Both the position numbers and the translations under genes were made by a program. This document shows, in pieces, positions 1 to 64,000 of a stretch of 64,000 nt of DNA (the stretch's first letter is position 1; each line of letters opens with the position of its first letter). Origin of the DNA: Pirellulales bacterium (GTDB lineage: Bacteria; Planctomycetota; Planctomycetia; Pirellulales; PALSA-1355); the NCBI GenBank assembly GCA_963733035.1, contig CAVTBU010000006.1, positions 192,001 through 256,000 of the forward strand. The letters run 5' to 3'. The notes beneath the pieces are model-generated. The model had not been told where the DNA came from, searched no databases, and saw only the letters and a list, made by a program, of their open reading frames with translations.

Positions 1-547
1 AGAAGCCGTGGGCCTGCACGGGCACGGTCGTTTCGCGCAGCGTTTCGCGCAGGCAGAATTCCAGCCGCCGCCAGCCGCCCAGACTTTGCTCGTCGCCAGT
101 GGCCAACAGCGCCACGTTACCGAGCGGCGGGAAACTCTCGACGTGCAAGTGGACCCGTACCAGCGGCAGGCTGAGCGCCTTGCCGGCCCACACCGCTTCG
201 GCGTCGATCCGGCGGGCCGCCTTGTCGAGGGCCAGGCGAAGTTCGTCCGCCGAGATGTTATAGGCGATCAGACGCGGCCGGCTGAGCATAATCAGCAGCG
301 TCAGGCACAGAATGTAAAACCCCAACAGCAACAGCCACACAAATTCGCCGAAACGCACCGCTGCTTCCTGCGGCATGAAGAGTTGCATTGGGCCGACCAC
401 GACCAGTCCCATCAGCGCCAGCCCCAGCGACAGGGATTCACGCGTGCCGCTGATGAGCAGCGGCCGGCGGGAGAGATTGATCGATCCCAGCAGTATCAGG
501 TAGATGGCCAGCGGACCGAATGCCAGGCAGGCCGAGAATGTATCCAT
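1..547 (-). CDS. Hypothetical membrane protein (runs off left edge)
   Basis: Read by hand from ATG at 547: MDTFSACLAFGPLAIYLILLG..., several hydrophobic segments; co-oriented directly downstream of the M28 gene; missing from the ORF track because it is truncated. Confidence 0.7.
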   Translation of the reverse strand, partial: MDTFSACLAFGPLAIYLILLGSINLSRRPLLISGTRESLSLGLALMGLVVVGPMQLFMPQEAAVRFGEFVWLLLLGFYILCLTLLIMLSRPRLIAYNISADELRLALDKAARRIDAEAVWAGKALSLPLVRVHLHVESFPPLGNVALLATGDEQSLGGWRRLEFCLRETLRETTVPVQAHGF

Positions 548-573
548 AAGGGCGCTCCCTCCGTCGCGGCGAA

Positions 574-1591
574 CTACTTCCGCGTGGCCCCCTTGAGCCA
601 TTCCTGAATAACCCAACCAACTTTGGCCAGCGTCAGTGCCGAGCAATTGCTCGGTACGTCCGCTTCGGTGTGCCAATAGGGATAGTTGAAGTCGATCAGA
701 TCGCAACAGGCGATGCCGCCAATGTCGTGCAACTTGATGTGGTCGTCCAGAATGTCGTAGCGGCGCTCGGTCGAGAACTCGCTGACGCCGAGGCGGCGGG
801 CGGTGCCCCAGATTTGCTGGACGAGGGGTCGCGTGTCGGGCCAACTGAGGCTGTGGCGATCCGGGTAGAGCTGCAGATCGGCATCTCCCACCAGATCGAG
901 CAGCACGCCCCAGCGGTACCGATGGTTTGGCTTTTGATTGGCATAGTCGGCAGCGAAGTACTCAGACCCGATAAAATACGGGTCCCCCTCCTGAAAGACG
1001 AACTCCTCCCCGTCAAAAAGAACGAAATCGACGCCCAGGTCGCCTGGCAACGCCGCCATTTGGTGTGCCAGCTCCATCAAGATTGCCGTGCCGCTGGCCC
1101 CGTCGTTGGCACCGACGAACGTGCCGCGCGGATTGCGGCGATCGCGGTCGGGATAGGGGCGCGTATCGTAGTGCGCAGAGGAGAATCCGCTCGCGGCGTT
1201 CGGGATGCCACTCGACGATCAGGTTGGCCATCGACACCGGCTCGCCCGTATGTGGATGCCTGACGCGAAACTCCTGGCGGCGGACGTTGGCTCCCAGCTT
1301 TTCGAAGTGATCGGTGAGGTGTTTTTGCTGTTCGCTCATCGCGGCCGAACCGCTGGGGCGCGGCCCCAGGGCGCACAACGACTGCAGGTATTGGTAGGCC
1401 CGCTCTCCGTTGAAGGGAATTTGCGAGAGCGTCAGCCGGCTCTTGATGGCAGCGGTGGGTGCCTCGGAACGGCCGTCATAGAACAGCACCACGTAGCCCA
1501 ACAGCAATATGCTGCCGGCAATCACCGCGCCCAGTAACAAGTTTTGGCCGCTGCGCTTGCTGGAAACGACATGGGCAGTGGTCGTGGTCAT
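574..1591 (-). CDS. M28 family peptidase / glutaminyl cyclase-like, split by frameshift near 1170
   Basis: ORFs 1013-1591 (N-terminal TM segment, LGPRPSGS) and 574-1080 (FDGEE, LLDLVGD, DDH, YWHT) join into one M28 protein. Confidence 0.85.
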
Positions 1592-1736
1592 GATCTTATT
1601 CTAGGCCGCCGGCGTCGACGGGCCTAGATCAACGCCCGGGCGAAGCGTTCTTGTGAGCTTGCGCCCCGAGCGATAGAATCGCGGCACTCGTCATTTTCAG
1701 AGAATTCTTGACGCCTTTCACCGCGATTTTGCCACC

Positions 1737-2339
1737 ATGATCAACGTCCAGGAAATCACCGAGTTGCAGGCTCAGACCGTCGCTTTGTGGCACACGCAGG
1801 AGGTGGCCAATCCATATACGGGATTGTTGCAATTGGTCTGCCAGCAACACGCTTACAACTACCTGTTGTGGCACGAGGAAGACATCGCTCGCAGCCCCGA
1901 CGTGGGAGACGTCCGAATCGCGCAGGTGAAGCGGGCCATCGACGGCTACAACCAGCAGCGCAACGACGGCATCGAGCGGCTGGATGCCCATTTCTTGCAG
2001 ATGCTCGCGGATCAGAAGATCGAGCCCCAGAGCGGAGCACGGCAGAATACCGAGACGCCGGGAAGCGCCATCGACCGGCTGTCGATTCTGTCGCTCCGGC
2101 GTTATCACATGCAGGAGCAAGCCGATCGCACCGACGCGAGTGACGAGCATCGTCAGAAGGCGCGTCAGCGGCTGACCGTGATCGACGAACAACATCGAGA
2201 TCTGTCGCGGTCGCTGTCCGAACTGTTGGAAGACATCTTTGCCGGGCGCAAGCGGCTGAAGGTTTACTTTCAATTCAAGATGTACAACGACCCGAGCATG
2301 AATCCCTATCTATATGCCAAAGGGGAGACGAAACCTTAG
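1737..2339 (+). CDS. DUF4254-like protein
   Basis: LWHEEDIARSP...KRAIDGYNQQRND...ETPGSAIDRLSI...QFKMYNDP pattern; next to an LPS glycosyltransferase. Confidence 0.75.
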   Translation: MINVQEITELQAQTVALWHTQEVANPYTGLLQLVCQQHAYNYLLWHEEDIARSPDVGDVRIAQVKRAIDGYNQQRNDGIERLDAHFLQMLADQKIEPQSGARQNTETPGSAIDRLSILSLRRYHMQEQADRTDASDEHRQKARQRLTVIDEQHRDLSRSLSELLEDIFAGRKRLKVYFQFKMYNDPSMNPYLYAKGETKP

Positions 2340-3397
2340 GCCGTCCGTCGGATTGCCGCCTGGCGGCCTAGAATCTGATCGCAGGCGGCGCAGCAGTCCT
2401 CGATCGAGATGGCTTCCATCGATTCGGGTCCGGCGCCGCGGCGCTCGCGGCTGGTGCCCGTCAGGCACATTTTTTGGACCGGAACGTGCAGCGGACCATA
2501 AGGTCCGTTGCGCTCGGCGGGCATGGGACCGAACATACCGACGCTCGGCGTGTCGACGGCCACGGCCAGGTGTAGCGGGCCCGTGTCCGAGCCGACGAAG
2601 AGCGACGCCCGGCGCGTGATGGCCGCCAGCTCGCGCAGCGAAGTCTTGGGAGCGAGAATTCCAAAGCCGGCCGAACCGGCCACGATTTCCTCGGCCCAGG
2701 CGTGTTCTTGGTTGCCGGCCCAGACGACGAGCGAACGCATCGCGTAGCGCTCGCCGAGGTAGCGAGCCACGGCTCCGTAGCGCTCGGCAGGCCAAACTTT
2801 TGAAGGCCAACCGGCCCCGGGATTGATGACGGCGAAACGCGGCTGCAGTTGGAGCGCGGCAATGACCTCCCGGGCCTTGGCCAGATCCGGCGGCGTGTCG
2901 TCGAGATCAAAGCGCACGCGAGGTTTCGAGATACCCAATGGCGCGAGCAGTTCCAGATTGCGGTCGACAACGTGTGTGCCGGCCGGCTCGACTAGTTTGT
3001 TGTTGAGTACGCGGCTCAATTCGCGTCCGTCGTGTCCGTCGTATCCGATGCGCAACGGAGCACCAGAAAGTCGGGCGGCCACGGCGCTCTTCGTGAGGCC
3101 CTGTAAGTCGATGGCGACGTCGAAGCGCAGCGTTCGCAGTTGCCGCCTGAGGCCGAGAACCGTGCGAGGAGATTTGAGCCACTTGCGCGGCACCGATATC
3201 AACTCGTCGAGCGCTCGGTGGTGTCGCAAGAGCTGCGCGGAAACGCCTTCAACGACCCAGCCAATGAAGGCTTGGGGGAGCGCTTCGCGGAGGGCGCATA
3301 GCACCGGCAGGCCGTGCAGCACGTCACCGATAGCACTCAAACGGACGATCAGAATTCGTGGATGCGGTTTTGGCGGCAAGGCGGATTGATGCGGCAC
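2336..3397 (-). CDS. GT9 lipopolysaccharide heptosyltransferase
   Basis: RILIVRLSAIGD, DLQGLTKS and DTGPLHLA motifs; start estimated at GTG 3397. Confidence 0.9.
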   Translation of the reverse strand: MPHQSALPPKPHPRILIVRLSAIGDVLHGLPVLCALREALPQAFIGWVVEGVSAQLLRHHRALDELISVPRKWLKSPRTVLGLRRQLRTLRFDVAIDLQGLTKSAVAARLSGAPLRIGYDGHDGRELSRVLNNKLVEPAGTHVVDRNLELLAPLGISKPRVRFDLDDTPPDLAKAREVIAALQLQPRFAVINPGAGWPSKVWPAERYGAVARYLGERYAMRSLVVWAGNQEHAWAEEIVAGSAGFGILAPKTSLRELAAITRRASLFVGSDTGPLHLAVAVDTPSVGMFGPMPAERNGPYGPLHVPVQKMCLTGTSRERRGAGPESMEAISIEDCCAACDQILGRQAAIRRTA

Positions 3398-3477
3398 GGT
3401 CGATCGACCCGAATGAGAAAGTGGACAAAACTGAGTTTGGGATCTTAGCGGCACCCTACCGCCGGCCCCAATAGCGA

Positions 3478-4281
3478 TTAGGCCCGCGGCAGCACGCTTC
3501 GGGCGGAGATCCAATCGACCAGTTTCGGCGCCAGCAACTGGCCCCAGCGAGCCCAGGCCGAGCGTTCGGAGGTCAGCACCAGCCGCTTGCGGCGCTGCAT
3601 GCCACGTACGATTTGCCGGGCGCATTTTTCGGCAGTGAGCAATTTTCGCTGGTCGAGTGGACTGCTATTGAGGGGCCGTCCTGCCGCGTCGACGGCGCGC
3701 TTGAGGATCTCCGACTGCACGAAGTCGGGTGCGATGATCGTGACGCCAACGCCACTCGTGGACAGTTCAATTCGTAGCGACTCGAAGAATCCGACGACAG
3801 CGTGCTTGCTAGCGGAGTAACCGCTAAGCATTGGCACGCCGATCAATCCGGAGATGCTGGCCATCGCCACGATCAGGCCCCTCGATTGCTTGAGGTGGGG
3901 CAGGGCTGCGTGCGTGCAGGCGACACCCCCCAGATAGTTGACCCGAATGAGTTGATCGATGACGCCGATGTCTGTCAGTTCATCAAACCGCGACCACATC
4001 GCGGCGCCGGCGTTATTAATCAGCACGTCGATGGCGCCGAACTTGTCGACGGCTGCCGCGACCATCGCCCCGCATTGCCGGGGATCGGTGACATCCGTCG
4101 GCACAACGTGCACTTGCGCTCCCCGCTGCCGGCAATTCACGGCCGCCTGTTCGAGCCGAGACGCATCTCGGGCGGCCAGCACCAGGCGCGGATTCTGTGG
4201 TGCAAGTTCCACGGCGAGCGCTCGACCAATGCCGCTCGACGCGCCCGTGATCACGATTACTCGGTCGGCAAACGCCGCCAT
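3478..4281 (-). CDS. Short-chain dehydrogenase/reductase
   Basis: TGASSGIG, NNAG and YSASK motifs. Confidence 0.92.
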   Translation of the reverse strand: MAAFADRVIVITGASSGIGRALAVELAPQNPRLVLAARDASRLEQAAVNCRQRGAQVHVVPTDVTDPRQCGAMVAAAVDKFGAIDVLINNAGAAMWSRFDELTDIGVIDQLIRVNYLGGVACTHAALPHLKQSRGLIVAMASISGLIGVPMLSGYSASKHAVVGFFESLRIELSTSGVGVTIIAPDFVQSEILKRAVDAAGRPLNSSPLDQRKLLTAEKCARQIVRGMQRRKRLVLTSERSAWARWGQLLAPKLVDWISARSVLPRA

Positions 4282-4317
4282 GCGCCGGTCATCCCTGAGA
4301 CGCCAAGTGTTTTGGTT

Positions 4318-6009
4318 CTAGACGCGCTTGCTTAGCTTTTCGGTGAGCCGCTCGAGCGACTGGCTGTGATCCGCCTTGTCGAGCACGACGTGGATCAGAC
4401 TGACATTGCTGGTGTCGGCCCAGGCCGACTTGAGGGCCTGATCGAATTCACCCTCGGTGCGAACCAGGTAGCCGCGTCCGCCGCCATAGACTTCCGGCAG
4501 CTTGTGATAAGCCCAGGGTTGAATTTCGTTGAATTCAAACTTCCCGGGATGCAGGAACCGCTCGGTGCCGTAGCCGCCGTTGTCGAGCACGATGACGATC
4601 GCGGGGAACTTGTGCCGCACTAGCGTGGAGAGTTCTGTGCCGGTCATTTGAAATGCGCCGTCTCCGACGAGTACCACGGTGCGCAAATCGGGTCGGGCCA
4701 TTTGCGAGCCCAATGCTGCCGGCACCGAAAAGCCCATCGAAGTGTAATAGGCGGGGCTGATGAACTCGGTCCGACCGCGAATCACCAACTCGCTGGCCGA
4801 GAACAGAGCGTCGCCGATGTCGGCAATCACGATCGTTTCGTCGTTCAACGTTTCGTTCAAGCGCGCGATCATCCGTGAAATGCGGATCGGTTCCTCCGCA
4901 TTGATAATGAACTTTTCAACGCGATGCGGCAGGTCTGGTAGCTTGCGCTGGGGCGGTTGTGGACGCCGCGCGGCCAGCTCGCGGATGAAGTCCGGCAGCA
5001 GCACGTTATGGAAGTGATGGTGCCGAATTCGCAATTGCTCGCTCGTGGCGTAAATGCATTTGCTTGGATCGAGATTGGCGGTGTAAATCCCCAGGTTAAT
5101 GTCGGTCATGAACGTGCCGAGCAATAGCACGCAATCGCTGTCCTCGATAAACTTCGTCACGGCGTCGTTGCCCATCGCCCCTTCGTACAGGCCGACGAAC
5201 AACGGGTGCGTCTCGGAAATGATGCTCTTGCCGAGCACGGTCGTCGTAATTGGAATCTGCGATCCCTCGGCCAGGGCGAGCAATTCGTCCTGGAGAGCGA
5301 AGCGATGGATCTCGACGCCGCCGACGATCGCCGCCCGCTGGCAACTGTTCAGCCACCGCTCGGCTTCGGAGACCGCCTCGGCCAGGGCCTCGGGGTCGCT
5401 CACCAGGTGTGTATCCTGGAACCGATGCGGCATCTCAGGCACCACGCCCACCATGTCGCGCGGAATTTCGATGTAGACCGGTCGCTTGTAGCGAGCCGCG
5501 GCATGCAATACGCGGTCAATTTCTTGAAACGCCGTCTGCGGGTCGGTCAGTTCCGTACCGGCAATGCACAGCTTTTCGAAGACGTCGTACTGCGTGCGAA
5601 AGTCGCGCACCCGGTGGTGCAATAGCGGATTGTTGTGCCGTTCTTTCAGGCCGGGCGAGCCGGTGATTACGACCACCGGAGATTTTTCGGCATAGGCACC
5701 GGCAACGCTGTTGCACAGGCTCAACCCGCCCACGCAGTACGTAACACAAAGTGCACCCATACCATGAACGCGGGCATAGGCATCGGCGGCGAAGCCTGCA
5801 CAGTCCTCGCGCGTCGTTGTCACGACCTCGAGTGGGCTGCGATCGAGCATTGAATAGAACTGCAGAACATAATCTCCCGGAATGCCAAACACATGGCCGA
5901 TGCCATAGTCCTGAAGGCGGCGAATCAGGTAGTCGCCAATCGACAGACCCGTGACAGCCGCCGGAGGCGCCGGACGCAAGGGACGGACGGCAGTGATTTC
6001 TGTTGCCAT
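4318..6009 (-). CDS. ThDP-dependent alpha-keto acid (indolepyruvate/pyruvate) decarboxylase
   Basis: FGIPGDY, AADAYAR and the GDGAFQMT...N ThDP motif; start estimated at MATEIT. Confidence 0.9.
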   Translation of the reverse strand: MATEITAVRPLRPAPPAAVTGLSIGDYLIRRLQDYGIGHVFGIPGDYVLQFYSMLDRSPLEVVTTTREDCAGFAADAYARVHGMGALCVTYCVGGLSLCNSVAGAYAEKSPVVVITGSPGLKERHNNPLLHHRVRDFRTQYDVFEKLCIAGTELTDPQTAFQEIDRVLHAAARYKRPVYIEIPRDMVGVVPEMPHRFQDTHLVSDPEALAEAVSEAERWLNSCQRAAIVGGVEIHRFALQDELLALAEGSQIPITTTVLGKSIISETHPLFVGLYEGAMGNDAVTKFIEDSDCVLLLGTFMTDINLGIYTANLDPSKCIYATSEQLRIRHHHFHNVLLPDFIRELAARRPQPPQRKLPDLPHRVEKFIINAEEPIRISRMIARLNETLNDETIVIADIGDALFSASELVIRGRTEFISPAYYTSMGFSVPAALGSQMARPDLRTVVLVGDGAFQMTGTELSTLVRHKFPAIVIVLDNGGYGTERFLHPGKFEFNEIQPWAYHKLPEVYGGGRGYLVRTEGEFDQALKSAWADTSNVSLIHVVLDKADHSQSLERLTEKLSKRV

Positions 6010-6360
6010 GACACTCTTCCTCTGTTGCTCTAGGCGAGTTGGCACGCGGTGATGGGGAGTTGGCACGTCGTCGTCGGCTGCACTATGAACCAACGGCGGC
6101 GCGGCGAATTATCCACAAATCAAGGATATGGAACAATTCGGATCTACGGTTTCTTCTACGTAATGAAATCCGCGAGGGGTCGCACGTCGATTGCGAATCA
6201 CGTGAGCGCAAGACCTGTTGCAGACGCGTGTTCGAGCGGGTCGTGCCGCGCGAAATTCGAGCGTTGGAACGCCTCGTCTCGAGCGTCTACCCTGCCACGA
6301 CAGTTGGCGGTTGTGACTTACCGAGCGGTCGGCGCAACAAACGCCCGTGAAAACGACTCT

Positions 6361-6570
6361 TTAGGAACGCCGGTTCGGTTTTTGCGATCGCAAGAGCAGG
6401 GCCCAGAAGCCCAAAAAGATGCCGACGCAGACCAGGACGATCAGGGCACCGAGGGGATTCAGTCCATACCAAAGCACGCCGCCGGCAATATAGAGCCCCC
6501 ATAGCAGCAACCCCGCGAAGATCAGGGTCAGGATCGTTCGTGGCGACATCGGCTGACGAGTGTCGGTCAT
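6361..6570 (-). CDS. Small two-TM hypothetical protein
   Basis: Two hydrophobic helices and a basic tail; GGAGG upstream. Confidence 0.55.
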   Translation of the reverse strand: MTDTRQPMSPRTILTLIFAGLLLWGLYIAGGVLWYGLNPLGALIVLVCVGIFLGFWALLLRSQKPNRRS

Positions 6571-6806
6571 GGTAACGCGGGCCGCAGGAGGGTGATGAGA
6601 TTCAGGCCACAAACGACCCGACTGTTACAACCATAGCTTTTTGCCCCGCCGAAACAAGGGCCGAGAAAGTACCCGAAATCAGGCGTCCGTCCGGAGAATT
6701 CGCACCAACCGGTATTCGCGGATGTCCCTGGTGATAGAATGCAAAATCGCCTCGTCGGCGTTCACTTTGGACGTCGCTTTGCCCGCACTTCAATTCGCGT
6801 CCTACC

Positions 6807-8833
6807 ATGTCCATCCGCAAGGGAAATTCGAAGCCGATGCCGCCCGTTCTCGGGCGAACCGGGGAGGGCGGTTTGCCGGTGGTGGAAGTGCGCCCGCGTC
6901 CCACGCCGCCGTTGCCAATGAGCCGCGCCGAAATGGACGAGCGCGGCTGGGACGAAGTGGACGTGGTGTTCGTGACCGGGGATGCGTATGTCGATCACCC
7001 GAGTTTTGCGATGGCACTGTTGGGGCGGTTGCTCGAAAGTGAGGGCTTTCGGGTGGCAATTCTGAGCCAGCCCGACTGGCGCAATTGCCAGGCTTGGCGG
7101 ACGTTTGGTCGGCCGCGGCTGTTCTTTGCCGTCAGTGCCGGCAACATGGACTCGATGATCAACCACTACACAGCGAATCGCAAGGTGCGCAACGACGACG
7201 CCTATAGTCCCGACGGCGCGATCGGTCGCCGCCCGGATCGGGCCACGCTCGCCTATTGCCAGCGTTCGCGAGAGGCGTACCCTGGTGTGCCCGTGGTGGC
7301 AGGCGGCGTGGAGGCCAGCTTGCGGCGGATCGCGCACTACGACTACTGGAGCGACAAGGTCCGTCGTTCGATTCTGCTCGATTGCAAGGCCGACCTACTG
7401 GTGTTCGGCATGGGGGAGCGGGGGATCCTCGAAATTGCGCGGCGGCTGCGCGACGGCCAAACCGTGCGCGATTTGCGCGACATGCGCGGTGTGGCGTATC
7501 GACTAGGCGCAAGGAAACTCCACCTACGGAAAAGACTCTCGAGCTTCCCAGCTACGAGCAGGTGTCGAGCGACAGGTGGGCTTTCGCCGAGATGACGAAG
7601 ATCGCTCACAATGAAACGAATCCCCATAACGCCAGGCGGCTTGCGCAGTATCACGACCGTGAATGCGTGGTGACCAATCCGCCGGCCTTGCCCCTTTCGC
7701 AAGCGGAGATGGACCGCGTCTATGGGTTGCCCTTTACGCGCAAGCCTCACCCCAGCTACGGCAAGCGTCGGATTCCGGCCTACGAGGTGGTGAGGGATTC
7801 GGTGCAGATCATGCGGGGATGTTTCGGCGGCTGCACCTTCTGTTCGATCACGGCACACGAGGGCCGCATCATCCAAAGCCGCAGCCAGGCATCGATTTTG
7901 GGTGAGATCCGCCAGATGGCGGCCGACCCGCAGTTCAAGGGTGTCGTCAGCGACATTGGTGGGCCGACGGCCAACATGTATGAGATGCGTTGCACGCGAC
8001 CCGACGTGGAGGCCAAATGCCGCCGGCTGAGTTGCGTGCATCCGACGATATGCAAACTGCTCGGTACCGATCATGGGCCGCTCGTACAGCTGATGAAGGC
8101 GGCCCGTCAGGAGCCGGGTGTCAAAAAAGTGCTGGTGGCTTCGGGCATCCGCATGGATCTCGCGCGGCGAAGCCCCGAGTACATGCGCGAACTGGCCGAG
8201 CATCACGTGGGAGGACATTTAAAGGTCGCTCCCGAGCATACCGATGCCAACGTGTTGGCGCTGATGAAAAAACCGGCGACCGAGGACTTCGAGAAATTTG
8301 ACCACGAGTTCAAGCAGGCATCGCGACGGGCTGGAAAGACACAGTTTCTGGTTCCGTATTTCATCGCCAGTCATCCGGGCAGCACGCTTGATTCGATGAT
8401 CGAACTGGCCTTGTTCCTCAAAAGGAACCACTATGAGCCGGACCAGGTGCAGGATTTTATTCCCAGCCCGTTCGACATCGCGGCCTGCATGTACTACGCG
8501 GGGCTCGATCCTTTCTCAAAGAAACCGGTCTATATCGCTCGGCATTTGCGCGACCGGAAGTTGCAGCGGGCTCTGATGCAGTTCTTCAAGCCGGAGAACT
8601 ACTTTGAGGTTCGCCGCGCCTTGGAGCAGGCCGGGCGGCAAGATTTGATCGGCAGCGGCTGCGACTGTTTGATTCCCGAGCGGCCACCCTCGGCCGCGCT
8701 CGACCGGCGGCGAAACCGGGCCAATCGGCAGCTTCGCGAACAAACCAGCGGCGATCACATTCGTGGTGGTCCGGCGGCTGGCTATCGGCCGAAGCGGAAG
8801 ACGGCCGCCAAGCGCAATCGTCGTCGCGACTAA
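6807..8833 (+). CDS. ygiQ: YgiQ/UPF0313 radical SAM protein, frameshift near 7510
   Basis: [10 protein letters not shown] and [11 protein letters not shown] in the first [11 protein letters not shown] and [10 protein letters not shown] in the second. Confidence 0.9.
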
Positions 8834-8858
8834 CTTTGCCGTCATCCCATCGCATTCC

Positions 8859-9714
8859 ATGTTTTCCAGCGACGCCTACGAATTGCTCGATTTCGGCAAC
8901 GGCCGCAAACTCGAGCGTTTCGGCACGTATGTTCTCGATCGTCCGTCGCCGGCGGCCGAGGGACTCGAACGACGACGGCCGGAACTTTGGAGCGCAGCGG
9001 CCGCGCGTTTCCAACGCATCGACGGAGGCGCAGGTTCGTGGGCTTGTCGCGGTTCATTGGCAGCCCCCTGGACGGTGCGGTTTGGCGGAGTCACCCTCGA
9101 GCTTAAGCTCACGGACTTCGGACATCTCGGCATTTTTCCCGAACAGGCTGAGAATTGGGAGTGGATTGCGGAGCAGGTTCGGCAGGCTGGCCGACCCAAG
9201 GTGCTTAACTTGTTTGCCTACACGGGAGCCAGCTCACTGGTTGCGGCGGCGGCTGGGGCCGAAGTAGTGCACGTGGACGCGGCCGCGAATGTCGTCGCTT
9301 GGGCGCGGCGCAATGCCGAGGCGTCGGGTCTGGCCGACGCACCGGTTCGCTGGATCGTCGAAGACGCGACGAAATTCGTCCGTCGAGAGCTTAGACGCAA
9401 GCAGACCTACGATGCCGTGTTGTTGGATCCGCCTGCCTATGGTCACGGCCCCGGCAGTCAGCACTGGAAATTGGACGAGCATTTGGAAGGATTGTTGGCC
9501 ATGTGTTTCGAGTTGTGCCGGGAGCGACGACAATTCATGCTGTTCTCGTGTCACACGGGCGATTTGGCCACGGCCAAGGGCCTGTTGCGGTTCGTTCGAA
9601 GGCAGCATGGTTCTGAAGACGGATGGGTCTCGCGCCAGTGACATGGAACTGGTCACCGCGGCCGGTGACCGGCTGCACGCGGGCGCGGCGGTGCGATGGA
9701 GTCACGACGCGTAA
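8859..9714 (+). CDS. Class I SAM-dependent (RlmI/RlmK-like) RNA methyltransferase, frameshift near 9630
   Basis: YELLDFGNGRKLERFG, VLNLFAYTG and LLDPP motifs; C-terminus continues in ORF 9289-9714. Confidence 0.8.
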
Positions 9715-9731
9715 AACGTCATGGCGGCTTT

Positions 9732-10535
9732 ATGGCGGATCAAACCATTACGAGTTTGCAGAACCCGCGGGTCAAAGAGGCCATTCGCTTGCGCTCTGCG
9801 CGGCATCGTAAGAAGCAGCAGCGATTCCTGATCGACGGCGCAAGGGAACTCTTGCGGGCCATCACGGCTGGTATGCCGCTCTGTGAAGCGTTCATTTGTG
9901 AATCGCTGTGCGCGTCGCCCGACAGTCGTCAGGCGGTGCAACTCTTGCATCAGGGGCGAACCGAGTGTTGGCACGTCAGCGCGGAGGTATTCGCCAAGCT
10001 GTCGTTTGGCGAGCGGCAGGAAGGGGTGCTGGCAATCGCTCACACGCCGAGGCAAGAGTTAGCGACACTTGAAACGAGGGGTTCGGGGCCGATCATCGTG
10101 ATCGAAGGGGTCGAGAAGCCCGGCAACGTCGGGGCAATTTTACGTAGCTCCGATGCGGCGGGAGTTTCGGCCGTGATCGTGGCGGAACCGGCGACGGACC
10201 TACTTAACCCCAATTGTATTCGGGCCAGTTTGGGGGCTGTGTTTACGGTGCCGACTTGTACGACAACCTCCGTGGCGGCGCTTGATTGGTTGCGGCAACG
10301 CGGGGCGAAGATGTTCGCCGCCCGGGTGGATGGTCGAGTAAATTATACCGACTCGGACCTGAGGGGGAGGTGTGCGATCATCTTGGGAAGCGAAGCAGAA
10401 GGACTGTCGACGGTTTGGCAGGCCGCGGACGTGACGGCGATTCACCTGCCGATGTATGGGGTGGTCGACAGTCTAAACGTTGCTGCCGCGGCGAGCGTGT
10501 TGTTATACGAGGCACTTCGACAGCGAGCGGACTAA
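9732..10535 (+). CDS. TrmH/SpoU family RNA methyltransferase
   Basis: EKPGNVGAILRS, LGSEAEGL and DSLNVA SPOUT motifs. Confidence 0.9.
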   Translation: MADQTITSLQNPRVKEAIRLRSARHRKKQQRFLIDGARELLRAITAGMPLCEAFICESLCASPDSRQAVQLLHQGRTECWHVSAEVFAKLSFGERQEGVLAIAHTPRQELATLETRGSGPIIVIEGVEKPGNVGAILRSSDAAGVSAVIVAEPATDLLNPNCIRASLGAVFTVPTCTTTSVAALDWLRQRGAKMFAARVDGRVNYTDSDLRGRCAIILGSEAEGLSTVWQAADVTAIHLPMYGVVDSLNVAAAASVLLYEALRQRAD

Positions 10536-12484
10536 TCGAGCAGCCATTGAGTCATCTCGGACAACCAAGCAAGGTCGAGCGACTCGACAATCTCACTCAG
10601 CGGCTGGCCGATCGACGCATCTTCGAGCATCTGGGCGAGGACCAGGTCGCGAGAACGCACATCCGATGATTGACGTGCCACCAACTGCCAGTCGGGGTCA
10701 AGCTGGATTGCAGTGGATTCGTTGTCGATGCGAATGCGCGGTCGTTGACTGCCGATGCCGAAGCCAACGGCGTTGAGTTCTGACGTGGGGACCGCGACTG
10801 GGGCCGCGGCACTCGTGCTGACGTCGATCAGCGCTAGAAAACCGGTCGATAGGCGAGCAATAATCTGGTCATTTGCATTGACCAGTTGATCGCGATTGAA
10901 GTCGTACGGGCTTGTGATCGGTTCGTCAAAACCAGGATTGAGGCGAACCGCGATTTCGTCGCTGGCATTGGTCACAGCGAGGCCGGCGGGGTCGAATCCG
11001 GCGTCGCCGATACGGTTTCCGAAATAGAACACGTCGGAGGCGGATAGACCGGTATTGGTATCGGAGCCGCCTATCGCGTCATTTCCTTTCAACGTAACTT
11101 CGAGCCAAGTGTTGGAGATGGCGCCATCCGGCCAGGTGATTTCAATCCGGTCGCTGCCACCCACGCCCGCGCCGGATCGCACGGAGATCGATGCGGGGGC
11201 CGGAGCGGTGGCCCAAGTGCCGGGCGAATTGCTGGTGCCGACCTTGAAAGCGAAGTCGCTGGCCGTGATCGTGCCGTGCGTGCTGGCCAGATCAACCATG
11301 ATGCCGTTAATTCCGCGCACGTAATTGGTCACGCTGGCCAAGGTGGCCGAGCCGCTGTCGGGCAAATAGGCCGTCTTGTCCGTGGCGATGGCAAGATCGT
11401 CGGAGGCGTTGATGCTGCTGTTGTTGCCGTCGAAATTCGAGTTGTTGTAAAACACTTGCTGATCAGCCACGCCAATGGTCGAAAGGATTTCATTTCGATA
11501 GGCGGATAAATCGATCATGAGTGTGAAGTTGCCGTAGAGCGCCGTATTGCTCGGCTGACCGCTCAACGGACCACTAATCGCGATCATGAGCCCCGACAAA
11601 ACCCATTTTCCATTGACGAAAGAGAAGACGGCGCCGCCCGAATCGCCGTTGCTGCCTTGCGCTTCATTGGGGAGACCCACCTGCCCGGTAAACGGCAAGT
11701 AGTCGAACTGGGTCGTAAAGCCCGTGATCGTGAGGCTGCCGGCCGTGACGGACAACCCGGTTAGGTCGACGTTGTTTTCTCCCCAACGGACGGCGTGCGC
11801 GCCGGTGATGGAGACGCCTGCGTAGTTGTTGCTGTTCGGATGGGCCGGCTCGGAGATCTCGGTCCAGACCCACGGCGACTGCGTCTTATTCACGCTCCAG
11901 AATAACTGTTGGTTGCGCGTGAGGCCGTTGCCGATCATGAACACGTGACCGCTGGGCGCCGTCGTCGCGATATATGACGAGAGAAGCTCGGGCACTTGCG
12001 GCTCGCCCTCGACGCGAAACATTTTTAGGTCGGTAAGGCTATTGTCAGCGTTGTGAAGTTGATGCACCGACGACATGTCGACGGTGTAGCTCGTGCCGCC
12101 AAAATTAATCGACGACGTCAGCGCCACGTGGCTGGCGGTGATCGCCCATCCGGCCCCCAGGTAGACCACCGTGCCGTAGTTGCCGCTGCTGCTGACGTTG
12201 GCAAAACCCGGCAAGCTCGGATCTCCCGGGCCGCCGGCGGCCAGCAAGCTGGCCGCGTCGGTATTGTCGTTGCCCGCCGCAACCAAGACAGCCGGGTCGG
12301 CAACCGGCGGCGAACTGTCGCCTTGCTGGGTCGCCGATTGGTCGAGGTCAACCAACGGCACCCATGGCGACGTTGTGGAAAGAACGCGACGTTCCTCCAG
12401 TGGTTCGAGGCTCAACGAAACTGCGTTACGAATAGGTGGAGTGCCCAAACGTCGTCGCGCCCACGACAATTGGTTTCGCTTCAT
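10532..12484 (-). CDS. Planctomycete extracellular protein with trypsin-like serine protease domain and dockerin-like C-terminus
   Basis: LEPLEERRVLS motif; ITASHV / TDL / GDSGG triad; YDFNRDQLVNAND repeat. Confidence 0.75.
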   Translation of the reverse strand: MKRNQLSWARRRLGTPPIRNAVSLSLEPLEERRVLSTTSPWVPLVDLDQSATQQGDSSPPVADPAVLVAAGNDNTDAASLLAAGGPGDPSLPGFANVSSSGNYGTVVYLGAGWAITASHVALTSSINFGGTSYTVDMSSVHQLHNADNSLTDLKMFRVEGEPQVPELLSSYIATTAPSGHVFMIGNGLTRNQQLFWSVNKTQSPWVWTEISEPAHPNSNNYAGVSITGAHAVRWGENNVDLTGLSVTAGSLTITGFTTQFDYLPFTGQVGLPNEAQGSNGDSGGAVFSFVNGKWVLSGLMIAISGPLSGQPSNTALYGNFTLMIDLSAYRNEILSTIGVADQQVFYNNSNFDGNNSSINASDDLAIATDKTAYLPDSGSATLASVTNYVRGINGIMVDLASTHGTITASDFAFKVGTSNSPGTWATAPAPASISVRSGAGVGGSDRIEITWPDGAISNTWLEVTLKGNDAIGGSDTNTGLSASDVFYFGNRIGDAGFDPAGLAVTNASDEIAVRLNPGFDEPITSPYDFNRDQLVNANDQIIARLSTGFLALIDVSTSAAAPVAVPTSELNAVGFGIGSQRPRIRIDNESTAIQLDPDWQLVARQSSDVRSRDLVLAQMLEDASIGQPLSEIVESLDLAWLSEMTQWLLD

Positions 12485-13045
12485 TGCGATCCGACTTGCT
12501 AGGGGTAGTGGTTTAGTTTGCCGCCAGCGCACGTCGGAGAGTGGAATTTGCGCGGCGGTCGATGGAAATGGTTTGCGAGTCCGCCGCGGCCCCTGCGGAT
12601 CGGACCTAATAGATCGGTATCAGAAATGCCGCGCCATCCATCTTTGCCAATAAAATACCGTAAACTCGTTTGACAGGGCAAGCGAATTCTTCGGCCACCG
12701 GAAAGTTTGTGTGAGCGTCTGGAATGTGGGTGGAAAATCGTGGCGGTTGGTAAGCTGTCGAGTGGGGTTACCTATTTTCCGTGCAGTGGAGGCATCACGA
12801 TGGACCGGCCGATTCGGGGTGAGGCGGTGCTGAACGAGGACGAACGTCGGATTTTTGAGCGATTAAGGGCCGTTATTTGAGCAGGAGCGACTACGGATGG
12901 CTCCGACGCCGTCTGCCACCAACGCGCCCTGTACCTGAGCCAGCCCGGCGAGCGGGAATCCTGCTGGAAAAACCACCCAAACGAACCACGATCGTGACGC
13001 TCGCACGAATTGACGAATGCTCCCGCCAGCGCTGGCGACAGTGGC

Positions 13046-13270
13046 TCAGGTTGTGCGGTAGGGAGGTCGGGCGCTTCGTCGGAAACGTCCGGCAAGCAAA
13101 ACACCGGCGGGGAGCGATGCGATGGAGAGCGCCCAACTCGACGGCTCCGGAATCTGTGCGATCCATGCTTCCGTCTGTCCGTTCGGGTTGAATCCAGTGC
13201 CGGTAATCGTGTGTCCGTCGGCCGAGACTCCCCAGGCGATAGTCAGCTCCCAATGACTCAGCGCGATCGC
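13046..13270 (-). pseudogene. Remnant C-terminus of a PEP-CTERM protein
   Basis: GVSADGHTITGTG...EAWIAQIPEPSSWALSIASLPAGVLLAGRFRR: PEP motif, hydrophobic stretch and basic tail, with no N-terminus of its own. Confidence 0.6.
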
Positions 13271-13290
13271 CCTCGCGAGCGGTGCAGCAG

Positions 13291-16200
13291 TTATCGGTTG
13301 AACAGGAACGCAGGGCTGTTGATCAGTGCCCACGCAAGATCCTGCGCCGGTCAACCGGACGTTCTTTTGTTGCTCGGCGGCACTCGTGACGGCGTCGCGG
13401 AGGCGAACCCACTGGGTATCGAGCGAGCGGTGATATTCGGTCACCTGGGCTCGCAAGTCCGCTCCACGCTCCTCGGGTTTGATGGCCAGAATCTGCGCAA
13501 TGTTCTCCGGCAGGCTCGATGCGCCCGCGGGCGACGGACTGGCCGAGACTGCGAAGCGAAACTTGCCGATCGTGTGCGTTTCGTCGTACTGATGGTCGAG
13601 CGTGACGACCAATAGCGAGGGCGCATCCAAGTTTAGCGGCTCTTTGAACTCAAACACCGCGGAGTGGTTCTTGCCGAACTCGGGAGCGACAGCCCAGCCC
13701 GTACCGGGGTTTCCGTCGACGGCTCCGGCCACGGCGTAACCCTCCTGCGAGAAATCGGCCATGTTGGCGCCGAACTCGACCGGCTTGGTCTGGCTTGCAT
13801 CGGACGCCGGAGCGATGGTGGCTTTCAATTCCGAAAGCACGAGATTGCCATTGGTGGCGCGTCCCGGACCATGCGCGGGTAGTTTGTCGTCGGCGAGCAG
13901 CTCGAGTCGGAGCCCCGTCAACGGACCGGCCGGCACGGGCAGCGTGACCGTGTAGGTGCCCTTGCCGTTGCTCCCCTCGACGAGCACCGAATGATCCGCC
14001 TGTTTTGCGAAGGTGGCGTTCATGCTGGATTGCATTGCGCCGGGCTTGAGCGTGGTCCAGGTGGGAGCGACTTGGGTCGATTCCCACGCGGCCTGCTTCT
14101 CGTCGAGTTGCTTCTGGTGGGCGTTCAGTTTGCTCTGCAGTTCAAGCACTTCGCCGGCGCTGGCATGCAGGGCCGCAATGCCGGTGGTGATCTCCTCCGG
14201 CTTGGCGGGCCGATTGAGAATCCTGAGGAATAACTCGTTGACCACCTTCGCGTCGTCCGACTCGGCGGCGACAAGTTTGGTGATCGCATTCTCGGGGTTG
14301 GCAATGGCATCGGCGATGGTCGGGCCGTTGACGAGCGTCATCACGGGGCCCAGCATCATGCCGCTCGAGCGTTCACATTCGCACGCGCTTTCACGCGCCG
14401 GCCGTCCGAAGACTTCGAAGAAGCCGCTGGGGAGCGACAGTCCGACGTCGGGAAGTTGTGTGGCCCGATAACCGACTGGTACACCCGGCAAGCTGCTCTG
14501 CGAACCGGTGACTCGCTGGATCGTGTCGTATAGCACTTCGGCCGGCAGGCGGCGGGCCACGGCGTGCGAATAGTTGATCGTGTCGTCTTCATTCCAGCGG
14601 TTCGTCTCAAGCGAAAGCTGATAGGTGCGCGACTTGCAGATCAGCTTCAACACGTGTTGCATGTCGAAACCGCTATCGACAAATTCGCGGGTCAGGTAGT
14701 CGAGCAGTTCCGGATTCGTCGGCGGGTTGCCAGCGCGGATGTCGTCGATCGGTTCGATGATGCCGCGGCCGAACAGATAGCCCCATAGCCGATTGACGTA
14801 GCTTTTGGCGAAGTACTGGTTTTCCTTGGACGTGACCCAGCGGGCCAGTTGTTCGCGGCGCGACGCCTCCTGGCTCACGGCATCCGGGAGTTCATAAGGG
14901 AACTTGGGCGCTGCCGGCTGGCCGGTGCCTCCGTGAGTGACTTCGCCCGAACCGGTGTCGAAAATATCCTCAACCAGTGGGGCGCCACCTTCTACTGCGG
15001 TCTGACCGATGGTCTTGCCGTCGGCGGCGGGGTCGGCCTTGCGACCAACCTGGGCAAAGTACGCGGCCAAATGAAAATACTGCCCCTGCGTCCAGCGTTC
15101 GAAGGGATGATCGTGGCAGTGGTTGCAGTTGAAACGCACGCCAAGGAACAACTGCGTCGTGTTTTCCATCAGCTCTTCGGGCGTGCGAAGCACTTTGTAG
15201 TAGGCTGCCGGTGGATTCTCGAGCGTGGAGCCGCTGGCCGTGAGGATGGTGTACACGAACTTGTCGTACGGCATGTTCTGCGAAACGGCCTGCTTGATCC
15301 AGCCGCGCAGAGCGAATGCGCCTTCCTCGCCCAGGAATTTGCGATTCACCTGCAGCAGGTCGCTCCACTTGTTCGTCCACAACTCGACGTAGTCGCCGCT
15401 GCCCACGAGCTGGTCGACCAGTTCATCGCGTTTGACCTTCGCGTCGCGCTCGTCGGCGACAAAGGCTTGCACCTCGTCAATCGTGGGGGGCAGGCCAACC
15501 AGGTCGAGCGAAACGCGGCGAATGAATTCGGCGTCGGTGCACAACTCGCTTGGCATCGACTTCACTCGCTTGAGTTTGTTGTCGACCAGTTCGTCGACTG
15601 GATTGTTGACCGGCACGTCCTGCCACTCGTAGCCGCTGCGGTCGCCCATAATGGTAAGCGTGCTGGCGGTGTAGGCGCCCTCGAAGCGGGCTAGCACCGG
15701 GGCCTCGCCGCGGCGAATGGCTGTGATCAGTCCCGACTTGTTCGGTTCGGCCACTTCGGTGTTGCCACTCTCGATGAAGGCTTCCAGCGTTACGTCGCGC
15801 ACCGAGCCGTCGCTGTAACTGGCCAGTACGCTCATCTGCTGGGTCATCTCCGGCAGCGGCACGATCGGGTTCTTGGGGAAAATTTCGATCGACGTCACCC
15901 GGGGGCTGTCGAGGTCGAGCTTCAGACCGTCGGCAATCCAGGCGCGGATGGTCTCGTAGTAGGGTTCGCCGGGCTGAGTGAGCACGCCGCCGACGTGCGG
16001 GATGACGCCCGACGGCTTCAGCAGCATCAGGCTTTGATCGGGGGCGGCCCGATTGATGCGCCGGCCGGCCACGTCGTCGGTCAGTGCACGATGATCGAAC
16101 AGCGGGTCGTAACCGCGCAGCGAGAGCTTGAAGCCCCCCTTGCCGGCCAGCGAGCCGTGGCAGGTGCCGGCGTTGCAGCCGAGCTTGGACAGCACGGGCA

Positions 16201-16603
16201 TCACGTCGCGCACGAAGCTCGGCTGGAACTTGGTTGTCTGGCCGGCTACGGTCAGCGGCACGGCAATGGATTTGTCGCCGAGCGAAAAGGTGACTTTTCC
16301 TGCGCCGTCTGTTTTGGGGCGAACCAGTAGCGACGGCGAGACCGAGGCCAGATCATTTTCGACCGTCGACTCGACCATTCGCGTCGCGTCAAGCGAAGAG
16401 CCATCGGACAACTTGGCCGTGATGAGGACCTGCGAGTAGGCGTACTTGTGGTCGAGATTGAGCGCCGCGGGTTGGGCTTCCAACGAAACGACCTGCGCGC
16501 CTGCGGGCAGGTGCTCGGTGGGAGCGGCCACAACGGAACTGCTCACCAGCGACGACATCCCCACGACCAGAACGATTGCCAGCCAGTTTCGCTTCATACC
16601 CAT
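13291..16603 (-). CDS. DUF1549/DUF1553 (PSD1/PSC) planctomycete protein, frameshift near 13350
   Basis: CNAGTCHG, CNHCHDHPF and RESACECER motifs; the family C-terminus QDLAWALINSPAFLFNR* lies in another frame and ends at 13291. Confidence 0.88.
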
Positions 16604-16660
16604 GATCTTCCTTATATTGCCCGAGGGCGGTTAGTCCTGGATTGCCTGGGAGCAAGGGTG

Positions 16661-18091
16661 TCACTTGTTGGCGGCCACTTCGGCCGAGCCGAGCGGCACG
16701 GGCGAAAACTCCTTGATGAGCTTGCCGCTGGCGGCGTCGTTGAGCCGCACCATGCCATCAAAGCCGGCTGACGCCACGACGTTGCCGGCTGTGTTGAAGC
16801 AGACGGCATAAATGCCGCCGTGTTGTGCTTCCATCTTCGCCAGCAGCTTGCCGCTGTCGGTTTCGTAGACGCGCACTTCGCCGCTGCCGTCGAGGCTGCT
16901 GCCAACCACGAAGCGGCTGCCGTCGGTATTGAATCGCACGTCGTAGATTCGCCCGGGAGCTGCTTCGTAGGCTTTGATCAGGTTAAAGTCGTCGCCGATC
17001 TTGCGGTCCTTGGTTCGCAGCATCTGGTAGGTTTTTGGCACGCCGTCGGCCCCGCCAATCAGCAACTCGTCCTTCTGCGGGTGGCGATCGACGGCGTTCA
17101 AGCCCCCTTTAAGGGCGCCGGGCGTGATGCTCGTGATGTTATCGACGAACCGCTGGGTGGCCACCTCGACGAGCTTCATCGAGCGGTCACGGCTCACCGA
17201 GATCAGGTAGTTGCCTTCCTTCGAGAAGACCGTGTCGAGCACCCAGTCGTTGTGAGCGCCCTGGTAGAGCACCTGCTTGCCGGTGGCGGCATCGACCGCC
17301 CGCAAGGTGTTGTCGGCGCAGCCGAAGGCGATCTTGGTTCCGTCAGACGACCAACTGGCGCCGTAGATCGTGTCGTAGGTGACGGGTAAGGCGTATTTCA
17401 ATGCGTGCGTGTCGACGTCCCATACTTGCAACTCACCCAGCCGGCCGGGCGATCCGCCGGCCACCGCCAGCAGCTTGCCGTCCGGCGAGAAGGCAACCGC
17501 TTCGATCCGCTCGGCCTGGCCAACCAGGCGGGCGACCAGTCCGGAACCGTCTGCCTTGTGTAGCAGCGTTTCGTGGTAGCCGCTGACGGCCAGCAGTGTG
17601 TCGTCGGGTGAGAAGTCCAAGGCCGTCAGTACCGGCGGCGCTTCGTAGACCGGCGGATGTTCGGCGTCTATCGTGTCGCGCACCGATGCGGGCGTATCGT
17701 CAACCGCTCCCTCGGCGATCCACTGGGTGATCTTCTTGACGTCGGTGTCGGCCAGCGGAGGTTTGTCCTTGGGCATCGAAGCCTTGCCCTCGGCCGGCGT
17801 GATCTGTTCGATCAGATAGCTTTCGTCCGGCTTGCCCGGAACGATGGCGGCCAGTTCGCTTTCGCCCCCTTTGAGCAGCCCGTCGCGATTGGTCATCACG
17901 TAGTCGCCTTCCGCCTTGGCTGGCTGGTGGCAGCCCTGGCAATTCGCTTGCAACAGCGGGCGGACATCGCGGAAGTAGCTGACCTTGCCACCGGCAGCCG
18001 CGGGCTTGGCATCCTCCGCCGAGGCAGAGCCAATGGCGCTGAGGCAACAAGCCGAAAAGAGGAGCGCCGCACGTGCAACGGATCGGGTCAT
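16661..18091 (-). CDS. Planctomycete cytochrome c domain + WD40 repeat protein
   Basis: Signal peptide, CQGCH heme motif, repeated FSPDG/WD-type blades. Confidence 0.88.
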   Translation of the reverse strand: MTRSVARAALLFSACCLSAIGSASAEDAKPAAAGGKVSYFRDVRPLLQANCQGCHQPAKAEGDYVMTNRDGLLKGGESELAAIVPGKPDESYLIEQITPAEGKASMPKDKPPLADTDVKKITQWIAEGAVDDTPASVRDTIDAEHPPVYEAPPVLTALDFSPDDTLLAVSGYHETLLHKADGSGLVARLVGQAERIEAVAFSPDGKLLAVAGGSPGRLGELQVWDVDTHALKYALPVTYDTIYGASWSSDGTKIAFGCADNTLRAVDAATGKQVLYQGAHNDWVLDTVFSKEGNYLISVSRDRSMKLVEVATQRFVDNITSITPGALKGGLNAVDRHPQKDELLIGGADGVPKTYQMLRTKDRKIGDDFNLIKAYEAAPGRIYDVRFNTDGSRFVVGSSLDGSGEVRVYETDSGKLLAKMEAQHGGIYAVCFNTAGNVVASAGFDGMVRLNDAASGKLIKEFSPVPLGSAEVAANK

Positions 18092-18253
18092 AAAAGCACC
18101 CAGGTCGAGCCGGAGGTTGGAGGTTCAGGCGGGGGAGGGCGCGTGGAAACACCCAGGATCCGAATATACACACCCCAGGGGCCGGTTGGCAAGAAAATGG
18201 GTAGTGGGTCAGTCTAATCCAGGATTCTCGGAAATAGCTTCCCAGGTCGTGAT

Positions 18254-18463
18254 TTACCGGCGTATCGAGTTGCCTATGACTGCTCCGCCGATCATCAGCA
18301 CGACAAATTGCACTAAACTGGCAAGCACTGCCGCAACGATGGTCAGTTCACTATAGGATGACGCCCATCGCACTAAAAGCATGCCGGCGGAGAGCCCCAG
18401 AATCATGCCCAATGCAGCACCAGCCGATTCGAAAACTGCATTGCTCTTGGGGGGCTTGCTCAT
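18254..18463 (-). CDS. Small membrane hypothetical protein
   Basis: 69 aa with two hydrophobic segments. Confidence 0.4.
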   Translation of the reverse strand: MSKPPKSNAVFESAGAALGMILGLSAGMLLVRWASSYSELTIVAAVLASLVQFVVLMIGGAVIGNSIRR

Positions 18464-18563
18464 ACGGCCAGTATAGCCGGGGAGAGAGCGGGTCTTCTAC
18501 AAAGAAGGCTTACGAAGAGTCTTTGCTTTGCGTGTTGATCGCAAGTGACGCAGGCAATTCAAA

Positions 18564-18887
18564 CTAACCCTTGCACTTCTTGCAGTTCAATTGCTCGTCG
18601 GGGATCAGCAGGTCTTCCAGCACGCGGCCGCCGAGGATGGTTTCTTCGATGATTCGCGGTACGTCGTCGGGCGTGACGTGGCCGTACCAGATCGCTTGTG
18701 GGTAGATAACCACGGTGGGGCCAAGGTCGCACTGGTCGAGGCAGCCGGCCGAGTTGGCCCGCACCAGGGGCGTGAGGCCGCGCCGCTTGAGTTCCTTTTT
18801 GAACGTGCTGCGGAGCTTCTCCTTGCCGTCGCGGTCACAACTGCCGGATTTGCAACAGACGAAGATATGGCTCGTGAACTTCGGCAT
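18564..18887 (-). CDS. Thioredoxin-like [2Fe-2S] ferredoxin
   Basis: HIFVC...SC...GCLDQCDLGPTVVIYP...WYGHV. Confidence 0.88.
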   Translation of the reverse strand: MPKFTSHIFVCCKSGSCDRDGKEKLRSTFKKELKRRGLTPLVRANSAGCLDQCDLGPTVVIYPQAIWYGHVTPDDVPRIIEETILGGRVLEDLLIPDEQLNCKKCKG

Positions 18888-18916
18888 CGGTTGCGGGTGC
18901 CCTTAGAGGTGAAAAC

Positions 18917-19231
18917 TCACGATGGAGCGAGCGCCGGCCACTGTGGATCGAATTTGATCATCGGCGGTGCGTTCGACTGGGGCGAGATCGGGGCGGCTCG
19001 GCCGGCCGGTGCGAACGGCGGAAACCCAAGCGACATGAAATGCTCGTGCACTTGCCGCTGCCGCCTGCTGGCTTGCTGGTGCTGCACGCAAACCGCGATC
19101 ACGAGCGTCAGCCAGGTGATCGCGGCCAACAGGGTGCGTAGTCGAAACTGGTGCCGTCGGGTGGCCTTGCGGTGCGTCATATGCACCATCATACCGCCCC
19201 GGTCCAGCTGAGACTGGTCCAGATAGACCAC
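18917..19231 (-). CDS. Small hypothetical protein with planctomycete QFRLRTLL-type N-terminal motif
   Basis: QFRLRTLLAAITWLTLVIAV segment; start uncertain. Confidence 0.4.
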   Translation of the reverse strand: MVYLDQSQLDRGGMMVHMTHRKATRRHQFRLRTLLAAITWLTLVIAVCVQHQQASRRQRQVHEHFMSLGFPPFAPAGRAAPISPQSNAPPMIKFDPQWPALAPS

Positions 19232-19287
19232 CCGATGGGTCCCGGCGTGGGCAGGGATTCAAACCTCCCAGGCCGCGATGTTCGTTT

Positions 19288-19851
19288 TCACAAATGCGCA
19301 TGGCGACCGACAAGCTTCACCGTGCTCGCCTGAGGGCCCTTTTCGCCCAGTTCCTCGACATAGGTCACTTCGGTTCCCACGACAAGTCGGGCAAACTCGC
19401 CGTTGACCAGGCTATTGGCATGGAAGTAAATCTCCCGACCGTCGGGCGTGAGGATGAAGCCGTAGTGGCTGCCGGCAAACAGTCGCGCGACGCGGGCATG
19501 AGGAAGCGGCTGATGATGCTTAACCCGCGCCTTGCGCTGGCGAACGAAGTCTTCCAATTGCCGGGCCGCGGCATCGAAGGCATGTGCCAGGGCGACGTTC
19601 AGATCTGCGTGTTCCGGCTGTTGAGAGGGTTCGCGGTTGACGACGATTTCGCGTCCCGGAACCGTCAGATCGATTCGGACCTGGTACAGGTTGCCGGTTG
19701 CGTGCTGCCGATGCGGCATGTCGAGCACCACGCGGCAGGCAACGATCCGATCGTAGAGACTCTCGAGACGGGCCAGATGCTGTTCGACGTTTTTGGCGGT
19801 TTTGTTGGAATGGGGCACACTGCGAAACGCGATTTGCAGCGGAGTTTGCAT
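19288..19851 (-). CDS. HPF/RaiA ribosome-associated domain fused to cold-shock domain
   Basis: MQTPLQIAFR...CRVVL...VRIDLTVPG N-terminal domain; YGFI...IYFH...GEKGPQASTV cold-shock domain. Confidence 0.85.
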   Translation of the reverse strand: MQTPLQIAFRSVPHSNKTAKNVEQHLARLESLYDRIVACRVVLDMPHRQHATGNLYQVRIDLTVPGREIVVNREPSQQPEHADLNVALAHAFDAAARQLEDFVRQRKARVKHHQPLPHARVARLFAGSHYGFILTPDGREIYFHANSLVNGEFARLVVGTEVTYVEELGEKGPQASTVKLVGRHAHL

Positions 19852-20043
19852 GACGGCTCCTGAACAGGGCGCGATGGGAAGTAGCCGGGGCGAGAATTGA
19901 TCGCGGCCAAAGCCCCGCAAGCGCGCCCCGCTACGGATCTCGCGGCAATGGCGAGACCACCTTATATTCTAGGGCAGCCGCACGGCGGATAGCGGCCCGG
20001 TTGTTCAACTCGCTCTGGCTTGAGAAACGAAAGGGGGAGAACC

Positions 20044-20625
20044 GTGGCGGTTACACCGAAGATACTGGCCTTTGCCGGCAGCACCCGGCGAGGGTCCTGG
20101 AACCGCAGCTTGATTCGGATCGCCGCGGCCGGCGCCCGGGAGGCAGGGGCCGAAGTCACGCTGATCGAGTTGGAGGACTATTCGCTGCCGCTGTTCAACC
20201 AGGATGATGAAGCGGCCAAGGGTCTGCCGCCCGCGGGCCGCAAGCTGAAGGATCTGTTCCTTTCGCATCAGGGATTGTTGATTGCTTCGCCCGAGTACAA
20301 CAGTTCGGTCACGGCCCTGCTCAAGAACACGATCGACTGGGTCTCGCGCCCCGTGGAAGGACAACCCCCGTTGGCCGAGTTTGCCGACAAGTCCGCCGTC
20401 ATCATGAGCGCGTCGCCCGGAAGCCTGGGAGGCCTGCGTGGGCTGGTTCACTTGCGGGCCATCCTGGGGAACATTGGCGTGATCGTTCTGCCGGCCACGC
20501 TTTCGATTTCGGGCGCCCATCAGGCGTTTGCCGACGACGAAACCCTGGTCGACCCGAAACAGCATGCACGTGCTGGCAGCCTGGGGGCCACGCTGGCAAA
20601 ATACCTGGCCCGGCTCGGCAGCTGA
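20044..20625 (+). CDS. NADPH-dependent FMN reductase
   Basis: ILAFAGSTRRGSWN, SPEYNSS, LKNTIDW, SPGSLGG. Confidence 0.9.
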   Translation: MAVTPKILAFAGSTRRGSWNRSLIRIAAAGAREAGAEVTLIELEDYSLPLFNQDDEAAKGLPPAGRKLKDLFLSHQGLLIASPEYNSSVTALLKNTIDWVSRPVEGQPPLAEFADKSAVIMSASPGSLGGLRGLVHLRAILGNIGVIVLPATLSISGAHQAFADDETLVDPKQHARAGSLGATLAKYLARLGS

Positions 20626-20743
20626 GCCGCTTTACGGCGGTGTGTACTTGCTTCAACCGACTTGGCGGATGAAAATACATCCCGGCTGGCCGCGCTCATC
20701 AGTTTCCGCGCGCGAAAGCGAATTTGCCGAAGGACGATCACCC

Positions 20744-21363
20744 GTGTTCGACGCCGACGCTTCCCTCTCGGACACCGATTTGATGGCCCGCGTGCAACGC
20801 GGCGAGACGGAATTGTTCGCCCAACTCGTCGCGCGTTACGAGGCGCCGTTGCGCCGGTGGCGCGCAGTCGGCTGGGACGTGCGGACTGGGCGGACGACGT
20901 CGTGCAGGAGACGTTTTTGGCGGCGTTCAAGTCGCGAAGGACGTACGACGCACGTTTCAGCTTTCGCACCTGGATGTGGACGATTTTGCTTCGTCAGTGC
21001 CACGGGCACTATCAACGCCGGCAGCGCAGCATTTTGGTCGAGCCTCACTGGCCCGAAGATCACGAGCTTGCCAAGAACAGTGGAGCCGACGGCACGCCGC
21101 TTGCTCAACTGTTGGCGAAGGAGCGGTCGGCGCAGCTTGAGCTGCTGCTCAAGCAACTGCCGCTTTCGCAGGCCGACGCTCTCCGGCTACGTTTTTTTGG
21201 GGAACTGAAATTTCACGAAATCGCCGATGCCATGCAGTGCAGTCTGAACACGGCCAAGAACCGCGTTCGCTCGGGGCTGATACGCATGGCGGAGCTACTT
21301 GAGTCGACCAGCCTGTCTGGAGTGCGGGGTGGGTCGCATCAGCAGGAGTCTGCCGAGTCATGA
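20744..21363 (+). CDS. ECF RNA polymerase sigma factor, frameshift near 20858
   Basis: SDTDLMARVQRG...(shift)...DDVVQETFL...FRTW...EIADAMQCSLNTAKNR. Confidence 0.85.
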
Positions 21364-22070
21364 ATTGTGATCAGGTTTTCGACATCCTTACCCGCGGCCC
21401 GTTTCCCACCGGCACCTCGTGCGACGTTCACGTTGAGGCTCATTTGAGCGAGTGCCCCGAGTGTCACCGTCTTGCCGAGGCATTGCGGCCGGCGGTGGAG
21501 TTGTTTCAAGAAGCCGTGGATCCGGAGGAGAGCCGCGACCTGCCGGGATATTGGTGCGCCGTTTCCACCGAGCGGCAGAGTCCCGCGCTGTCGTATGCGC
21601 GCGAAGTCGAGTCCCATGCAGTTGCGCCACAAGTGGAGACCAATGCACCGGCGCGGCATTTGTCGGCGCTGAACATGTGGCGCATGGCCGCCATGTTGGC
21701 GATTGGCATCACGACCGGAACGCTGTTGGCCACGGGCGGCTTGAACGGCTACTGGCCGCCCAAGAGCCTCAGCGGGGCGCTCGCGCCCGCCGCGCCCAAT
21801 GACCAAACGCCGCGCGTGACGCGCGCCGATTGGATGGAGTTGGCCTCGTTGCCGGCGGCCTGTTATCGGCACAAGCCCGACCGCACCGCTCGATATCGGT
21901 TGCGAGACGATCAGTTGCTGGCCAGCGCAAACTTGGAGAACCTTAGTTGTTGCTCGGGCTGCCACAATGCGGCGTCCGATAAGGTGCCCAGTTCGGCAAC
22001 GGTGAAAGTCTCGCGTAGTTGTCAGCATTGTCACGCGGAAGCGACCGAGCACCTGATCTCCGCCCGCTAG
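21360..22070 (+). CDS. Putative zinc-finger anti-sigma factor with C-terminal CxxCH motifs
   Basis: Overlaps the sigma stop (ATGA); HLSECPEC ZAS motif, a TM segment, then CSGCH and CQHCH. Confidence 0.7.
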   Translation: MNCDQVFDILTRGPFPTGTSCDVHVEAHLSECPECHRLAEALRPAVELFQEAVDPEESRDLPGYWCAVSTERQSPALSYAREVESHAVAPQVETNAPARHLSALNMWRMAAMLAIGITTGTLLATGGLNGYWPPKSLSGALAPAAPNDQTPRVTRADWMELASLPAACYRHKPDRTARYRLRDDQLLASANLENLSCCSGCHNAASDKVPSSATVKVSRSCQHCHAEATEHLISAR

Positions 22071-22246
22071 CCGTCCTGCCTTGCGAGTCGGCATTTCGCC
22101 CGCGTTCTGGCGAGGGCAGCATTTACAGCCGCGCGTCGTGTAGCCACACTGGTAGCTCGCTCGGCGGCCGTGCATCGGTTGGCACCGGCGCGAGCGATAC
22201 GACACTTTGAGATTTGCTTCCTAAGAAGAAACGCGGGAGACACACC

Positions 22247-22912
22247 ATGAAGAAATTGTTCACACCAGCGGCCATGCTATTGGCGATCGCAGCGCTGGCC
22301 GTATCGACCAGTTCGGCTCTGGCCGATGATGAAGGAGCGGGCTGGATCAGCTTATTCGACGGCAAGTCCCTCAGGGGCTGGCAAGCCAACGAAAACTCCC
22401 AGCAGTGGAAGGTCGAAGACGGCAAGATCGTGGCCTCCGGCCCGCGCAGCCACCTGTTTTACGTTGGCGATGATCCCGACCATCCGCCGCAGTTCGAGAG
22501 TTTCCACTTCAAGGCCGACGTAATGACCACGCCAGGTAGCAACTCGGGCATCTATTTCCATACCGATTGGAACGAGGAAAAGAAGCACCACCGATTCCCG
22601 CAGACCGGCTTTGAGGCGCAGGTCAACAATTCGCACACCGACCCAGTGCGGACGGCCAGCATCTACCACCTGAAGAAGAACTTTGTGCCGCCGGCCAAGG
22701 ACAACGAGTGGTTTACCGAGGAGATTGTCGTCGACGCCAAGCAGAAGACGATCAAAACATACGTGAACGGCAAGCTGATCGAGGAGTATCACGAGCCGCC
22801 AGGCAAGACCGGTGCGCTGGAAGTCCTCGGCAAGGGAACATTCGCCTTCCAAGCCCACGACCCCAAGAGCACGACGTACTACAAGAATATTCGCGTCAAG
22901 AAGTTGGATTAG
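22247..22912 (+). CDS. DUF1080 (3-keto-disaccharide hydrolase-like) protein
   Basis: Signal peptide, WISLFDGKSL.GW, NSGIYF, FAFQAHD, YKNIRVK. Confidence 0.88.
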   Translation: MKKLFTPAAMLLAIAALAVSTSSALADDEGAGWISLFDGKSLRGWQANENSQQWKVEDGKIVASGPRSHLFYVGDDPDHPPQFESFHFKADVMTTPGSNSGIYFHTDWNEEKKHHRFPQTGFEAQVNNSHTDPVRTASIYHLKKNFVPPAKDNEWFTEEIVVDAKQKTIKTYVNGKLIEEYHEPPGKTGALEVLGKGTFAFQAHDPKSTTYYKNIRVKKLD

Positions 22913-23256
22913 CGTGCAGTTCGCCAGCGCAATTCGTGCTCTTCTTTATCTTCTGATTCAGCCCAGGGGTTGCAGCGGGCCGGGTCCCAGGCGGTGCCAT
23001 GGTCCATTGTCGTCTGCCAGGAAACACCTCGGTTGGCGGCTCGCATTCTTACCGGATTGCGTGGCCGAAAATGTGCCTTGCCGGCGGAAAACCCAGACCA
23101 GGGCAGGACGTTTTCCCGGGCTTTTCCTTGCAAAGGGAAAACTGGGTAAGTAGCATGTGTTTCTTGTTATAATGCATTATGCGCGGGGTTGGCTAAAGGT
23201 TTGCCAGCCCTGGTTTTTCGGCAGAGATTCCCCGCAGAGAAGAAGAGTCGTTCGCC

Positions 23257-24015
23257 ATGCTGAACAAAGTTGTATGCATCGTCGGAGGTGTGTTGGCAAT
23301 CGGCTGTTGGGGCTCCTCGGCCTCGGCCCAACAGGCCGTGATGGATGAGTTTTATGGCACCGGCGTCCACAATTTCTACGACCGTGACTTTTTTCAGGCG
23401 ATGCAGAATCTGTCGGTTGCCATCGACGGCGGCTCGCAGGACCCCAGGGCCTACTACTATCGCGGCCTGGCGCGGATGCGGTCAGGGGATGTGCAAGGTG
23501 CCCATGCCGACCTGCAAAAGGGATCGGCCCTGGAAACGGCCGACGTCGACCAATTTTACCCGGTGGCCAAATCGCTCGAACGGATCCAAGGTTCGGAGCG
23601 CAGCACGTTGGAACGCTATCGGGCGCTCGCGCGAGCGCAAGCACGTCAGCGCCAATTGCGCCGCGACGCGGTGCGTTATGAAGAACGTCGCCGCCATGAG
23701 GCACAGGTCTTGCGTTCGGTACCGGTAGGACCACCGCCTGCCGCGCTTGGTGTCGCTCCGGCCACCGCCGTTGAAGCTCCGGCACCGGCAGACGCGGCGC
23801 CGGCCGCGGCTCCCGCCGCCGCTGCGACGCCGATGCCCCCAGCGGCTGGCTCGCCGTTTGACGCCCCGGCCGGCGCACCTGCCGAAGCGCCCACCGACGA
23901 CCCGTTCGCACCTGCGGCGGATGCTCCGGCCGCGGCTGACGACCCGTTTGGCGCGACGATGCCCGCCGACGATCCGGCAGCCGCGGAGGATCCGTTCACC
24001 GACGATCCGAACTAG
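23257..24015 (+). CDS. Secreted TPR-like protein with Pro/Ala-rich DDPF tail
   Basis: Signal peptide, DPRAYYYRGLA, repeated DDPF. Confidence 0.75.
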   Translation: MLNKVVCIVGGVLAIGCWGSSASAQQAVMDEFYGTGVHNFYDRDFFQAMQNLSVAIDGGSQDPRAYYYRGLARMRSGDVQGAHADLQKGSALETADVDQFYPVAKSLERIQGSERSTLERYRALARAQARQRQLRRDAVRYEERRRHEAQVLRSVPVGPPPAALGVAPATAVEAPAPADAAPAAAPAAAATPMPPAAGSPFDAPAGAPAEAPTDDPFAPAADAPAAADDPFGATMPADDPAAAEDPFTDDPN

Positions 24016-24211
24016 CCCAGGACAAGATTGCCGCGACAACCAACCAAACCAAGATTCACGCCTCGAGGCTTTTCCCGACGAGTCGATACGCTGGCGAACG
24101 GGGAAAGCCACCGGCCGCATTGGCAGCCTTAGTGAACAGGTGGCCGGCGCGGTTGCCCGCCGCCTACGGTTTAGCCTGAACCATCGAGTAACCTCCTGGA
24201 GACGTCACACC

Positions 24212-27092
24212 ATGCTCCGGCACCTGGTGCGTTTCGGTCGTCCCGCGCTAGTTGCGGCGGCCTTCTGGATGATGGCCGCGATTGCCTGGTCGGCACCGCG
24301 CATTGATCGACTTTCGCTGCGGGGCCTGCAAGCCGGTGGGATCACGACCCTGGTGATTGAAGGGGCTGACTTGCTTCCCGAGCCGAAGTTGCATCTCACG
24401 GCTCCGGGCGTCAGCTACCAACTGAAGGATGGCGCCACGCCGCAGCGGCTGGAGGCCGAGTTTACCGTCGACGGCGGTTGCCCGGCCGGAATCTATCTGT
24501 TGCGCGCGGCGTCGGCCAGCGGCATTTCCGAGGCTGCCGCTTTGGGAATTGACAATTTGCCGCAGCTCCCGTTCGCACCGCAGGTGAGCGTGCCGAGCAT
24601 TGCGCTATCGGGCGCTCTGTCCGGAAACCAGGTCTTGTCGACGACGGTCGAGGGAAAGAAGGATCAAAGGCTCTTGGTCGAGGTCGAAGCCCGGCGGCTG
24701 GGATCGAAGCTCGATCCGGTGATTCACGTGTACGACAATCGCCACACGCAGTTGATCTGGAGCGGAGGCCTACCGGCCATTGGCGACGATGCCCGTTGCG
24801 AGGTGACGTTGCCGTCCGATGGCCAGTACACCATTGAGCTGCACGACGCGCTATTTCGCGGCGCCAGCCCCGGCTTCTTTCGTCTGAAGATTGGCGACTT
24901 TCGCTATGCCGATTTGGTGTATCCACTGGCCGTGCAGCAGGGCGTGGCAGCCAAGTTCGAATTCCTCGAGACCAACTTGCCCGCCGACGCGCGAGCCGAC
25001 GCCACGTTGACCCTGGGTGACGGAGTGCCATCGGACGTTCTTCCCGCACCTTGGCCAGCCGAAACTCCTTTGCTGTCCGGAACGCGACCGGCGGTCATCG
25101 TGAGCGATCACGCGGAGATCGTTGAGGCTGCTCCGGCCGACAAAATACAGGAAATTGTAGTGGCGCCCGTGGCGATCAACGGCCGGATTGGCGTTAAGGG
25201 AGAACAAGACCGCTATCGGCTGGCCGTGACGCCGGGACAACAACTGCGATTTGACGTCCTGGCGCGTCGCGCGGGCTCAGCGCTAGATGGCGTGCTCTCG
25301 ATCCAGAAGGAAGACGGAGCCGAACTAGCCACGAACGACGATCGACCCGGCACGAGCGATCCGGGACTCGACTTCAAAGTTCCGGACGGCGTTAGCGCCG
25401 TTGTGGTGGCGCTGCGCGATTTGTATGGCAACGGAGGTGCCGAACACGTGTATCGCATCGCCATCGACGTGGCCGGTTCGCCGGACTTTACCCTGTCCAT
25501 TGCCAGCGATCGCGCTTTGGTGCCGAAAGACGGCTCGGCGCTCGTTCGCGTGCTCGTCAAACGCGCCGGCTATCCGGGACCGATCGATCTCAAGTTTCCC
25601 AATCTTCCGCCGAGCGTTTCGATTACGGGCAATCAGATTCCCGCTCGGGCCAGCGAAGCACTAGTGACGCTGAGTGCGCCAGGACTCGCTCCGGTTCAGT
25701 CCGTGACGTCCGTGGTGGGAGCGAACGCGGGCGAGAAGGTATCCATCCATCGGCGCGGAGGTGCCCGGGGGCGAGGTTGCCAAGGACCAACCGTGGCTTG
25801 GCGACTCATTGGCGGTCGCCGTGACGGTGCCCAGCCCGATCCAGCTCACCTGGGATCTGTTGGCCAGCGACGCCAAACTGATGCAGGGCTCGAAGCTCGC
25901 GAACAAGGTGCGCCTGCAACGTGCCGAGGGAGTGAAGGGGGCGGTGCGGCTCTCGCTGCTCACGACGCAAAAAATGCCGCGCAAGAAGATTAAGGAGAAC
26001 AATCAGGAGCGCGAGGTCGACGACGTGGAGCGAGCCTTGCGATTTGACGGGGCACCGACGATTGCCGCCGATCAAGCGGAGGCGGCACCCGCGATCACCG
26101 TGCCCGGTGATTTGCCGCGCATCGACTATGACCTGGCCATTCAGGCCGAACTACTGGGAGAAGATAACAAGACCGTATTGGCGACGGTTGTCACTCCGGC
26201 CCGACGCTTGACGACGATTCCGCCGGTCACGGTGGAACTGGCAAGTAAGGCTCTCGAGGCCCGCGCCGGCGCCGGCCCCACGGGCCGCGTCACCGGCAAG
26301 ATCGTGCGGGAGCCTGGTTTTGCGCTGCCGGTTAATGTTACGCTTGCCGGCCTGCCGGAGGGGCTGACGGCTCCGACCGTCACCTTGGCGGCGGATCAAT
26401 CGGAGTTTGATTTCCCCGTTAACTTTCCCTATGGAACCGCGGCGGGTGAACTCAAGAACGTGAAGATGTCGGCCATCTGTCTCAACGATCCGGCGGATCC
26501 GAAGACGGTCGTCTTCACCGCGGCGTTGGATCTGCCGGTGACGGTCGTGCCCGGCAGCAAACCACCCGAGCAGCCGATGGTAATCTTTGAGGATCAACCG
26601 GAGTTCGTGGCCAACCTTAATCAGGGAGGCGGCCAGGCCTCGCTTGATAGCGAGCAGAAGTACTCCGGCACGGCCAGCGTAAAGGTGACACCCGACCAGC
26701 GATTCAATCCGGCGCTGCCCGGCTTGGGCATCAAGATCCGAGAGAATCCCGGGGCGGGCGAATATCGCTATTTGCGTTTCGCGTGGCGGAAGCAGGGAGG
26801 ACAGGCAATTTGTTTGCAACTCAATCACGATGGCCAGTGGGGGCCGACTGACGGCAAATCTGCCAGCTTCCGCTACCACGCCGGACCAGCCGGACCGTGC
26901 TTCGGCGCTTCGCTGGCGATCGATGCCGCGGTGCCCGAAGAGTTCGACGTGGTGACACGCGATCTGTTCGCCGATTTTGGCGAATTCACGCTGACCGGGA
27001 TCGCACTATCCCCGGTCGACGGCGATTTCGGCCTGTTCGACCATATATACCTGGGCAGCAGCGTCGACGATTTCAAGCTGGTGAAGCCGTAG
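24212..27092 (+). CDS. Planctomycete PPC (pre-peptidase C-terminal-like) domain protein, frameshift near 25755
   Basis: Repeated xARRxGSxLD and D.Y motifs; two overlapping ORFs join into one. Confidence 0.75.
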
Positions 27093-27103
27093 ACGGCGCG
27101 CAT

Positions 27104-27820
27104 CTAGCCGTCGCCGTCGGCCACGAAACGATAGCCGGTGCCTCGGACGCTGAGAAAGTGGCGGGGATTGGCGGGGTCTTCCTCAAAGTATTTCCGCAGG
27201 TTGACGATGAAGTTGTCGACCGTGCGCGTGGTCGGCATGTGCGACAAGCCCCATACGTGTTCGAGTAGCTCCGCGCGGGTGACGACCGAGCCTTCGTTCT
27301 CGACGAAGTACCGCAGCAGTTTCATTTCCGTGTGCGTAAGCCGAACGGGTTCGTCGCCTACCATAACTTGGAAGGTGTCGAAATTGACTTGGGCGCGGCC
27401 GAAATTGTAAACCGGGTCGATCTCCCTGGGCTTGGCTGCCGGCAGCGATGCTGGACGCCGGGCAAGCAGATTCCGGGTCATGCTCAGCAGCTCTTCCAGC
27501 TCGAACGGCTTTTGCAGGTATTGGTCGGCACCCACGTCATAGCCTCGCACGCGATCCTCGACCAACGTTCGTGCACTGAGTATGAGCACCGGCACGTTGT
27601 TTCCCTTTTGCCGAACGGCCTCGCAGACGGCATAACCACTCATGCCCGGCAGCATCAGGTCGAGAATTACCAGGTCGGCAGGGTGATCGCCGTTTTCGAG
27701 CAGCTTAAGGGCCGAGGGACCGTCGCCGGCTGTGGTGACTTCATATCCCTCGGCTTCCAGGTTGTATTTAATGCCGAAGGCCAAGTGCTCTTCGTCTTCG
27801 ACGACGAGGATGTGTTTCAT
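27104..27820 (-). CDS. OmpR-family response regulator
   Basis: ILVVEDE, LDLMLP, TRTVDNF, VRGTGY. Confidence 0.92.
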   Translation of the reverse strand: MKHILVVEDEEHLAFGIKYNLEAEGYEVTTAGDGPSALKLLENGDHPADLVILDLMLPGMSGYAVCEAVRQKGNNVPVLILSARTLVEDRVRGYDVGADQYLQKPFELEELLSMTRNLLARRPASLPAAKPREIDPVYNFGRAQVNFDTFQVMVGDEPVRLTHTEMKLLRYFVENEGSVVTRAELLEHVWGLSHMPTTRTVDNFIVNLRKYFEEDPANPRHFLSVRGTGYRFVADGDG

Positions 27821-27858
27821 CGTTAGGCATCTGGCGAGGGGAACAAAACGCGGCGCGA

Positions 27859-28842
27859 TCACGTGGCGCCGGCATCTATTCTATCGCTTGCCGCCGCTTG
27901 CGAAACGTCGGCTGCGGACGTCAAGGACGACGGCGGTTTGCTACCGGCCGGTCGCCGGGCCGGCAATTCCACCTCGAAGATTGTGCCGCTGCCCTGCGGC
28001 CGCTCGCGTACGGTGATCTTGCCGTGCAGTCGCTTGACCAGCGTGCGGACGATGAACAGTCCCAAGCCGGTTCCCATTTGAGAGCGTTCAAGCTCACTGC
28101 CGAGCCGGACGAAACGGCCGAAGATCTTCCGCCGCAATTTCGCGGGAATGCCACGGCCGTTGTCGGCGATGCGGGTCACGATTCTGTCATCGGCGGCGAA
28201 TTGCGAATCGATTTGTACTTCCGGCGAGGCACCACCGTATTTGACCGCGTTGTCGACCAGGTTGCGAAACAAGATTTCCAGATCGATCGGTCTGGCTCGC
28301 ACGATGGCCTCACTGGCGGCTAGCCGCACGGTTTCGAGCGGCAGGTGATAGCGCAGGCAGACTGTCTCGGCGCAACTGGCCAGCACGGCGGACAGGTCGA
28401 CGTCGATCAGGTCCGTTTCGACTGGTTGCTGGTCGAGTCGCGCGGCGTCGAGCATGTGATTAATGAGCGTGTCGAGTCGTTGCACGTCCTCGAGCATGAA
28501 CCGATAGAAATCTCCCCGCTGCTCGTCGGTGACGGTTCGTCGCGACAACGTCTGAAGGTAGAGCTTGAGTGAGGCGATCGGACTTTTCAGTTCGTGGCTC
28601 ACGCTATCGATGAAGTTGCTCTGGCGCTGCGAGAGACGGATCCCCTTGATCGAGATGAACAGGTACAGCACGACCCCCACCAACACGAGCCCCAGGAAGC
28701 TTGGTCCCAGCACCGCCACCGTCCAAAACAGGCCGGTGTTTTCGATTTCGACCGAGAGAATGACCCAACCCACGATAAGCGCGACGACTAGCGCGCTCAT
28801 GACGATTGCTAGCGTGATGGGCCATCCGTAAGAAGGTCGCAT
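27859..28842 (-). CDS. Sensor histidine kinase
   Basis: Two TM segments, SHELKSP, NLVDNAVKY, DNGRGI, GTGLGL. Confidence 0.92.
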   Translation of the reverse strand: MRPSYGWPITLAIVMSALVVALIVGWVILSVEIENTGLFWTVAVLGPSFLGLVLVGVVLYLFISIKGIRLSQRQSNFIDSVSHELKSPIASLKLYLQTLSRRTVTDEQRGDFYRFMLEDVQRLDTLINHMLDAARLDQQPVETDLIDVDLSAVLASCAETVCLRYHLPLETVRLAASEAIVRARPIDLEILFRNLVDNAVKYGGASPEVQIDSQFAADDRIVTRIADNGRGIPAKLRRKIFGRFVRLGSELERSQMGTGLGLFIVRTLVKRLHGKITVRERPQGSGTIFEVELPARRPAGSKPPSSLTSAADVSQAAASDRIDAGAT

Positions 28843-29438
28843 GCGAGTGCTCGTGCCTATTTGCAAGCAGGGGAATCGGGGATATGCCACGCACGGGCGA
28901 CAACATTGGGCAGCGTTGCCTGCGCACCAATGTACCACAATCGCCGACAGGTTTTTGCCACTTGGCATGCCGGCTGCACTAGGGCAGATGCCGCCCATAC
29001 CGGGGCGGGCGAATTCTTTTGTCTGCTAGCAAATCGATTCGCCGCCGCACGCAAGACTTACGCGTGTAGCCGGTGGGCCTGACCGGGGCCGCGGCAGGAA
29101 ACTGCGATTGTAAGATTTGGAACCTCGGGACAAGATGTTGCACAGCCTTGGCCATGGAACGGCCGGGCCCTGACGTTGTGTCCCGCCGTCGCGTCGCTTC
29201 TAGCGGCATTGGCAGGAGGCCGAATGCCGATCGCGAACGCGACCCCATCGCCGCGCTGTTCAACACGGAGGTTGCTCAAGCGATCCTTTTTCAGGCGCTC
29301 GTCGATTCTACGCGCCTGTTGCCCGCCATCGCCGGGTTGGACGCTCCGGGCTGCCGCTGCGCTGATCGCATCGGGCGACACAGAGTACGACTCGCCGACA
29401 GGGATGTTGGCACGATTGAATTTTCCATGGAGGGAAAA

Positions 29439-30867
29439 ATGGTCTCGGTGCAGATAGCGGCCCTGGTCGCGGCTTTATCGGCCTCGGGTGATACCGTACT
29501 CTTGGATTTTCATGCGGCTTGGTGCGGACCCTGCCAGGCGATGAAAGGAACGATCGACGGACTGGAGCGTGCGGGTTACCCGGTGCGCCGCGTGAACGTC
29601 GATCAAGAGCGCCACCTGGCCCAGCAATACAATGTCCACAACATTCCCTGCTTCGTGCTGTTGGTTGACGGCCAAGAAGCCGGGCGCGTGACCGGCGCAG
29701 TCAGCCAGGCGGAACTCGCCTCGATGTTTGCCCGTGCGGGAGTCGGCCGCAGCGCACAAGTCCAGCCGACGGTTCGCGCTCAATCGCCGGACGCACCACT
29801 TGCTAGGTTTTCACTACCAGGACGCCCCGCCCGCGTGGCGGCACGCGATGCGCGGCTAAATCCGAAACCCCAGCCGATCCCGCCGCGAGGCATTGAAACC
29901 AGCGGCCGGGCGGATGCCGTTTCGCCGCAGGATCTGGTTGAGTCGAGCGTCAGGCTCACCATCAGCGATCCGACCGGCGCGTCCTACGGATCCGGGACCT
30001 TGATCGATGCCCGAGCCGGCGAAGCCTTGGTGCTCACGTGTGGCCATATTTTTCGCGACTCACAAGGGAAAGGACAAGTCACCATCGACCTGCTCGGTCC
30101 GGCGCTCCGCAGAAGCTACCGGGTAGAGTAGTCAGCTACGATCTGAAGACCGATGTTGGCCTGGTAAGTTTCAAGCCGGGCGTGCCGGTGCGCGTGGCGC
30201 CGCTTGCGCCCGGGGCTACACGGCCGCCAAGGGAGACCGCGTGGTCACGGTGGGCTGCAACAACGGTGGTCCGGCCACGGCTGAACAAACGACGGTAACG
30301 GCGATTAACAAGTTTCTCGGCCCGCCAAACCTGCAAGTGGCCGGCCTGCCGGTGCAGGGGCGAAGCGGCGGCGGTCTATTTACGTCCGATGGGCGCGTGA
30401 TCGGCGTGTGCAACGCGGCTGATCCGACCGACAACGAAGGGCTCTACGCGGCGTTGGCGGTCATTCAACAGGAGCTCGATGAAGTGGGCCTCACGGCCAT
30501 CTATCAACAGCCCGCGCCTGCGGCACAGCCGGCCGCGAGTCCAGCGGCGATTGCACCCCAGGTTGCCGTGGCCGCGCTAAATCAATTGCCGGGGCCGGTG
30601 CCGCAGCAAGTTGCCGAACAGGCGCTAGAGGGCCTGGAACCGGCGGCTCTGGCCGAACTGCGCAAAGCCGGCTCGGGCGCCGAAGTGATTTGCATCGTTC
30701 GCCCACTTTCCGACCCACGGGCGAAGAGCGAGGTGATCATGCTCGATCGCGCGTCGCCTGCCTTCTTGCAGCAGTTGGCGGTTGATCGGGAAGCACAACA
30801 ATCACGACATCTCACGTCGCTCAACGTGCCCGCCCAGGCTCGCGAGAGCAAGCAAACGCGTCGTTAG
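29439..30867 (+). CDS. Thioredoxin + trypsin-like peptidase domain protein, frameshifts near 30100 and 30215
   Basis: WCGPC thioredoxin motif; LTCGH, DVGLV and QGRSGGG in successive frames. Confidence 0.8.
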
Positions 30868-31004
30868 GATTCGCACGGTTCGAGGCAAACTGGAAACATT
30901 ATGGCCACTTCGGCCCCCTGGGGTTGAAGTGGCCTCTATTTTTGGCGACATTTCGGCTGGTATCAAGTATGTTCACCGCGGCGCGCGAGGAGTCGGACCA
31001 CACG

Positions 31005-31623
31005 ATGAAGCTGTATTGCGTGCGCCACGGCGAGACCACCTACAACCTGGACCATCGCATCCAGGGACAATTCGACAGCGAGCTCTCTGAATTGGGGCGC
31101 CGGCAGTGCCAAGCCGTGGCCGAGAGGCTGGGAAGCATGCCCTGCGATTCCGTGATTTCCAGTCCGCTCCGCCGCGCGCGAAAGCGCCCGATACATTGCC
31201 GACAAGCTCGGCATGGAGGTCAAGCTGGAACCGCGACTGATGGAGATCAACGCCGGCATTTTTCAGGGACACAACTGGGCCGAACTCGAAGAGAAGTATC
31301 CCGAGGAGACCGCGCGGTGGCGGAGCCACGACGCTGACTATCGGATTCCCGGCGGAGAGTCACGCCGCGACCTGATGCAGCGGAGCGGTGCAGCCTTTCG
31401 CGCCATTCGCGAGTTGGGTTATGCCAGCGTGATCGTGGTGGCGCACGGCGGGTCGCTGGGCGCGGCTTTCAAAAGCCTGCTTGGAGTGCCACCGGCGCGC
31501 AGCCCGTTTGAACTTGGCAACGGCTCGATCAGCACGGTGCACTGGGAAGCGGAGTTCAAATTGCTGACGCTAAACGAGACGACGCATTTGCATGGGTTGG
31601 ATTCCGGTGGGGGCGATTTGTAG
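31005..31623 (+). CDS. Histidine phosphatase family protein, frameshift near 31180
   Basis: RHGET, SSPLRRA, GES, VAHGG. Confidence 0.85.
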
Positions 31624-31727
31624 CGAGCACTAGGTTCTGCGCGAAGTGGCCCGCCATTCCGCGCCTCTCTCCCGAAGTCGGAGAGAGGTGCGACGTGGAA
31701 TAAAAACAAATCAGTCACACATGGCAA

Positions 31728-32219
31728 TCAAGACTTGCCCTGCGAATCCAGCCAGGTTTGGTCGAGTTCGAAAATGGCCTCGATCTCGGTGGTGATGTTC
31801 CCCGGGAGCGAGCCCATGCCGACGGCGCTGCGCGCTCCGACGCCGGCATCGTCGCCCCACACATCGCGGAACAGTTCGCTGCAGCCGTTGATCACGCGCG
31901 GGTGATCGGTGAAATCCGGGGCCGCGTTGACCATACCAAGTACCTTGACCACTTTCGTCACGTGATCGAGACTGCCGAGATACTCGCGCAGGGTCGAGAG
32001 GATCGCCAGGCCGGTCTGCCGCGCCGCAGCAATGCCCGCCGCCATATCGGCTTCGGTGCCCACGCGGCCGGTCAACATGGTTTTGTCGGTTTTCAAGGGA
32101 CCGTGGCCCGAGACATAGCACCACTTGCCGGTGATCACTAGCGGCTTATAGACTCCGGCCGGTTTGGGGGCGGGAGGAAGTTCGAGATTTAGTTCGGTAA
32201 TGCGCGAGTCGGCGCTCAT
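31728..32219 (-). CDS. RidA family protein
   Basis: YVSGHGP, VINGCSELF, ARSAVG, EIEAIFE. Confidence 0.88.
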   Translation of the reverse strand: MSADSRITELNLELPPAPKPAGVYKPLVITGKWCYVSGHGPLKTDKTMLTGRVGTEADMAAGIAAARQTGLAILSTLREYLGSLDHVTKVVKVLGMVNAAPDFTDHPRVINGCSELFRDVWGDDAGVGARSAVGMGSLPGNITTEIEAIFELDQTWLDSQGKS

Positions 32220-32242
32220 GTTCGGGAGTCTCCAGTTCAGGG

Positions 32243-32932
32243 TTAATTGCTCTTGGCCGGTGGCTTGACCGTGCGGCCGTGAAGTTCGATGTCGTCGAAA
32301 TTACCCAGGTCGTCAAATGCACCAAGGCCAATGCGGCCCCAGACGAACGTCGTGTCGTCGGCCACCATCACCGGTTCGCTCATGTCGTCAAAATACACGT
32401 CGATGCGGCCGGTACCCACGTCGCGAGTAATTCGCACGTGGTGCCAGTCGTTGTCCCAGTTTGTGCCGGGCGTGGTTTTGGCCGAAATCTTCACGCGCGG
32501 CGCGTCGTTCACGATGAAGATCTGGTTGGCATGGTCGTCCGTCTTCTTGCCAAAGTGCACGTAGTAGAAGTGCGACGGATCCTGATAGCCGAACACCAAT
32601 ACCAGGCTGCGATGTCCATAATCGGGCACCGTGCTTTGCAGCCTGGCGTCGAGCACGAAATCGCTGACGACGACGTCCTTCAGCAGCGAGATGTTCACCG
32701 GGCTGCGATACGGCGGCTTGTAGTTGCTGTCTTTGACCAGGCTGTAGGCGTGGCCTTCGCGGGTTTCGATCACTTTCCACGAGAGGGGATCGGTCGGCTG
32801 CCACCGGTCGGCGCCGTGTTCGAAGTCCTCGTGGAAAACCAGCGGCAACTCGGCCACCGCGGGCGCGCAGACGCCAAGAACAATCACCAGCGCGAGCACA
32901 CAAACGACCTGCGCGGATTTGAACGGCTGCAT
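32243..32932 (-). CDS. Secreted beta-sandwich (DUF1080/LamG-like) hypothetical protein
   Basis: Signal peptide; WHHVRITR and GRIGLGAFDD. Confidence 0.7.
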   Translation of the reverse strand: MQPFKSAQVVCVLALVIVLGVCAPAVAELPLVFHEDFEHGADRWQPTDPLSWKVIETREGHAYSLVKDSNYKPPYRSPVNISLLKDVVVSDFVLDARLQSTVPDYGHRSLVLVFGYQDPSHFYYVHFGKKTDDHANQIFIVNDAPRVKISAKTTPGTNWDNDWHHVRITRDVGTGRIDVYFDDMSEPVMVADDTTFVWGRIGLGAFDDLGNFDDIELHGRTVKPPAKSN

Positions 32933-32944
32933 GTGGGGCTCCTC

Positions 32945-33820
32945 TCAGTCGATAATCTTGTTCAGCGGATACTCGACAATACCCCGCGCCCCGGCGGCCT
33001 TCAAGCGGGGGATGATGTGGCGCACGATCGACTCCTCGAGAATCGTATTCACGTCGACCCACTCCTCGTCGGACAGGCTCGATACGGTCGGTTGTTGCAG
33101 GGCCGGCAGCAGCGACAGCACCTGCTTGAGCTGCTCGCGGGGGACATTCATCATCAGCCCCACCTTGCCTTCGGCCGCCATCGCACCGTTGAGCATCAGC
33201 ACGATGTCATCGATCTTTTGCCGCTTCCAGGCGTCGGCATACGATTGGTGATTCGCAATGAAGCGTGGTGTGCTAGTGAGCACTTCGTCAAGAATCCGCA
33301 AGTTGTTGGCCCGTAACGAGCTGCCGGTTTCGGTCACTTCGACGATCGCGTCGGCCAACTTGGGCGGTTTGACCTCGGTGGCGCCCCAACTGAACTCGAC
33401 CTTGGCCTTGACGCCGTGATTTGCGAGGTAACGCTCGGTCAGTCCGACGGCTTCCGTGGCGATCCGCTTGCCGGCGAGTTCTTGCACCGTCTTGATTGGC
33501 GAGCTTTCCGGCACGCACAGCACCCAGCGGACGGGGCGGCGACTGACCTTGGAGAAAACCAACTCGGCAACTTCGTGCACGTCGGCCCCGTTTTCCACGA
33601 TCCAATCGTGACCGGTCAGGCCGGCGTCGAGCACGCCGTCTTCGACATAGCGGGCCATTTCCTGCGCACGAATGAGCATGCACTCGATGTCGTCGTCGTC
33701 GATCGACGGGAAGTAGCTCCGCGAGCTGAACGTGATCTTGTAGCCGGCGCGGCGAAACAGTTCGGCCGTGGCTTCCTGCAAGCTGCCGGCCGGAATTCCT
33801 AGCTTCAAACAATGCGACAT
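32945..33820 (-). CDS. hisG: ATP phosphoribosyltransferase (long form)
   Basis: [31 protein letters not shown]. Confidence 0.95.
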
Positions 33821-33877
33821 GATGTCCGAACTTGGGGTTGAGTATGGATGCGGTTGCGAAGGAACGAAGGTCGCCGG

Positions 33878-34273
33878 CTACTTTTTTTTGTAGACTTCTG
33901 CTGGATCGAACACGCGCGTGCCGATGGTTTTCAGGCCTTCCGGCGTTACTTGGCGGAAGAAGCAACTCGAGTAGCCCTCGTGGCAGGCAGCTCCTCCAAT
34001 TTGATGAACTTTGAGCAGGATGGTATCGGCGTCGCAATCGAAGTAGATGCCTTTCACCTCCTGCACGTTGCCGCTTTCCTCGCCTTTGCGCCATAGCTTG
34101 TTGCGGCTGCGGCTAAAGTACACGGCGCGGCCCGTGGCCAGCGTCTCGGCGTAACTCTCGGGGTTCATATAGGCCAGCATCAGGACCTCCCCGGTTGCCT
34201 CATCCTGAGCAATCGCCGGCAACAGGCCGTCGCCCTTGGCAAAATCGGGGGCAGCGGATTCGGAATTCGACAC
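33878..34273 (-). CDS. hisI: Phosphoribosyl-AMP cyclohydrolase
   Basis: LMLAYMN, SRSR.KLW.KGEESGN, DCDAD, ACHEG..SCF. Confidence 0.95.
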
Positions 34274-34571
34274 GGGATAGGACTCCTCGCGGTTCGGCAG
34301 CCAGCGGTGCCCGCAGGGCGCCGCGGAAAAACGCTCAGTTTACCCGGCGATTGAGGTACATCCAAGGAGGCGACGTGAAGGGTGGTGCAGCGGCAGTGTC
34401 GTCACTTTCCACATTGCAGGCGTGGATGGGACTTGACCGGCGGCTGTTGGGCGCCCCCTCTTGTGGTTACAATCGGGGTCTGGGAGTGCTTCCCGCGCCG
34501 CGATTCGATCTGGCGCGAGCGCGTCCGATCTCTTCCCATGCTCGGCCATTGAGGAGCAACGACGGATGCAA

Positions 34572-35861
34572 ATGGCATTGGTTTCAGTGCGACAAATCGC
34601 ACGCGTCTTGGCTCTGTGTTTGCCGTTGGTTGCGAGCCTGGGCCATCTCCGCGCCGACGACCCGCAGCCGGCTTCCGAGGAATCCAAGTCCGCTTTCGAC
34701 AACGAAAAACTGATCAAAACACTGCAGGATTCCATTGGGTCGACGGTCAACGTCGAGTTGAAGAGCGGGACGTCGTTCGTCAGGGCCACATTGCTGCGCG
34801 TGGCCTTCGACCGCAAAAAGGGTCTGATTCGGAGCGTGGGATTGCGCGATGCCGACACGGGCAAGTCGCAAAATATTGGCTTTGCCGCGATCAACAAGAT
34901 CCGACTCGATCGCGAGACCATCTACACCGCGCCGGTCGGCCAACCGCGCACCGCGGCCGATCGACGCGCCAGCCTGCGAGCCGAGCGAGCCGCCGAAGCG
35001 CGATCCGAATGGGTTGAGCGGGCCAAGAAGAACGGCGTTGAACCGTGGCCGGAACTGACGCAGGAAGAACACGAAGCAGCCATTGAAGAATATCGCAAGC
35101 TGATGGAGGAGGTTTCGAAAGCGATGCCGGGGATGTCCCTCTATGAGACGCACGAGTTTCTGTTCTTCTCGAACATTCCGGCAAACCAGATCGCACCCTA
35201 CACCACTGCGCTCGATGCCATGCACGACATGATGTGTCAGATGTATGGGATTAAACGTGGAGAACCGGTGTGGAAGGGCAAGTGCCTGGTGATGGCATTT
35301 CTCAATCAGGCGGAGTTTTTGCGATTCGAACAAACCTTCCTGCAAAATAACGACGCCCGAGGTGCCTATGGCCTCTGTCATTCGTACAGCGACGGACGCG
35401 TGATCATTTCCTGCTACCGGGGCGATCGGCCCGAGGATTTTGCCAAGATGCTTGTCCACGAGACGAGCCACGGGTTCATTCATCGCTATCGAACGCCCGT
35501 GCATCCTCCGTCGTGGGTGAATGAGGGGATGGCCGATTGGATCGCGGCGAGGCTGATCGCGACGAGTCGCTCAGTGCCGGTGCGCGAATTGCGTGCGCTA
35601 CAAGTCATGCGTCAAACCGGCAGCATGGGGGGCGGGTTCTTCAAGCCTCGAGGCAACATCGAAGCCTGGCAATACGGGATTGCCTCCAGCATGACGGACT
35701 TCCTGATCCGTCAGAACTCGGCTGCCTATACGCGTTTCATCCAGGGCATCAAGGAGGGCCTGACCTGGGAGAAAAGCCTGCAAGAGTACTATCAGGCAAC
35801 ACCGGAGGAGTTGGTCGCGGCTTACGGCCGAGCGATTGGCGTGCCGAATCTACGGCAGTGA
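34572..35861 (+). CDS. Secreted HExxH zinc-metallopeptidase-like protein
   Basis: Signal peptide; LVHETSHGF...PSWVNEGMAD gluzincin pattern. Confidence 0.7.
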   Translation: MALVSVRQIARVLALCLPLVASLGHLRADDPQPASEESKSAFDNEKLIKTLQDSIGSTVNVELKSGTSFVRATLLRVAFDRKKGLIRSVGLRDADTGKSQNIGFAAINKIRLDRETIYTAPVGQPRTAADRRASLRAERAAEARSEWVERAKKNGVEPWPELTQEEHEAAIEEYRKLMEEVSKAMPGMSLYETHEFLFFSNIPANQIAPYTTALDAMHDMMCQMYGIKRGEPVWKGKCLVMAFLNQAEFLRFEQTFLQNNDARGAYGLCHSYSDGRVIISCYRGDRPEDFAKMLVHETSHGFIHRYRTPVHPPSWVNEGMADWIAARLIATSRSVPVRELRALQVMRQTGSMGGGFFKPRGNIEAWQYGIASSMTDFLIRQNSAAYTRFIQGIKEGLTWEKSLQEYYQATPEELVAAYGRAIGVPNLRQ

Positions 35862-36010
35862 ACGATCGAGGGCTTCGTTTTTGCCCACCCCATTAGGTGT
35901 TTCAAGGTCGTAGACTTGACCGGCGCGCTTGCGGCTGGGCAGAATTGCATGATTCGAGTGGCGGCTCGGAGTTTCGACTCAGTACTCCCCGGGAGCCGAG
36001 CGGTTCGCAC

Positions 36011-36971
36011 ATGATTGAATACGATCGCAAAGATTGGATCGGCAATTTGTTCTCCTATCGCGGCACCGCGCTGCGAAGGGCCGGCAAACGCGTGCTGGTG
36101 ATGACGATCTATGCGGTCATCGTGCAGGCCGTCTATGAACTTGGCGTCCATTATGAAATCGGCGCTGGCGGAAACGACACGGCTCTGAAAGGCTTCTTTG
36201 GGCTGAACCCCGCACAGCACGCGGTGCTCGGGTCGCTACTCGGCTTTTTGATCGTGTTTCGGATGAACGCCTCCAATAACCGCTATTGGGAAGGGCGTTC
36301 GGCCTGGGGGAGCATCATTAATGCCAGCCGCAACCTGGTCCGCGTTGGTGTGGCCCATACGCACGCTGGTGCCGAACTAGCCGACCTGGTGGCCGGTTAT
36401 GTCATCAGCCTGCGGCGATCGCTCCAGGGCAATATCGACATGGAGGAGACCGACGTCTTCCTGCCGGACGAGTTGCGCGCAGGCCGAGCGTTTCGGCAAT
36501 CCGCCTACCTGCGTGGCGTTTGCCATCTCGGCTTGGATTGAACGGGAGTATCGAGCCGGGCAACTCGAATCGCAGTTGGTCCGGCACATGGAAGATCAGC
36601 TGTCGAAGCTGGTCGACTCGCAAGGTGCCTGCGAAAAGATTCGCAAGACGCCGATGCCGTTTGTCTACGTGGTAATGATCAAGCAGCTGATCCTGGTCTA
36701 TCTGCTCACGTTGCCGTTTGCCGTGGGGAAGGAATGCGGCTGGTGGTCGCCGGTCGTGATGGCGATCGTCGCGCTTGGGCTATTCGGCATGGAAGAAGCC
36801 GGCGTCGAAACCGAAGACCCCTTTGGCACGGACGACAACTGCCTGGACATGGTGACCTATACATTGACCATCGCCCGCGACACGGGGCAAATGGCCGCCG
36901 GAAAGCCGGTGCCGCAGAATCGCGAAGTACTAATCGAATCGATCAGCAACGGCGACAGCGAAACCGGCTAG
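36011..36971 (+). CDS. Bestrophin family channel, frameshift near 36475
   Basis: FR.N.S..RYWEGR..WG, CEKIRKTPMP, EDPFG.D.N. Confidence 0.88.
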
Positions 36972-37443
36972 CGTCTCAATCGTGAACGGAACACGCGGAC
37001 TTCCGTCGAATTGGGGTGGCTCCAACACCACGCGCTCGTCAAGGCATCCTGCCGTGGCAACCGCGAAAGCAGCTAACGAACACGTTAGCTATCGGACGCA
37101 AACCACTTGAATGCGCAAATACGAACGGATCGTCTGCGCGCGGTGAAGCGGTGGGATAAAGCGTTACAAATGAGTAAGCCGCGTCTGGGGTACCGCGTTT
37201 GCTTCCCTGCCAGCGCACGAAAGCGATTGCTGTTTTCAGGTGCAATCTGCCTTGACAGGTTGCGGCGCGTGCCTAGTTGCACGGCACTCTACGCTGGCGG
37301 CGTCGCTCTTGTCAGCAAGTTTCGTCCCTGGTAATCAGACTCTCGGCAGAGCCCGGAGACATTTTCGATTTCCACCTGGGAATCAACGGACCTGAGCCTG
37401 ACTCGAACGTGTTGAACGACGTGAATTAAGCGAGACAACGAAT

Positions 37444-40400
37444 ATGATCGCACGGTACCGACCTGATGAATCCAACCAATCCAAACCGGGCGCCAACCAG
37501 CAGTCGGCTCAACTAGAACGCCTTTGCGCGGCGATCAGCAAGGCCGCCGAACTGTTGCCGACGTCCGGGCCGATCACGTCGTTCGCATTCTTAAACACCT
37601 TGCAGGCTCTCGAGAATTTGAGTTTTGAAGAGGGCATTGAGCGCGGAGCGACACTCTTTGGTTGCCAGCCGTGGCTGCCGGAAGAATCCTATCGGTTGTT
37701 CATGGCCAATCGTCGCATCGATGCCGAAGATCTGGCCACCGTGCTCTATGAAAGTCTTCGCGAAGAGGGAGCCGTGCCTGTGGGTGGGCTCTGTTCGCGA
37801 TATGATTTCCGCCTCGCGATGCTTAAGTATTCACTCCCCGCGGGTTCGCCGGAGGAACTGCGCTGGTACCTGGACGATAGCCAGGCACTCACCCGGTTCC
37901 GCCAGGATACTTCCGCAGAGACGAAGCGCCAGTTGCGTGACGAGACACGGCAGTGGTTGATGACCGAAGTGGCAACTGCAACGGAGAAAGTTGACCCGTC
38001 GGCCGACCCCTACGCGATGATGCTGGCCGATCTGGCACGCGAACTCAAGGCATCCGAGCTTGGCTATTGGACCAAGTCGGATGCCGAGTTGGACGCGATC
38101 TGCTTGCAGTCTTTGTGGCGCATCTGTACCGACCAAAGTGAACAGCTCGAACTTTCTCCAGTCCCCAAGCGGGCACCCCTCCGCGTGCGCGATCTGCTGT
38201 TCGACGCAACGGGCGAAGACAGCGATCTGTTGGTCCACGAGACGTTGATTCGTTTTTGTGCGGCGTTCACGGACCAGGGATTGGCCGATTGGCCCTTACC
38301 CGGCAAGGAGGAGGGCTTCTACCAGGCATTCTTGCAGCTCTATCGCGATCAGGCTGGATTACCCAACCATTGGATGCAAAGTCTCGCCGGCGAGATCGAC
38401 AGGTTAACGAGCTGTCAAATCGATCCCCTCGAATCGATACGCGAATCGTTGAGCATGTTGGGCTACTCCGAGGAGGAGTGGCCAGAAGTCATGCAAGCCA
38501 CGCTCTTGGCTTTGCCGGGTTGGGCCGGACTCATCCGGCACATGGAAGTGCGAGCGGACCGCTTTGCATTCCCCGCTCCGTCTGGCACGCTGTTGGGCTA
38601 CTTGGCCATTCGGCTGATTTTGGAGCGACAGGCACTCGCACACCTCAGCCGGAATACGCCGTTTGAAGTGTCGCAGTTAAACCAGCTGCGCGGCAAGCTG
38701 CTGCGGTCTCGGGTCAGCCCTGTGGATTCGCTCGGCTTCGGACGTGCGTTCGCAGTCTTTCAACTGGCGCAACTCTTGCGATGGTCGCCCCCCCGGCTGT
38801 CAAGATTGTCCGCCGATGATTGGAAATCGTTGGTCGAGGAGGTCGAGGCTTTTGGAAACGTCCAGCGCCGCCAACTCTTGCATCGGGCTTACGAACGACA
38901 TTTCGAATGCCAGGTGCTCGACGCGCTGTGGTCTTATGGTCAGCGTGCGACGACGCGATTGGCCGCGCCCGGTTTTCAGGCGGCGTTTTGTATCGACGCG
39001 CGCGAAGAATCGTTTCGGCGGCATATCGAGGAGGTAGGACAAAACGTCGAGACCTTTGGCGTGGCCGGCTTTTTTGGCGTGCCGATGTATTACCGGGGAG
39101 TGGCCGATGCCCATTTCGTGCCCCTGTGCCCCATCGTGATCAAGCCCGGCCATTGGGTTACAGAAGAAGTTGTTTACCCGCTGGGCGACGCGCATCGTCG
39201 TCGGAGTAACGTCCGGCGCCTGCTGGGAACCGCCGCCCACCGATTGCACATGAGTAGCCGCGGAGTTGCCCACGGCGCGGTGGTAACTGCCGGGCTGGGC
39301 GTGCTGGCGTCGGTCCCCTTGATTGCACGCGTGTTGTTTCCGCGAGCGACTGGCCGCGTTCGCAGCGTGGCCGGACGCATTGCACGGGCACCTTCGATGA
39401 CGCGATTGCGATTGCACCGTAGCGAAGCGGAGCCAGGACCCGAAAACGGTCACATCGGTTTTACGACCGACGAAATGGCGAATCTGGCCGAGCGCACTTT
39501 GCGCGAAATCGGTTTGACGTACGGCTTCGCGCGGTTGGTCGTGTTTTTTGGACACGGGTCCACATCGGTCAACAATCCGCACAAGTCGGTCTACGATTGC
39601 GGCGCTTGCACGGGAAATCCTGGCGGGCCGAACGCGCGCGCCTTGGCCGCCATGCTGAACGACGGCCACGTGCGAAACGTTTTGGCCCGACGAGGCGTGG
39701 AAATTCCTCGAGACACTTATTTCCTGGGTGGCATGCACAACACGAGTGACGACTCGGTGGCGTTCTTCGATCTGCAGGCCCTGCCTGCCTCTCACATTGG
39801 TGACTTTGAGGAATTGAAACATGTGCTCGCAGAAGCCTGCAACCGCAACGCGCACGAACGCTGCCGACGTTTCGACTCGGCTCCCTTGAGTCTGTCATTT
39901 TCGGCCGCGAAGCGACACGTTGAAGAGCGGTCGATGGATTTAGTGCAAGCCCGACCAGAATTTGGCAACGCATCCAACGCGATGTGCATCGTGGGCAGGC
40001 GACAACGCTCGCATGGACTTTTTCTCGACCGAAGGTCGTTCCTGATGTCTTATGACCCCGCCCAAGACGATGCCGAGTTCAATATACTAGAGAGAATTCT
40101 GAACGCCGTCGTACCAGTTTGCGAAGGCATCAACATGCAGTATTTTCTGTCCAGCATCGATTCGAGCGGCTGGGGATGCGGTTCAAAATTGCCGCACAAT
40201 ATCACCTCGCTATTGGGCATCATGGACGGGGCAGCCAGCGATTTGCGTTCCGGATTGCCGTGGCAGGGGGTTGAGATTCACGAACCCATGCGGCTGCTTT
40301 TCGTTGTCGAAACCACACCTGAGGCGATGCGTAAAATTATGCAGCGCAATCAGGCGATCGGGCGGATCCTGCGCAACGGATGGGCGCGGTTGGCGGTTCT

Positions 40401-40610
40401 TTCGCCCACGTCGAACAATATCGTTGTGTATACCGATGGAGAATTTCGGGCATACGAACCGTCGGCGGCGCAACTACGGAGGCCGAGTCGTCGACTGGCT
40501 GGTACCAGGGATGGCGTGACAACCTGGACATTGCCGTGATTGAGCGGCCCGCTGATCGGCAGGACGAGGCCAAGGCTTCGGAAGAATCGTCGGTGTCGAC
40601 GCAGTCCTGA
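37444..40610 (+). CDS. dabA: DUF2309/UPF0753 inorganic carbon pump subunit DabA-like, frameshift near 40480
   Basis: FCIDAREES, GHGS and DCGAC Zn ligands, HEPMRL; C-terminal WYQGWRD is in the shifted frame. Confidence 0.85.
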
Positions 40611-40725
40611 CGCGCGGTCGAGCGACGCCAACGAGACAGGACGGGAACCATCCCGATTCGGGGCGCGGTTCCCGTCCTGCATTTTTTGCGATTGGCTCGA
40701 AAGCCATCTCAAGGTTACCAGGGGA

Positions 40726-41235
40726 TCATTCCACCGACTTCGTAAGCGATTGTTCCTGCAGGAACGGAAGCAGATCGGTGTGGTGTCCGATCATCTTCCA
40801 CTCGCCGTTCTCTTTGCGAAACACGTTGGTGGCTCGGATCGAAACTGCCTCTGGCTGACCCTGGCCATCCAGATTGTTGCCTTGTTCGTAGCACTGCACC
40901 ACGGCCAGGTCATCTCCAGCCGTGATATGCAGGTCGCGGGGTTCGACCCGACCGCCGAGTTTCAAGGCGGCCTGCGCTTCCCATTGCGCGCCCACTTGTT
41001 CCCAGCCGATCTGGAATCCACCGTCGGGGCCGAGGTAGGTAACGTCATCGGCGTGCGACCAGACCTCTTGCATAGGTGCGACGTCGCCCGTGAACATTGC
41101 GTTGAGACCCGTGTAGAATTTGGCCACCACTTGCTCGACCGCTTCTGTGTTTTCCGCATAGGAGTCGGCTGGCTCGGCATACGCCGCGCCTGCCATAAGA
41201 AATGCCGTCGAGAGAATCAGCGTCTTTGCGTGCAT
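40726..41235 (-). CDS. Secreted SnoaL/NTF2-like protein
   Basis: Signal peptide; RATNVFRKENGEWKMIGHH. Confidence 0.8.
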   Translation of the reverse strand: MHAKTLILSTAFLMAGAAYAEPADSYAENTEAVEQVVAKFYTGLNAMFTGDVAPMQEVWSHADDVTYLGPDGGFQIGWEQVGAQWEAQAALKLGGRVEPRDLHITAGDDLAVVQCYEQGNNLDGQGQPEAVSIRATNVFRKENGEWKMIGHHTDLLPFLQEQSLTKSVE

Positions 41236-41485
41236 AAAACTATCCTTCTTGAGATGTGACGAGAAAAATCGTTGTACCGCCGCACCATCGATGCCAGCGA
41301 GGCGAGCAACGCCGTACGAAGTTCGAGCCGGCATTTGGCCGTCGGCTCCGGCATCGACTTCTTCCATCTGAAGAGTAGCTTGCCGATTCTGAGCGGTCGT
41401 TTCCCTCGATTTTCGCCGTTTCAACGAGACGAAACCGCCGCCAACGGCCTGCGGGCACTAGGCAGACCGGTCGGCCGAGCGGGAC

Positions 41486-42133
41486 TCAATCGGCTTGGTC
41501 TTCGAGGCCGCGCAAACTTGCCAATTCGTTGTCGACGGCTTGCCTGGTCATGGCCTCAAAGGCCGGCAGCGTTCGCAGCGATCGGGCCGTGGGATAGATA
41601 ATTGATCTGGAATGCGGCGTGCCGTCTTTGGCAGGCGGATCGCACTCGAGATAGTCTTCCTCGATCAGTCGGCACAGGGCTGGCATGATTTGTTTGGGTG
41701 TTTTATCCAGATAGGCGGCGATCGCGTCGGCTTTTGGACGATAGTGCCTCTCCTCGCCGTCCAAATACATCACTGCCAGGTCCAGCACGTACGAGACGAT
41801 TTCCCGGCCAAGCCGCGTCAACGCGTGCTGGGCGTGATTGGCCGAGGTTTGCGATTCCTCCTGGTCGGGCTGACATTCCGCACAGGCAGTCAGTCGGCCA
41901 CCGGTCTGCTCCACGGCCCAGTCGGCAAGCTCCGTCGCATCCAGCGAGCACGCCTTGATATGCGCACCGGTAGTCAGGCGAGCGCGTTTGTGGGACTTGA
42001 TAATGGAACACGTCGCCCGGTGCAGAATCAGATGATTCTTCGTCGGCTTGCGTTTGCTGTCGACGACATATCCTTGGCGATGGCGCGACAGCCACGAAAC
42101 GTACGCGGCGTCGTCATTGATGATGATCAGCAT
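41486..42133 (-). CDS. Hypothetical protein
   Basis: 215-aa ORF; DDAAY..WL..H..GYV...LHRATC...KAC N-terminus and a possible winged-helix C-terminus. Confidence 0.6.
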   Translation of the reverse strand: MLIIINDDAAYVSWLSRHRQGYVVDSKRKPTKNHLILHRATCSIIKSHKRARLTTGAHIKACSLDATELADWAVEQTGGRLTACAECQPDQEESQTSANHAQHALTRLGREIVSYVLDLAVMYLDGEERHYRPKADAIAAYLDKTPKQIMPALCRLIEEDYLECDPPAKDGTPHSRSIIYPTARSLRTLPAFEAMTRQAVDNELASLRGLEDQAD

Positions 42134-42459
42134 CGCAGTCGCGGGTCACGTGAATTCTGTTGGTTTTTGGGGCAGCCTCATTGTCTTATCTTATGCTAAA
42201 CGGGTTGGACTATGAGTAACATTTCAGAGCTCATTTGTGCGACAGATTCCAGAAATCTAGGTAGCGGCGCTCGCGGCTCTGTACCACGTGACCGAATGTC
42301 AACCGAAGCCGCACGTTTGTTTCGATCGGCGAACAAGTGGGATACAATCGGAGGCGCGCGGCTGTGGGTGACGTGCGATTTGGACCCCCGCTTCGTGTCG
42401 TATTATAGCGCGATGAGCCGACAACAATATCCTTGCCGTCGTTTTTGCGGAGCCCGGTC

Positions 42460-43883
42460 GTGGACAATTATTCGGACTATGATGGCCTGGGTTTGGCCGA
42501 ACTTGTCGCAAAAAAGCAAGTGTCGCCGACCGAGCTGGTCGAGGCCGCAATCGCTTGCATCGAACGGCACAACCCGATCTTGAACGCGGTTGTCTACCAG
42601 GGCTTTGATGACGCTCGCGCTCGCGCCAAAAGTGAACTACCGGACGGCCCGTTCAAGGGCGTGCCGTTCTTGATCAAGGACCTGGCCATGCCAGTCGCTG
42701 GCTGGCCGCGCACGTCAGGAAGCCGGTTCGCTGCCAGAATTGTGGACAACGAGGACGGCGGACTCACCGCGCGCTACCGCGCCGCCGGCGTCATCCCGAT
42801 TGGTAAGACCAATACACCGGAATTTGGCATCACGGGCACCACCGAGAGTGCTTATCTTGGACCATGTCGCAACCCCTGGAACTCGCGACATATTGCTGGC
42901 GGCTCGTCTGGCGGATCGGCTGCGGCGGTTGCAGCGGGCATGGTGCCCATGGCGCACGCGTCGGATGGACTGGGCTCAATCCGAATTCCAGCGGCGTGCT
43001 GCGGCCTCGTGGGCCTGAAGGTCACCCGCGACCGCAACCCGAATCTTCCCGATGGCTACGACTATGTGGTCGGGCAGGTGGTCGATCATGTGGTGACCCG
43101 GACCGTACGCGACTCGGCCGCCATGCTGGACGCCACCGGCTATCCCGAACCCGGCTCTCCATACGCGAACCCACCAAAGTCGGGACCGTATCTACGGGAG
43201 GTCGGCCGCAGTCCTGGCCGGTTGCGGATCGCCTGGTCTGCTAAGACTCCCAGCGGCCGCCCGATCAGCGATGAGGTGCAAGCGGCGCTGTGCGCACCGC
43301 TGAGCTCTTGAAACATCTCGGCCACGACGTGATCGAGCGTGGCCTCGGCATCGACTACCGAGCACTCTATGCCGCGCGCGCTCCGGTCGGCGCGGCCAAC
43401 TTTGCCGCCGGCATGGCTCGTCTTATCGAACAGATCGGTCGCGAACCCGAGCCCGACGACCTTGAGCCACTCACCTGGCAGGTACTAGAGGCCGGACGCA
43501 ATGTGACCGGCGTCGAAGCTCTTCGTGCCATGCATGAAATACGAATGCTCAATCGCAAGACGCTGTTGGCGTTCGAGGACATTGACGTTTATTTATCGCC
43601 TGTGATGGGAGAGCCGCCGCCGGAGATCGGCCACATCGATCCGGTTAACTTGGAGCCGCGCGAACTGTACCGTCGCCAGAACCGCGTTTTCCCATTTACC
43701 CCGACGTTCAATTTCTCCGGCCAGCCTTCGCTGTCGTTGCCGCTGCAGATGTCGGCCAGCAATTTGCCCATCGGAATGATGTTTACCGCCAAATATGCCG
43801 ACGAAGCCACCCTATTCCGGCTGGCCAGCCAGTTGGAAAAGGAAGCACCGTGGGCGGCCCGCCGTCCGCCCATTTGGGGCTAG
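42460..43883 (+). CDS. Amidase signature family protein, frameshift near 43290
   Basis: GVPFLIKD, GGSSGGSAAAV, DGLGSIRIP. Confidence 0.9.
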
Positions 43884-44312
43884 CTGAGGCTCGGCAAGCG
43901 CACTCGGGTGGGCGGAAGGGACCAGCACGCCTAACTCGCGACCAATGCAAAAGCCCGGGTTTGCCGAGTCCTGCGACTGCTCGCGACAAGTATGGGACAC
44001 ATTCCACGGGGAGCCGAACAACGAGCAATCTCGCGAGGCACCGATAGCGTTCTGGGCAGTTTTTGCAAGCGCCTTCGCTCCCGCGGCCGTCGCTTAATCC
44101 GGTGTCGCGGCCAGGAGTTTGACCTTCTAACTTAGCAGGGTCGCGTGCAAATCCGCCACACAACGAGGACCCTCATCCACAAGGCCCCTTGCTGGCAGGT
44201 CTTGAGTACCGACACGCATGACTGGTTCCATGTCTGTGGCCCGGGAAATCCAGTTTCGACCGAGATTTTTTTGAACCAACGTCGCTCGGCGCAACCTTAG
44301 AATACCAGTACG

Positions 44313-44879
44313 ATGCGCGACCATGCCCAACAGGCCGTGACCGAGCTCTTGGTCTTGCGAGCGCAAGCGGGCCATGCCGACGCGCTATCGTTGCTGGTGC
44401 GCGACTGGCACGATCGGTTGGTCCGCCACGCACAGCGACTAACTGGCCACGAGGAGGCGGGTCGTGACGTGGTGCAAGAAGCCTGGATCGACGTGTCACG
44501 CGGTTTATGGGCTCTCGACGATCCCGCTCGCTTTGGCGCATGGGTGTTTCGGATTGTCACCAGGCGATCGGCGTTGTGGATTCGTCAGGAGCAGCGTCGT
44601 CGTCGACGCGAAAAGTCGACCCACGCCGCCAGTCCGACCGCATCGTCGCCGGGCGATCATCGCGAGGCCGGGCGGCGAGCCGAGGCAATCGACGATATGC
44701 ACCACGCCTTGAAAAGACTATCTACCGAAGACCAAGCTCTTCTTGAACTCCGCTATTTGCACGAATTCTCAATTGATGAAGTCGCAATCGCACTTGACAT
44801 TCCATCGGGCACGGCCAAGTCACGACTGTTTCATGCCCGGCAACGCTTAAAAGAGGAACTCCAGAGGGTACCCAAATGA
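44313..44879 (+). CDS. ECF RNA polymerase sigma factor
   Basis: DVVQEAW, FGAW, EVAIALDIPSGTAKSRL. Confidence 0.9.
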   Translation: MRDHAQQAVTELLVLRAQAGHADALSLLVRDWHDRLVRHAQRLTGHEEAGRDVVQEAWIDVSRGLWALDDPARFGAWVFRIVTRRSALWIRQEQRRRRREKSTHAASPTASSPGDHREAGRRAEAIDDMHHALKRLSTEDQALLELRYLHEFSIDEVAIALDIPSGTAKSRLFHARQRLKEELQRVPK

Positions 44880-45244
44880 CACACTCAGAAGACAAACTCG
44901 TTGAGGCGCTCAAGCGGCTCGATTTGGAAAGCGGCGATGATGTGGAGACCCTTTCGGGCGTGGTCGCTGACATGGTGCGCAATCAGTCGCGGTATCTTGT
45001 CGCACTGCCGTGGATCTTCACGTTCGTGTTCCTGGGAGTGGCTGTTTATTCGGCCGTGCGGTTTTTCGCCACCCAAGAGCCTAAAGAGTGGGTGCTTTAT
45101 GCCACGTTGTTTCTAACGGCCATGATCGTTGTGGCAATCTTTAAGTTGTGGTTCTATCTGGTGTGGGTCCGCAATTCGATACTCCGCGAGATCAAGCGTA
45201 GCGAACTTCGCCTGCTCGTCGCCCGATCGTCGAAGGCAGAGTAA
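44876..45244 (+). CDS. Membrane putative anti-sigma factor (DUF6768-like)
   Basis: ATGA overlap with the sigma gene; two TM segments; KLW...RNSILREIKR.EL. Confidence 0.7.
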   Translation: MTHSEDKLVEALKRLDLESGDDVETLSGVVADMVRNQSRYLVALPWIFTFVFLGVAVYSAVRFFATQEPKEWVLYATLFLTAMIVVAIFKLWFYLVWVRNSILREIKRSELRLLVARSSKAE

Positions 45245-45255
45245 AGTGAATACCG

Positions 45256-45328
45256 TGTCCTTGCCAGGAATTGAACCTGGTCCTCGGCCTTCGCACGGTC
45301 GTATGGGAATCCGACAAACCCCAAGGAC
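45256..45328 (-). tRNA. Diverged tRNA-Arg(GCG) copy, possibly a pseudogene
   Basis: Reverse complement closely resembles 59122-59194; T-arm CCAGGTTCAATTCCTGG. Confidence 0.55.
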
Positions 45329-45407
45329 GTTTGATGTCTCGCTCTGGAACCGGCCAGCAGGCGAGCACTCCGGGGTGATCCACGAGGACGAACGTCTTGT
45401 TTCAAGG

Positions 45408-45657
45408 TGTCTCAGGTGGGACTCGAACCCCTAGCGCAAACCCCGGGGAACACCGCCAAATCGCAACTCGCGATGCACAAAACGGCGCAGTTGCCGCACG
45501 GGGGCAGTTGGACGCGGAAAGGGATGCCCAGGTCAGCCCTTTGAGCCAGGCCAAAATCGACGTCGCCCTCGTGGTCGTCATTCAAGCCTGGCCGCACCTG
45601 CCCGAGGCGATTCGGAAGGGGATCCTGGCGCTGGTGCGGGTGGCGGACGGTCCGTGA
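45408..45657 (+). repeat. Left copy of ~240-bp direct repeat beginning with a tRNA T-arm-like fragment
   Basis: GGACTCGAACCCC...GCACAAAACGGCGC...AAATCGACGTCG.CCTCGTGGTCGTCAT.CA.GCCTGGCCGCACCTGCCC.AGGCGAT; matches 61362-61610. Confidence 0.85.
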
Positions 45658-45821
45658 TCTTTCTGCTTCGAATACGTCATTCATGTCGCGGATCCGTTCG
45701 TGCATGATCATCCTTGCGATGTATGTGTGACGCTGGACTGTGACCACATACTAAATAGCGAGTCGCAATTGCGTCGTGAAGCAAACCGACTGCTTTCAGC
45801 AAAGTAACTCACTTTCGGCGA

Positions 45822-46017
45822 TTGAAAGCAGGCCAGGCGTCGTGCTACCTTTCTGTTACTCAACGATGCACTCGTTGGGCCGGTCATCCTGAGTGACCGG
45901 GGTATCCGAAGAGCTCGACAGCACGTCCTCGTCCAAGTAGGCACCTGACAACGAGTATCCAGAGAGCCCGTAATCGGCATGCGCTGCAACAGCGCGCCGA
46001 CTACGGGCTCTTTTTTT
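45822..46017 (+). promoter_or_regulatory. Conserved leader: putative promoter, structured RNA and intrinsic terminator (copy 1)
   Basis: TTGAAA-18-TACCTT with extended TG; core nearly identical to 57892-58088(-); ends GAGCCCG...CGGGCTC-T7. Confidence 0.75.
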
Positions 46018-46048
46018 GTGGGGTTGTCTATCAGGGAGATTCAACGCC

Positions 46049-47413
46049 ATGTATCGCGACCGTCAATACTTGGGAACTAATGAACTAAGGAACAGCACCG
46101 CGCAGAGTCGAGCCCACCTGTTTGCGCAAACGCTGCTCGGCAACCAGAGTCCTGCTCCAGTGGCCGGTTCCATGCAATCACATCACGCAAGCGACGCTCT
46201 CGAGTTTGTGGCGAGCATCTCAGGCCGAGCACTCGACAGGTTGCGCCAAGTTCGAGCCATCTCGGCACAGGCTCAACGAGATCGAGAGTTGCTCGAATGG
46301 CTGGCCTTGATTTCGGACGGGCACGACCGCAAGTTGCGGGAAATTCAGCTCCTGGAAGTGGAACGGCAACTAGTCGAGCAGCGCTCTGAGCACCGCAGCG
46401 ACTTGCTTGACCTGCAAGAGGCGGAATGGGACCCCGCCAAACATCCTCGTCGCGGCTCGGCGCCTAATCCAGGGTGGTTCGCGACAACAGGAGGGACGGG
46501 GACGGGTGCCGGTTCGTCAACCCCTGGTCGCGCAACCGGTGGCGAATCTAGCAGTGGAAGCGAGGCTTCTACCGTTTCTAAACCTTCGGCCACTGCGCCA
46601 AAGAGCACCAAGCTTGATACACCATCAGAGCCGACCAAGCCTTCTCGCGATGGGGTACCGGCGGTACAAGCCGTCTACTCAGGGCGGAGACAGATAGCAG
46701 CGCAACAAGCGGCGTGGCCGTCACCGGTCGGGCATCACTGGGTGCCGATCGGCGTGATTCAGCATCCCGACATCCGTCCATTCTTGTCAGATGAGGCCGC
46801 CCAATACGCAGCCGGAGCATACTCTGGCCCCACCAGTCCACACCACGGAAACAGGACATATGGCGACGTTGCCCATCCCAAGTACAGTGCGGAAGTACGG
46901 AAGGAACTGAGGGCGTTCATTGACGCGCGCGGCATCAAGAAAATGACGGCAAAGGATATGGCAGAGTTTACAGACTTGATTAAGGGCGGACGCGGCGCAA
47001 ACGGAAAGCCAAATAAGGTGATTGCTTCTTTTAACAAGGCCATCAAGGGAATCGTCCCCAAGGGCACGAAGCCTCTCTCATCAATGGACGAGATCATGGC
47101 TGCAGGAGCCAAGCATATGAGGCACTCCCGCTTCAAGCTGTTGGCCGCAGGCGCGGTCATCTCCGGTGTTCTTGGCGAGGTAATCAACCAGCAAGTGAAT
47201 GTCTTGGATGTGGCCGCGAACAGCGGTCATTATCGCCGCGCGCTAAAGGCCCTTGAAGAGGGCGACCTAAGTAAAGCGCATAGCCTACTCATCGGCGATG
47301 GCAATAGCTTGTATCACGAGATACTCGGCCAGGTCGGTGCTCACGCTGCCCTGAATTTCAAGAAGGCTATGGAACGCGTATTCGAGATGGCAAGAAATCA
47401 AGACTATAGGTGA
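46049..47413 (+). CDS. Polymorphic toxin-like protein with HNH/AHH-like C-terminal nuclease
   Basis: GGGAG SD; LFAQxxLG / RDRELLEW / EWDPAKHPR N-terminus; low-complexity linker; GHHWVP...HH...HPKY C-terminus. Confidence 0.65.
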   Translation: MYRDRQYLGTNELRNSTAQSRAHLFAQTLLGNQSPAPVAGSMQSHHASDALEFVASISGRALDRLRQVRAISAQAQRDRELLEWLALISDGHDRKLREIQLLEVERQLVEQRSEHRSDLLDLQEAEWDPAKHPRRGSAPNPGWFATTGGTGTGAGSSTPGRATGGESSSGSEASTVSKPSATAPKSTKLDTPSEPTKPSRDGVPAVQAVYSGRRQIAAQQAAWPSPVGHHWVPIGVIQHPDIRPFLSDEAAQYAAGAYSGPTSPHHGNRTYGDVAHPKYSAEVRKELRAFIDARGIKKMTAKDMAEFTDLIKGGRGANGKPNKVIASFNKAIKGIVPKGTKPLSSMDEIMAAGAKHMRHSRFKLLAAGAVISGVLGEVINQQVNVLDVAANSGHYRRALKALEEGDLSKAHSLLIGDGNSLYHEILGQVGAHAALNFKKAMERVFEMARNQDYR

Positions 47414-47478
47414 AGACTTTGCACCGTTGCCATAGCGTCGCTCGAAGCACAACTCACGGCATAACTCAATCAGGCGCT

Positions 47479-49070
47479 CTAATGACTTTCGTCCAGACTC
47501 AGCAAGACTCGCCCGATATGAGTCGCCAGCAACGAGTGGCCCGAACTTTCATCGCATGAGTGGCCTGCGGTATGCCAGCGGCTGCGTGGCCCGTCCACAA
47601 CGAGCCAACCCGGCTTGCCTAGGCGCAATGCGCGCGCCAGTGCAATCAATCGCTGAGGATATCCCAGCTCCTGAGAAAACTCAGCCACTAGCGTAATGGT
47701 CACCGAATCACAGTCCTGAAACGAAGATGGAGGCATCAAATGATCAAACTCATTGGAATGCTCAGCAATCGACACTTCCGAGATCATTCCAAGATTTCTC
47801 ATCTCCCAATAGCAGTGGACTGCATAGACATCGTCGGGAGGTCGATCACAGAGATCGTTTGAAAAGAGGCACAACGTTACACTCCCCACCATTCCGACTC
47901 CGACATCGTAGCCATGATAAGCTGTCGAGTCGTTCATACGGTACCTGATCAGCCACACCTCTTTCGGCTCGCGTGTGGGCGGCCAAGCCACTGTTCGGTG
48001 ATCGACAATTTTCAGTTCGTCGGGCGCACGGCCGAGCTCGTTCGGATGGGCGAGCCAATCGGCGAAGGCCGCCATGGCTTGGAAGTTCGGCAATTGGCAC
48101 TCGGAAGGAATGTAACCGCCCTGTTCGAGATCTCTGAGGCACTGTTGTGCTCGGGCAGAATACCTCGCATCACGACAACATCGCGTCAGCCACGCGAATC
48201 CAGCTTGGCGACCTAGTTTGGCCGCTGCATGCGCGCAGCCATTTGCACATCAAGGTCCACATGGTCTAAGGCTAAGGCCATAAGCGCATCTCGCCCGGAG
48301 GTACGAAGATACGGCAACGCCACGGCTGCACTTTGTGCATAGCTGACGTGCTCGCTGTCGGTCAACCACTTCTCAAGTTGTTCAATCCCTTTTGGTGTAT
48401 CAAATGGATGTGCACTGCAAACTCCGTCGCGACACGCGCTATTAGAACAATCGAGGAGGGCCACGGCGAGAAAGCCTGTCGGCCGTAAGTTGCTCAATTT
48501 AACGAGCAGGCGTTTGCGTTCCGGATGATCGTTTTCATACCGTGCGAGTATGACGCTCCATAGGCTTGAATCTGGCGCAAAAGCCTTTCGTGCCGCTCGT
48601 ATCACCGCATCGGTACCCTCGCGCGTACAATACATCGCCAACACGTCCAGGGCGAACAATACGTCGTCGGCCGGGTGGTGGGCCGGTGTACGCAAGCCTT
48701 CGTCGACCACTTTCAGTAGAAGGTCGCCCCCCTGCTTCGCAAGGATTGCGAAGGCGGGACACTCGGCGCTCTCAACCAAATCAAACAAGTGAATTAGTGA
48801 ACTCAGTGCAGACCGGTTCACATCCATTGGAGGCAGATCCAAAATCCACTCCAGGACATGGCAAATAGCTTCCGCGTCAATACGCGACTTGATAGGTTGC
48901 TCGCCCAGCTTCCACAGTTCGTCACTGACGCTTGCACCATGCTCCATTCCGCGTCTCAGTGCTAAAATCAGAGGCGTGTGTGTTGAGAAGTCGTCGAATC
49001 TCATCATCGGTCGGTCACCAAATCCAAATCTTCTGCCCAACTTAATGCTAGCCGAATATGTCGGGTCCAT
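47479..49070 (-). CDS. HEAT-repeat-like hypothetical protein, frameshift near 48235
   Basis: The frame of ORF 47479-48093 extends upstream (AHAAAKLGRQAG...) into ORF 48213-49070. Confidence 0.7.
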
Positions 49071-49238
49071 CAGCAGTCAGAGAGCTCAACGCATATCTCG
49101 ACCTGGCTCGAACCGGCAAGATTTTCAGATTTCCCCATGAACCCACGAAACCCTTCCGGCGTCTAAGGTGTCGACAGGGTCGAGGCCGTGTTGGCGTCCG
49201 ACTGCAGTTGTGACAAGCTTTTACGGGTTGTTCCTTCC

Positions 49239-49319
49239 ATGATGTTCTTACGGCCAAGACTGTTCCAAGAACACGTAGCCGGGAGTTATTGCGCAGCACA
49301 AACGATTGCTGCAAGGTAA
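49239..49319 (+). CDS. Putative 26-aa leader peptide of the tRNA array
   Basis: MMFLRPRLFQEHVAGSYCAAQTIAAR*; rich in A/T-ending and AGR codons; overlaps alternative hairpins. Confidence 0.5.
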   Translation: MMFLRPRLFQEHVAGSYCAAQTIAAR

Positions 49320-49375
49320 TTCCCCCGCGCTACCGCTACGCTTGTGACGCTTGGCCTTTAGGTCTGCTGGCTGCC

Positions 49376-49409
49376 AAAGCCCGATGTCACAAGGACATCG
49401 GGCTTTTTT
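49376..49409 (+). terminator. Intrinsic terminator upstream of the first tRNA (attenuator)
   Basis: AAAGCCCGATGTC-ACAAG-GACATCGGGCTTT followed by a T-run. Confidence 0.85.
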
Positions 49410-49455
49410 GTTAGCCTCATGTCGCGCGACAGCGGGAACCAAACAACAAACGAAT

Positions 49456-49527
49456 GGGTCGGTAGCTGAGACGGTTTAGCGGTGGCCTGAAAAGCCGCAG
49501 ACGAGGATTCGAGCGCCTCCCGACCCA
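49456..49527 (+). tRNA. tRNA-Phe(GAA), irregular T-loop
   Basis: Anticodon arm GTGGC-CTGAAAA-GCCGC. Confidence 0.7.
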
Positions 49528-49563
49528 CTGCGCTCTGCGTGCGCGCTGACGGAGAACACTCAC

Positions 49564-49636
49564 GGCTCGTTCGTCTATCGGTTCAGGATACTGCCCTTTC
49601 AAGGCGGAGAGGTGGGTTCGATTCCCACACGAGCTA
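49564..49636 (+). tRNA. tRNA-Glu(TTC)
   Basis: CTGCC-CTTTCAA-GGCGG; GGTTCGATTCC. Confidence 0.9.
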
Positions 49637-49654
49637 CTGAAGCAACAAAATCAT

Positions 49655-49726
49655 CGGGCTGAAGAGGGACGGCGCCTCGCGTGCCTTGGGAGCACGAGAC
49701 AGTCGGTTCGACTCCGACCTGCCCGA
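49655..49726 (+). tRNA. tRNA-Pro(TGG)
   Basis: CGTGC-CTTGGGA-GCACG. Confidence 0.8.
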
Positions 49727-49736
49727 CTTGCGTGAC

Positions 49737-49808
49737 GGTAGTTGAGGGCTGGTTGCCCAAACCCGGCTGATAACCAGGTGGCGCTGAGTTCGATTCTCAG
49801 AACTACCA
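49737..49808 (+). tRNA. tRNA-Ile(GAT)
   Basis: Loop CTGATAA; GGTAGTT/AACTACC acceptor. Confidence 0.75.
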
Positions 49809-49887
49809 CTGAACGAGAGATCACAAGAAGGAGAAACGACGTTGGCAACTCGCATGCGACTCAAACGCATACGCCCACTCCACATTC

Positions 49888-49959
49888 GGGGTCGTGGCGT
49901 AACGGCAGCGCTTCCGCCTTTTAAGCGGGAAGGTAAGGGTTCGACTCCCTTCGGCCCCA
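49888..49959 (+). tRNA. tRNA-Lys(TTT)
   Basis: TCCGC-CTTTTAA-GCGGG. Confidence 0.88.
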
Positions 49960-49987
49960 CTGCGTTGGCTTCGGCCAGCGATCGCGG

Positions 49988-50060
49988 CGGCGCGTAGCTC
50001 AGTGGTGAGAGCAGGTCTCTTATAAGGACCAGGTCGAGGGTTCGATTCCCTCCGCGCCCA
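49988..50060 (+). tRNA. tRNA-Ile(TAT), rare anticodon
   Basis: Canonical TAGCTCAGTGG D-arm; GGTCT-CTTATAA-GGACC. Confidence 0.88.
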
Positions 50061-50092
50061 CTGTGCGCGCAGAAACGAGGAACAACACGAAC

Positions 50093-50165
50093 GGGATCAA
50101 GGTGCTAGCGGCAGCATGCCTGGCTCTTAACCAGGTCGGTGAGGGTTCAAGTCCCTCTGATCCCA
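50093..50165 (+). tRNA. tRNA-Lys(CTT)
   Basis: CCTGG-CTCTTAA-CCAGG. Confidence 0.88.
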
Positions 50166-50168
50166 CTG

Positions 50169-50264
50169 GAAACAGGCGAGAGGCACGAGGCCACAGGCTA
50201 GAGGGCGACCTTGAACCTCTACTGCTGACCTCTGGTCTCTCGCCTCAGGCCTCTGGCCTGTTTC
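50169..50264 (+). repeat. Heptamer-repeat palindromic hairpin (REP-like)
   Basis: GAAACAGGC (nnnAGGC)x3 ... (GCCTnnn)xn GCCTGTTTC. Confidence 0.7.
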
Positions 50265-50294
50265 GATCTTTGACAATTCGACCAGCGATTCGAC

Positions 50295-50361
50295 GCGCCC
50301 ATGATGTAGCGGTAGCCTGCTGCCTTGCCATGGCGTGCGGGTTCAACTCCCGCTGGGCGCT
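50295..50361 (+). tRNA. tRNA-Gly(GCC), shortened (variable region deleted)
   Basis: GCGCCCA/TGGGCGC acceptor, loop TTGCCAT, only ~67 nt. Confidence 0.65.
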
Positions 50362-50368
50362 TCAATTT

Positions 50369-50442
50369 CAGGGTGTGGGATAGCCTGGTAGTCCGCCTGC
50401 GTCGGGAGCAGGAGAGCGTCGGTTCAATTCCGACCACCCTGA
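50369..50442 (+). tRNA. tRNA-Pro(CGG)
   Basis: CCTGC-GTCGGGA-GCAGG. Confidence 0.88.
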
Positions 50443-50480
50443 CTTTTTGAGAACGCTCTGACCGGTACAATGAGCGAATC

Positions 50481-50798
50481 ATGAATTGGCTTACGCCGTG
50501 GACTCCGATTGTCGAAAGCGATCGCGCGGAAATGCTGACTACCGAACTTCGTCGCGAAGTTGGAGTCGGCCACGTGCTGTTCGGCATTCCGGTAAAACCA
50601 ATTGCAATTCGCCAAGATTGCGACGACGTGCTCTTCGAGCTTCTTGATGGCTCGGGCCGATTCGCCGTCACTCACTTGACGTACGCTCAGCATCCCGAGC
50701 CAGATTCGCAATGGCCTGCAACTCGTCTCTGTGACGATTTGACTCAATTCGAGCGGAGCATCATGCACGTCGATCATTCGACCGCGACCGGCTTATAG
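50481..50798 (+). CDS. Small hypothetical protein inserted in the tRNA array
   Basis: 105-aa ORF filling the gap between two tRNA-Pro genes; EL.RE...GH.L...RQDCDDVLF...VTHLTY. Confidence 0.7.
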   Translation: MNWLTPWTPIVESDRAEMLTTELRREVGVGHVLFGIPVKPIAIRQDCDDVLFELLDGSGRFAVTHLTYAQHPEPDSQWPATRLCDDLTQFERSIMHVDHSTATGL

Positions 50799-50815
50799 CG
50801 ATCGACTCCAGCTCG

Positions 50816-50889
50816 GAGGGTGTAGCGAAGCCTGGCATCGCGCAAGCTCGGGGAGCTTGAGATCGCAGGTTCAAATCCTGCCACCCTGA
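50816..50889 (+). tRNA. tRNA-Pro(GGG), C33
   Basis: CAAGC-TCGGGGA-GCTTG. Confidence 0.8.
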
Positions 50890-50908
50890 CTCGAACGTCG
50901 TCGATTGT

Positions 50909-51457
50909 TCAGCGCTTCCAAATCGTTACGTCGCTGCTGATCGCGATCAATAGCGTTCGGCCAGTGTACGAAAAGCCAAACCCGCGAAGCTCACGCTCAA
51001 TGGCTAGTTTCCAGAATCGTGAGGCAGGTGGATAGATGCTCTCGTACTTGCCAAGAAGCAAAAGACTTGTGTCCGGCCAATCGATGGACAAGGCTTCGAC
51101 GCCCCATCCGTCATCGGTCTGAGTCGGGAGGCCACCACCGACAAGTCCACAGACGCGAATCTCCCTTCCATCAAGTGGACCAAATCCGATGGCAGTCATG
51201 GCGTCTTTGCCGAACCACGATTCTTGATCTGATTCGTCACGATCTCGAGCGACTTTTTCGCCGGTGCGGCAATCGATGATTCCACGCCCTTGAGACGACA
51301 GTACCAGTAGCAGTTCAGAGTCGTCCGCAAAACCAATCTCAGTAAGTCCGCCAATTGCGACGGACGCGACGAACGACCATGGCTCTGGCGGAGCGGTGAC
51401 CGCAGCACGGCGAATTTTGTCTCGCACAGGTTCGAGGTGGTCCATAAGGTTTGCCAT
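50909..51457 (-). CDS. Hypothetical protein antisense within the tRNA array
   Basis: 182-aa ORF that fills the inter-tRNA gap exactly. Confidence 0.7.
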   Translation of the reverse strand: MANLMDHLEPVRDKIRRAAVTAPPEPWSFVASVAIGGLTEIGFADDSELLLVLSSQGRGIIDCRTGEKVARDRDESDQESWFGKDAMTAIGFGPLDGREIRVCGLVGGGLPTQTDDGWGVEALSIDWPDTSLLLLGKYESIYPPASRFWKLAIERELRGFGFSYTGRTLLIAISSDVTIWKR

Positions 51458-51500
51458 GGGTTCATAGGATGGCTCGCCAGTATACCGGATTGATCAATAT

Positions 51501-51575
51501 TGCGGTGGGGCCTGTGTTGGTACAGGCAGGCGCCTGTTAAGCGCCCCTTCGCAGGTTCGATTCCTGCCGCCGCAG
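51501..51575 (+). tRNA. tRNA-Asn(GTT)
   Basis: GGCGC-CTGTTAA-GCGCC. Confidence 0.88.
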
Positions 51576-51587
51576 CTTTCTAGGGAC

Positions 51588-51671
51588 GGAAGGGCAAGCC
51601 AATGGGCGATGGCAGCTGTTTCGAAAACAGTCGAGCGATGAGCCTTGAGGGTTCGACTCCCTCTCCTTCCG
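51588..51671 (+). tRNA. tRNA-Ser(CGA)
   Basis: GCTGT-TTCGAAA-ACAGT; long variable arm. Confidence 0.88.
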
Positions 51672-51675
51672 CTTC

Positions 51676-51747
51676 GTGCTCTTGGCCGATCGGCAGAGGC
51701 GTCAGCCTTCCAAGCTGAACAGGCGGGTTCGATTCCCGCAGAGCACT
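51676..51747 (+). tRNA. tRNA-Gly(TCC)
   Basis: TCAGC-CTTCCAA-GCTGA. Confidence 0.88.
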
Positions 51748-51760
51748 TTCGATCAATCAT

Positions 51761-51831
51761 TCGGGGATCGGCTAATGGTCGGCCGCCTGGCTTTGAACCA
51801 GGCTATGGTAGTTCGAATCTACCTCCCCGAG
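51761..51831 (+). tRNA. tRNA-Gln(TTG)
   Basis: CCTGG-CTTTGAA-CCAGG. Confidence 0.88.
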
Positions 51832-51840
51832 CTTGGAAGA

Positions 51841-51887
51841 CTACCGCCCTGCGCTCGATTGCCGCCCGGCAATCGTGCTCGGTTGCT
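51841..51887 (+). repeat. 47-nt hairpin mini-element (copy 1) inside a tRNA remnant
   Basis: CTACCGCCCTGCGCTCG-ATTGCC-GCCC-GGCAAT-CGTGCTCGGTTGCT, followed by a T-arm/acceptor 3' half. Confidence 0.8.
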
Positions 51888-51925
51888 GGTTTGATTCCTT
51901 CTCCCCGAACTCGGTGACAAAACAT

Positions 51926-52000
51926 TCCGGGGTAGCTGCTGCTGGTAGTGGCGCCTGGCTCTGAACCAGGAGGTCGTTGGTTCGATTCCAACTCCCGGAG
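51926..52000 (+). tRNA. tRNA-Gln(CTG)
   Basis: CCTGG-CTCTGAA-CCAGG. Confidence 0.88.
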
Positions 52001-52020
52001 CTGTTTCGAACGACACGATC

Positions 52021-52106
52021 GGAAGTCATCCGGCCGGATGAGGAGCCTGTCTTGAAAACAGGTGGCGGCCTCGCGCCGCTTGTGGGTTCGAGTCCCACGG
52101 CTTCCG
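52021..52106 (+). tRNA. tRNA-Ser(TGA)
   Basis: CCTGT-CTTGAAA-ACAGG; long variable arm. Confidence 0.88.
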
Positions 52107-52134
52107 CTCAACAGGTCGATTCGTTCAGCAACAC

Positions 52135-52205
52135 AGTCCCGTGGTCCAACGGCAAGACTCCTGCGTCACATCCAGGAAACGATGGTTCAACTCCATCCGG
52201 GACTA
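52135..52205 (+). tRNA. tRNA-Val(CAC)
   Basis: Loop GTCACAT; one stem mismatch. Confidence 0.75.
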
Positions 52206-52211
52206 CTCGAT

Positions 52212-52285
52212 GTCCAGGTACGCCAATTGGCAGAGCGGCACGGCTTAAACCCGCGCGGATGCCGGTTCGACTCCGGCCTTGGGCA
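52212..52285 (+). tRNA. tRNA-Leu(TAA), short variable loop
   Basis: CACGG-CTTAAAC-CCGCG. Confidence 0.8.
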
Positions 52286-52295
52286 CTGTCAACGC

Positions 52296-52368
52296 GGCTC
52301 GGTCGGCAACGGCAGACCACCTTGGCTTAGAACCAAGGATGCTGTGGGTTCGAATCCCACCTGAGCTA
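52296..52368 (+). tRNA. tRNA-Leu(TAG), short variable loop
   Basis: CTTGG-CTTAGAA-CCAAG. Confidence 0.85.
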
Positions 52369-52382
52369 TTTAGTAGAGACTC

Positions 52383-52457
52383 GTCCTCGTGGAGTAGTCT
52401 GGAGTGCTCGCCTGCCTGTCACGCAGGAGATCACGGGTTCAAATCCCGTCGGGGACG
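52383..52457 (+). tRNA. tRNA-Asp(GTC)
   Basis: CCTGC-CTGTCAC-GCAGG. Confidence 0.92.
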
Positions 52458-52539
52458 CCTTTTGATTGTTGTACGCGAAATCGTCTGTGGCGCGGAGTGT
52501 TCCGCAACGCCTCGACGAACTGCAACGCAACGTAAATCT

Positions 52540-52613
52540 GGCACGGTACGCCAATCGGCTGAGCGGCGAAGCTCAAACCTTCGTGTCTGCGGGTTCGACT
52601 CCCGCCTGTGCCA
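52540..52613 (+). tRNA. tRNA-Leu(CAA), short variable loop
   Basis: CGAAG-CTCAAAC-CTTCG. Confidence 0.85.
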
Positions 52614-52619
52614 CTGTTC

Positions 52620-52706
52620 GGGTTGTGCTCCTCGTGGCGGCCTGTAAAGCCGTTGTCACAAAAGAAGCGAGGTGGGCGACGAATGGTTCGATTCCTTCAC
52701 AACCCA
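52620..52706 (+). tRNA. tRNA-Tyr(GTA)-like, lacking a D-arm, long variable region
   Basis: GGGTTGT/ACAACCC acceptor; GCGGC-CTGTAAA-GCCGT. Confidence 0.65.
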
Positions 52707-52711
52707 ATTGA

Positions 52712-52784
52712 GGCCCGCTCGTCTATCGGTTGAGGACGCCAGCCTCTCAAGCTGGAAGGACGGGTTCGATTCCCGTGCGGGTCA
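52712..52784 (+). tRNA. tRNA-Glu(CTC)
   Basis: CCAGC-CTCTCAA-GCTGG. Confidence 0.9.
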
Positions 52785-52790
52785 CTGTAT

Positions 52791-52873
52791 GGCCAAGTGG
52801 TGTAACTGGTAAACACGCGACGCTCAGAACGTCGTGCCCTTGCGGCGTGGGAGTTCGAGTCTCCCCTTGGTCA
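52791..52873 (+). tRNA. tRNA-Leu(CAG), long variable arm
   Basis: CGACG-CTCAGAA-CGTCG. Confidence 0.9.
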
Positions 52874-52890
52874 CTGAAATATTGAATTGA

Positions 52891-52959
52891 CGCAGGTGAG
52901 CCAGTGCTCAGCCGAGTTTCATAAGCTCAGCCCGTCGGGTGCGACACCCGAACCTGCAA
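52891..52959 (+). tRNA. tRNA-Met(CAT), initiator-like C1:A72, degenerate
   Basis: Loop TTCATAA, short D-arm, T-loop TGCGACA. Confidence 0.6.
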
Positions 52960-52964
52960 CTTAC

Positions 52965-53040
52965 GGCCGGGTACGCAAACTGGCAAAGCGACGAGGTCGA
53001 GAGCCTCGTGATTTTGTGAGTTCGACTCTCACTCCGGTCA
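52965..53040 (+). tRNA. tRNA-Leu(GAG), C33, short variable loop
   Basis: CGAGG-TCGAGAG-CCTCG. Confidence 0.8.
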
Positions 53041-53069
53041 CTTGAATGAGATTGCGGCCAAAACTGATC

Positions 53070-53507
53070 CTACAGTGCGAGCACGCGGCACACCTCTCGA
53101 ATCCAGATCTCACCGATCCATTCCAGGTCGGCATACGGAGAGATGCGTGAAGCGGTCCAGCCGCTTTCGTCGAGTACTCGCATCATGCCGGGTGCCGCCA
53201 AGGCGTTCGTTGTGTGGATGATCACTGGGCATGTCGGCGGTTTCGTCGCGAGAAAGTCGGCCACATCGCGTCCGGTGCCGGGGTCACGCATGACACCGCC
53301 GATCAATCGGTTGGGTCCGAGATCGTGATCGAGGCAGATGAGAATCGGTTCGCCGCAGTGAACCTTCAGCCAGACGATCATATCTGGTGCATTGTCGAAC
53401 ACAATTGATTCATGGCCTGGGCAGCGACTTGCGAGGCACGGCAACATTGCGGCGATCCGTTCCGGCTCGTCGTCAAGAATTGCGACTACTTTTGATTCGC
53501 TTGCCAT
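53070..53507 (-). CDS. Cyclic-phosphate-processing receiver-like domain protein
   Basis: ILDD...ICLDHDLG...GTGRDVA...VIIHTTN pattern. Confidence 0.75.
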   Translation of the reverse strand: MASESKVVAILDDEPERIAAMLPCLASRCPGHESIVFDNAPDMIVWLKVHCGEPILICLDHDLGPNRLIGGVMRDPGTGRDVADFLATKPPTCPVIIHTTNALAAPGMMRVLDESGWTASRISPYADLEWIGEIWIREVCRVLAL

Positions 53508-53533
53508 GTCAACAAGTCTAACAAATCACATTC

Positions 53534-53606
53534 GATCCCGTGGTCCAACGGCTACGACGCCTGGATGACACCCAGGAGGCAGATGGTTCAACTCCATCCG
53601 GGATCA
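53534..53606 (+). tRNA. tRNA-Val(GAC)
   Basis: CCTGG-ATGACAC-CCAGG. Confidence 0.85.
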
Positions 53607-53616
53607 TTTGCGAATC

Positions 53617-53688
53617 GGTCTGTAGGTGTGTTCGGCGGCACACCTCCTCGGTAAGGAGGAAGGCCGGGTTCGACTCCCGGACGGACCT
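53617..53688 (+). tRNA. tRNA-Thr(GGT), C33
   Basis: CCTCC-TCGGTAA-GGAGG. Confidence 0.82.
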
Positions 53689-53757
53689 TCAACCGAGCAC
53701 GCGACATAGGCGTGCCGCGAGCGCAGGGCGAAAGGAATCGAGATGGATAGAAGTGAG

Positions 53758-53795
53758 GGGCTGCTGGTCCAACGGCAAGACGCTTGGATTGAAGT
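53758..53795 (+). pseudogene. 5' half of a tRNA-Ala-like gene, 3' half replaced by a hairpin
   Basis: GGGCTGCTGGTCCAACGGCAAGACGCTTGG resembles the start of the next tRNA-Ala; no T-arm follows. Confidence 0.6.
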
Positions 53796-53837
53796 CAGCG
53801 TCGATGGCAACGGCGGATCGACGCTCGTCAAATACAT

Positions 53838-53908
53838 GGGCTGCTCGTCCAACGGGAAGACGCCTGGCTTGCAACCAGGAAATCGGGGTTCGACTCCCCG
53901 GCGGTCCA
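53838..53908 (+). tRNA. tRNA-Ala(TGC)
   Basis: G3:U70; CCTGG-CTTGCAA-CCAGG. Confidence 0.9.
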
Positions 53909-53919
53909 CTGAATAAAAC

Positions 53920-53990
53920 GGGCTCATGGTCCAAAGGGAAGACATCAGGCTGGCAGTCTGAAGATCCGGGTTCAATTCCCGGTGAGTCCA
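53920..53990 (+). tRNA. tRNA-Ala(GGC)
   Basis: G3:U70; TCAGG-CTGGCAG-TCTGA. Confidence 0.88.
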
Positions 53991-54008
53991 CTGATACGGG
54001 AAACCTTT

Positions 54009-54311
54009 TTACATCGGAATACCGGCATCAATCGCAGCTTGTCGATTGTGGCCGGGTTCGAGAAGTGTCGTTCCTTGATAGACCTCGACGTTCGCGTCCA
54101 TGAGATCAGAAAGAGGCAGCTCAACATAGACCTGGGTATTACGGTCGGTCTCGACAACGTTGAACCACGGTTGTGCAACGAAACTGCGCACCTGGATTTC
54201 CAGTGACTCGCCGGGCAACAGCGTGAAGTCGTGAGGCCACGGCTCGACCCAAATGACGCGCAATTGCGCTTCGTCGTTGGTCACGCCGATCTTTGCGAAG
54301 AACTCACTCAT
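54009..54311 (-). CDS. Small hypothetical (immunity-like) protein
   Basis: 100-aa ORF in an inter-tRNA gap; VIWVEPW..DFTLLPGE. Confidence 0.6.
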   Translation of the reverse strand: MSEFFAKIGVTNDEAQLRVIWVEPWPHDFTLLPGESLEIQVRSFVAQPWFNVVETDRNTQVYVELPLSDLMDANVEVYQGTTLLEPGHNRQAAIDAGIPM

Positions 54312-54443
54312 TACCCTAGCGTATTGCGGAAGCGTACGACAAACAAGTGATTCGGAAGGTAGATGCTATGGCAGCGGCGAGGGACTGCGTTAGGCTCCGA
54401 GTCACGAGGGATTGTTTTATCCGTTGTTTTGAGGAGCTCAATC

Positions 54444-55622
54444 ATGGCCACTCGACCGCAAGACTGCAGCACAACGAAGCCAGTACTGTTCCTGGGTCTC
54501 GAATTAGGGCAGCGAACCTGGAAGTTGGGGTTCACCGTGGGTTTGGGTCAGAAGCCGCGGCGACGTGAGATCGCTGCCGGTTGCATTCAGGCACTGAAAC
54601 GAGAGATCAATGAGAGTAAGCAACGTTTTGGTCTGCCTGCGGATGTGGAGGTGATTAGCTGTTACGAGGCAGGCCGTGATGGGTTTTGGCTGCATCGTTG
54701 GCTGGTGTCTGAGAACGTCACAAACTTGGTGGTTGACTCGTCTAGCATTCAAGTGCCGCGGCGGCAGCGACGGGCCAAGACCGATCGTCTGGATTTGGAA
54801 CAATTGTTGACCATGTTGGTGCGCTGGCATCAGGGCGAGTCGAAAGTCTGGAGCGTGGTGACGGTGCCGAGTGAAGCGGAAGAGGACGTTCGGCATTTGC
54901 ATCGCGAGTTGGAAACGCTGCGGGCGGAACAGACCAGCCACATCAATCGAATCAAGGGGCTGTTGATCGGTTGCGGCGTGGTGATTGATGTGAACCGCTG
55001 GCTACCGAAACGGCTCAAAGCAATACGGCTTTGGAATGGCTCGCCGTTGACCAGCGATTTGCGGCAACGGGTATTGCGGGAGTTCGAGCGGATGCAGGTG
55101 GTCAATCGACAGGTTCGCGAGCTGGAAAAGGAGCGTGCCGCCCGGATTCGCAGCAACGAAACTGACAAGAGCGTCGCCCAGGTGCGGACGTTGTTGGGCG
55201 TGAAGGGCATCGGCGTCAACAGCGCGTGGATGTACGTGCAGGAGGTGTTTGGCTGGCGAAAGATCAAGAATCGTCGTCAATTGGGTGCGCTCGTGGGGCT
55301 GACCGGCAGTCCGTATAGCAGCGGCAACTTGGAGCGCGATCAGGGAATTACAAAGGCTGGAAACCGCCGGATGCGAACAATGGCTGTCGAAATCGCCTGG
55401 GGATGGTTGGCATTCCAACCCGGCAGCGATCTGAGCCGTTGGTATCACGATCGATTCGCGGCCGGAAACAAGCGTCTTCGTCGCATTGGAATTGTGGCGC
55501 TGGCAAGAAAGCTGTTGGTGGAGTTGTGGAAATACCTGGAGACCGGCGTGCCGCCTTGCAACGCGGAGCTGACCGAGTGGGAGGACAAGATTCACTACAC
55601 CCCTTCCCTTACGCCGGCGTAG
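54444..55622 (+). CDS. IS110 family transposase/recombinase
   Basis: LGLELG, CYEAG, KTDRLD, GIG, SSG and ITKAGN motifs; GAGGAG SD. Confidence 0.92.
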   Translation: MATRPQDCSTTKPVLFLGLELGQRTWKLGFTVGLGQKPRRREIAAGCIQALKREINESKQRFGLPADVEVISCYEAGRDGFWLHRWLVSENVTNLVVDSSSIQVPRRQRRAKTDRLDLEQLLTMLVRWHQGESKVWSVVTVPSEAEEDVRHLHRELETLRAEQTSHINRIKGLLIGCGVVIDVNRWLPKRLKAIRLWNGSPLTSDLRQRVLREFERMQVVNRQVRELEKERAARIRSNETDKSVAQVRTLLGVKGIGVNSAWMYVQEVFGWRKIKNRRQLGALVGLTGSPYSSGNLERDQGITKAGNRRMRTMAVEIAWGWLAFQPGSDLSRWYHDRFAAGNKRLRRIGIVALARKLLVELWKYLETGVPPCNAELTEWEDKIHYTPSLTPA

Positions 55623-55629
55623 CGATTGG

Positions 55630-55860
55630 ATCGGTGCGAGTATGGAGCGTCTGAACGACTGACGTCGAGACTGGAAAGCGACCGAGTATCCGGCGGGTAC
55701 GAGTTAGGCTCACCGAAAGGTAGATGGGATCGCTTTCATTATGGCTTCCCGAGAGCGTCCAGGACGCATAGGGCATAGGGTGATCGGCGATGATGCCGGC
55801 ACGGATAGAAGCTAGTCGTTGGCCTCGGCCACAACGATCAGCGGAAGCCGCCAGTCATGA
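55630..55860 (+). ncRNA. Candidate bridge/seek RNA of the IS110 element
   Basis: Contains AAGGTAG (target left flank + core) and ATAGAAG (element right end + core); boundaries approximate. Confidence 0.6.
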
Positions 55861-56218
55861 CGTTGAACCGACAGAAGAAGTGTTTTGAGGAATGGCAGGA
55901 CAAATGAATGTGCATCCCAGCACGGCTCCAGCCGCGGCGTGCGGCCAGAGCCGTCACGGAATCATTCACCCGCCCTGACCTGGCTATCCCTTGTTGGGTT
56001 GCTCTTCAGCAGAGCTCAACTCCGTTTCACCAGGCAGGCGAAAGTATATCACGACTCAACGTTGGATGAGGAGCTTGACAGGTGCGCATCCATAGAAGCC
56101 GGATACGGTTGGCCGGGCCGCTCTGCTAAGGCGGTTCCCGCTCGTCGGGATGAGGGTTCGAATCGGGCACCGCGGCAAAGCCGTGGTCTACCTTCCGCTG
56201 GTGAAAAGGCTCCTCCAA

Positions 56219-56581
56219 TCACTTCGCCTGTTCCACGTCGATCGCGGCCCGCAGCTCCTCAACATTCGCGAATTGTTGAAGTGGAAGATCGAACGAGTAG
56301 TCGAGATCAATGATTCGAAGGGGGATGCCGAGATGCCTTTGAACGATCAGCGCGGCACTTAGGGCGGCGTCTGTCATCCCCGATATCGAGATCGCGTCGC
56401 GTTTCCGGCTGAGGTCGACCATCGTGAAGTCGTCGCCCTCAGAATAGTCCGCTTCAATTGGGATTCCGATGGACGTATTATATCGAATCTCACCGAATCC
56501 CCTGACCGACTTGAAAATGTCTTGCAACGCCTCGACGGTAAATAGCCGTTTGTCGTCGCTGAACAGCAGAAGACTTTGCAT
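56219..56581 (-). CDS. Putative cognate immunity protein
   Basis: 120-aa acidic ORF starting 16 nt after the toxin stop. Confidence 0.65.
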   Translation of the reverse strand: MQSLLLFSDDKRLFTVEALQDIFKSVRGFGEIRYNTSIGIPIEADYSEGDDFTMVDLSRKRDAISISGMTDAALSAALIVQRHLGIPLRIIDLDYSFDLPLQQFANVEELRAAIDVEQAK

Positions 56582-56596
56582 AGCAATTACGTACTC

Positions 56597-57867
56597 CTAG
56601 GGCTCGAGTCGCACCTTGCCGGGCACGGATAGTTCCTTGAGCAGGGCTTCAAAAGCTGACTTCGCCTCGGGCGAGTTGGTGATGATTTCGATTGATTTAA
56701 AAGGCGTTTCGCCACTCTTGATAATTGTGCGAACTCTCGTCAAATCGTCACGCACTTTGTCCAGAATCACGGCCCGGATGTCCTCTCGGATAGATGAGCC
56801 GGGCACATAAGGACTCTTGCCGGCCTTCGCTACGTGCTTCGCTTCAAGAATTATCGTATCCCGGTATCCATCGATTGCAAAAGACTGGCCGCCGCCTGAT
56901 ATCGTGTAGTTGTAGGGGCCGGTCTGCTTGATTTCATATTGACTCGCTGCCGATTTCGTGGGTGTAGGCTTGCGAGGAAGCTTCGCGACGAAGTCATCAA
57001 GAGTGCCTCCCACTTTTCCAGGAACTTTGCGAAGCGCCCTGCCGAGCACAGCCTTCCCGAGTCGCAGGATTGCCGGTGCGGCCACGACGGCGGATGCAAT
57101 TTCAAACTCAATGCCGGTTGACTGCAAACCACTCGGTGTGCCGCCCCTGGCTACGGCATGCCCGACTTCCTCGATACCCTTGCCACCGACGATCGTCTCT
57201 GCCGGGGTGAACGCCGAATGCTGTTTCGCTGGGCGTGATAGCTCTTAATGCGTTTCGGCAATTCCTTGATTTGGCGACGGGTGTGATCCAATGCATTCTT
57301 TGTCTGCCACCAAGCGTGTGCCAGGTCCAGCATGTGTGAGTCGGAACCGTCGGACTCGTCGCTTCCGCCGCTACCGGGCCCCTTGCTGCGGGGTGAGCGA
57401 CTCTTGCCGGTGTTGATTCCGCCCCCACCGCCCCCCTTATTGATCCACTGCCCGCCGATCGGCGTTCCCTTGGGCGCCCGGGGATGATCGGCCTCGTTCC
57501 ATTCGACAACAAGTGAGTCTGATTCAGTGAATCGCTCGATCGCATGCCACGTCCTGCTGTCCCGTGCCTCGATCTGTTGAATCGCACGCAGTTTGTCTTC
57601 CGCCTCGGCCGAGATCTGAGCTGCCCATTCCAGAAGCTCACGATCGCGACGAGCGTTGGCTTCGGCGGATTGCAGCTCGCGCAGCTCCTTTGCCTGTCGA
57701 TACGAGAATCGTGCTAGCCGCCCCAACTCCTCGCGTTGAGCTTTCGCCTGTGCCTCGGGAGGCATCATTCGTGGAATCGGCCTACCGAGAATCGCTTGTG
57801 CAAATAGCCAACCTTCGCTGGGCTGCGAAACTCCGGCGACATCCCGTGTCTTTTTGTAACGGTCCAT
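56597..57867 (-). CDS. Polymorphic toxin with restriction-endonuclease-fold (Tox-REase-2-like) C-terminus, frameshift near 57240
   Basis: N-terminus LFAQAILG / RDRELLEW / EWNEADHPR; C-terminus YE...IDG...LEAK...SPY...EIITN (PD-D/ExK); GAGGAG SD. Confidence 0.75.
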
Positions 57868-57891
57868 GACGCTCCTCTTCATGGGTGCGAG

Positions 57892-58088
57892 AAAAAGAGC
57901 CCGCACCCGGTGCGCGCTTCGCAAGCGCGCACCGATTACGGGCTCTTTGGATACTCGTTGTCAGGGGCCTACTGGCACGAGGACGTGCAGTCGAGCTCTT
58001 CGGATACCCCGGTCACTCATGGTGACCTTGCCCAGCGATCAGCTCGCCGATTGATTCGGAACCTAGCACAAAGGGCGGCCTAGTTTCT
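57892..58088 (-). promoter_or_regulatory. Conserved leader: putative promoter, structured RNA and intrinsic terminator (copy 2)
   Basis: TAGAAA-18-TAGGTT with extended TG; shares TGAGTGACCGGGGTATCCGAAGAGCTCGAC...CCTGACAACGAGTATCC...GAGCCCGTAATCGG with copy 1. Confidence 0.75.
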
Positions 58089-58179
58089 AGTCGAAGATTT
58101 AATGGAGTGATTGGTCTGAGCAAATACGTCGCGCGAACCGTGCGGCGTGGATCTGTTTCCTTTTCTAATGTCTCAGCTC

Positions 58180-58269
58180 GCCTCGATGGTGAAACGGACG
58201 ATCACTCCTTGCTTCTAACAAGGCCCGGTATTTCTGGGAGACGCGGGGGTTCGAATCCTGGTCGGGGCA
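58180..58269 (+). tRNA. tRNA-Arg(TCT), degenerate (insertion in variable region, weak T-stem)
   Basis: GCCTCGA/TCGGGGC acceptor; CCTTG-CTTCTAA-CAAGG. Confidence 0.6.
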
Positions 58270-58279
58270 TTTTGAAGAA

Positions 58280-58312
58280 GAGTGGTTGGTGGTCAGTGGC
58301 TAGTGGTCAGTG
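58280..58312 (+). repeat. Short heptamer tandem repeat (AGTGGTY)n
   Basis: AGTGGTT GGTGGTC AGTGGCT AGTGGTC AGTG. Confidence 0.65.
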
Positions 58313-58368
58313 AAGCAAGGGGCGGCGAACACAAAGCGTGCTCGTCTGTCCTACCTGTGGCCTGTGGT

Positions 58369-58415
58369 CTACCGCCCTGCGCTCGGCAGATGCCCATCTG
58401 CCGTGCTCGGTTGCT
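58369..58415 (+). repeat. 47-nt hairpin mini-element (copy 2) inside a tRNA remnant
   Basis: CTACCGCCCTGCGCTCG-GCAGAT-GCCC-ATCTGC-CGTGCTCGGTTGCT followed by GGTTCAATTCCT. Confidence 0.8.
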
Positions 58416-58616
58416 GGTTCAATTCCTCGGCGAGGCACTGAGAAGGCGGCGAGTTGAATGATCATGTTGCGAGCGATCCTAACAGCGTTGAGACGATTCC
58501 TGTTTGGCCAGCCTGTGGCCAGCAGGGTGACCGCGAAGAAACCGTCGGCAGAAGCCGTCGCGTGTGCGGTCGTTCATTCGACGACGTCGGCGGATCGCAA
58601 CGAAGGGAGGCCTACC

Positions 58617-59108
58617 ATGAACGCAGCCTATGACAAACTATGCGAACACCTGACCAACCAGAACGTCGGCTTTTGGTCGCGCAGCGAGGACTTGTCGATC
58701 TGCACCGACTTTCGGGGCGAGGTCGGTACGTACCGGATCTTCGCTCGGATTGATGCTGATGACAGCTTGTTCCAGGTCTTCGGTCATTCGCCGGTTCGCG
58801 TTCCGCCAGGCTCGCGGCCGGCGATCGCCGAGGCCGTGGCGCGGATCAACTGCGGTCTGAAGGTCGGCAAGTTCGAGATGGATTGTGACGAGGGCGAGCT
58901 GCGGTTCCAGGCGGCCCAGATCCTGCCCGACGACGATCTCGACGAGCAGACGATTCGGCGACTGATTGGTACGACCATGTCGATGTTGAACATTTACCTT
59001 CCGGCCATCTTGTCGGTCATCTACGGCAACGAACTGCCGAAGGATGCCGTCAGACACGCAGAGCCCGGGCGGTATGTGTCCGACGAAAACGAGCGCGGTG
59101 AGGCCTGA
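58617..59108 (+). CDS. YbjN-like (CesT-fold) protein
   Basis: GGGAGG SD; AEAVARIN.GLKVGKFEMD..EGELRF. Confidence 0.75.
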   Translation: MNAAYDKLCEHLTNQNVGFWSRSEDLSICTDFRGEVGTYRIFARIDADDSLFQVFGHSPVRVPPGSRPAIAEAVARINCGLKVGKFEMDCDEGELRFQAAQILPDDDLDEQTIRRLIGTTMSMLNIYLPAILSVIYGNELPKDAVRHAEPGRYVSDENERGEA

Positions 59109-59121
59109 TCACCGCGCATTT

Positions 59122-59194
59122 GTCCTCGGAGTGTGCCGGATTCGCACGCGACCCTGCGAAGGTCGAGGACCAGGTTCAACTCCTGGCGAGGACA
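59122..59194 (+). tRNA. tRNA-Arg(GCG), rare anticodon
   Basis: CGACC-CTGCGAA-GGTCG; GTCCTCG/CGAGGAC acceptor. Confidence 0.85.
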
Positions 59195-59241
59195 TTTTGG
59201 AATGTCGCGGGATTGTGTACCGTAGTAGCGGGAGACACTCA

Positions 59242-59706
59242 ATGAACTTGCAGCATGAAAATCACGGTCCCTTGCCGACGCGCGAGGACATTAATGTCTT
59301 CGACTCGCTTGACGAACGTTGCGCTTGCGATCACTTTTTGGGCAAGAACATGGACGAGGCTCAGGCACTGTTCAGTGATAATTTCTTGCGTTACCAGGAG
59401 GATTTGGTGTTTATGGGGCCTCGTGCCTTCCGCTTCTACGTTCATGCTGCCATGCAATACCTCATGAGCCCCGATGCCTCAGGTGACGGCGATGCCGCCA
59501 ACAGTTTCGCAGGGCTACTTGAATTCAGACTTGAACATGAGAGGAACGAAGTGCAGCCAGTGGCAGGTGAGCTAGCGCGGATATGCAATTACCTCTTCGA
59601 AAATATTAGTCGATTCGAATGTGAGCCATCCATCTATGGCGATGTTGGCGCTCGTTATGCAGCTCTGAATAGCGCGCTCGAACAACTCGCCACGACACAG
59701 CCCTAA
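59242..59706 (+). CDS. Hypothetical (immunity-like) protein
   Basis: GGAGA SD; SLDE..A..HF.GK...EDL.FMGPRAF.FY. Confidence 0.65.
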   Translation: MNLQHENHGPLPTREDINVFDSLDERCACDHFLGKNMDEAQALFSDNFLRYQEDLVFMGPRAFRFYVHAAMQYLMSPDASGDGDAANSFAGLLEFRLEHERNEVQPVAGELARICNYLFENISRFECEPSIYGDVGARYAALNSALEQLATTQP

Positions 59707-59750
59707 CCCAACATGGTCCGGCTCGTGCAGCAGCATCAATTCTCAAATCT

Positions 59751-59822
59751 GACGCTGAAGCCAGACGGCGTGGCAACTGCCTGCAAAGCAGTTCACAGCG
59801 GGTTCGACTCCCGCCGGCGTCT
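59751..59822 (+). tRNA. tRNA-Cys(GCA)
   Basis: ACTGC-CTGCAAA-GCAGT; U73. Confidence 0.88.
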
Positions 59823-59967
59823 TTCAACGAAGTCAGAAAGGAGATTGAAGCGAGGTTGATTCAGCCGGTTCCAGCGGCGCGCGGTGGCTCGTCCTTGATG
59901 AAAGGCGATTGCTACACGTGTGTTCCGTGAATGGGTTCTGCAGAAGGCTGCGTCTACCGCAACCAAC

Positions 59968-60039
59968 AGATGGTTAGCTCAGTGGGTAGAGCACCAGACT
60001 TTGCATCTGGCTGTCACGGGTTCGACTCCCGTACCAAAC
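59968..60039 (+). ncRNA. tRNA-like RNA with incomplete acceptor stem
   Basis: Canonical D and T arms; CCAGA-CTTTGCA-TCTGG; only 4 bp of acceptor stem. Confidence 0.55.
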
Positions 60040-60439
60040 GCGGCGAAAGCCGCCCGAGGGGCGCCGGTCAGCGCCGTCCAACCGCCCGCGGGGGCGGGCA
60101 AGCCTAGGTCTGCCGCTGGCATTGTGCTCGCATGGCGCGGTTTCGCGTCGTGACGTGTCACATGTCGGTGGCAACACAAGACGGTGCCTTGCAGTGCGCA
60201 GATTCCGCTTGTGCGAGTCCTTGGCAACGACGAACCGACGCCGTTGGCAATGCGAGAGCCATGCTCACGCAGCGCCTTCGGCTGAGCCAAACTGGCGCCT
60301 TGGATAGCACAAGCTCAAGCGCACTCCGCATACGGATGTGGGACCGACGTCTCGCTTCGCCCCCAAGGGCATTTTTATGCGAACTAACTCGGTGGCTCGG
60401 ACGTCCAATACGTTCATGCACCGAGAGGAGGAATAAACA

Positions 60440-61354
60440 ATGAATATCTACATCATCAAGACCATCAAGATCCGCAGCTACGAAATGGGTCTGTACTTCC
60501 GCGACGGCGAGTTCCGTGGCTTGCTGCGCGAAGGTCGCCACTGGTTCGTAGATCCGCTGGGGAAGGCCAAGATCGAGGTCGTATCGCAGCGGCAGCCGTG
60601 GCTGGCGCACGAGAAGCTCGACGTGATCTCGCGCTCGGGTGCGCTCGAGGACCGCGCGGTGGTGCTGGACCTGAAGGACTACGAACGGGCTTTGGTCTGG
60701 ATCGATGGTCACTTCAGCCACATCCTGCCGCCGGGCCTGTACGCCTACTGGACGGCTCTGCGTGACGTGAAGGTCGAGGTGGTCGATGCCCGCAAGGCGC
60801 GGTTCGAGCACCCGGATCTGAAGGTCATCCTGCAGTCGCCGCTGGTGGACCGTGTGCTGTCGCTGGCGACGGTGCAGGCGCACCACATGGGCGTGTTGTT
60901 CATCGACGGCGACTTCGTCGAGACGTTGCCGCCGGGCCGCTACGCCTTCTGGAAGAACCTGGCTCAGGTCAAGTTCGTCGAGGAGGATATGCGCGAGGCG
61001 ATGTTCGACGTGGCCGGCCAGGACATCATGACGGCCGATAAGGTGACGCTGCGAATGACCGAGCTGATGGAGAAGTTCCCGGTCCACGTGGTGTGCGGCT
61101 GGACCGGCAACAGCGAGGCGATCGCGCTGAAGCACTACCTCCAGGTCACCGACGACCATTTCGAGCGGGCCGTGCGGGGCGAGGCCGAGATCGGGCCGGA
61201 AGTCACGCCGACTGTTACCAACACTCTCGCCAACACAACGGCGCAAAAGCGGCGCAGCATGCGCACGCAGGGGGTAGCGGCGAGCAGCAGGCGGCTCAGG
61301 GCACCAACGCAAAAGCCCCGGGATTGCCGGGGCCTGCGACTTCCCGCGATATAG
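60440..61354 (+). pseudogene. Truncated slipin (SPFH/band-7) gene fused to the C-terminal remnant of a tyrosine integrase
   Basis: Slipin to GQDIMTADKVTLRM (~61057), then TELMEKFPVHVVCGWTGNSEAIALKHYLQV; AGGAGG SD. Confidence 0.78.
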
Positions 61355-61361
61355 CGAACAC

Positions 61362-61610
61362 TTGTTCACGCGGGGAGTCGAACCCCCAGCGCAACTCTCG
61401 GGAAACTCGGCCAATTCCCAACCCCGCGGCGCACAAAACGGCGCCGTCGCCGCACGGGGCAGTTTAGACGCCGAAATCAGCCCCCAGGGCGCCGCTTTGA
61501 GCGATGGCCAAATCGACGTCGGCCTCGTGGTCGTCATCCAGGCCTGGCCGCACCTGCCCCAGGCGATCGGGAAGGGGATCCTGGCACTGGTGCGGGCGGC
61601 TGAGAGCTGA
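61362..61610 (+). repeat. Right copy of ~240-bp direct repeat
   Basis: Matches 45408-45657; both copies encode IDVxLVVVIQAWPHLPxAIxKGILALVR. Confidence 0.85.
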
Positions 61611-61649
61611 TTCGCGCCCCAAGTTCATCTCATGACTTGAAAGGCCTGA

Positions 61650-62360
61650 CTACTCTGAACCAAGCCGATACCCGATGCCTGGCTCGGTCAGTAGATACTG
61701 GGGGCGGGAGGGGTCGGACTCGATCTTGCGGCGCAGGTGGGCCATGTAGACGCGGAGGTAGTGCGTCTCGAACACGCTGTCGGGGCCCCAGACTTCCTTG
61801 AGGAGCTGCCGGTGGGTGACGAGCTTGCCGCCGTGGCGGATGAGGGTCGTCAGCAGCCGATGCTCGATGGGAGTGAGGTGCACCTCCTTTTCGCCGACGA
61901 AGACCTGGTGTCGGCCGAAGTCGACGCGCAGCTCGCCAAGGGTGAACACGGGGGCGTCTGCTTCGGAAACTTCTGGCAACCGCCGCAGCGCCACTCGGAC
62001 GCGGGCCAGTAGTTCGCCGACGCCGAACGGCTTCGTCAAGTAATCATCCGCGCCACTGTCGAGTGCCTTGATCTTGTCGGCCTCGTTTCCGCGCGCGGAC
62101 AGGACGATGATCGGGACATTCGACCACTGGCGCAGCTTGCGAATCACCGACAGCCCATCGATGTCCGGCAAGCCCAGGTCCAGCAGCAGCAAGGCGGGCT
62201 TCTCGTCCTTCGCTTTCTGCAGCCCATCCTCGCCTGTCGGCGATTCCAGCACACGATATCCACTGCCGAGCAACGTGGCTCGCAGGAATCTGCGAATCTC
62301 TGCCTCATCCTCGATGATGAGGATTCTTGGGAATTGAGCCGGGACTGGTTCCTTAACCAT
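61650..62360 (-). CDS. kdpE: KdpE response regulator
   Basis: LDLGLPD, ALDSGADDY, THRQLLKEVWG, HYLRVYMAHLRRK.E.DP.RP. Confidence 0.92.
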   Translation of the reverse strand: MVKEPVPAQFPRILIIEDEAEIRRFLRATLLGSGYRVLESPTGEDGLQKAKDEKPALLLLDLGLPDIDGLSVIRKLRQWSNVPIIVLSARGNEADKIKALDSGADDYLTKPFGVGELLARVRVALRRLPEVSEADAPVFTLGELRVDFGRHQVFVGEKEVHLTPIEHRLLTTLIRHGGKLVTHRQLLKEVWGPDSVFETHYLRVYMAHLRRKIESDPSRPQYLLTEPGIGYRLGSE

Positions 62361-62366
62361 TTTGCA

Positions 62367-64000
62367 TCAGGACGTAAGGCTGCCTGGGCCGGCGGATTGC
62401 TGCGGCGTTGTTGCGTTCACTATCTCAACGTCCCGCGGCGGTGGGCCATCGGACACGAACTCCAGGCGAAACGCGGCACCACCCCCTTCGCGATTTCGGG
62501 CGCTGCGCGCCCGCCATGAGCATCCATGATGGCACGGCAGATTGCCAGTCCCAGCCCCGCCCCGCGCGAATCGGACTTGGCGTCCTCGCCACGCTGGAAC
62601 CGCTCGAAGATCCGCTCCTCGTCCCCTGGCTTCAATCCAGGGCCGTGATCGGCGATCTCCAAAATCGTCTTACGTCCGTCTTGCCAGGCACGGATCTCAA
62701 TGGCCGTTCCGGCCGGCGTGTACCGGCAAGCATTGTCCAACAAGTTCACGATGGCCTGCTCGACCAGGACGGCGTCTACGTGCGCGAGCAAAACTTCGGG
62801 CGGCAGATTGACGTTTACGGGCCGATTCGCGAGCGTCCGATCGAGCCGCCGCAGGGCCGAGGCGACGATCTCTTCGACCGGCTGCCATTCCTTGCTGATT
62901 GCCGGCTTTTCGGAGGACGAAAGCTGCGTCATTCGCAGGATGTTCTCCACCAGCCGCGACAGGCGATCGGATTCTTCGAAGACGGTCTCCAGCAGTTCGC
63001 GTCGCGTCGGTTCGTCCATCGATGTACCACCGTGCAGGAGGCTGCTGGAAGCCCCGACGATCACGGCCAGCGGAGTGCGCAAGTCATGCGAAATGGAGGA
63101 AAGCAGCGTGCTGCGAATCCTCTCCGTCTCCGCCTGTAGATGCGCCTGGTCCGACTCAAGCGTGAGCCGATCGCGCTCGATCGCCAAGGCAACCTGCGTC
63201 GAGTAGTTTTCCAGGATTTGCCGGTACTCGGGCAGGAGAAGTTTAGCGGCGTCGCTGTGGCGAACCGCCAAGACACCCATCGTTCCGCTGGGAGATTGGA
63301 GCGGAAGGTAGAGCGCCCGGGCGGAGGGCAAAGTATCGGTGCCGTGGCCAGCCGGCTGGCCGTGGTCAAATACCCACTGCGCGACGGCAATCTCGGACGG
63401 ATCGGCGGCGAATCGAGCGCGGTGGTCCAGGATCGGCTGTAACTTGCCGGCACGCGACAGGAATACGGCCGTGTCGCCGCCGAGGAACTCCGAGACGGCA
63501 CGTTCCGTTTCTGCCGCGATGAAATCTTCGCCCACGATGCCGGTAAGCTTGCGGCCCAAGCGATAGAGGGCCTCGATGCGTCGTTCGTTTCGCCGGGCGG
63601 ACTCGGCCTGGCGTCGGACCCGCGCCGTTAGAGCCGCAATACTAAGCCCTGCAACGAGCATCACCGCAAACGTGATCAGATACTGTGTGTCGTTGACAAC
63701 CACGGTGTAATACGGCTGGGTAAAGATCACATCGAACAGCGCGACCGACACGACCGACGCCACGATCGAGGGGCCTCGCCCATACCGGAACGCGACGAAC
63801 ATCACGCCCAGGAGGTAGGTCATCACCAGATTGGCTTCGGTCAGGCCTGCGCGATGCCAAAGTAACGAGACGGCAGTGCACGCTGCCAGAACGATTGCCG
63901 TTCCGATCCAAGCACGCCACCGAAAACCAATCGTAGACGGAGTGGACGGCGGCGCATGCGGCACCAGCTCGGCGGTTCCGTGGATCACGTACACGTCAAT
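62367..64000 (-). CDS. kdpD: KdpD sensor kinase (partial; frameshift near 62510)
   Basis: 4-TM DUF4118 region, GAF (G.GTDTLP), SISHDLRTPL, GLGLAIC; true C-terminus (SARNREGGGAAF) is in the shifted frame. Confidence 0.92.

Follow-up and report, generated by a model that had tools for sequence, protein, structure and literature searches.

The stretch of DNA analysed here (the window, 64,000 nucleotides of a Pirellulales bacterium) very probably carries an intact insertion sequence of the IS110 family with an IS1111-type layout, which encodes its own bridge RNA matching both a tRNA-Ser target and the ends of the element. The element is 1,736 bp long (54363-56098, counted with the right-hand AG) and interrupts a tRNA-Ser(GCT) gene within a tRNA array, so that the split site reads GGAAGGT-AG on the left and AG-CCGGATAC on the right. 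Its features, all on the + strand, and the observations that define them are as follows.

54354..54360, +: left target (LT) GGAAGGT, positions 1-7 of tRNA-Ser(GCT); in metagenome contigs GGAAGGT is followed by AG-CCGGATACGG
54361..54362, +: left copy of the core dinucleotide AG; the uninterrupted site has a single AG
54363..56098, +: insertion sequence; a single difference between its two copies over 1,736 nt, ends conserved family-wide
54363..54443, +: left end, 81 nt, beginning ATGCTATGG; it includes CTATGG (subterminal repeat, 54366-71) and, ahead of the ATG, a GAGGAGC resembling a Shine-Dalgarno sequence; family motif
54444..55622, +: gene of the 392-aa transposase/recombinase, with E20, E75, D114, D117 and S293-G294 as key residues; NF033542, PF02371, Foldseek
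55669..55856, +: bridge (seek) RNA gene, ~190 nt, outer stem GACUGG / CCAGUC; fold z-score, covariation, HMM
55686..55694, +: right-target guide, located in the target loop on its 5' side; it reads GUAUCCGG+C and is complementary to CCGGATAC and the core G; flank covariation
55695..55714, +: helix 4, the cap hairpin of the target-binding loop; compensatory changes in 4 of its 6 pairs, pairing in 86% of cells
55717..55725, +: left-target guide AAGGU and core AG, extended by a handshake-like AU that equals left-end nt 1-2; flank identity
55743..55749, +: 5' strand GGCUUCC of the basal stem of the donor-binding loop (helix 5), partner GGAAGCC at 55843-49; pairing in 87.7%, two-sided changes in 5 of 5 pairs
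55772..55776, +: right-donor guide GGCAU, which can pair with ATGCT at left-end positions 1-5 (one G-T wobble); covariation with the left end
55805..55812, +: left-donor guide AUAGA and core AG, extended by a handshake-like C that equals right-target base 1; right-end covariation
55866..56074, +: spacer from the bridge RNA to the right end, of varying length across the family; 55964-56050 is common to three relatives
56075..56080, +: -35 hexamer TTGACA of the predicted junction promoter; conserved distance to the right end
56090..56098, +: right terminus, CCATAGA followed by core AG; its first six bases (CCATAG, 56090-95) are the subterminal repeat; family motif CATAGA-AG
56099..56190, +: right target (RT) CCGGATAC… with what else remains of tRNA-Ser(GCT), aberrant from 56165 on

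The Element Interrupts a tRNA-Ser(GCT) Gene

At the left junction, GGAAGGTAG runs up to 54362 and ATGCTATGG starts at 54363; at the right junction, CCATAGAAG runs up to 56098 and CCGGATACGG starts at 56099. Written whole, the target sequence of the element is GGAAGGTAGCCGGATAC. Uninterrupted sites were present in metagenome contigs, each with one AG, and GGAAGGT directly preceded window position 56097 in the contigs of all four metagenome runs compared. An initial annotation made from the letters of the window had proposed an IS110-family element in tRNA-Ser(GCT), which is borne out by these junctions, by the match to NF033542 and by the fold of the protein.

The same annotation stated that removal of the element restores the 5' end of tRNA-Ser(GCT), and this part holds as stated. 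The second copy of the element in the genome (contig C6:263616..) yielded an 88-nt tRNA-Ser(gct) in ARAGORN after removal of the element. The window copy without the element gave no ARAGORN tRNA, relaxed settings included; thus, the 5' end is restored, yet the tRNA of the window is also damaged at its 3' end, where 26 nt (56165-56190) stand in place of the T-arm CCTTG of copy 2. If the element were excised precisely, an intact tRNA-Ser(GCT) would be regained, at least in the case of copy 2.

Both copies are oriented as the tRNA genes of the dense array, and the insertions explain its two uncalled tRNA-Ser(GCT) genes. The housekeeping tRNA-Ser(GCT) is not a target, and its 5' sequence differs. 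In the literature on IS110/bridge RNA and tRNA gene targets, we found no description of a tRNA-Ser gene as the target of an IS110 element. An integrase-type island with the tRNA as its attachment site was also considered and rejected, since, among the reading frames scanned (the non-overlapping ones), no further one inside the element had a protein-family match, and its ends are of the IS110 type.

Two Nearly Identical Copies and Their Relatives

The second copy differs from that of the window at one nucleotide over 1,736 nt, lies at the same site in a paralogous tRNA gene and has identical junctions, while the flanks of the two copies are non-collinear. No empty target and no circle junction were found in the assembly, and the near-identity of the two copies could therefore be due to gene conversion and not to recent transposition. 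Joints were likewise absent from the metagenome contigs.

We regard it as quite improbable that the element is a dead or domesticated relic, its copies produced by duplication or gene conversion within a duplicated tRNA array and nothing being mobile at present. The array is indeed partly duplicated, the host tRNA of the window copy is degenerate, copy 2 has the substitution G172R at a site conserved to at least 90%, and the lack of an empty target or a circle junction in the assembly would fit as well. However, the left flanks of the two copies are unmatched over the last ~370 nt beside the element, and the match between the right flanks is limited to 66 nt; farther out, the similarity is patchy and shifted, mostly 78-98% over 53-163 nt, plus 684 nt at 93% on the right. 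The single difference between the copies also speaks against such an origin, as do the open reading frame, all catalytic residues, the four guides and both ends, which are intact in the window copy. Finally, a 1,812-nt contig in one unrelated metagenome run, ~92% identical and spanning 54354-56164, represents a copy diverged by ~8% at the same site.

The intact element has numerous relatives, more than 100 of which share its two ends and its RNA. Two relatives (L010 and L011) are 100% identical over 1,632 nt and lie between unrelated flanks on one contig; both read IELS at the first acidic position, which speaks for mobility of elements that have E there. None of the 94 reconstituted target sites among the relatives, the window's own site included, gave an ARAGORN tRNA.

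The Transposase Belongs to the IS110 Family

Residues 17-369 of the 392-aa protein aligned to profile positions 2-342 of NF033542 (NCBIfam "IS110 family RNA-guided transposase"), scoring 171.1 bits where the cut-off is 140, and the protein matched PF02371 with E = 7.6e-12 (45.9 against a cut-off of 21.3). The match to PF01548 (Pfam DEDD_Tnp_IS110) reached 22.9 bits, under the 29-bit cut-off, with only residues 71-174 aligned. The AF2 model of the transposase had a pLDDT of 73.9. In the Foldseek search of the PDB, the best 10 matches were all IS621/ISCro4 chains (TM 0.44-0.56), the best being the ISCro4 and IS621 synaptic-complex chains, aligned over ~370 columns with E-values of 2.6e-9 to 5e-8.

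Among the relatives, whose transposases are about 375-400 aa long, E75, D114, D117 and S293-G294 are retained in 153-155 of 155 sequences. The N-terminus reads LFLGLELG, with E20 as the first acidic residue. By the register of the NCBIfam HMM coordinates, E20 falls on profile position 5, where three other IS110 transposases of the genome have D; a four-sequence MAFFT alignment, in which the N-termini were misaligned, was set aside. A PDB sequence search with the N-terminal profile returned noise only and no IS621 match. The initial annotation was correct in reading E rather than D at this position, which is occupied by E in 150 of the 155 relatives and by D in four. The glutamate is acidic yet departs from the canonical first D of the DEDD tetrad; it is typical of the subfamily, and its catalytic role is predicted.

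The 3' Region Encodes a Structured RNA

The fold z-score of the bridge RNA is -3.42. Across the 36 pairs of its seven helices, 91.4% of the cells in the alignment of relatives are paired, compared with 33-46% when the partners are slid, and 27 of the pairs show compensatory changes; the observed values were reached by none of 500 shuffles. These results come from a profile HMM of the RNA and from explicit pair counting. The HMM matched 143 of 152 related loci and, in the genome of the window, only the insides of the two copies of the element. A search of Rfam 15 (E up to 1) gave no match inside the element, the sole match being a neighbouring tRNA.

The Guides Covary with the Flanks and the Ends

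All four guides covary with flanks or ends, and both of the one-to-two-base extensions covary with the non-cognate partner. In the 64-kb window, where chance would give 0.31 matches, there are just 2, namely the segment GTATCCGGC at 55686-55694 and its complement at 56098-56106. The complementarity of the right-target guide to RT1-7 averaged 5.68/7 at its own locus and 3.10/7 at other loci, and a complementarity of at least 6/7 was seen in 59% of own and 1.6% of other loci (n = 99 for both). Identity per position of the left-target guide to its own LT -5..-1 was.67-.93 vs.24-.39 for other loci (n = 118). As these values imply (RT mean 5.68/7; LT -5..-1 identity 67-93%), guide-target matches in the relatives are imperfect. 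The two nucleotides after the core match LE1-2, the first two positions of the left end (AT/AT in 102 of 121, AA/AA in 9 of 9).

On the donor side, the guide corresponding to GGCAU follows the third position of the left end, LE3 (G-C 33/38, A-U 46/71, C-G 15/18, T-A 5/6), and LE4 (C-G 106/117, A-U 10/16). The right end and the left-donor guide change together: ATAGAAG is accompanied by ATAGAAG in 96 of 98 loci, ATAGGAG by ATAGGAG in 9 of 9 and ATGGAAG by CTGGAAG in 2 of 2. The base after the left-donor core equals RT1 in 89% of 84 deduplicated rows, compared with 51% for other loci.

These results bear on four segments that had been read as guides before the relatives were compared. AAGGTAG (55717-23), read as left target plus core, and ATAGAAG (55805-11), read as donor end plus core, lie exactly where they had been placed and covary with the flanks and the right ends, respectively; for the former, the guide is more precisely 5 nt and the core, then AU matching the first 2 nt of the left end. 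The segment GUAUCCGGC, assigned to the right flank, is a real guide covarying with that flank, but it lies at 55686-94, one base off the proposed 55685-93. Meanwhile, GGCT, found at 55743-46 as described and taken for the complement of AGCC, is a chance match and was rejected as a guide: it belongs to the 5' strand of the conserved covarying helix 5 and pairs with GGAAGCC at 55843-49. The guide for the left end, GGCAU at 55772-76, had been missed. The caution that the short matches could be partly chance was justified for GGCT and not for the other three of the four, which covary across relatives.

It is hardly credible that a real IS110-family element matches its flanks and ends in the 3' region by chance while the protein alone picks the target: each match is just 5-9 nt long, one of the four originally listed (GGCT) is indeed no guide and no Rfam model matches, but the matching segments sit in loops left unpaired by a structure that covariation supports, and across 99-118 non-redundant relatives they vary together with the flanks, whereas permuted pairings give background values. 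The right-end variants ATAGGAG (9/9) and ATGGAAG (2/2) are also mirrored in the RNA, and guide covariation largely refutes such a coincidence. The recurrence of the ends and the RNA in the relatives, together with guides that covary with the flanks, indicates more than chance. Other copies having different ends, or targets varying independently of these segments, had been named as evidence against guide function; the ends proved to be shared and the flanks to covary, which supports the proposal of a complete programmable recombinase unit.

The Ends Would Form a Promoter on Circularisation

The family left-end motif AG-AT(N)(C/A)TATG was found in 149 of 157 loci, and the ends have the family-wide form LT-AG-AT..TATG and TTGACA-N16-…CATAGA-AG-RT. 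An AG stands at both junctions in nearly all relatives listed, by search patterns that had AG built in and allowed one mismatch. The element inserts at one site in two tRNA paralogues, around a shared core dinucleotide, and lacks terminal inverted repeats, in keeping with the IS110 family. For 78 of the 104 distinct junctions, the distance between an exact TTGACA and the right end is 24 nt, the right ends having been located by a pattern that required TTGACA at the right distance and avoided the internal ACGGATAGAAG guide motif.

A promoter scan of the linear element found none. Joining the ends reproduced the arrangement predicted in the initial annotation, namely TTGACA, a 17-nt spacer and GATGCT (6/6 and 3/6 to the consensus), with the -35 at a fixed distance across the family. 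The -10 GATGCT of the window copy is weak (3/6) and would fail the criteria of the scan tool, which 42 of the 104 family junctions pass. A promoter would be completed on circularisation, the circle itself being predicted.

Proposed Mechanism

In the mechanism that we propose, the 3' region would encode a bridge (seek) RNA with two internal loops. In the target loop, GUAUCCGG-C would pair with the sense strand of the right flank, and AAGGU-AG-AU with the opposite strand of the left flank and the core. In the donor loop, GGCAU would pair with the left end, and AUAGA-AG-C with the right end and the core. By analogy with IS621 and ISEc11, the element would be excised as a circle joining right end, AG and left end (RE-AG-LE), and the promoter of this circle, TTGACA-17-GATGCT, would drive transcription of the recombinase gene and, beyond it, of the bridge RNA. 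A tetramer of the RNA-loaded recombinase may then align the circle junction with GGAAGGT-AG-CCGGATAC, and strand exchange at the core, AG in one strand and CT in its complement, would proceed through the conserved Ser293, as the same analogy suggests. Transcription and current activity of the element are likewise presumed.

A more elaborate scheme is conceivable, though we consider it unlikely. Here, read-through from promoters belonging to the array would supply the recombinase and the bridge RNA without a circle, the element would act as a reversible RNA-guided on/off switch of a spare tRNA-Ser(GCT), the active site would be E-E-D-D, and the handshake bases would lie on the antisense-binding guides, implying an order of strand exchange mirrored with respect to IS621.

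Bridge- or seek-RNA-guided recombinases are under development as genome-editing tools, and most mechanistic work is based on IS621 and a few enterobacterial elements. With the locus described here and its ~140 aligned relatives, the guide code becomes fully readable for a large environmental subfamily with a 3'-encoded RNA and E replacing the first catalytic D. Besides the fixed AG core, the code comprises four guides together with two handshake-like extensions.

Comparison with Known Systems

The RNA-guided mechanism itself has been published, and passages of PMC11208160, PMC11208158 and PMC11187229 describe it. The transposase has the same order of RuvC-like domain, coiled coil and Tnp domain as the IS110-group bridge recombinases IS621 and ISCro4 (PDB 8wt6, 8wt9, 9t56), and the Ser-Gly loop conserved in both is aligned in the protein studied here. 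According to the passages of PMC11208160 and PMC11208158 on these elements, target and donor loops, one guide per DNA strand and short extensions matching the non-cognate partner are shared features, and so is the promoter completed at the circle junction, which is predicted here. Meanwhile, the RNA lies downstream of the gene and not upstream as in IS621/ISCro4, the core is AG in gene orientation (CT on the other strand), and the sense-complementary guide comes first in each loop. The core and the extra bases are on the second guide of each loop, whereas the sense-strand guides span 0-1 core bases, the right-target guide including one and the right-donor guide none, unlike those of IS621. The protein is 392 aa long compared with about 326 aa, its first acidic residue is E and not D, and the sequence identity in the structural alignment is 16-18%.

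In layout, the element resembles the IS1111-group seekRNA elements ISEc11, ISKpn4 and ISPa11, for which passages of PMC11187229 report a long non-coding region downstream of tnp, a top-strand match located 5' of the bottom-strand match in the RNA, subterminal inverted repeats and a junction promoter. Here, 81 nt lie upstream and 476 nt downstream of tnp, and the RNA is at 55669-55856, as in the IS1111 layout; GUAUCCGGC, complementary to the sense strand (55686-94), precedes the sense-identical AAGGUAG (55717-23), and the order is the same in the relatives. However, the 392-aa transposase is outside the 330-350 aa given for IS1111 transposases in the relevant part of PMC11187229, and the 6-bp subterminal repeat (CTATGG/CCATAG), only 4-5 bp of which are conserved across the family, falls short of the 7-17 bp given in that of PMC11208160. 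The motif reads GLTGSPYSSG and not the GL-P----S(t)G quoted for the group. Of the IS110/IS1111 label in the initial annotation, the IS110 family and the IS1111-like layout stand, while the length of the transposase and the repeat are unlike IS1111; placement in the IS1111 subgroup, judged by layout, protein length and repeat, is unsettled.

Among the 70 plasmid records listed, ISRel9 of the Rhizobium plasmid pRspN113b ("IS110-like element ISRel9 family transposase") was alone in combining an IS-specific annotation with more than 30% identity, having 36% identity over 91% of the protein. Only the target-loop half of its RNA matches the RNA HMM (E = 3.6e-4), and the donor half and the target differ. 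ISRel9 shares the same left end type, AG-ATCCCATG, has the right end TTGACG-N16-AG, and holds in its 3' region GCTTTAGAT, which matches its own left flank. In view of these comparisons, the element of the window is an ordinary though well-preserved example of the mechanism described in 2024.

The Transposase and the Element Ends

The insertion element consists of a transposase gene and a conserved RNA downstream of it:

54444–55622: transposase ORF, 392 aa, matching NCBIfam NF033542 "IS110 family RNA-guided transposase" with 171.1 bits (cut-off 140)
~55669–55856: RNA in the 3′ region, conserved among relatives

The protein also exceeded the cut-off of Pfam Transposase_20, and its score against Pfam DEDD_Tnp_IS110 was under the cut-off. 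In a profile of 34 homologues, its C-terminal domain, including the Ser-Gly loop, aligned to IS621 and ISCro4. The predicted fold (AlphaFold2, pLDDT 73.9) resembles the same proteins, all of its ten top-ranking Foldseek hits among PDB structures being chains of IS621/ISCro4 synaptic complexes.

The initial annotation read glutamate rather than aspartate at the first catalytic position. This was correct and proved to be the rule in the subfamily: of 155 relatives, 150 have E and 4 have D. When placed on the NCBIfam model, E20 shares its profile position with the D of the three other IS110-family transposases of this genome. Their genes (C5:32606–33592, C5:53843–54805, and C7:394417–395406, on two other contigs) all score above the NF033542 cut-off and lie outside the subfamily of the element by sequence, the two found by tblastn having 24–26% identity. 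The four relatives with D (loci L098, L101, L149, and L083) read LAFDLG. Since L010 and L011, two compared loci with E, share 1,632 nt at 100% identity between flanks that are unrelated, E at this position is compatible with mobility. The E/D variation is a natural interchange at the presumed catalytic site.

Homologues number in the thousands, the best among the matches listed reaching 88% identity and many 60–72%. For the comparison, 80 genomic and 80 metagenomic loci with 44–61% identity were used together with three from the same order. The left end, LT-AG-AT(N)(C/A)TATG (LT and RT, left and right target flanks; AG, core), was found in 149 of 157 non-self loci, and the right end, TTGACA-N16-…CATAGA-AG-RT, in 115, with the first T of TTGACA 24 nt from the right end in 96 of these. 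The donor junction is therefore near-constant in the family and the flanks are element-specific. The spacer that separates the RNA from the right end is variable; ~85 nt of it (55964–56050) are shared only with loci L119, L101, and L091.

The Bridge RNA and Its Guides

The fold of ~55669–55856 was better than those of 200 shuffled sequences (z = −3.42). Seven helices with 36 pairs were defined on an alignment of 44 sequences; they form an outer stem and two stem-closed multi-loops, each having two single-stranded segments with a hairpin between them. The paired cells amounted to 91.4%, compared with 33–46% when the partners were slid by 1–3 columns. Changes on both sides occurred in 27 of the 36 pairs, double-change cells numbered 202 versus 44–62 after sliding, and 0 of 500 shuffles attained the observed pairing and covariation values. 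An HMM built from the alignment matched 143 of the 152 loci with at least 100 nt downstream and, in this genome, matched inside the two IS copies only.

The guides of the window copy are the following:

55686–55694: right-target guide, GUAUCCGG plus C for the core G
55717–55723: left-target guide, AAGGU+AG
55772–55776: right-donor guide, GGCAU, overlooked in the initial annotation
55805–55811: left-donor guide, AUAGAAG

The motifs previously listed as guides were all present, except that GTATCCGGC lies at 55686–55694, one base to the right of its reported place. GGCT (55743–55746), however, is not a guide but the 5′ strand of the donor-loop basal stem, covarying with its 3′ partner (helix 5).

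The flanks of other copies were compared with their guide loops, a check proposed at the outset, and the guides indeed change with their own flanks. For the right-target guide (7 nt located 5′ of the capping hairpin; 99 non-redundant loci, best of four registers for both sets), the mean complementarity was 5.68/7 to the own right flank and 3.10/7 to those of other loci; at least 6/7 was reached with 59% of own flanks versus 1.6% of others. For the left-target guide, the 5 nt before a conserved AGAUGG, the per-position identity to the own left flank was 67–93%, versus 24–39% for other loci (118 loci).

The donor guides follow the element ends. The right-donor guide, 5 nt ending 3 nt before the GUG of the next stem, is complementary to positions 1–5 of the left end (LE) and tracks both LE3 (G-C 33/38, A-U 46/71, C-G 15/18, T-A 5/6) and LE4 (C-G 106/117, A-U 10/16). 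The left-donor guide AUAGAAG equals the right end plus the core and mirrors rare right ends (ATAGGAG in 9/9; ATGGAAG/CUGGAAG in 2/2, both from one genome). In the left-target guide, the core is followed by two bases identical to LE1–2 (AT/AT 102/121, AA/AA 9/9); in the left-donor guide, it is followed by one that agrees with the first RT base in 89% of 84 deduplicated rows versus 51% for other loci. These extensions would read across the recombinant junctions, and they resemble the handshake guides of IS621 as far as PMC11208158 describes them.

The Insertion Site and the Second Copy

The window corresponds to C6:192001–256000. The genome holding it (6.6 Mb, 60% G+C) has a dense, partly duplicated array of ~44 tRNA genes over roughly 27 kb (49456 to C6:268483 on the same contig), 30 of them at 49456–59822. 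They form a second set besides the dispersed housekeeping tRNAs; PMC4758250 and PMC8421152 reportedly describe long tRNA arrays. The junctions of the element and the small ORFs between the array tRNAs are as follows:

53070–53504, minus strand: ORF with a cREC_REC domain
54362/54363: left junction, GGAAGGTAG then ATGCTATGG
56098/56099: right junction, CCATAGAAG then CCGGATACGG
56597–57124, minus strand: ORF with a Tox-REase-2 domain
58458–59105: YbjN ORF

Elsewhere in the window, an amidase gene (42433–43883) appears to be split into two overlapping ORFs covering positions 1–257 and 261–444 of the Pfam Amidase profile, a pattern that points to a frameshift or to an error in the assembly.

Over 1,736 positions, the second copy (C6:263616–265426) and the window copy are identical but for one: G at 54957 is A in copy 2 (C6:264210), changing Gly172 to Arg. 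The residue of the window copy is the consensus; of 34 homologues, 90% or more keep Gly172. Adjoining the element, the left flanks of the copies agree over just the 9 nt of tRNA and the right flanks over just 66 nt. Farther out, the similarity is patchy, mostly 78–98% over 53–163 nt at shifted positions, with an additional 684-nt stretch at 93% in the right flanks, also shifted.

Removal of the element from copy 2 gave an 88-nt tRNA-Ser(gct) in ARAGORN; for the window copy, ARAGORN called no tRNA, even with relaxed settings. In the tRNA-Ser(GCT) remnant beside the window copy, a small hairpin-forming stretch of 26 nt (56165–56190), unique in the genome, replaces the T-arm CCTTG of the paralogue. 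The housekeeping tRNA-Ser(gct) (C5:700967–701054) is intact, and its 5′ start, GGAGAGGTGGCTGAGTGG, is unlike the array target sequence. Among 94 reconstituted sites (93 from relatives and the degenerate one of the window), ARAGORN called no tRNA; a tRNA target is therefore unusual in this sample.

Uninterrupted sites with a single AG were found in 4/4 metagenome runs as short contigs with GGAAGGT directly before 56097 (AG-CCGGATACGG). As metagenome contigs come from mixed communities, they show that such sites exist but not in which host organism. One metagenome run held a 1,812-nt contig, ~92% identical and spanning exactly 54354–56164, which is a diverged copy in the same site.

A relic was seen in locus L003 (~1350–1575; C5:2680581–2680657, minus strand). 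There, GGAAGGTAG and the first 17 nt of the left end of the element, with two mismatches, run straight into the anticodon arm of a gene resembling tRNA-Ser(GCT). The T arm of this gene is in turn interrupted by a different IS110-type transposase, present as its right end (…TTGACA…) and its final ~40 codons.

The Predicted Junction Promoter

When joined, the ends read TTGACA, 17 nt, GATGCT. Of 104 distinct family junctions, 78 had an exact −35 in this position, and the family −10 is G plus the first five LE bases (GATACT 36, GATGCT 25, GATCCT 15, GATAAT 11). Only 42 of the 104 passed the sigma-70 scan; the junction of the window copy failed because its −10 is only 3/6. The scan of the linear element found no sigma-70-like promoter. 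In the published systems, as far as PMC11187229 covers them, the junction promoter is the presumed source of transcripts of both tnp and the non-coding region. Since the element has the orientation of the array tRNA genes, read-through is a second possible source, and transcripts may arise from the array.

Comparison with Known Systems

Of the 70 plasmid records listed, those above 30% identity included a single IS-specific annotation, ISRel9 (36% identity). Its end types are those of the element, and its left-target guide matches the flank of ISRel9 itself.

As far as PMC11208160 and PMC11208158 describe IS621, each of its loops has first a guide pairing with the bottom strand and then one pairing with the top strand, after which the handshake bases come; the CT core is part of every guide. 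In gene orientation, the element differs from this in its reversed guide order and AG core; on the other strand, the AG becomes CT, and the element is IS621-like in guide order, in core coverage, and in where the handshake bases stand. What then still differs is that the first guides of the element cover one core base in the target loop and none in the donor loop. The guide order agrees with the part of PMC11187229 reporting that IS1111-type elements have their top- and bottom-strand matches in the opposite order to IS110-type elements. The layout, like the guide order, is IS1111-like; the 392-aa protein and the 6-bp subterminal repeat lie outside the IS1111 ranges as far as the published sources give them.

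Every sequence-level feature tested, bar the E-for-D variant, fits the IS110 family, taken broadly. Systems of this kind are already known, and judged by its sequence the element is a further representative of them.
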